The notes beneath the pieces were generated by a model. The model ran no database searches. It was not told the DNA's origin and was given only the letters and a program-made list of their open reading frames with translations. Shown one piece after another: positions 1 to 64,000 of a stretch of DNA of 64,000 nucleotides (positions are counted from its first letter, which is position 1; each line of letters opens with the position of its first letter). Position numbers and translations under genes: made by a program. This DNA comes from Rhina ancylostomus (Eukaryota): the NCBI GenBank assembly GCA_030265395.1, contig JARFYF010000094.1, forward strand, positions 29,416,901 to 29,480,900, read 5' to 3'.

Positions 1-766
1 AGGTGCAGGCTCACTTTGCTTTTAAACATCCTGTAACAGTGGCAATTTTAAAAGCCCATGTTGAAAATGTTTTGGACAGTTTCCATTCCTGGCAAAGGAA
101 ATATTCATCAAAATACCCAAAGCTTAAGAATCTGTTTATGAACTTAATGATCAATTAAAATGGCGGAAGTGGTAGATCGAATCCTAATACTGAGGTTTCT
201 GAATAGTTTTCACACAGTAAAAAGTTTCCCCATTTTTTAAAATTAGATGTATTTCAGCTGTTTCTTGTCAAGGGCATTGAGCAATAGTGGAAAATCTTTC
301 TGACAGCATGATCTGTCAAAAGGCCATTACGGTGGCCACTGGGTAAGGCCTCAGGTTATCATGCCTGAAACTTACTGCATTAGTGTCCACCCTGCAGCAG
401 TGAAGTGTCCACAGCACTGGGAGCTGTGGTGCTGTAAAAGTTAATGTGACTGTGATATGCTATGAGTATTGGAAATCTGGCATTATCCAGCCCAACATGA
501 TTCCCTTTGTGAAATAGCATAGGATTTAAATAGTACAAGTAGCAATGGAAACTCTTGATGCATATCCACATTGCTGGAGCTGGAAATCATTCTGCACCCC
601 AACCCTGAGATCCCCTCACCTTGTAGGCCACAAGGATTATCGATGTCATTTTCTGCGTTTGCCAGTGCAAATTGGAAAGTTACGGCTACACATTTGCAAA
701 ATACCTCCATCTATGTAAATATTTTTTAAATATGTATTTTTATTTTCAAAAGGTACAGCTACAGTC

Positions 767-802
767 TGTGTTAGTTTGGAGAGTTGTGTTAGTTTGGAGA
801 GT
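767..802. repeat. Exact 18-bp direct tandem duplication (tgtgttagtttggagagt x2)
   Basis: Seen directly: 767-784 is identical to 785-802. Confidence 0.95.
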
Positions 803-1749
803 GGGGGTCATCATCGATGAATATTTCTTTCAATAAGTTCCTTACTTATTCAACACAAGGCATTTCACCATATGTATTTTAAAAGGGAAAACATTCAAAA
901 CACAAACCAGCAGGTTGAATCTATTTGAGAACTGTCATGTTTTTATAGAAACGCTCCATTTCACTAGCTTAAGGAGACCACATGGGGAAAACTGAAAGGT
1001 AGAAATTATGTTCAGTCAGAAACCATATCCCACAAACTCTAGATTCATAATACGACAGTTGAAATTTTGAAATCAAGCCAACAATCCGAGACGTTTATTT
1101 ATGCTGATCAAAGTCACTACCGACATGCTACTCGTGTAATGAATAACTTCAATATGCACTATTAAAGGCCTTCATTTGAATGTTGCAATCTAATCTTTGG
1201 CTGAATGTTGCTGATTAACTCTTTAGTTGGTTACAGATGTACTCAAAATGATGTTTTTAATAGAACTCTGTACTCCATGCATCATAAAACAGTAGCTTCC
1301 TATAAGTGTCCCCACATTACCTTTTTTAGACTTGGGATGAGACCACACTGGTTGCTGATAAAATCGCTACGCTTTGTTGTAAGGGTTCTCATCTCTTTCC
1401 TGGCTAAATGCCCTTAGGAACTCAAAACTAAATATTTAGTCTGCACGACTCTGAATACCTTTCATTGGCTAATAGGATAGTTCTCCAAATTAGACAATGG
1501 CTTTCATTTTAAACATTCAGTTTCTGAATAGGTCTTCTTTCAACCAGATAACTCAACACAAAACAAGGACAGCAGAATGACCCTTGAAGATTTCAAGTTT
1601 ATTGTGGTGCACCCTAGAAATACTAGCTCAAACACAGACTTAACAGACTATTAAAAAAATACCTTTTTGTTCAGATAGCTTGCATTTTCACTCAATGTTC
1701 ATGTTGTTCATGTAACAGCTCCCAAAAATAGCTGCTTCTCATAGGTTAA

Positions 1750-1850
1750 TTCGGATTTTTAAAGCGGAGATCAAAGTTTATTTAGTGGTATTAAGTGATG
1801 TGGAACAAAGGGGAGCAAATAGGATGAAGGAACATATCGGCCATAATCTG
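1750..1850 (+). mobile_element. Degenerate CR1 LINE 3' tail fragment
   Basis: aaagcggagatc...taagtgatgtggaacaaagggg...atatcggccataatct resembles the elasmobranch CR1 3' end (ggatatggagcaaaggc...gatcagccatgatct). Confidence 0.45.
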
Positions 1851-3302
1851 GCCCAATCTTCATTAAAGTACTTCATTAAAAACAGGAGATTGATGGTTGC
1901 ATTTTAATCGATCATTGCTCTCCTCAATCTCACGATTTGCCATGAGGGTAAAACAGATAAAACTTGTGGTACAAACAAATAAAGGAGGTTTTTAATCTAG
2001 TAAGAGACGATAACTTTTGACATTTCTCTGAAATATCTCCAACATATGTAAGTATGTATGTGAAACAAGATGTTGTGGCTTAATTACTGACAGGATGGAG
2101 ATCAACCAAATGAGACTGTGAAAGGGAATTTATCATTGGCATCAGATTCAATGAAACATGTCCCTTAATGAGAGATTTAAAAGTACAGATTTTCTACTGT
2201 GATGCATAAACACCAGCGTTTTGAGTCAGAACTACTGATCACGAGGGCTGCACTTAATCGAACCTAATAAGGTCAGAACTCAGCTGAGAGAGAGAGAAAG
2301 AAAAGCAAATGAAAACATATCGTCATCAATGGGGCGTCTGCAATTTAGAGCTGTCAAGAGAATGTCCACAGGGAGAAGTAAAATGACAGCAGAAAAATTA
2401 CCAAGAGGCTCTCTACCAACTTATGTTCAGTGCTACAACCTCCAAGTCCCTAATATAAAAACAAAATTAAAAAAACACTGTCAGTTTTGGGTTTGAAGAA
2501 TATTTTATAAAACCATAATAACCTCCTCCAACCTCTTGTTTCATTAAGACAAAATGAAAACTTTGTTTCAAGTTTTCAGTTCCCATTGGCCTCCAATTTG
2601 GAGATCCTTTAAAATCTGGAATTCCAGTTTATAACCCAGAAATGTTCAAATTCTAGATTACAGATAACTGTTAAAATATCTGCGTGTGAACTATCAAAAG
2701 CTAGGTCCTATCTGTTACTCAGCTTCCAGAACTGCATGTAATTTTTTTGTACAGTATTAAGGTCATATCCACGAGTGACAGGATCTTGTAGTAACAAAAT
2801 GCAGAAGTCAATATTTTCAGTCCTATCTTCTGTCTACAGAAAGATGGAGCTGTGCCATCCATATTTTCCTCTCCTTACCGTGCTAAATATTTCTAAGTTT
2901 TATTTCTAATGTCAAAATTGTTCCCGTCTTTTTATTTAGAAAATTGGAATCACATTTACTCATTTCCTCTCATCTGTGCAATTCTCTTTTGCAGAGATGC
3001 TCAAATTTGAGGTCCGTAGATTTTTGCACTCCTACAGAATCAGTGAGGCAAAAAGATGGATTGGAGATTAATACTAAATGATTGTGAAACTTGAGGCCAA
3101 GATCTGCTTGAACAGATTGATAGTTGCAGAAGTGTTGTGATTAATGGATGCCCAAGGGAAACTGGGGTTTTAAAAATGCAATTACAAGTAATTTTGGAGA
3201 AAAAATGTCTAGGATCACCATATAAAGAATGAGGTTTTGAAGAGAGAATTTTGAAGAGAGACATTTAAGAACAAAGTCATGCAAGGTAGTGATAAAAGAT
3301 GG

Positions 3303-3765
3303 AATAAAACAAAGAATACTGGAAATACTTATTGGGTCAGACAACATCCATGCAAGCAGGGCTAGCATTTCAAGTTGGTGACCTTCAATCAGTTATGGGA
3401 AAAGATACCAATGACAGAAGTGTTAACACTGCAGAGAAAGTGAGAATAGATCAAGAGAAGCCCAGAAAGATGGAGAGTGAAAAAAATAATTGCTGAAATT
3501 GTGAGATGGAGTCGCTAATTATCTGAAATAAATGCTGAGCCCAGGCGGCTCTATTTTGCCTCGTAAGATGATGAAATGCTGATCCTCAAAGTTGTGTTGG
3601 GCTTCACTGGAATAGAGTAAAACGTCAGATACAAGTTGAGAGTGGGAGTCACAGACATTCAGTAGCTCAGGTTAATTCTTGCCAACAGAACAAAGGTGTT
3701 TTTCAAAGCAGTGATGCAAAGGTGTTTTGTTTCCTCAATATCAAGGAGATCACATTATGAGCACA
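3303..3765 (-). mobile_element. Penelope-like retroelement 3' fragment: decayed GIY-YIG endonuclease plus terminal repeat
   Basis: Minus strand reads CS*CDLLDIEETKH / HCFEKHLCSVGKN*PE and SSEAQHNFEDQHFIILRGKIEPPGLSIYFR*, matching PLE CxxCGLLYIGETKR...FAEHLRSV and EAQRKLEEQHLIFRLGTLQPxGLNIEF. A decayed hammerhead-like terminal repeat follows at 3361-3394. Confidence 0.8.
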
Positions 3766-3789
3766 ACAATAGATGACCTTATTTGCAAT

Positions 3790-4960
3790 GGAGATAGTGG
3801 TAGCAATGACATTACATGAGCTGACACAGTCAAGGGGCGCTGCAAATATCGTCTGGGGAGTTTATATGGAGCTTGGGATTAAGGAAAGAAATGAGGGTAG
3901 GAAACACACGGAATGATGGCAGTGGTAAAGTGAACATCCTCAGGACAGGATGCACAAGGATTCCATTGGATGCTGCAATCACCAAATGTAGTGAATCACT
4001 TGGTTCAGACGTTGGGGCAGGAAAGCATTGTAATCACGTCAGTTAGAAAAACATTCATGCTACAGTGAGTTTAGATGGGAATCCATGATGAGAAACTCAG
4101 AAGGAGGAGGTAGCACAAGTAGAGAGACAGACCATGATGCCATTTTGGTGATGTGCTGCATTGCACAGCAACTGGTTGCAGGCAAAAGCCAGGAAGAGAG
4201 TCTTCATTGAGGTTAAGGTCTCATGATTCTCAGCCCCTTCAACCCATGGATTAAAAACCATCTCATCCAAAAGTCTTTGAGCAGAGAGGGGAATTGAAAG
4301 CTGATCTCCTGGCAGAATGCACAGGATCAGCTGGAGGGAAGGCGACTGCCAAAATCAGCCCTCAGAAATCACTTTGGCAGAAAGATTAGCAAGGGACTAG
4401 GGTGGGACTACAGTAGGATTGCTGCTTGTAAAGGAGTTGTGGCGAGTGCCTCAATGGACCCTTCAGAGAATGCCAAAACAGGCATAGATGGAAGCAGTAA
4501 ACATTTTCAAGAGGGGGTGTATCTTGGGAGAGTGGCAGAAGGACAAAATGGTCAAGAAAAACTGAAAGCTTAGGGTAGGAATTTTGAGGCATTGTATATG
4601 AAAGGCAGTGTGGTGGTACATGAAGAAATACTGATAGTAGTAAGGGAGTAAATAGCATAAAAAGGGGCAGAGTGTAAGATATGGAAATAACAGATCTGGG
4701 TCTGGAATAGCAGTCAAAATAGAATAAGGAAATAGACAGAAGGAAAACTCAAATTACCTTGGCCTATAAATTATTGGATGATTTATCCTGATAATGAACA
4801 GGGAATTGAAATCAGACAATGGAAGGAAATCCAGCGTTAGTCAGAGGTCCAAAGGCAGGATAAAGGTAACAGAGTTAGGGTGGAGTCAGCATGGAGCAGA
4901 AATGATCCAGTGCCTGCAGAAGCAAACAGTAGATTAACAAAGGATACACTGAAGGTGATT
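3790..4960 (-). mobile_element. Highly decayed LINE (probably L2) RT region
   Basis: Long purine-rich tract on the + strand. Minus strand gives RSAFNSPLCSKTF near 4265-4308, a weak match to QSGFRxxHSTETAL. Boundaries uncertain. Confidence 0.35.
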
Positions 4961-5239
4961 ACCCATGGGACTGAAGACCTTGGGGCACAGAATCAGTTGT
5001 GGGGCAGAAAAATAACTTCGTACACATAACACATCTCTGCTGAAAGAGCTTTATGTTTTAGAATGTGGCCTCTTAAGAATCGGTTAAACTTTTAAAGATG
5101 CAAATGCAATCATCATTCCCTTGTTCCAGTGCAATCACCGTTTACAAAAAACAAAGCTGTATATTAAAAAAATGTCAATTTTCTTTTTTTTCCAAATTCC
5201 ATTGTGGCACCTGTGAGGGACTATATTTATACAGTGGCC

Positions 5240-5470
5240 TGAATACAGCAAGGCGCTCAACTGGCTCAGTTATTAAACAAAATTTACTATCAAACTCAAT
5301 GTCGAGAGCTCAGAACAGGCAACTGGGAACCTGATCAAAAAGTCAGGTATAAAATTATCTTCTTAAAGAAAGGAGAGATAGTGATTCAGAATGATATCAG
5401 CAGGGAATTCCGGAGCACAGTTCTAGATAGCTTGATGGTATGGTTGGCAACACAGAGAATTTAGAAGATT
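5240..5470 (-). mobile_element. L2 LINE 3' region relic
   Basis: aaacaaaattt...ctgatcaaaaagtcagg...cttaaagaaaggagaga...cagggaattccggagc matches the reverse complement of the shark L2 3' end. Confidence 0.55.
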
Positions 5471-8140
5471 GTTCTTGAGTGCCAGCTATTGTTGCATCAT
5501 AATGTTGTGTGGTTCTTATACTCTTCTCTCATGAAAACACCTTTGAATGCTTTTCTACATTTCAGGAGTCCTGAACTTCACTAGTTAATGGAAACAAGCT
5601 GTTACACTGGAACCTCCACTGATCAATGACAGCACTAAGCTATCAGCTCTGGGGTGACTTGGTTTGCCACAGAAACCAGCTTCAGAGTTTTGAACTGCAG
5701 TCCAAGATGTCTTCAACTATTGGATCAGGGAGTTGGAGACTTATTCTAATCATCGATAGCTCTGTTATAAATATATTACGATATCTTCAATCCGAAGAGT
5801 CTCATTCCCTGGTCTGAAGCAACTGGAAAATGTATTTCTCAAACCCTTACACAATACTTTCCATTGCATTAGAATGCTACCATTACTCACTGCACATTTT
5901 AATTCCAAGTATTATATCACAGAGTAGTAACACATCTGGTCACTGGCATGTTTCTTTTCTCTCTGAAATATCTTTTGTGTGAAGTACATGGATAGCTTCA
6001 CTGAAGCTGATGGGAATTTTGATGAAAAGTACTTGCATTTCCTCAAAATTGTGTTTAATACTGTAAAGCAAAAAAAGTGACGGAGGGGAAACCTACCAAA
6101 TTTCTCCTGAGCTGCTAATTTTCATCATCAGACATTCTAGGTTAAGTAAAGAAATGCAAAACTAAACCAAAACATCAACTAACCTTGGGCTCCATGGCTT
6201 ATCACCAGCACAGACCATTGAGTAGGCAAACAGTCTTCACTGGATTAGGGAATGATGTGGAGCATGAATAGAGAAAGACATTAAGAAAATAAATTACCCT
6301 GTCAATAAAATTACTCAATGATTGAGAAGCTTANNNNNNNNNNNNNNNNNNNNNNNNNNNNNNNNNNNNNNNNNNNNNNNNNNNNNNNNNNNNNNNNNNN
6401 NNNNNNNNNNNNNNNNNNNNNNNNNNNNNNNNNNNNNNNNNNNNNNNNNNNNNNNNNNNNNNNNNNNNNNNNNNNNNNNNNNNNNNNNNNNNNNNNNNNN
6501 NNNNNNNNNNNNNNNNNNNNNNNNNNNNNNNNNNNNNNNNNNNNNNNNNNNNNNNNNNNNNNNNNAGATTGGTTGAGCCAAACAGCATGTTTCCACAGAG
6601 TTATTCTTTTGTCATTCTTGCCGCAGGTGTTGGACAACAATTAAGGGTCTTGGCCCAAATTCCTCTCTACAACCTTGTGGTGCTGGGGCCAATTGTTGTA
6701 CCACTACTGAGAAATGAAGCATCAGGAGAACTCAAACGTTTCCTTGAATGTGGAAAATATGTGAAAATAGATGCAGCTGCATTTCTGTGAGGAAGTTCTG
6801 TCAGGAACAAAAAAAAATTCTTATCTCAGTCCTTTACCCAGATCTTCACACTGTCTGCTCAGTTACATTTTCAAAATACCTCTGACCATTTAAAGGAGCA
6901 AAGATTAGTGTTATTATTATATAGTTTAAAAGACTTGGGGGTGGGGGGGGAACTGTCATTGCACCAGAAGATATGTCTAACAGTTCATCTATCATGTCCA
7001 TCACCTGACTGGTTCTCCAATCACGGGAAATACTTAAGAGTGACAGATATTATCATTATGAACTGATACACATTTGCTGTATTTGTGAATAATGAAATAA
7101 AGCAGGCAAGCAAAATGCAGGAATATGTACTTAAAATCTGCTCAACATATTCCCATTGAAGCATGAAACATAGTGATAAATATTTACTGGAACTCCACAA
7201 TACCAACAACTCTCTACTAGGCAGTAACGAGGCAAAAGACTTTTACTCCACAGATTTTTTTCATGATGAAATGTACAACATGATACATAACCTTTTTGTT
7301 ATTCCCACCCGCCTACCTGCCATGCCTCAACATATTACAATAATGTTTAGTCTATCAGCATTTCGAACAGCAACAGATCATGTTGTCAAATTATGAGAGG
7401 TGAGCTAAAAGCTAAGTGCTTCAGGCAAAAGGGAATATGTGATCAAAAACGGACAATGCTGTGTCGAAGTTCATCAGCCAACACTGGCTTCATCGGACAC
7501 GTCCCAGGAAATGACATCAGTAACAGGCACATGNNNNNNNNNNNNNNNNNNNNNNNNNNNNNNNNNNNNNNNNNNNNNNNNNNNNNNNNNNNNNNNNNNN
7601 NNNNNNNNNNNNNNNNNNNNNNNNNNNNNNNNNNNNNNNNNNNNNNNNNNNNNNNNNNNNNNNNNNNNNNNNNNNNNNNNNNNNNNNNNNNNNNNNNNNN
7701 NNNNNNNNNNNNNNNNNNNNNNNNNNNNNNNNNNNNNNNNNNNNNCCTTTTGTCAACTGAAATTCAAATCTAGAGCATCAATCGATGGAAAATCCTTGTA
7801 TAAAGAAGCTGGACTGAACTAATTTTCAGTGAATACAGAGAAAATGACAATTATGAATATACTCCAGACTTTTGCTTACTTGAATGCATATGGTACAAAT
7901 ATCACAACAGAAGAACTAGTTTCAAAGTATGAAAAAAAACTCGCCATTCCTCATAACAGTGAACAAAAATAGAAATTTATGCAACAAACTTGGTTTAACA
8001 AATCACTTTGGCATAATTTATTAAGTCTGAATGTTCAAGTGGCAAGTGAAGAATAATTCTCTCCAGGAGGATACGCCATGTTACTCACAACAACACATTG
8101 AATCTCTGAACTCTGGAATACACCCTGTTGTGCAAAATTT

Positions 8141-8232
8141 TCTGATGGGAGATCATCAACCTGAAAGGTTCCCTCTGTTCCCACCATTAGATGCTGCATT
8201 TGAACATTAGCAGCATTTTCAGTTTTACTTCC
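8141..8232 (+). mobile_element. PLE terminal repeat fragment with decayed hammerhead motif
   Basis: tctgatgggagatcatcaacctgaaaggtt...agatgctgc...cagcattttcagtttt, homologous to the copies at 20300 and 31298. Confidence 0.65.
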
Positions 8233-8534
8233 AATGACAAAGTCGGCACCAATGATACATCACCACAAGCAATCCCATGAGGTACATAACAAGTTCAATA
8301 TTATATATCCCCCTTTGGTGAAATTAATTCTGGGTTATTAATGTTGCTGTTAAAAACACTTAATATTAAAGAAATAAAATAAAACTCTTGTCACAAAAAA
8401 CACCAAGTTTATAAACTGCACCCTTTTTTAAAAAAAAGTTTTATGACTCCAGGACTCTTATTCCACATGTTGCATTTTTTTCCATTAACCTCAGTCATTC
8501 CAGGAGTCAGAGTGGTCATTTTATGTGGTAAGAA

Positions 8535-9058
8535 CCCATTATAGGAAGGATGTTGAGGCTTTGGAGAGGGTGCAGAAGAGGTTTACCAAGATTCTGCCTG
8601 GATTAGAGGTCATGTACTATGAGGATAGGTTGGACAAACTTGGATTGTTCTCTCTGGAGCAGCGGAGGCCGAGGAGATATCTGATAGAGGTTTATAAGAT
8701 TATGAGAGGCATAGATAGAGCAGACAGATAGTATCTTTTTCCCAGGGTTGAAATGCCTAATACCAGAGGGCATGCATTCATGATGATAGGGTGCAAGTTC
8801 AATGGAGATGTGCGGGGCAAGTTTTTTTTAAAACACAGTGGTGGGTGCCTGGAATGCACTGCTGGAGGCAAATACAATAGGAGCACTCAAGAAACTCTTA
8901 GATAGGCACATGAATGTGAAGGAAATGGTAGGATATGGACATTGTGTCAGCAGAAGGGATTAGCTTAGTTGGTCATTTTATTACTAATGTAATTAAAGCA
9001 GCAAGACATTGTGGGCCGAAGGGCCTGTTCCTGTGCTGTACTGTTCTATGTTCTATGT
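8535..9058 (+). mobile_element. CR1 LINE, 5'-truncated (RT C-terminus, 3' UTR and tail)
   Basis: ORF HYRKDVEALERVQKRFTKILPGLE..YEDRLDKLGLFSLEQRR..LIEVYKIMRGIDR is the CR1 ORF2 C-terminus. It ends in gggccgaagggcctgttcctgtgctgtactg(ttctatg)2. Confidence 0.95.
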
Positions 9059-9964
9059 CCTAAGAAGCAGGGCTCACACTGCAACCATTTCCATAGTTAG
9101 AAGTAATGACAACTTGGTGAGTTCCACTATCATCAACATGATGAACTGGAATTCGAATGGGTTCTCTGTTCTCTATAAAGTTTAGAGTACAGTGCTTTTG
9201 ATAAGTGTTACACAAAGCCTTTTTCATGTGAACTATAAAGCTGGAATGATACTAAATAACCTTTATCTTTTCAATGTAACTCAACTGACTGTCATCTCCA
9301 CTGCAGTGGTTTCAAAGAAAAGATAAAGGTTTATTTATCAGGCAAAGTATCAGAGTTAACCATAAGAAAATCATGAAAATTCTGCTGTTACTGTTGTCAA
9401 TTTTTTAAAAATTAAGCTGCAAATCAAGTATTTAAAGTCCCCCAACTAAATTTTCTGCATTCCAGTCCACCTGCCTGACCATGGGATTGAGTTTACTGTT
9501 TGAAACTGCTGATAAATAACAATGCAATGCATTAAAAAAATTATCTCTGCTTTTGTTTACCTCCAGAGGGTCAGCATCAAGACTTGGTCATTCAAAGCGT
9601 ACGAATGATTCCTCAATGTTTTGAAATGGAAGATCACACTTCAGGTGGCATAAATGTTCCATGGGTGAAGTATATAATCAGAGTGCAATTCTCTCCACTG
9701 TGATTATGATATCTTGAAACCATAAAGCCAATCTTCTATAATTTGTTCCAGTTTCCTCTAAAATGAGAGTTTTGAATACACCTTTCCTAAAAGAATATAC
9801 TAAAGTAATAGACAGAAATAGGAAATGCACTGTTAAGCCCCTCAAGCACAAGATCGTAACTAAAATGCACAAAATATGAACACAAGTTTCATCTTTTGCA
9901 CTTGACATATTTATTTTCCCCTACTAATCCCCAATTTTTAATTACTTACTTAAACAGAGTTAAA

Positions 9965-10455
9965 GGGCAGCACACTGGTGCAACTAACAGAGCTGCTGTT
10001 TTACAGCTCCAGTGACTCAGGTTCAATCCCGTCCCCATGTGTTGTGTGTTTGAAATTTGCACATTCTCCCTGTGACCTCGTGGGTTTCCTCCAGATTCTC
10101 CGGTTTCGTCCCACATCCCAAAAATTAGCTGGGTGGTGGGTTCATTAACCACCATCAATCACCCTGTAGTTGAAGGCTAGAATCAAAGGGGGGAGAGGAA
10201 GGTTGTTCATTCGGANNNNNNNNNNNNNNNNNNNNNNNNNNNNNNNNNNNNNNNNNNNNNNNNNNNNNNNNNNNNNNNNNNNNNNNNNNNNNNNNNNNNN
10301 NNNNNNNNNNNNNNNGGGGAGAGGAAGGTTGTTCATTAGGATGTGGGAGATTAAAATGGGATTAGTGCAGGATTAATGTAAAACTAAAATGGGTGCTGGG
10401 TTTGTGGTGCAGCGTCAGTGGGCCAAAGTACCTGTTTCCATGCTGTACGGTTCTA
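9965..10455 (+). mobile_element. tRNA-derived V-SINE (HE1-like) with CR1-type tail, interrupted by a gap
   Basis: Head gggcagcacactggtgc...ggttcaatccc (B box), V-domain tttgcacattctccctgtgacctcgtgggtttcctcc...cggtttcgtcccacatccc, tail gtgggccaaagtacctgtttccatgctgtac. Confidence 0.9.
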
Positions 10456-11184
10456 AAGGTTGGAACAAAATTTTTGGATTGAACTGCCAATTGTCTGAGG
10501 TTATTATAGGTTTGGGGGGGGAGAAGCATATGTGGCCTGAAAATATGATAAATATAGATGACAATAGTTATTTTCAAAAGCAAAATAATTGCACCAATTT
10601 CTGTGCAGGGATGGAAAATATTGAGAATTGGGAAAGACCTCACACAATGTGGGATTTGCTCTATTGCTCCAATTTACACTAATGTACTGACAAAATGTTT
10701 GGCATAAACCCATTTCCTAACCTTGAAAAACCAGAGTTCAGGAACATAATGATTCATCCTAACACCTGATTTACAAAGCAGCCGAGCCAACAATAGTGCA
10801 TTTATAGACATATTCGGAGCATTTCCAAACAAGTCAGAGGTTCAATGAGGCACTGCAACTTATTTAGATTCATCAGGGAAGTGCTTTATAGTAATCGTCA
10901 CATTACTGACAAAGAATTTGCTTCCTCCGAGAAGAACCAGCACGCACCTGTTAATGTTTAAACAAGCTTGTCCTTTGTTATTAAAAGCTGCATAACCAGT
11001 ACCAAAAAGTGAAAGACTTGACAAATTCATTGACAATTGATATACTGCCCAATCAACATCATCTATTTTGATCTGTGAAACTTCAAGCCACACACAAGTT
11101 TCCAAATACCCACAACTGATCACTCCATTGGCTATGATTAAGGCTGCTTCACTCAATATAAAAAAAAGTTTCCACCAGTGATTG

Positions 11185-11468
11185 AAAAGCAAAAGTCTGC
11201 AGATGCTGGAACTCTGAAATAAGAACAGAAAATATTGAAAATACTTCAGATTAATCANNNNNNNNNNNNNNNNNNNNNNNNNNNNNNNNNNNNNAGTGAG
11301 GATTGCGAGGGAAAGATTCCACGACCCCAACAATGGTCAACAATGAACCTTGTCCGATACCTGAAAAACTGGAAATCTAAAATCAGTCAGAAATTGGAAC
11401 TCTGTTTCTTGCCACAGAGATGCTACCTGACTGCCTGCATATTTTCAGCATTTTCTGTTGTTTATTCC
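11185..11468. mobile_element. Inverted pair of PLE terminal repeats with spacer and gap
   Basis: Minus arm ctgcagatgctggaactctgaaataagaacagaaaatattgaaaatact; plus arm aactctgtttcttgccacagagatgctacctgac...cagcattttctgttgtttattcc. Confidence 0.7.
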
Positions 11469-11989
11469 TGGAGGTATCCACTATTGAATTGGTGCATATA
11501 TTTTCTCAATTTCCTTCATCAACCACCTTTTGAGTGATACTGCAAACTAATTGCCAAATTGCTGGATCGTGCACCATTCCCATGTCAGTGCAAATCCCTC
11601 CAATCTAAATCATAATCAGCTAGTAGTGAATATATTAAATACATGCCAATTCTGTGGCGAGCCATTCTCTTCTGACCTCAACAAGTGAATGAGTCAAATG
11701 CAACATTATAAGATGCTGTTGATTGCCACTAGGTCCTCAGAAATGTAGAAAATGTTGAACTGAAGCTCAATCTGCATTTAATATAGGACACACATAACAT
11801 AACTTATTAGAAAAAGGTATCTAATCTGCAGTAAACTGAACAACATTCCAAGTCAAATATTCATCTATGCTCTATCCAAAACAAACATATTTTGACTCAC
11901 AACTATCTCAATCTTACATTAATAATACTAGGTGGACTGATTATCAGTGGAGAAAAGCACTGTATTGTATAGTATCATAAGGTTTAGAA

Positions 11990-12469
11990 TTGCCAAGGAA
12001 AAGGAGACAGATCATTCCAGGGTAAAAATAGTCAAAAAGGAAAAGGGCTAATTTCACCAGGGGGAAAATAAGTATAGCTTTGGAATCAAAAATTGGCAGG
12101 TTAAAATGTAATTGAATGATGAGCAGCAAAAAGAAAGGAAATGGTTCAGGTACAGTCAAGCTACATTCCCATAGGGGTGAAAGATAGAACAGTTCAGGCC
12201 AGAGCAGGATTGGTGTGCACAGACACAATTTCCAAATCAGCAGACAACATAAAAAATTGCAAGTTTTGAAATTCAAGGAGGATATTAATACATTTCAAGA
12301 GGTAATTAACAGGCTGGTTGAATAAGAAAGAATTGGAGGCTTATTCAGAGACTGAGAAAAAAAACATGGCTGTGGGGAGAAGGTGGGCATGTGGGACTAG
12401 AGGAATTGCTCTTGCATTCAATTGATGGGCCAAACTGCCTCTTACTGTGTTGTAACCTTTGTGATTCTA
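11990..12469 (+). mobile_element. CR1 relic: EN-RT linker fragment joined to 3' tail
   Basis: gaaatggttcaggtacagtcaagctacattcccatagggg resembles CR1 EMVRVQSRYIP. The tail is ggggagaaggtgggcatgtgggactag...gatgggccaaactgcctcttactgtgttgtaacc...gattcta. Confidence 0.6.
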
Positions 12470-23880: not shown

Positions 23881-26800
23881 TCCAGACTCTCAAGGTACTA
23901 ATCACAAAGGAGCAGAAAAATTATTGAATAGCCTCCTGTATTACATACTTCTTGAACTGGCATTGCTCAGAAAAGGAAAAAACAAAAATACACGTCAGCA
24001 ATACCTTCAAATGGTGTGATCTTAAAGTTCATTTCCAATAACCAAGAGGGAATGAATAGACGACTGCCCCTTACCATCTCTGAAAAGGCTTTAAACAGCA
24101 ATGTCAGATCTCAGTAATATAAGAAAATGTCAATGGTAAAGCATAGCAATGAAAATTTGTCTCTTCCTCCAATAGTTCATTGCTGTGAAAGAAAATCAAA
24201 TAGTGTTTCTCTCAGCAAGCAAAGTTTCATTTTATTCCTCAAATGTAATCATGGTCTATTTATTGCTTGTTTTCAGACCCAGATAACATTGCAAGCTTAA
24301 GCAAATGAATGAAATAAAACTTGTACAATATTGAAATAAATATTATGCAATGACTGCAGTTATGAAAAATTACCAAAATCTGGCATTGATGTGAAACCAT
24401 CAGGAATTTGTTTCTTTAAAATGGAAAACCAATAGCAATTTTTCCTTCTGGTTATAATTCACCTGAGATAATCACACAGGGTACAAGGTAACGTCAAAAG
24501 GGCAGTGAAGAGTAGCAGTGAAATACACAGCAACAAATTACAAGATAGAAATGTGCGAAGAAGCTTTCTGAATTCCACTGACACCATGAACAAACTGTGG
24601 GCTTTAAATGCAATTACTGGCAGTATGAGTACCTTTGCTAGACACCAAACTTTATGAATGATTAACCAGAGCATGGACCATTAAACAATAGCACACATTG
24701 CATTTTGTATGATTCACAGCTTTAGACGCCTCAGGACTGTTATTAAAGACAGTGTTTGCAAAGGAACCACACTGGCATCTCAAACCACCTATAAGAACTC
24801 TGCTGAATGGCTTTTCAGCTCTGGGTTGGGGGTAGATGGCGGGGATTCTTAACACGGAGTGTGGCCATAAACAAGCTCTTCTTTCAAACACAAGTTATCA
24901 TGTTTATAGATGGCTATCTGACACTGGATTAATCTAGCTTGTATTTGAGGATCAGAGTCTGTGTGCAGAACTGCACTGTGGGTCCCTGGCTTCTGTACAA
25001 AAACAGCATGTGCAGTTGACATTCGACTGCAAAACTGTAATGCTGAATGACTTTTGGCTGAAATGGGGTACTGCTTAATTTTAAACATGGGATGGGTCAT
25101 TAACCACCTCCTCTTCTCTCAGCCCATAATTAGAAGTGTATCCTGCAGTGTTTATGCCTAAACAGAAGGCACTGTCTAAGTAGAAAACATGGCAAGGTTA
25201 TTCCTCCCCACTCCCATTCTACCACTTAACCACAGGTCACAATGTTTGCTGTTTTCAAATAAAAATCTCATGACATGCATTTATACCAAGAGTCAATATT
25301 TTTATCTATGGAGCTGTTTAAATGTTCAATTCCATCTGTGCATTGTAAACCTTTATTCACATTTGAGGCAACACCCTCTGACTTGTTTTTACCTTGCTTT
25401 ACGACATTTTTTGGACATTGATATCATCTTCCAATCTTTTACAGAATCACAAACAGACCTATCGGTACCTCCACAACTTCATTCGTAGCCTGCTGTAAAT
25501 TTAGTGGATGCATGGCCATTGGGATGCTGACCCTTCTGCTTGAAGTTGCATTAACTCCTTGAAATGCATGCAACAGTCTTATGAATATTTATTGTAGCTT
25601 TTCCACATTTCCCAAGTGTTCCAACCTGCCAACTTTCACATTTCTTAGTAAAACTAAAGGGAACATATTTTTGTGCACATCACAAGTAGATAATGACCCT
25701 CTTTGGCTTAAACTGGGGCCATCACTTCTATGCCCACCCTCCTTCTCACTTGATCTAAAGAGCCCTTGCTAGTTCTCCAGGCATTGCCCAGATTCTTTTT
25801 GCACTCTTTCTTGGTCTATTGAGCTTTTCACTTCCTTTTCAGTGCTTTGACACTTGTTATTTTTTTTCTTTTATCATACATTTCTTGTTTTTCCCCCAAC
25901 TCTACTTAGTCTGGAGAGACAGTCCTCAGCACTTCCTTTTATTTATCATCCAAGCAAATTCAATTTGCATCATGTGGAACTTGTGCCAAAATATGCCCCA
26001 TTATTAGGCTTTTTTAAAATCTGTCAACTTTTCAATCAAAACAAATAGACTGGACACCTGTCATCGAAATGAAATGAGCTAACTTGCAACCCAACACATT
26101 TATCTTTGAATCTGCTTTGTCTATTTTTAATGTGAAACAATTTTAAATTCATTCCTCCTTTTATCTTGCTTAATTGTCCTGTTTCATAGATCCATTATTC
26201 AGAATCAGATACAATGCTGTATCATTCCTTCTTACATTAAGCCTTGCCTGATAAGTTAATGTGACATTTCCAAGTGATGGATTTAATTGCAGAAACATTT
26301 TGTAGAAGCTGCAAACAAAAAACATGGTCATTACCAGTGTTTATATCCCATGCAAGCTGCTGCTTCTTCCAATTATTTCTTCTTACCAATGGGAGGTAGC
26401 ACATGGTTCCAAAGGTGGAACAGAGGTAACAGACAGACACAATAGAGTAGATGATACATGAAGGCAGAGTGACAAAACGGAAGTTGGAAAGGAAGGCTTG
26501 AAGGTTTATGAAAGTGGGCAGCATTTTTGAGAGCAAAGAATGGACCCAAAAGTGGAGCAACAAGGAGAAAAGGAGAAACAGTAGCAACATACAGAAGATA
26601 CACATAGAAGTGTGGACAGGGTGGCTGAGACAATGTGGGATCTGGAAAAAATGCTCAGAAAGTAATTCACCGGGCAGAAAATCAGAGAGTAGAATGCATA
26701 ATGCGTCAAGTATTTCCCATGCAACCGTTTCATTATCTTGTCCCTACACTATGCTGTTATACAATTATCCATTATATCAATTTAATACCATTTAGAATTT

Positions 26801-27612
26801 ACTACCAATCACTTGGCACAATGAGGCAATGGCACTCCCTCATTCTTAGAGGAAGCAAAGGGCCAGGAAAATTCATTTAACATAGACAAGCTCATCAAAT
26901 GCATTAAATGCAAAATAATGTGCCTATGGAAATGCAGATGATCAGTTTCATCAGTGCTTGGTACTGTTACTCTATAATTCCCTCTCCAATTAAATCTGGA
27001 CAACCAAAATAGCTACCTCAGGCAGATTTGACACATGTTGAAGTAAAATTCTGCAATAATGCATGTGATGTAGAGTATCAGAAGTAATGTTAAAACATGC
27101 AGTGGATTCCAGTTGCCATCTCTGAAAAAATATTAAATAAAAACTGTTTATATTTGCATTCATTTCATCTGTGGTCACAAACTGGATGGATCATTCCTCT
27201 GAAGTCAAGTTACATGAATTTGCCAGCTGGGAGGTTTGCATTTAAACTTGGCAGAAATCAGTATAAACATTCAGGGAGTGTCGAAAGTGCTGAACCTTAA
27301 AGTAAAACATTACACCTCATTTAGCCATCATCCAAGCACAACAGCACTAAAAACTTTCAATCAAGGAAGTTTATCACATTTTAATGTAACTTACACTGAT
27401 GTCATAAAAGTCAGTGAAAAAAACAAAAGTAGAAAATACTGTTCGACATCACACATGGACAAGTGGCAATAATTTGAAGAGAGACTGACTGAGTTCACAG
27501 AATGCACTATGAGACAGCACATTATTTCCCTACATGGATTTTTAAAAATTAATTAACAATAGTTGAATGCATTTAAAATATTCACTTTATAATATATTAA
27601 TAAAAATTATAC

Positions 27613-27859
27613 TTTTTAAAATTTTATTTACAGCATGGTAACAGGCCCTTCAGGCCCAATGAGTCCATGCCGCCCATTTTAAACCCCAAATTAACCTACC
27701 TGTACGACTTTAGAATGTGAGAGGAAACCGGAGCACCCGGAGGAAACCCACGCAGACATGGGAGAACGTACAAACTCCTTACAGACAGCGACGGGAATCA
27801 AACCCTGATCGCTGGCGCTGTAACAGCATTGTGCTAACTGCTACACTACCGTGCCGCCC
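27613..27859 (-). mobile_element. Young, short V-SINE with recognisable Pol III A and B boxes
   Basis: Minus strand GGGCGGCACGGTAGTGTAGCAGTTAG...GGTTTGATTCCC...GGAGTTTGTACGTTCTCCCATGTCTGCGTGGGTTTCCTCCGGGTGCTCCGGTTTCC...GAAGGGCCTGTTACCATGCTGTAAATAAAATTT. Many CpGs are retained. Confidence 0.95.
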
Positions 27860-30669
27860 TTAAAAAAATAATGTTCCCAATTATTAGAGACATTTAAAAA
27901 TGGCGAGACAGGCTTAGATAGAAAAACCCTCAAGACTGTCAGTGTTGTTTCGGGATGTGATGTTAGAGGCTTGGTTGCCACTTGCAACAATATCCACGCT
28001 ATGGGGTAGCTTTTAGATCATGGCAACCAATAGAGCAGCCATAGAGGCTAATGCTGGGGAATGGGGTGTGGTACAATCCAGTCCATTGTACTTGCATGTG
28101 CGCAGACCCCCTAAAACCAATATAATGTCACATATATGTTATTTGCCACAATTGCATATGACTCGCGGAGCTAAGTTACAAAAAAAATCCAGGCCTGTGC
28201 TAGATAGGCAATTCTCCTGCTGACTGATACGGCAATTATCAGAAACAGAAAAAGCTTCAGCACAAATCTAACTACATGTAGCATTTTGTTTTAAAAAAAC
28301 AGCGATATCACTGACTTTCAATTTAATTGCATGGAACAAATGAGTTAGATCTCAAATCTTTTTGGTTGTCTCAGAAGATGAAGCAAATGCCTGTAACTCA
28401 GTCAGATAGAAGAAAAAATGGAGGCACTTAAAAATACAGATGTGATTTTTCAATGGAACAAGTTTTATCATAGGGGAAGGGGAGAGGGAGAAATATGAAT
28501 GGAAAGCTGTGTCCATGGGAATGGAGGGAAGTTAGATAAAGAGCAAACAGAAACCAGGGATGAACTAATATGACAGATTACAGCAGCCTTAGAACTCAAA
28601 CTAGTTTTAAATTATTAACTTCATCAACCAGTGGATCAATATTATGGCAATGCTCACAAGCGTTAAAGCTGTCTGCCAAATAGCCTAACTAAATGTCTGA
28701 ACAAGGCTCACAGAACTTTCATTGCCATTAAACAATGATAATAAAATGTGTGTAAATAATTTAAGCAGCAGTTATAATGTGCTCAGACACAAAAATAAAT
28801 AAGCTCAATTTTCACAAACATTGCTTTCTTTTCCTGTGCTGTTTTCACATTGGTATTTTAAATATTGTTGACCTAATGTAAAGTTAGCTTCCCATTTAAA
28901 TGCTATATAGAGAAGGAACAAGGTCCAGTGTGTCATCATTGAGTGTTGAATCTTTACTCAAGACTGAAATTCTGCACAGATTTCTCAATCACTCCCCAGA
29001 CTGTCAGGTCAAGTGCCAAATACAGACCGGAGACTTGATGAATGGAAGGAAAAAGAATGAGGGAGTCACCTTTGTTAGTTTTTATGCATCTCCCTGCAGC
29101 AAGGTAAAGAGAAACCTTCACTGGGAGTCTAAGATCAAGACTTCCATAATTTCCCAGAGGAAATAACATCAAGGAAGGACAACATGCTAATCCTGTTATT
29201 TCATTTCCTTTGGTGCTGGCTGGTTGAGCATGTGGTTTAATTTCTGTGGCTACCCACTGTCCAATAACCATATAACATCCATTTCAGACAGGCAGCTGAC
29301 CATTGCAGTGAAGCCCATCACAGGAAAGACCTTGTGAGGCTGACAATTTGCCACATGCCTCATCACATACCAATTAGATTCTATTAGCAAATTAAAAAGA
29401 GAGCCATGCCTCAATAGGATTTGCTTACCCACCACTAGTTATTGGCTGAAAGCTGTGTTGTAGTTTTGCTTCAGCACGATAAACTGAATGGAAATAATCT
29501 TGATACGAGGAGTCTTAATCCTTATTTTGTACCATTTCTGAATGTATTTATGGTTCACAATAAGACTGGCTTATCTCACATTTTTCTCTTGCCTATGCTT
29601 GCCAGCTTGCAAGAAATGCAAAATAAAAAATTGCTGCCTAAAATATACAACATTAATATAAGAATGCAATTCTGTGTTTATTATTCCATGGGCAGTAGCG
29701 AGAGATGTAAATTAATCTTTCCAATTATGGATACAGCAATGATATGGAAAACAGTAGTTAACACTTTCGAGGAACTAATTTCAAAACATTGTCCAATATA
29801 TGTAGAATTTCTAAGAAACTAACCTTGGATGTTGTTTTGTGCACATATAACACCTGCACCAAGTTATTATGCCCTTCCCTTAACGTCAACACAGGGAGCA
29901 AATCAGGCAATTCACCCTCCCTATTTGGAGGGATCAAGAGTTCACTTCTACACTGTTGTAAAGGTGCTCTAAACTAGCTCTGCCAGAGTGGTACAAAATT
30001 CAATGGCTACTTGCTAAATTCCTAATTGCACTCTGACAGATCAGCTAATTAACCCAAACACAGGTTAAAAATACAAATTTCCAGTTTTAAGGCATTTAGA
30101 ATCACCACACAATGACTAAATGAAAAAGAAATTGTCAGTGGTAATGGTAACATGGTTATTTTAAAACTTTTTATTTATACACACTCAAGACCAATTCGGG
30201 CTTTAAGCTGCCTGCATGTCATTGAACTGGGTGAACACCATCAGCAGTCGGGCCAGAAAAACAGTAACCCAATTTCTTTCATAGAAGAACATGTGCATCA
30301 GACAGATCAAGAATGTTTCAAATGAGCCACTGCTCAAATAAATTCCATGAAGTGAAAAGGCAACTTGTTCAGCTGACTTTATCATCAGATGTATCAGCAC
30401 TTGGTCAACTTAAAATGGTTTTCTGCTGAAGGGTGAATATTCTGCAAATTAAGCAATAAGGTGAACCTTCAAAAGGAATAGAAAGTACAGGCTAACTTTA
30501 ACAGACTGTTCAGATTTCAATGACATATCAATTTTCTGCTCACAAGAAACACTGAATCAGCAAACATATGGCTGGACATTGGGGATATCATGATTCAGTA
30601 TTGCAGCATGTAATCTGACAACCAGAATATGTAGCCGGTTATATTTGTTTCAGAAAAGAGTATTTTCAA

Positions 30670-30730
30670 CAACAACCTGCATTTATGTAGTGTCTCTGAC
30701 ATAGTTAAGCACCCCAGGCACTTAATAGGA
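30670..30730 (-). mobile_element. L2/Deu-SINE type 3' tail fragment
   Basis: aacaacctgcatttatgtagtgtct...gcaccccaggcactt resembles aacaacttgcatttatatagcgcct...cccaaggcgctt. Confidence 0.5.
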
Positions 30731-30904
30731 TTATTTACAGCAATGACAACTATAGATCAACAAGTAACTGACTACTCACCCAAATATAACATGTTAAACA
30801 CCAAATATTATAGCTACATCTTCTTTACTTCACTTAATTCAATCTTAGTTCCAGAATGGCAGGTGAGTTCAATTAACAACTTGTTTGAAATTTGTTTGAA
30901 TATG

Positions 30905-31427
30905 GTCTTATGGTCTTAACATAGATTTCGCTAACCACTGTAAACCCCACCCCTATTTTTCTTCCCCCACCCCTTTGTCTTCCTTTATTCCTATGGGTCC
31001 TTTCCCCCACCTTGATGATCTGCCCATCTCCTCTCCTCCCCTTCCCCATCCTTTATTCCATGGTCCACTGCCTTCTCCAACCGGATTCGTTCTTCTTCAG
31101 CCCTTAGCCTCTTCTACCTATCAGCTTATTACATCTTCTNNNNNNNNNNNNNNNNNNNNNNNNCATCCCCCACCCACTACATTCCCCCTCTCACCTAGAC
31201 TCACCCATCACCTGGACTCACCTATCCCCTGCCTGCATGTACTCCTCCCCCTCCCCCCACTTTCTTACTCTGGCTTCTGCCCTCTTCCTTTCCAGTCCTG
31301 ATGAAGGGTCTTGGCTCGAAACATCAATTGTATTTCTCTTCATAGATGCTACCTGACCTGCTGAGTTCCTCCAGTACTTTTAGGTATTGTTCCAGATTCC
31401 AGCATCTGTGGAATTTCTTGTATCTCT
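30905..31427 (+). mobile_element. Penelope-like element 3' end with the best-preserved terminal repeat
   Basis: Starts ggtcttaacatagatttcgctaac (GLNIDFAN, end of the GIY-YIG ORF). C/T-rich UTR, then ccagtcctgatgaagggtcttggctcgaaac...catagatgctacctgacctgctgagttcctccag...ccagattccagcatctg. Confidence 0.9.
31293..31330 (+). ncRNA. Minimal type I hammerhead ribozyme motif within the PLE repeat (mutated copy)
   Basis: CAGUC-CUGAUGA-A-GGGUC(UU)GGCUC-GAAAC-AUC-AAUUG. Catalytic boxes are intact, stem II pairs, and stem I pairs at 4 of 5 positions. Activity is not shown. Confidence 0.65.
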
Positions 31428-33099
31428 GAAATCAGTCTGAGGATGCTTCTGACACAGTATTTCCACTTACATGCTTTATGTTAGAGATTTACTAGTGATA
31501 GTTAATTGCTCTTCAGCATATATACTTGAAACATAAATGTCAACAATTTCCATTAGAAGTATAACAGCATTGCAAAGTGAGTGCTAAGCTTGAGCTGAAG
31601 TGTCAGTTCCATACTACTGGAATTTTTCACTATTTCATCTGATTTTCAGCGTTGTCAGGATAGTACATCGGTTGCTGAAACATCAGTGTCAGCTGCCATA
31701 CAATGATCGTAGCAAGAGACCAACACTCCTCTGTAATGAAAAACTGATTATTCACAAGCCTTAACCTGTGCCAGTTGTGAGCCGACCTAACTGCAATGTA
31801 CAAATTGAGCATTGCCATGCAGAACTGCCATGAAAAGATATTTTTCATTGTTTGCATAGTTTCAGGCCAGCAGAGCATGGAATCTTGACAAAACCAGCTT
31901 GACCCTGGCTTAGCAATGCAACATGATTGAGAATCTTGTGAATTAATGACATGGTTCCATATCTGTGACCAATCAACGTGGCCTTCCTGAACAAGCCTTA
32001 GTGCCTTGGAATGGAGGCTTTATCCAAAATTGTTTTCCCTGTATCCGGCTACAGATCCCAGAAGTGAAACTTCATTGGAGTGGCCAAATCAACTACTACA
32101 CTTACTGTTCATGCACATTTCTTTTAATGGGCAATGACAAATTGGCTATGAGTTGTGGATCACGATATAAAACAAGGTAAAGAAGATTAAGTAGCATTAT
32201 TTTAAATTCAAAAACCATTCAATGCTAAAACACCAGCATTAAATACTCATTCTTATACGAGATGTTTTTTCACTCTTTTTCTTTTAGCAATTCAGCTGTT
32301 TATCTGGAGATTGACAATATACAAAAGAAATAATTGGTGCAAATTAAATATTATTTGGTTCCACAAAGTATAAAGTGCATTCAGACACCTCACTCAAATC
32401 TTTTCCCAAATCCTTTTAAAAATGTTTTCACACCTTCTATTTACAAATGCTCAACCTCACACTATGCCAATAAGCTACACGGAAGTATAGCTGCTGATAT
32501 ACGGTACATACCTCATGCATGGTGTCTTTTTCTCAAAGCATTAACTGCCATTGCAGATGGAAATAAATCTTTGATTTTAGTTGTAATAGTAATAATTGTT
32601 ATTTCTGAGTTGTATATTGAAACTGGCAGGCTTATTCTGATCTTTAATGTTAAAGATGTTAATCTTAAACTCTCTCAAATTGCTTTTTCATAACATTGGT
32701 ACTTAATAGTGTCTAAAGTCAAAGGAAAACTTGCACATAAAACACAAAGTTAATACACAGCCACAGCACAGAGAAATCATTGCAAGGGGGTTGACATCTT
32801 GCTGCAACTCAATGGAGCTCAGTGAGATCACATCTGGAATACAGTCTGCACATTTTGATGCTGTACCCAAGGAAGAATTGCTGAGAAATCTTTCCCAAAC
32901 AGTAATCTCAAAGCCAAGGGAGCATGTGCACTTTCAAAACTTAATTAAAACAATTCAACGAATTTTAGACTTGGCATACCCTACATATAAATAGCCAAGG
33001 AAAAATTTCCTCCTTGTCAATCCACTCCAGGAGCCAAACATCACTCTGTGTTTGAGTAATACAAAGGATGGTTGAGAATGAAGACAGAAATTCTTACTA

Positions 33100-33305
33100 A
33101 AAAGCAAAACACTGTAGGGGCCGGAAATCTGAAATAAAAACATAGTGCAAGAAATACTTAGCAATTCGGGCAGCACCAAAGGAGAGTGCAAGAGCTAATA
33201 TTTCAGATGAATGACCTCTCATTGTTTCACTAACCTGAAACATTAGCTGTTTCTCTCACCACAAGTGCTGCCTAACACACTTGAGCATTTTCTGCTTTAA
33301 TTCCA
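33100..33305. mobile_element. Fused inverted pair of PLE terminal repeats
   Basis: ggaaatctgaaataaaaacatagtgcaagaaatacttagc...gctaatatttcagatgaatgacctctcattg | tcactaacctgaaacattagctgtttctctcaccacaagtgctgcct...gagcattttctgc. Confidence 0.75.
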
Positions 33306-36300
33306 GAGATTCACATGTTCATCACAAGCTTTGCAGAATTCAAATTCAAATCTAGATTGCTCATGAAAAATATAACATTGAGAATATGACAATTTTGAAA
33401 TTAAAAAAAGCACTTGTTAATCGATATCTGATCAATAAAGTTGGGTTCATGTTCCCGGTATTGCACTCGATCATCAGCTTGTTCATTTGAACATTTAACT
33501 ATCGTTCCCCTTCTGATTAACCATCTCTGCACTTTGAACAAATGAAAACTGCTTTGAAGAGTTAGGAATATATTATTTTAAATATTATATTTAGCAATGC
33601 AGTCATTAACGGAGCATAGCTTCATCTGGTTCCTTTTATATTTCACCTTGAATGTGGTGGGGGACTGTTTTAAGAAACTGCTAACCTCTGTTTGATTTTG
33701 CACTTTTACCAGTCTATTCTCTGCGAGTTGCTCCCTTTATTTATGATTCTTACTCAGATCTTCTCAGTGTGTGTGGATATCAGTCCTTCATTTCAAAAGG
33801 TCAGATCTGACACTTGCCTGGCAGCTTCTTGCATTGTCAGCAGAGTGAGCTTTCAGCCTGTGTGCTTGTGTTGCTACAAGATGATTCCCTGTTGCCTTCA
33901 GTCTCTCTTTATCCTGGTATTGACCTCAATTATAGACAGTAACATATCTAATTATATAATACAAGTTGTTGTTGTCTATGTTTTTTTATATAGTTGCCCA
34001 AAAATATATAATTTCTTTAATGCAGTGAAAAAACCTGTTGAACTTTGTTGGAGTATGACCAAAAAAAAATGATCAGAAAACCAGTGACCACCATAGTCTT
34101 TTCACTATGTTGGTTCTCTCATATTTTATCAGAGTTACTAGATTTTATTTTCTTCATGACAGAATATCATGTACCTTTTTTTTTAAAAGGAAAAGCATCA
34201 CAGCATTCACTCCCAGGCAACACTGGGGTTTTCTTTTCTGTCAAGTGTTTCACTGTACAGCCACAGTTATTCTTTAATAATCTTCAAAATACAGGGAACT
34301 CCCAGAGCCATGCACACAGCCAAAGTATCGGCCAGCCAACACAATAGCGTCAGTGCTGACGGCTGGAAGTTCAAATGTGACTCATTTGAAAACAAGCCGA
34401 CAGCTTTGGTTAACTCCCATCATTTGCATGCTGAAAACAATGAATGTGGAGCATTAAGACAAGGATTGAACAAGCTTTGTTCTGAGGCATAAAGCAATTC
34501 CACTTCTAGAAACATATATACACGAGTCTTCTCCAGCTCTTTGGTACCAATACCATAATTAAATTCTTTCACAGAAGGCATTCTAGACAAAGTGGCCAAG
34601 AGAATGCAGGAGGAAACAGGTACTCTGGGCTTCTTGGGAAGGTTAAGAAACATGTTGGAAGGGGAGTAAAATACTGCAAGATGATGATATCACATAAATC
34701 CTTCAAGGCATCCCTCCAATTGAGCCAATTGAGACGGGTTGGTGTATAGCAGGAGCCGGTATTGCCTGAACTGTATCACGGACAAACAATAAAAAGGCAC
34801 CCAACTAGGAAAGGTCAAAACATGAACTTGATTACCTCAAAATATTCTCGTTTTAACATTTTAAAAAATCATACTCCTTGCCTCAAACACAATTTTATAT
34901 TTTCGGGCAACTGTATAAAAAAAGTGTTGTTCTTGGAATATGATCTGTATCCTTGGTACATATTTCNNNNNNNNNNNNNNNNNNNNNNNNNNNNNNNNNN
35001 NNNNNNNNNNNNNNNNNNNNNNNNNNNNNNNNNNNNNNNNNNNNNNNNNNNNNNNNNNNNNNNNNNNNNNNNNNNNNNNNNNNNNNNNNNNNNNNNNNNN
35101 NNNNNNNNNNNNNNNNNNNNNNNNNNNNNNNNNNNNNNNNNNNNNNNNNNNNNNNNNNNNNNNNNNNNNNNNNNNNNNNNNNNNNNNNNNNNNNNNGAAG
35201 TCCAGTGCCAGAATTCTTCAATATTCCTGGCTGTAATCTTTCAATCTTTCACTGGCATCAAAAGAAAATCCATACAAGCCAGATATAACAAAGCCTGAAA
35301 ATATTAAATCTGTATGTGGCTATTGAAAGTAATAACTTAGCATTCTTTCTATGCTTGGCCAACCCATAAAAAGGCACACATGGGCCTGAATTTCCTCGAA
35401 TGCACTTATGGAAAACTTCCACTAAAATGGATGGCCATTTCTGCACCAACCTTTCTGTGGAATTCATTTTCTGCACAAAAACATTTAAGAACGTGTAAAC
35501 CGTAGAAAGGAAACATAATTCATCATGGAAATATACTGAGCTGCCACCCTCAGCCCTCAATGCCAGAGCTTCCGATCTTTCCCGCTGTTCTTCCACGAGC
35601 ATATTCATTTAAAAAAAGCCATTCCCACTGCTTAATCCTTGATCTCACCAGGAGTGAGGCTCAGAACACTCTGGTTAAATGTAGTCAATAAATGCAAAAA
35701 GAATCTCTCAAATTCCAGAGGACTCAGTTATCGCAGTTGTAAATGACTTCAAGGCTGTGGTATGATTAATTTATGGGGCATAATCTAAAGTTCTGCATTG
35801 CTTGCATAACTCCTGAAAACTGGTGAACAGGTACCAAGCATAGGGTGGTGAGAGCGTAAATGAATGGCACAGGAATTTAGCAGGCACCTCTCTGAGGCAA
35901 CTTGAACTGCTGAGAAAATCTGCCCACTGTGCTTTATGCAAAACCAGGCAAATCCAGTTATGCATCAATTTCTTGCCATACAGTAATTCCAGGGAACATC
36001 TAGACCCAACTTCAGGGTATGGCAGCCTCAGCGTTTCTTCCCTATGTCATAGAAGTGCAACAAAGACGAGAAGGTGAAATTCCTTTCAACTGTTTAACTG
36101 TATTGAACAGAGATGAAGGCAATGTAATACATGCTATATCTCACAGACTATTCACAGTTCCAAACATAGTTATTCTTCATTGGTGATGCATTTCATGACA
36201 TCATTCATATTTCTTTAACATGATACATTATCAAGCTCCATCCTTATGTCTTTTTCAACAAAGCAACTTGATGTTTCAGCTTTTCACGTTGCTGCCTCAT

Positions 36301-48481: not shown

Positions 48482-48779
48482 CAGAGACACAAGAGATTCT
48501 GCAGATGCTGGAATCTGGAGCCACACACACAAAATGCTGGAGAAACTCAGCAGTTCAGACAGCATCTATGGAGAGAAATAAACAGTCGACATTTCGGGTC
48601 TCAACTGCTTATTGCTCTCCATAGATGCTGCCTGACCNNNNNNNNNNNNNNNNNNNNNNNNNNNNNNNNNNNNNNNNNNNNNNNNNNNNNNNNNNNNNNN
48701 NNNNNNNNNNNNNNNNNNNNNNNNNNNNNNNNNNNNNTGACCTGTTGAATTCCTCCAGCATTTTGTGTGTGTCGCTTCA
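48482..48779. mobile_element. Fused inverted pair of PLE terminal repeats (younger subfamily)
   Basis: acacaaaatgctggagaaactcagcag...cagcatctatggagagaaataaacagtcgacatttcgggtc | tcaactgcttattgctctccatagatgctgcctgacc..ttcctccagcattttgtgtgt. Confidence 0.9.
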
Positions 48780-48914
48780 AAAGCTATTGTCATAGCTGAT
48801 AGATGGGAGGGAACTAGAACTGTGGGAAGACTCTATTGACAGAACTCATGGTGGATAGCAATTCATTATCAACTGGCCACCTTCCTGATATGCTCATCAT
48901 TAGCATCCATTCCA

Positions 48915-48975
48915 CTTCTGTGAAGTGCTTTGGGACATATTTCTATGTTAAAGACATTGTGCAAGTATAAACTGT
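48915..48975 (+). mobile_element. Deu-SINE/L2-type 3' tail fragment
   Basis: ctgtgaagtgctttgggacatatttctatgttaaagacattgtgcaagt. Confidence 0.5.
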
Positions 48976-49544
48976 TGGCATCCAGACCTTGTGCACGTAG
49001 AAGTTGAGATTTGGAAGTATATCTCCAGGCTCATTGGTTCAGGAAGCTCTAGGCTTCTTGAACAAAATTGAATTTCCAAGGAGCAGTGAGATTCAGTTAC
49101 AAGAGTCGCCATTAGCTCCTTGGCAACAGAGTACCAACGTGGATCGAGAAAAGGAATGAGGAAAAAGGCTGTGCAATTATGTGACCTCCTGCCATATCCC
49201 GAAGCAGTTCCCCTCAAATGAATTGAACTATGAAATGCAAATATTTTTGTTGGTGACAAGGAGCTCCTGGTGTATGGCTTTCATACTACACAGTTCTCTT
49301 TTCCCTTTGGTAATGCCAAGATATACTTCCATTTAATACAACATTTCCTGCAAAGCTATTTAAGTAGGAAGAAAATTGTCTTTGCTCTGGTCTTTCAAAG
49401 CAAGCTGACAATATTAAGAAAAGCACTTCTTTAAACATATTTATACAGCCTGCATGGAACAACTACAGCTGAAGCAATGGATAAATTCTGCCACCAACAG
49501 TAAGCTGTTCACCCTTTACAAGAGAGGTCTGTACTAACCTCAAG

Positions 49545-49635
49545 ATATTCAGATAAAGGATCTCAATGTAAAATGACAACTGTCCATTTCCCTCCACAGA
49601 TGCCTGAGTTCCTCCAGCATCTCATTTGTTGCTTC
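49545..49635 (+). mobile_element. Decayed PLE terminal repeat
   Basis: cagataaaggatctcaatgtaaaatgacaactgtccatttccctccacagatgcctgagttcctccagcatc. Confidence 0.65.
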
Positions 49636-49809
49636 AAAAAAAAACTTTGACAGCCAACCAAGCCACATCCCTCAACTTGCCACCAACCAAAGCTGTTGAA
49701 TTGCCAATGAATGTATTTGATTGCTTTGTATTTCTCTTGAGAAATGCCAGCAGTTTACCTCATGATTGTTTGGTTCTTTGGATCTCCAATCTAAGTGTGC
49801 ATGAACATG

Positions 49810-50664
49810 GGAGTTGCAAACTTTGAGAGAGTTCCTTGCCACCATCATTCTGTTAAACTCCAATGGTGGACTCCTCGGAGTCCACCAGTGGAGTTCCAGT
49901 TTCCTTTGGTATCACTGGCCTTGAGCTCTACTTATTTCAGTAGAGAGGTCTGGCCATGATGGAGAGTGTAAGCTGCAAATAATTAAGAATGTTTTGAATG
50001 AATTCAATTCATTCAAACATAAGCATTTCCCAGTATTTTTACATACATTAAATGACGTTCAAAAACCACACAATTCTTTTTTTTAAAACTGCACATTATT
50101 TTTTTCATTTTTTTGAACATTCTGTAGCATAAGAATCATTCATAAACATTCAAACTCTTTCAAACCTTATCAGCGCATGGACAAGGTTTAACTGATTATT
50201 AAAGCATTTCTACGAGAAATACAGTCAGGCAGCTTGTTGCTGTGCAGGCCTCTCCGAACAGGCTACTCCTGGCTCCGTTCGAGAAGATCTCACTGGAGAA
50301 TTTCACTCCAGCTAAGAGAAGGCCTTTTATGTGAGGAAAACAGCAAGAAGGACAGCTCTCCATTCTCAGGATATTCCAGGCCAATTTTTCTAGCTCTCAC
50401 ATACATTCTAAAAGTAGTAGAAAGTATTCAAACGACCAAAAAAATTTTTTAAATTATAATGAAATATGTTTAAAAATTCAACTTGTTTTTGTGTGCTTAA
50501 ATTTAATTTTTAAATAGTCTATATTAACTAGCTTTGCCTCAGTACCAAAGAACTGTCCACCTCTATTGAATCAGTGGAGAAGTTGTACTTGCACCATGCG
50601 GACTAAGCACAAATTGCTCACATGTTGGTAAAGTGCTGGGGAATTGCCACAGCTTTGCAAATCC
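49810..50664. mobile_element. Putative old non-autonomous DNA transposon (imperfect TIRs, internal hairpins)
   Basis: ggagttgcaaa (49810) versus tttgcaaatcc (50654-50664) match 10/11 as an inverted repeat. Several internal palindromes and symmetric AT-rich spacers. Confidence 0.4.
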
Positions 50665-51589
50665 TGGATAGATTTACGCTGATAAAAGTATTTTATCCTC
50701 CAAACAAGATGCTGGAGGAACTCAGCGCAGCTGGCAAAAGTGTTATAAATAGTTGACCATAACTTTGAGACTTGTGCATTTACACAAAAATCCCACAGTT
50801 GCTGACAGTTACACAGTGAACAGTCCATTGGCAGTTTACCACAAAATCTGGGCCAACGTTCTTCTCGACAACATCTAGTTCCCAAATCCTCCTGCTTGGC
50901 TACTAATTTCATAAAACCTAAATTTCATTGAAAATGAATACCAACCTTGTTTTTAAGTAGATAACAGAAAACTAGCTAAAGTCATAATGGAATTCACAGC
51001 TGTGTTATTCTCTCTGGCTCCAACTGCCAAATTTTACACTGCAACACGTGCAAATAAGTGTACTTTAAATGCAAGAAGAGCAGCACATGAAGATGTGATT
51101 ATTAGACAATCAAAATAAAATCTTTGTAAATGCTGTAATCTATCTATAGCACTGAGACCTTGTGTAATCAGGGGATAGAAACAAGATGGCAAGGATTTTA
51201 CTGAACAGGGGCTACCACCCACATTGGCTGATGAAATGTTTTTATAGCTTATCCTGCATTCAGAAAGGTAATCTGGCTGAAAGGGACCATTCTGGAACTC
51301 AGTACTCTGAGCACACCAGAGCCTCATGCAGCACAAAACCCGAATCCCCTCTGTATAAACTTCAGATGAACAGTAAAATCATGGACCAGCTTTGCCATCA
51401 GTCAAGGCCTTAGATAGTGTCCAAATGTCTCCAACATTCAGAAACTATTAANNNNNNNNNNACTTAAAACAACATAAATGCTCAGGTAATTCTAGCAAGT
51501 TCCTGTTCCACTAGTATAGCAATGGAGTTAGGTTGGGGATTACTAGAAAGGTTCTTTCATTAAGTCTAGCACTGGGCATTCACCTGGGA

Positions 51590-52180
51590 GTCACAAAGTC
51601 AAAGTCAGAGAGATACACAATTTGGAAACAGACCCTTCAAGTCCAACTCATCCCTGCTAACCAAGGTGTCTTCCTGAGCATGTCCCATTTGCCTGCATTT
51701 AGCCCATATCCCTTCTGCATAGATGAAACAAAAAAATAAAACCCAACCAAAAGCAGCATAGATCTTTACATACAGGAGTCAAATTGTACCTGCACAGCTT
51801 CTGTGAAAAAGCTATCCAATTAGTCCCATTCCCCTACTCTACACCATTTCCGGTAAGCCTTATGAACATCTCCCTTTCAATAAATATCGAAGTCCCTTTT
51901 AAAGGTCATCATTGAACCAGGTTGTATTGTCATTCAAATTGGACATGAAAAATCATAACTTCTTACAACCAGAAAATCTCATCTGATCTGATCTTAAATC
52001 AGAATGCTACTCCTGCGAGTTGCTCTATTGAAATTCCCCATGGTTTTGAAAAATTATTATATCTGGCAATCAATCTCAGCCTCCCTGGTAACTCTGCATT
52101 TGAAGACTCTCATCCCAATGTTATTCCAGTAAATTTCCTCTTAACCTTGTTCAAGGCCATGGCTTATTGGACATCTTCAA
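51590..52180 (-). mobile_element. Two adjacent CR1 3' fragments (about 51590-51715 and 51760-52180)
   Basis: ggaaacagacccttcaagtccaactcatcc...tcccatttgcctgcatttagcccatatccctt; gctatccaattagtcccattcccctactct...ccagtaaatttcctcttaaccttgttcaaggcc. Confidence 0.7.
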
Positions 52181-55100
52181 AAGGTAAGAATTACATTCAG
52201 ATCAAGGATGAATAAATTGAAGTCTTTCACAGCTTAAACCCAAAGATTTTCTTTTACTTGCAGCTGAACTGTTTTGGGTCAAGACTCACATCCATTATGT
52301 TGTTCAGCTACCACTTAACATGCCTCCCAATTCATTTTTTTTTAAATCGAAAACTGATTAGCAAAACTTTGTGAAATAGGAGTGAATGGGCATACTGCCT
52401 GCCAAATCTTTCAGTGAAGCAACAGCTATCTTTTCATATGGTTTTAAGATTTTATACTGCTCCCATATACTGTACTCTGTAATGCAGAGTACTACCCAGC
52501 TCACCATGGTATCAAGCCACGCCCAGCCGTGATACGATTGATATCATCTAGTAACAGCTTTGCAGTGTGTTATAAAGGCCTTTATACAACATTCAAACGT
52601 TAACAAGGTCACCTCTGTTTCAGATTTGAAAGCCTGTAATCAGTTCATTTATTGCATTTAGCCAAACAGAGTCAGCAGTTAGGAACCAGCTGCAGCATTT
52701 CAAAATGAACAAAATCAGTTACCTTACTTCCCACCAATTGCGAATAAAGTAGTTATCATTGTTTTCAGGTTTGAAATTATTTTTATTACAGAGACTCTTA
52801 TAAAATGTTTATTGGCTGCAGAAACAATCAAAACTTAGGGCCTTGGTGAAAAAGAATCGATTTTATTTTTTCTAAATCTTTCTCCAAATACCCCATATTT
52901 GAGTACTTGGCTGATTGAGGCCATACCGTCTATAGATCAATGTTAACAACACACTGTGATGCAGCACAATACTTTTTCCAGTGAGGGACCTAGCATTTTC
53001 CTCAGTATTGAGTAATTCAACGGGTACTGCAGCCACAGCATATCATTGCTGATAGATGTTCTTGAGAAAAGAATAAAAGTATATCAAGGTCATGAGCTAC
53101 ATCCCTCAGCAATAAAAACCTACCCCGAGTGAAATCAAAGTTTCAGTTGCTCAAAATTAGGGTTTCTATTTGACACTACTACCAACACACCCAATGATGG
53201 ACATTTAATGACATTTGATTCCCATTCTTATCAACAAAAGTAAAAGATCCTGGGAGTCAAAATTAAATCCAGCTGCACCCATATTATCTTTTCCCAGCAA
53301 CGATGGCTACATACACCACATTCTCAGCAATCTACTCATTACAAATCCATTGAAGCAGACAGAGTTCCACATTTATCATTGTCCTTGAACAGACACCACA
53401 GATACAAGTTTTAAAGGCAAAAATTCCCGGTGCCAGCATCGTCACACAAACAATGAATTCACTGATGTCACATTCCATTCTCTGTATTAAAATAGGAGGC
53501 GCTAACATGTTGATTGTAAAATAGCAAGAAGGAGAGCAGGAGAGCATTGCCCATTCAGACAATTATGCCAATAATAATTGCTATTTTTCTGAAACTCCTA
53601 TTTTCCTCATAAGAAAAAAAAATTTGCTAAAATTTAAAGAGAACAAATGGTTTTGGACCCATTTCTACCTGATTTACCTCTGACAACATTAAACTCTCAG
53701 CAGTGCATTAAACATGAGAGAATGGCAGAACTTCATTCCAACATTTATTTGCTCAGGTCCCTCTGGGAGCTTTACAATCTACAGCAAAGCCATAAAAAAC
53801 AGAGTTGTGTTGGATCTCCGAAACTATTTTGTTGCTTCAGTAATAATGAGGTTAAACTGGAATAATACAGGCTCAAATGAAACCATCTGCATCTGTGCAA
53901 ATGTTCATTAGATTCACCAGTGACCCAGAATGTCATCTGTTGCATCAGAATATTGGAGCCCAATACACTCGATGGACTTGGTTACAATTTCAGAAACATG
54001 CAATGTCACAGCAGCATTACATCTGCTTGGCCACATATAAAGCAACACTTGGAGCAGACTGGCTCGCATTACATTTTACAGCATGGCAGACGACCAAATT
54101 ATGTGCACAGTTTATCAAGAGTAACAGTTAAAAACTGTTCAAATGGACTAAAACAAGAGCTATTTATTCCTTGTCCACCCCCAAGGCAGGAGCCTGAGCA
54201 GATGCTCTGGCTGTCTGCCACCATTCCCAAGACTGATGAATAGTCTGACTGGTCAGTTTGGTCAGACTCAGCTTTTTAAAAAGTAGTTCAAATATTGCTG
54301 ATTAGAGCAACCCTTGACATTTTGTTCACTTTTAATTTTCCAGTGCAAGAAATTTTAAGGGGCAGACAAAATCCCAGAGAGTGGAAAATTAATGGGCATA
54401 TGGGCCACAGTTGAACAGTAAACTGCCCATTAGCTGGGAGACTTCTGATCAATGTCAGGATTGGATGGGACATTTTATGTATCTGGTTTGGCCTGCTAAC
54501 TGGATTTCTTTTTCAAAGAGCAAATTTGGACATGATAGGCCAAATGTCCCTCATTTTTGTATTTTCCTGTTCAATGATTCTACCAAGGATGCTTCAGAGT
54601 ACACATATCCAAATATCAATCTTACTATACGGCACATCCAATTTGATTACTTCTACAGCGATCGGTAATCAATTAAGAAAATGTGGCACCTTAAACTGTA
54701 TCTTTGCTGTGCCAACAGCCATGTTAATGGTTTCAATTTGGAATAGCACAAGATTTAAAAACCATTAATCTATCATTTTAAACAACAGTATATATCTATG
54801 CTAACACTGCAACATTTAATTACCACTGAACTCACAGATCAGAGTTTGTGCTGAACCCGAAAAGGTTTTCACAGTGGGAGCATTTACTGTTTACCATTCA
54901 TTCATTAAAGGAGCTGTGCTAGCTGGAGATAGGAGATTTGTCAGCAAACTATTCAAACAATAATAACGCATAGCTGGAGGTGAATTACATACCACTAAAT
55001 CATTCACATGGTCCAGACCATGCCACAAATGACAGAATGGATATGTAGTGATTTATGAAAGCCCAGAGATGTTGGAAACTGAAATTCTAACTTAAAAGTA

Positions 55101-56871
55101 ACCACTTCTTTAAGGAAAATCATACTGGTCTACAGCATACACTCATAATAAAATCTATCATACAGAGTGTTGCATTACNNNNNNNNNNAGACCATCAAAA
55201 ATAATGAGTTATTTTATACCAAAGAACCGATATCACACTAATAATTCTCCAAATTGCATAAAACTACTTGGCATTTCAAATATTAAGAGGTCTGATCAGA
55301 AAACTGATAATTATCTTGAACCAAAGGTGTCTGCATCATACCAAGTAACCATCATTCATGGGAGTCTCCCTTATTTTCTGTCTCCTCTATGTCCTTATGC
55401 AAATCCAAATCTTTGCCATCATTCTCCTGTTCATTCCTCTAACTCTTCAGGGATGCCTTCATCTCCGAATTTGCACTTCCTGTGTACAATGTGAACCTCC
55501 TTCAATCCACAACAATCCCAGATACCCCTTAAAACTTTATGCCTTTGCTTGTTGCTCCTACATTTCAGAACTTCTAACACCTGGACATATTACAAGAAAA
55601 GCTATATCACAAGCTTCCTTGCTTCTGTCTTGATGATATTATAATCACATATGTTCCTCTCAACTTTCACCCCATTTTCCTTTTGAGCTCCAAATTTTAC
55701 ACCTGCTTTACATCTACATCTGTATCTTCCATACACAGCCTGGTAAAACCAGCATCAATTTCCTATAGGGATCTATTCCTTCCTAATATCTTTAAACCGT
55801 GGAATTCCCTTCCCCTTTCCCTGCAATTAAAAGCTCTTAAAATTTGAGCTTACCTCATCTCCAAATTGCTGTTTCTGAACCTAAAGTGACGTGTACCATA
55901 AAATTAGACAGGACATCTAGTGAATTGTTTTTGCTGTATTTTTGTTTGCTAACCATCCAATTTCATGGTACACACCAAGATCTTCCTATAGATGTCTATT
56001 GTTGTCCACACCACAGGGTTAGTGGTCAAATTCTAATTACATCAGTGATTGATAATTCAGAGACAATTATGAGAAAGTCACCCAGTGAATGCACCATGCA
56101 AGCTCGAAATATCACTATCGGACTCACATAAGTTTCCTTCTGGAATATTTTAATGTGATAAAAGTGCATCCACTTTAACTGAGAAGTACGAAACCTAAGA
56201 TCATAGAAAACAGAATTCAAAATCTGGCCCAAGGTGTCTCTACAAACTCTAATCCCCCTTATCTGATCTGTCCCCATGGCTCTGCATTTTTCTTTTCCTT
56301 CAGAAAGAAACTGGTTGTGATATTAATCCAGTGCAGGTTAGCATTGCAATTTAATCACACCTTTATTAAGGCAGAGCCAAAGATGTCAGTTTAAGTTATA
56401 GTAATTTGCAGTTACCCATTATGAAGTTGTATTCTGATATTCAAAAACAGATTTGTCCACTGTGTGTGAGCAATTTTTTACATATTTATTACAGCTTGTG
56501 TCTCTACCTGGAAAGCAATACCAGGCACATTCAAAATAATTGGGTACTGTTTTCCAAAATCACCCTGAAATAGAAAGGATGGAAATAAAGTCAGCCAAAG
56601 ATTTCAATGCAAAGCTAACAGTTATCTATTGACGACTGAAAATTGCATATGTGCATGGCTGGCGAAGGATAATACTTACATTCATAAAGTACTGTCAATT
56701 TAGTAAAACACCCCACAGCAATCCACATAATATGTTATTATACAAAATTTGATAGAGTCACAGATATATTAAGGAGGTCATACATGGAAAATAGGCAACT
56801 AAGTGGGATAAGGGAACAAAGAGATCTGGAAGTTAAAATGCATCAGCCAATTGGGAAGGTAATTTGAGGAA

Positions 56872-57325
56872 CATCCAGAGGCTTGGACGAATGACCCAGA
56901 GGCACTAGTTNNNNNNNNNNNNNNNNNNNNNNNNNNNNNNNNNNNNNNNNNNNNNNNNNNNNNNNNNNNNNNNNNNNNNNNNNNNNNNNNNNNNNNNNNN
57001 NNNNNNNNNNNNNNNNNNNNNNNNNNNNNNNNNNNNNNNNNNNNNNNNCTTTATGTGACACCAGATTCACAACCCCCTTGCTGACTTTTAGCAGAAGATG
57101 AAATGACCTGGCAAGCCATTCAATTCAGCAGTAATCAGGAAAGAGCAATATCTATGAAACTGAAAAGCTGGAACATCCTCATTGTCACATAAACCTTCAA
57201 AGGGGGAAGCATGCCATCTTCAGCTTCTCTGATCTTTACATGTCCCAACATTCACTGCAACATCTGACAATTAGGGATGGGCAATAAATGCCAGCTTTAC
57301 CAATGTCTCATATTCCATGAATTTA
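56872..57325 (+). mobile_element. tRNA-derived SINE relic(s) sharing the 'attagggatgggcaataaatgc' LINE tail
   Basis: atccagaggcttggacgaatgacccagagg...tatgtgacaccagattcaca...tgaaatgacctggcaagccattcaattc; tail caattagggatgggcaataaatgccagc at about 57268-57295. Confidence 0.6.
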
Positions 57326-57349
57326 GCAACACAGGTTAATACAGTTATT

Positions 57350-57720
57350 TAAAAAAAAACAAGCCAAGCACCAGGTTTATATCTTAAGGGGTAGAATTGA
57401 AAAAAAACTAAACTATAATCAAAGTTACAGTTGAGTGGTGTGCATAGCTACATTGCCATTTACAAAAATTTAAAATGCAATAGCAGTGGTGTAACAAGGA
57501 TTTGCGTGGCTAATGCTAGAAATGGTGAAACTGGGTCTCTTAATTTTTCTTAAAATTCTGAAAGGTTTCTGGAAAACAGATCCAGGTGTGGTGTTTTAAT
57601 TATTGGAAGAGCAAAATTGGAGGACGTCTGTACAAGGCAGTTATCAGGGAAACAGGGAAGCTACAGCACTAAAAAAAAAATAAGCAGTAGCAATGAATGA
57701 GGGTCAAGTAACTGAGATAA
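57350..57720 (+). mobile_element. Highly decayed CR1 RT C-terminal fragment
   Basis: aaaaaacaagccaagcaccaggtttatatcttaaggggtagaattgaaaa resembles KKANQALGFISRGIELK. Confidence 0.45.
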
Positions 57721-58754
57721 ATGACTTTGTTCACAGGGTTACCAGCAGGCAGCCCCTCTGTATAAAGAAACAAAGAACGACTGTCTACAGCACTTCAGAC
57801 CTTCTAATTCATCTGCGTAATTAGGGAGGAGCAGTACTATTCAAAGATTCAATTTAATGAAAAAAAATTCAGACCAAGGACATCAACTGTCAAGCTGAAC
57901 TTCATAATGTGCACTTGTTCAGCTGCGTACAATTGAAATCCGTGCAAAGGCATACACCAAAAGGGTCAAGGAACAATCTTGATAATGACATTCATTTCAC
58001 TATCCATAATCATCAAAACTGTTTGCATCAATCAGGTTCAGTTTTAGTAAAATTGCATTATTTCCAAGCAACCCAATGGATAACGACTTCTAATCAAGCA
58101 GCATTCAACTCTGCCTTAAGATGATCAGTGTTCAAAGTGCAGTTTCCACTGGTGATGTGACAAAAGTCCGCACACAAAACTGCAGCTATTGTGTTCTAGG
58201 GAGATGTTATTTCATCCTCAGTCAACATGCAATCACTACCATTAATGAATCACAGCCCATGATCCTAGTCCACAATCAAAAAACATCAAGCATTTTCAAA
58301 AACTGAAAACATAATGCTTTACCTAAACTTTCTTTTGCCCCATAGCTAAATGTGTACTTTGGAACACTTTTTAAGCTAGTGAGTAATTTGAACTCCACCT
58401 CAATAGACTGCAAGATAGCAATAACGTTATTACAATCAAATTATACTAAGCACCAACTTAATGCAGAACTTTACCATACACTGCAAATTAGACTACAGTG
58501 CAAGATGCCCAATTATATAGTTACACAAAATTCTCTACTGCCCTCTGGCCTAAGATGAAGATATTCAAATTTCTTCAGAGCAATGTTTTTGATTCAGAAG
58601 ATCAAGAATCTACAACTACACAAATGGAGAGGAAGAAAGTGTATAGGCAATATCGGAGTGGAAGGAAATGAACAGAAGGCCAGACGGTCTCATGAATATT
58701 CAGCAAACTGCATTGATCTTACACTGATTTTAAGGCATAACTCACTCAGTCCAC

Positions 58755-58962
58755 ATTCAGAGCACTGGGTCAAGCTCTGGTCAAACAAACACAAGGGAGA
58801 CATCATATCTCGAAGTAATGCAAAGATGGGAATGTCTGTCTAGCATCAGGTGACACAAATAGGAGGGAAAACTGGACATCTTATGCCTTGGAAGTAATTG
58901 ATTCTTTGGAATTTGCAACCACAGAGGCTGTGGCTATTGACTCAGTATATTCCTGGTTGAGA
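58755..58962 (+). mobile_element. Decayed CR1 fragments running into a gap
   Basis: gagcactgggtcaagctctggtca...cacaagggagacat (EYCVQFWS..HKGDI-like) and ctttggaatttgcaaccacagaggctgtgg...agtatattc. Confidence 0.5.
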
Positions 58963-61900
58963 NNNNNNNNNNNNNNNNNNNNNNNNNNNNNNNNNNNNNN
59001 NNNNNNNNNNNNNNNNNNNNNNNNNNNNNNNNNNNNNNNNNNNNNNNNNNNNNNNNNNNNNNNNNNNNNNNNNNNNNNNNNNNNNNNNNNNNNNNNNNNN
59101 NNNNNNNNNNNNNNNNNNNNNNNNNNNNNNNNNNNNNNNNNNNNNNNNNNNNNNNNNNNNNNNNNNNNNNNNNNNNNNNNNNNNNNNNNNNNNNNNNNNN
59201 NNNNNNNNNNNNNNNNNNNNNNNNNNNNNNNNNNNNNNNNNNNNNNNNNNNNNNNNNNNNNNNNNNNNNNNNNNNNNNNNNNNNNNNNNNNNNNNNNNNN
59301 NNNNNNNNNNNNNNNNNNNNNNNNNNNNNNNNNNNNNNNNNNNNNNNNNNNNNNNNNNNNNNNNNNNNNNNNNNNNNNNNNNNNNNNNNNNNNNNNNNNN
59401 NNNNNNNNNNNNNNNNNNNNNNNNNNNNNNNNNNNNNNNNNNNNNNNNNNNNNNNNNNNNNNNNNNNNNNNNNNNNNNNNNNNNNNNNNNNNNNNNNNNN
59501 NNNNNNNNNNNNNNNNNNNNNNNNNNNNNNNNNNNNNNNNNNNNNNNNNNNNNNNNNNNNNNNNNNNNNNNNNNNNNNNNNNNNNNNNNNNNNNNNNNNN
59601 NNNNNNNNNNNNNNNNNNNNNNNNNNNNNNNNNNNNNNNNNNNNNNNNNNNNNNNNNNNNNNNNNNNNNNNNNNNNNNNNNNNNNNNNNNNNNNNNNNNN
59701 NNNNNNNNNNNNNNNNNNNNNNNNNNNNNNNNNNNNNNNNNNNNNNNNNNNNNNNNNNNNNNNNNNNNNNNNNNNNNNNNNNNNNNNNNNNNNNNNNNNN
59801 NNNNNNNNNNNNNNNNNNNNNNNNNNNNNNNNNNNNNNNNNNNAAATGTTTAAATTAAAAAATTCTGAAACAATCCAGAATATTCCAACAACAAAACAAA
59901 GGGTATATATGTTCTAATATTGTTTCGACTATTGAATGATCAGCAAGTGCTTCTGAAGTGATCAATGTATGGGATTTATTTCCAGATAGATCGGCCAGTG
60001 GACTGGAAACAAACATATGGGAAACATTTCAGAAAGCAATAGATGCTGCAATAGATACTGGATGGGTCTGTCCTTGCTAAGATTCAGCATTTTACATGCA
60101 CCCTCACATGACTCATCCTGGGTTTCATCGATTTCAAGCTGCTTCTTCAGAGCTCACACTGAACCAATTTACACCGAACTTTGCAAGCTTACAACAAAAT
60201 CAATCATCTTCCATCTTAAATCTTACAACAGGTTTCAAACCTTTCTTGCCTCATTTGATGTTACAAGCACAATGTACTTTATGGAACATCGGCACATGTC
60301 AAGGTAAGATAAGACTGTTGAGTGGTGCTTATTTTGAACAGGTCTCATTCTACCTCATCACCACAGTGGTTCCCGGATATACCCGCCTGGGGAATTCATA
60401 TTCAAGTAATTCAGAGGTCAACAGTGGGCTGACGTACTCACTACTGATGCAAAATCTTGGGATACTACATCTGTCATTTGACTCAAAATAGTGTCGCAGA
60501 GTCATTCACCCTAACTGGCAAGGAATTGATTCTTGCAGGTCTGGCACCCTGGACAACAAAATGATCTCCAAAAAAAAGTCATCCTAGACTGATGTTTTAA
60601 GGAGCAGCCTATTACCTATTTAAGTATGGACATCCTGTCTAAATTGGGACAGTTGGGAATTCTCTTAAGTCTATCCACCTCCTCCTTCCTTCCTGCAACT
60701 GCAATGAGTAGCAGTTAAAATGTCAACCTCTGATAGACGACCAGGTGACATCCTTGACCAAGCCAGCCATCACAGCTGGACATTTAACTGCTGGGTGCAG
60801 CTGCTATACATTAGCCAGCACTGGCACTTGTCCCTCATCATAAAACAATTCCCCTGCAGTTCATAGAAGCTCCATTCAGAGGATTGCTCCAACTCCAGGC
60901 ACACTTGAATTTATCTTCCATGTTAGCACGGATATAGATACACTCTGCTAACTGCAAAATCCTGGCTGTTGGGTCACTTCTCAGCCAGGATTAGACCTTC
61001 ACAGGTCAGATGCCACATTAAACATTGGGCATCCCATTTACTACCAGAGGAAACATGCCAAAATCCTGCACAAAATAACTACTGAATCATAGCGAGTGAA
61101 TTAAGTGCCTTTACGGAGCTTACTACAGACATTTCTTCACAGGTAATGGATATCAAACAACATTGGCAAAGCTTCACTTCACAAACTATATTCTTTGGGG
61201 AAGTTCAAAAGCAAAGACAAAATGTATAATTGCAATTTACATTGGCCTCTCAGCATACTGAGCTGGTTGAAAGAACTTGGACACCAAAAAGTGCAGATCT
61301 AATCCTTTAGTAGGATAATATTACATCCTTCAGTAAAATGTATTAATCACAGGTGTACCCAAATTGCTTGAAGATCCAATGAAACCTGACAGCTCATGGT
61401 AAATGTGAGCAAACTTTTTTTTTAAAACATACATCTTGATGAAAAGCAAACACAGAATGAACAAGCTGCTAAGCAGAAAAAAAATTCAACAAACTGGCCA
61501 TTTATAAGTTTGACCTGAAAAGCATAGTCACTACAGAACTACTTTACACATCACTGTACAAATTGGGCTCCCTGATCAAGAAAGAATTACAGACACAGAA
61601 AGCACCTTCAACAAATATGAAAATATTTTTCTGAGAGTTATTGACTGGAAATAACAATGATGTGTAGGGCAAGTAAAAAGGAAGATAAACTTGGATTAGT
61701 AGCTGTGTTGCCAGTTAAAAGACTTGATTGTAAATTACTGATGGCTTGACTGATACTGGTCTAGAGACAAAAAAGAAATGATACTGAAGAAAGCAGTTTT
61801 CAGTGAATTGTCAAAACAAGGCTCCTCGTCAATTTGTTAAGAAATGACTTGACAATATCCGAGCAGGTGTCTGCAACCTGAGCCAAGCCAATCCAGCAAC

Positions 61901-64000
61901 TGGGAAAATATCTTCAGGACTGCAACATTTAATATTGACGTGAGACACAAATGTACTTATCTATTCTCCCCTCATCTCTGGTTTGGTGTTCATTAAGATG
62001 CAGCAACCACACAGCAAGTTCTCAATCTTAGCTGTGATACACCAGCTGCTGCCTTTATACAGGAAGGAAGGTAAATAGTCTCATATCATTATGGCAGATT
62101 GAGCAATAGATCATCTGCTCTGAGGAATACCAAATGGGGGCAGGGCATAAATAAAGGAAGAGAATCACAAAGGGAAAGAAGATATTAGGCTGCATCTTTG
62201 GATGATAGCAATCCACTCAAGTTCAATGGTTAACTGCCCTTAGATCACACAGAACTAGTGAGCGTGGCCCCAAGCTCAGTCTTCCATTAAAAGGCTAGCT
62301 GCCAGCTGATGAGTGATGCTCAGTGCTGCAGAGGGTCACTCCTGTCTTCTGAATGGCTTTAACTGATATTAAGGCACTGACCCCAAAAGTTCAACTGCTT
62401 TCAAAGCGATTGACGTTCAAATGTACTTATGCATTACTAGCAAAATCAAGTAATATGAAAATTTTAAATTTAAAAGATTTAAAAATTTAACACTAAAATA
62501 ATTTTAAATTAACCATATTAAATCAAATAAAAAGATCTACTTACTGTTTCGTGGGCAGCAATTTCTCACTGATTTCCACAGGGACAATTTAACCCGGCAC
62601 AAGTTCAATACACAAATCTGTCAACCAAAGGGCCCGGAAATCTGAGAGTTTCTGCATGGCCCACCAGACTCCATTAGCAATCCACTGAACAGGGCAGGAG
62701 TCCTGGGGGCCAAGCGCAACAACCAGCTTTTTGGCATAAGACTTCTCCTTTATTTAAAATTTAGAAAGAATAAACACTATTAAAACTCTTGGAAATATAT
62801 TCACGTTGATAAATTATTTACTCTTGTTGGGAGAGTCTAGATTAATTCCAACCCTGTAGGTTACTCCATTAGCTGTTGACACACGTGACGTATTACGCAG
62901 AAACCTATGCAGTGCATGAACAATGAAAGAGTTTCTTTGTTCGAAGTGCAGAACAAAGAAAGGATGGAACAGTGAGAAGTCAGAAATACTTTAATGCCAG
63001 CTCAACCTAACTGGTAGCCCTAAATCAGAAAGATAATTCACTAAACTACGCTTCAAATTTTAGAAGATGGCTTCAGTTAACATCCCCAAATACTTCTGTG
63101 TTAATAGAAGCTCCCAAGTAGAACTTCATATGCAACATCATGATAATAAATTAAGCTAAAAGTCTCTTCAGGAACAGTCAAAAGATTTTTAAGAAGTCAA
63201 TAAACAGGCAAAATACCAAAGTTACTTTAATTTTATCCAGCTGTGTCAGAAGATGGTGAATAAAACAGGAACCAAATCAACATAAAATAGTTTAGGAGAG
63301 GAACAATGATTATTTTTAATAAATCTGTGAAAAAGCCTCTTGAAACCTATGTCAAATAAATATCGATATCATACTGATATATGTAGGTATAATGTATATT
63401 TTGTAAACAAATGGAAAATTTTTCTAGTGGTATCAATGATAGAATATTACCATATTACAAATTGTATGACTACTAAATTTATCCTTCGGAAATACACTGC
63501 TTGACTCTAAGTACTTAAAAATATTCTTTCAACAATTAGTGGGGTCAGTAATTTCCAAACTGGAGAATTCAGGCACCAGACTGTTTCCAACACAGGTGGG
63601 AGCTGCTGAAGTAATCTGAACTGTTTTCCTTTAATTTCATTGCAGGACCAAGACCCCAGCTATGAGACTGACACAGAAAAAANNNNTTTTTATATATGAC
63701 AGGAAAGTTTACTGAAAAATATTAAACATTTTAATATGATTTTAAACAGTGTGTGTACTATTTAGCCTCTTCTTACACCAACATTGCACTAAACCCAGAT
63801 TACAAAGCCACCTTCAAAGCACCTGAAAACAAATCAGTGAAGATGCCTATACAAAGAGTAGTTTGGATTCCTCATTCTAATTTGGATTCTGGTCGTGAAT
63901 GAGATGTACTGACTGGCCTTAACCCAAGAACAAATGTGAATGAATTCAGGAAAAGAATGAGCATTACATCCACTGGATGCCTCCATTATAGCTGGAGGTG

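What the first reader, a model, noticed from the sequence alone, without database searches (positions are those of the whole stretch)
31293..31330. Hammerhead ribozyme motif in the Penelope terminal repeats, with compensatory stems across copies
Seen in sequence: CAGUC-CUGAUGA-A-GGGUC/GGCUC-GAAAC-AUC-AAUUG here; CUGAUGA-A-AGGUC/GAUCU-GAAAC-AUU-AACU at 20300-20332; GACCC-GAAAU-GUC-GACUG on the minus strand at 48583-48600; and decayed copies at 3361, 8142, 14768, 20105-20139, 21615-21645, 33195 and 49550. Stem II differs between subfamilies (GGGUC:GACCC versus AGGUC:GAYCU) while pairing is kept. Stem I in the first subfamily is CAGUC:GACUG. Established: PLE terminal repeats are known to carry minimal type I hammerheads with a palindromic, almost loopless stem III, proposed to act as dimers. 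Inference: the ancestral motif was GAAACGU(C/U), CpG decay degraded most copies, and an extra A follows CUGAUGA. This very abundant elasmobranch repeat would then spread ribozyme-like motifs about every 6 kb in this window.
Basis: partly seen in the sequence, partly recalled or inferred. Interest (0 to 1): 0.75.

Follow-up and report, generated by a model that had tools for sequence, protein, structure and literature searches.

The report
Decayed shark Penelope hammerhead copy
This is the leftover end of a very common Penelope-type jumping gene in what is likely a shark or ray genome; it carries the tiny self-cutting RNA motif already known from such elements, and this copy, like almost all others sampled, has mutated and is predicted to be unable to cut.

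Summary
It is the minimal type I hammerhead (min-HHR) of Penelope-like elements described by Cervera and de la Pena 2014. Here it lies in the pseudo-LTR of a Neptune-type element, joined to an RT/GIY-YIG ORF. Six subfamily clusters share the core; two base pairs differ compensatorily between them, from about one lineage split.

The copy at 31293 has lost the palindrome and the pair beside the cut site, so it is predicted dead. In 718 kb sampled, 88 copies span the motif, 14 keep core plus helix II, and 1 also keeps ACGU with a 3-bp helix I. Cores decay about as fast as tails (0.120 vs 0.144, p=0.06). Pieces occur every 4.5 kb, but exactly intact motifs only about once per 1.15 Mb.

Two side observations: copy 5' ends pile up at the helix I edge rather than at the cut site, and subfamilies with altered cores (U4A; C before A9) amplified. 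Earlier scan notes report the same element in other shark/ray genomes. Ordinary.

The parts
30908..31428 (+). 5'-truncated copy of a Neptune-type Penelope-like element (subfamily A1): last endonuclease codons, 3' UTR/pLTR, min-HHR, tail
   Evidence: Homology to 29 genomic copies begins at about 30908 and ends at about 31428; 86-89% identity to the best genomic copies; same order of parts as L067. No convincing target-site duplication (only a 6-mer).
30912..30935 (+). Last codons of the GIY-YIG endonuclease ORF (GLNIDFAN), followed by a small indel
   Evidence: Translation; matches the C-terminus GLNIDFSN of L006/L021/L067
31293..31330 (+). Decayed minimal type I hammerhead: core intact, palindrome ACGU>ACAU, C.A mismatch at pair 1.1-2.1, two added G.U pairs; predicted cut site after C at 31325
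   Evidence: constrained fold -2.0 vs -10.2 kcal/mol for the intact natural copy L181, and helix III duplex +3.4 vs -1.7
31331..31428 (+). Tail downstream of the ribozyme = start of the element's ORF (ATG at 31346, M-L-P-D-L-L-S); holds the two preferred 3' ends
   Evidence: Open frame from this ATG through the tail into the ORF N-terminus in natural copy L228; 3' ends at about +97 and +123-125 from C3 in subfamily C
20298..20403 (+). Short subfamily B1 copy starting at the helix I edge; core and 5-bp helix II intact, ACAU, helix I 2 bp
20020..20140 (-). Decayed B1 copy
21536..21746 (.). Head-to-head inverted pair of B-type pieces joined inside the ribozyme
33114..33325 (.). Head-to-head inverted pair of decayed B2 pieces
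48485..48785 (.). A-type copy on the minus strand starting in helix II (no CUGAUGA), with its inverted partner on the plus strand, interrupted by N
3299..3395 (-). Decayed B2 copy
8140..8251 (+). Decayed B2 copy
11197..11468 (.).
14755..14884 (+). Decayed B1-like copy
49550..49641 (+). Decayed A2 copy with the U4A-type core start

Best explanation
The motif is a minimal hammerhead ribozyme sequence in the end repeat of a Penelope-like retrotransposon, and this copy has lost its ACGU palindrome and the base pair next to the cut site, so it is predicted to be inactive. In the active master elements, two hammerheads of a tandem transcript would likely pair their ACGU palindromes to form helix III and cut slowly after GUC or GUU, probably helped by the element's own protein (inferred from published Schistosoma and Anolis work). 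Reverse transcription likely starts about 100 or 125 nt downstream of the core, inside the first codons of the ORF, so nearly every insertion, however short, carries the ribozyme as a passenger. After insertion the copies decay, first at CpG, at about the rate of the neighbouring tail.
For: Shown: contiguity RT > thumb > CX4CX2C linker > GIY-YIG > 3' UTR > motif > tail in L067. Relatives carry PF00078, PF26215 and PF01541. The EN fragment matches a GIY-YIG protein at 40% identity, E=1e-19. The motif fits the published min-HHR consensus letter for letter. Two 3' ends about 30 nt apart, like the PLE tail in PMC11167929. 24 head-to-head inverted pairs among 158 sampled pieces, a known PLE arrangement (PMC8557442). 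Partial tandems with two motifs 270-430 nt apart exist. Non-CpG substitution rate: core 107/893 vs tail 563/3901, p=0.06. Lesions of this copy. Inferred: dimer cleavage and protein help (PMC4209133: monomer inactive, dimer weak; PMC11167929: cleavage only with protein, not needed for insertion in vitro).
Against: No cleavage or RNA data for these elements; no RNA runs could be examined. Cores are slightly better conserved than tails (0.120 vs 0.144; in cluster A2 9/126 vs 83/570), which may be detection bias but is not excluded as weak selection. Subfamilies with U4A or a C before A9 amplified (23 and 15 of the first 100 of 1,163 matches), so catalysis may not be what was selected in every master. 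No full-length intact element with both ends was found in this gapped assembly; L255 has the ORF start, RT, EN and 3' motif but no 5' motif.
Confidence: 0.85

Rival explanations
1. The fold is kept in the masters for a non-catalytic reason, as the 5'-terminal structure of the element RNA (protein binding, translation of the ORF that starts about 20 nt after it, or template jumping); cleavage is weak or dispensable.
For: 5' ends pile up at -6..+2 of C3 rather than at the cut site (+27/28): 26 of 112 sampled copies at -5..0 against 4 at +26..+29; subfamily C 5 of 18 non-gap copies, 3.6 vs 0.8% per nt, p=0.012; partial tandems 8 of 23, 4.3 vs 1.1% per nt, p=0.003. Core-variant subfamilies amplified. 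HHR mutants do not affect insertion in vitro (PMC11167929).
Against: C3, G5, A6, G8, G12, A13, A14, A15.1, U16.1, the ACGU palindrome and an NUH triplet are kept in all six clusters, while N7 and N17 vary. That is the pattern of a catalytic core. U4 is reported as comparatively tolerant (PMC4075628; U4C in PMC3088659). A circular-RNA template would also leave no peak at the cut site.
Confidence: 0.1
2. A meaningful share of dispersed copies cut host transcripts or have been exapted.
For: About 1,900 exact intact core-helix II-ACGU copies exist genome-wide, and partial tandems place two motifs a few hundred nt apart.
Against: Solitary min-HHRs need a partner and are inactive as monomers (PMC4209133). 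Eight of nine Xenopus dimer elements did not cleave (bioRxiv 2026.07.22.740005). Decay is near neutral. This copy is broken, and no host coding ORF was detected among 29 window ORFs of 100 aa or more (short exons would be missed).
Confidence: 0.04
3. The motif is a chance resemblance inside a repeat of another kind.
For: Rfam has no hit; the isolated window sequences fold no better than shuffles (z 0.08 and 0.02).
Against: Exact fit to the published consensus at the expected place in a PLE; compensatory pairs between subfamilies; zero control matches.
Confidence: 0.01

Closest known systems
Minimal hammerheads (min-HHR) in pLTRs of metazoan Penelope-like elements (Cervera and de la Pena 2014, PMC4209133; fugu Xena, coelacanth, Xenopus, reptiles)
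   Same: Type I, core CUGANGAH with an extra nucleotide before helix II, GAAAN-palindrome-NUH with no helix III loop, short helix I, U-rich flanks, several consensus families with compensatory changes per genome, mostly dispersed truncated copies, inverted pairs.
   Different: Host is a cartilaginous fish, which is not among the species in the supplementary alignment part read. Helix II is only 4-5 bp. The B subfamilies have G.U or A-U instead of G10.1-C11.1. U4A and C-before-A9 subfamilies. Copy number about 2.4-2.7 x 10^5 motif-spanning pieces by extrapolation.
Neptune/Nematis-type EN+ Penelope-like elements (PMC8557442)
   Same: [quoted passage not shown]
   Different: Clade placement rests on the linker motif, not on a tree; no (TA)n targeting was tested.
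Poseidon element of Anolis carolinensis (PAc; PMC11167929)
   Same: Ribozyme at the pLTR-ORF junction; two RT start sites inside the ORF's first codons that give the tail.
   Different: In PAc the ORF starts at helix II; here the first ATG shared by the subfamilies lies about 20 nt after the cut site. PAc activity was measured; these elements' was not.
Non-LTR retrozymes of animals (bioRxiv 10.64898/2026.07.22.740005)
   Same: PLE-derived repeats with type I HHRs a few hundred nt apart; reported in one chondrichthyan genome.
   Different: The partial tandems seen here have a different junction in each copy, so they look like individual insertion products, not a fixed-unit tandem family. The window copy is solitary.

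Membership tests
PLE minimal hammerhead (min-HHR) | Core CUGANGA(H) ... GAAA | tested here: met
   Window copy; majority state in the clusters, except a C in place of the first A after G8 in cluster D and U4A in part of A2
PLE minimal hammerhead (min-HHR) | Helix II and helix I pairing | tested here: met
   Met in the subfamily majorities and in natural copies such as L181. In the window copy, pair 1.1-2.1 is a C.A mismatch.
PLE minimal hammerhead (min-HHR) | Palindromic 15.1-16.1 tetramer without loop 3 | tested here: met
   ACGU in the family. Not met in the 31293 and 20300 copies themselves (ACAU).
PLE minimal hammerhead (min-HHR) | Covariation supporting the helices | tested here: inconclusive
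   Score 0.252, 0 of 500 shuffles, 24 sequences. But 22 of the 24 were picked by patterns that demand helix II, and the changes trace to about one split between B and the other subfamilies.
PLE minimal hammerhead (min-HHR) | Self-cleavage after NUH as a dimer | not testable with these tools
   Needs an in vitro assay; no RNA reads were examined
EN+ Penelope-like element | RT plus C-terminal GIY-YIG in one ORF upstream of the pLTR | tested here: met
   L067 (RVT_1 E=4e-4, below the curated cut-off; ORF frameshifted), L255, relatives; subfamily C via L223; subfamily B via L301/L302
EN+ Penelope-like element | pLTR/partial tandem, inverted 5' copies, optional tail | tested here: met
Neptune clade | CX2-5CxxC zinc-finger-like linker between RT and EN | tested here: met
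   CNHTKCYTC in L067 and similar in others; the motif is shared with Nematis according to PMC8557442
Neptune clade | Placement in an RT phylogeny with reference PLEs | not tested
   No named reference set was on hand
Non-LTR retrozyme | Tandem array of fixed units each with an intact HHR | tested here: not met
   Window copy is solitary; two-motif loci have variable junctions

The most novel reading that the evidence does not exclude
The element RNA begins at the first base of helix I (an initiator-like YCAGUY), so the hammerhead is the RNA's 5'-terminal structure. Reverse transcriptase runs off or jumps template there, which explains the pile-up of 5' ends and of tandem junctions at that spot. 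Subfamilies with U4A or a C placed before A9 spread alongside canonical ones, so hundreds of thousands of elasmobranch copies record a natural test of which hammerhead core positions retrotransposition needs.
Probability: 0.25. Interest if true: 0.5.

Novelty: new member of a known kind. Interest (0 to 1): 0.17.

Why it matters
Little as a discovery: min-HHRs in Penelope end repeats and their mass dispersal in fish, amphibian and reptile genomes are published. The value is as material. The role of PLE hammerheads is still open (PMC8557442, PMC11167929), and this genome offers six related subfamilies with about 1,900 exactly intact motifs, natural core variants, natural two-motif tandems, and a 5'-end hotspot that could mark the RNA start. 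These allow simple in vitro and 5'-end mapping tests.

Tried and rejected
Rfam scan: no hammerhead hit. Pfam on the EN fragment alone: no hit; the assignment came from relatives. An apparent 998-aa open frame (L076/L081) was a run of N. Free folding of single motifs does not give the hammerhead and is no better than shuffles for the window copies, so it counts as no evidence either way. The idea that U11.1 in subfamily B is CpG decay was rejected (TG 47, CA 2, CG 2, TA 4, other 4 of 59). A footprint of cleavage as a peak of 5' ends at the cut site was not found (4 of 112 at +26..+29; inverted junctions spread from -48 to +53 relative to the cut site). A fixed-length retrozyme-like mini-family was rejected because junctions differ. 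Post-insertion selection on the core was not detected (p=0.06). A target-site duplication for the window copy was not convincing. No host-gene ORF was found among 29 of the 59 window ORFs of 100 aa or more; the others mostly contain N or lie in repeats and were left out. One search used a structure shifted by one column and was redone. Expression and in vivo cleavage remain unexamined. Lunse et al. (PMC5785218) was not held and is known by title only.

Full report
Observation. The sequence at 31293-31330 is as described: a helix I strand CAGUC, the core CUGAUGA, an extra A, helix II, GAAA, CA, U, C, then AAUUG. The 20300 and 48600 sites are present, and profile searches recover all the other sites named plus tail-only pieces, 17 pieces in all in the window. 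Controls are clean: 129 hits at E<1e-3 in 717,715 non-N bases against 0 in the reversed sequence. Rfam has no hammerhead match at E<=5.

What the repeat is. Thirty genomic relatives of the 31293 copy (86-100% identical, including itself) share a sharp 3' end about 100 nt past the motif and ragged 5' ends. The longest run into the end of an ORF. Locus L067 holds, in order, RT motifs, thumb, a CX4CX2C linker, a GIY-YIG-type endonuclease, a pyrimidine-rich 3' UTR, the motif and the tail. Pfam sees RT only weakly there, but 28 longer relatives, all with precomputed PF26215, most with PF00078 and three with PF01541, were found; the closest named ones are bamboo shark proteins at 57-60% over about half the query. 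Rescanning three of them gives RT and/or GIY-YIG, and the EN fragment aligns to the GIY-YIG of P0009. By the linker criterion in PMC8557442 (passages read) this is a Neptune-type Penelope-like element; no tree was built. The window copy is a 520-nt 5'-truncated piece, 30908-31428, starting in the last endonuclease codons. The 20300 subfamily also lies 290-350 nt behind a GIY-YIG ORF end in L301 and L302, two of 30 loci chosen by its upstream sequence, and subfamily C does so in L223. The sequence after the tail continues into the ORF N-terminus, and L255 carries that N-terminus, RT, EN and a 3' motif. The tail is therefore the start of the ORF and the repeat is a pseudo-LTR.

Subfamilies and covariation. 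Clustering 210 motif-spanning copies, 88 of them from regions picked blind, gave six groups at K=6; K=5 and K=7 were also run. Per-position counts show a common core, a 4-bp helix II closed by G10.1-C11.1 in A1, A2, C and D, and a 5-bp helix II closed by G.U or A-U in B1 and B2. Helix I is CAGUC:GACUG in A1/A2, GUC:GAC in C/D, and AGUU:AACU in B. N7 is U or A and N17 is C or U, both tolerated positions. U11.1 in B1 is a real master state (TG 47, CA 2 of 59), whereas the same dinucleotide in A1 shows CpG decay (CG 20, TG 9, CA 19 of 52). On 24 natural copies the named structure scores 0.252 with 0 of 500 shuffles reaching it; pair 1.1-2.1 is C-G 8, U-A 6, and pair 10.1-11.1 is G-C 14, A-U 5, G.U 5. 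This is weaker than it looks: 22 of those copies were picked by patterns that require helix II, and the changes trace to about one split. Counts in A1 and B1 lean towards the window queries used to find them.

How many are intact. In 804 kb picked blind (717,715 non-N) there are 158 pieces, one per 4.5 kb. Of these, 88 span the motif; a descriptor finds 14 with core plus helix II, 7 with a pairable tetramer, 3 of those with a helix I of 3 bp or more, and only 1 with true ACGU; the reversed control gives 0. Extrapolation gives about 4-5 x 10^5 pieces genome-wide. Exact patterns count 1,750 intact 4-bp-helix motifs and 164 intact 5-bp-helix motifs, about one per 1.15 Mb; helix I was not required and variant cores were not counted. 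Non-CpG substitution is 107/893 in cores and 563/3901 in tails (p=0.06), so no clear selection after insertion; requiring a hit across the motif biases towards better cores. The window copy differs from its subfamily majority at five places, three at CpG, including ACGU to ACAU and G1.1 to A. Its constrained fold is -2.0 kcal/mol against -10.2 for natural copy L181, and its helix III duplex is +3.4 against -1.7.

Mechanism. Shown here: position, architecture, subfamily changes, decay, two 3' ends about 30 nt apart, 24 head-to-head inverted pairs among the 158 pieces against 3 tail-to-tail among all 338, and partial tandems with two motifs a few hundred nt apart. Inferred from papers: dimer-dependent weak cleavage (PMC4209133; parts 1-2 of 4 of the main text and part 2 of supplement 2 read); protein-assisted cleavage that is not needed for insertion, and internal RT initiation that makes the tail (PMC11167929; parts 1-2 of 4 read); eight of nine Xenopus dimers inactive (bioRxiv 10.64898/2026.07.22.740005; parts 1 and 3 of 5 and passages read; its supplements not seen). 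Because copying starts just downstream, the motif rides in almost every insertion, which explains its abundance without any host role.

Side observations. First, 5' ends cluster at the helix I 5' strand: 26 of 112 at -5..0 of C3 against 4 at +26..+29. That count is partly inflated because A2 and B2 had no upstream consensus of their own, and 46 of the 158 pieces dropped out on score, gaps or edges. Two cleaner samples agree: subfamily C, 5 of 18 copies after 12 of 30 ending at N were dropped (p=0.012), and A1 partial tandems, 8 of 23 after 7 of 30 without a clear second repeat were dropped by eye (p=0.003). The window for these tests was chosen after seeing the first sample. The site reads (Y)nCAG, which fits either an initiator (consensus recalled) or a 3' splice site; in Drosophila virilis Penelope the intron ends at helix I (PMC4209133) and transcription starts 46 bp before the intron (PMC2377424, passages). 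Second, among the first 100 of 1,163 matches, position 4 is A in 23 (C 4, G 1) and position 9 is C in 15 (T 5, G 2), so both transversions mark amplified subfamilies. U4 is described as comparatively tolerant (PMC4075628, part 1 of 2; PMC3088659, passages). A search for U4A/A9C found nothing relevant, but Lunse et al. on PLE hammerhead variants could not be read (title seen in PMC6765202).

Novelty. The class is published, including the extra nucleotide, the palindrome, the compensatory families and mass dispersal. Searches for a shark-specific report found none (terms hammerhead, Penelope, shark, chondrichthyan), though the 2026 preprint reports HHR retrozymes in one chondrichthyan genome, and repeat libraries were not available. 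The scan's own notes record this element many times in other shark or ray genomes, with nothing near this window and nothing on the 5'-end hotspot under the words tried. Verdict: a new member of a known kind, a predicted-dead copy, interest 0.17.

Noticed in passing
All subfamilies; e.g. window 20298, L227, L231, L239, L240, L241, L250: 5' ends of copies and junctions of partial tandems pile up at -6..+2 of C3, at a (Y)nCAG just at the helix I 5' strand, about four times the upstream rate; no peak at the cut site. Possible RNA start or splice acceptor.
   Followed up: partly
Genome-wide; window 49550: Amplified subfamilies with altered cores: U4A (23 of 100 listed matches) and a C between G8 and the next A (15 of 100).
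   Followed up: partly
window 31346 onward; L228 and L020: The conserved tail after the ribozyme is the ORF start (M-L-P-D-L-L-S...), open into the N-terminal region in natural copy L228.
   Followed up: yes
L256 1429-1995, L272 4117-4681, L258, L260, L263, L264, L274: Partial tandems with two same-strand motifs 270-430 nt apart and a different junction in each; natural candidates for dimer cleavage assays.
   Followed up: partly
L195-L224: 12 of 30 subfamily C copies run into N just upstream, several right at the helix I edge; these may be assembly gaps at fold-back junctions, but masked stretches cannot be told from gaps.
   Followed up: no
window 30900-30918: An 8-nt direct duplication at the 5' junction of the window copy; no clear target-site duplication.
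   Followed up: partly
window 9994-10152, 21125-21283, 27709-27828: A second dispersed repeat family (72-82% alike, both strands), unrelated to the Penelope repeat; not identified.
   Followed up: no
window 9005-9041, 20966-20995, 46437-46473; 16479-16557 and 17073-17153: Short repeated pieces of other kinds seen in the self-comparison.
   Followed up: no
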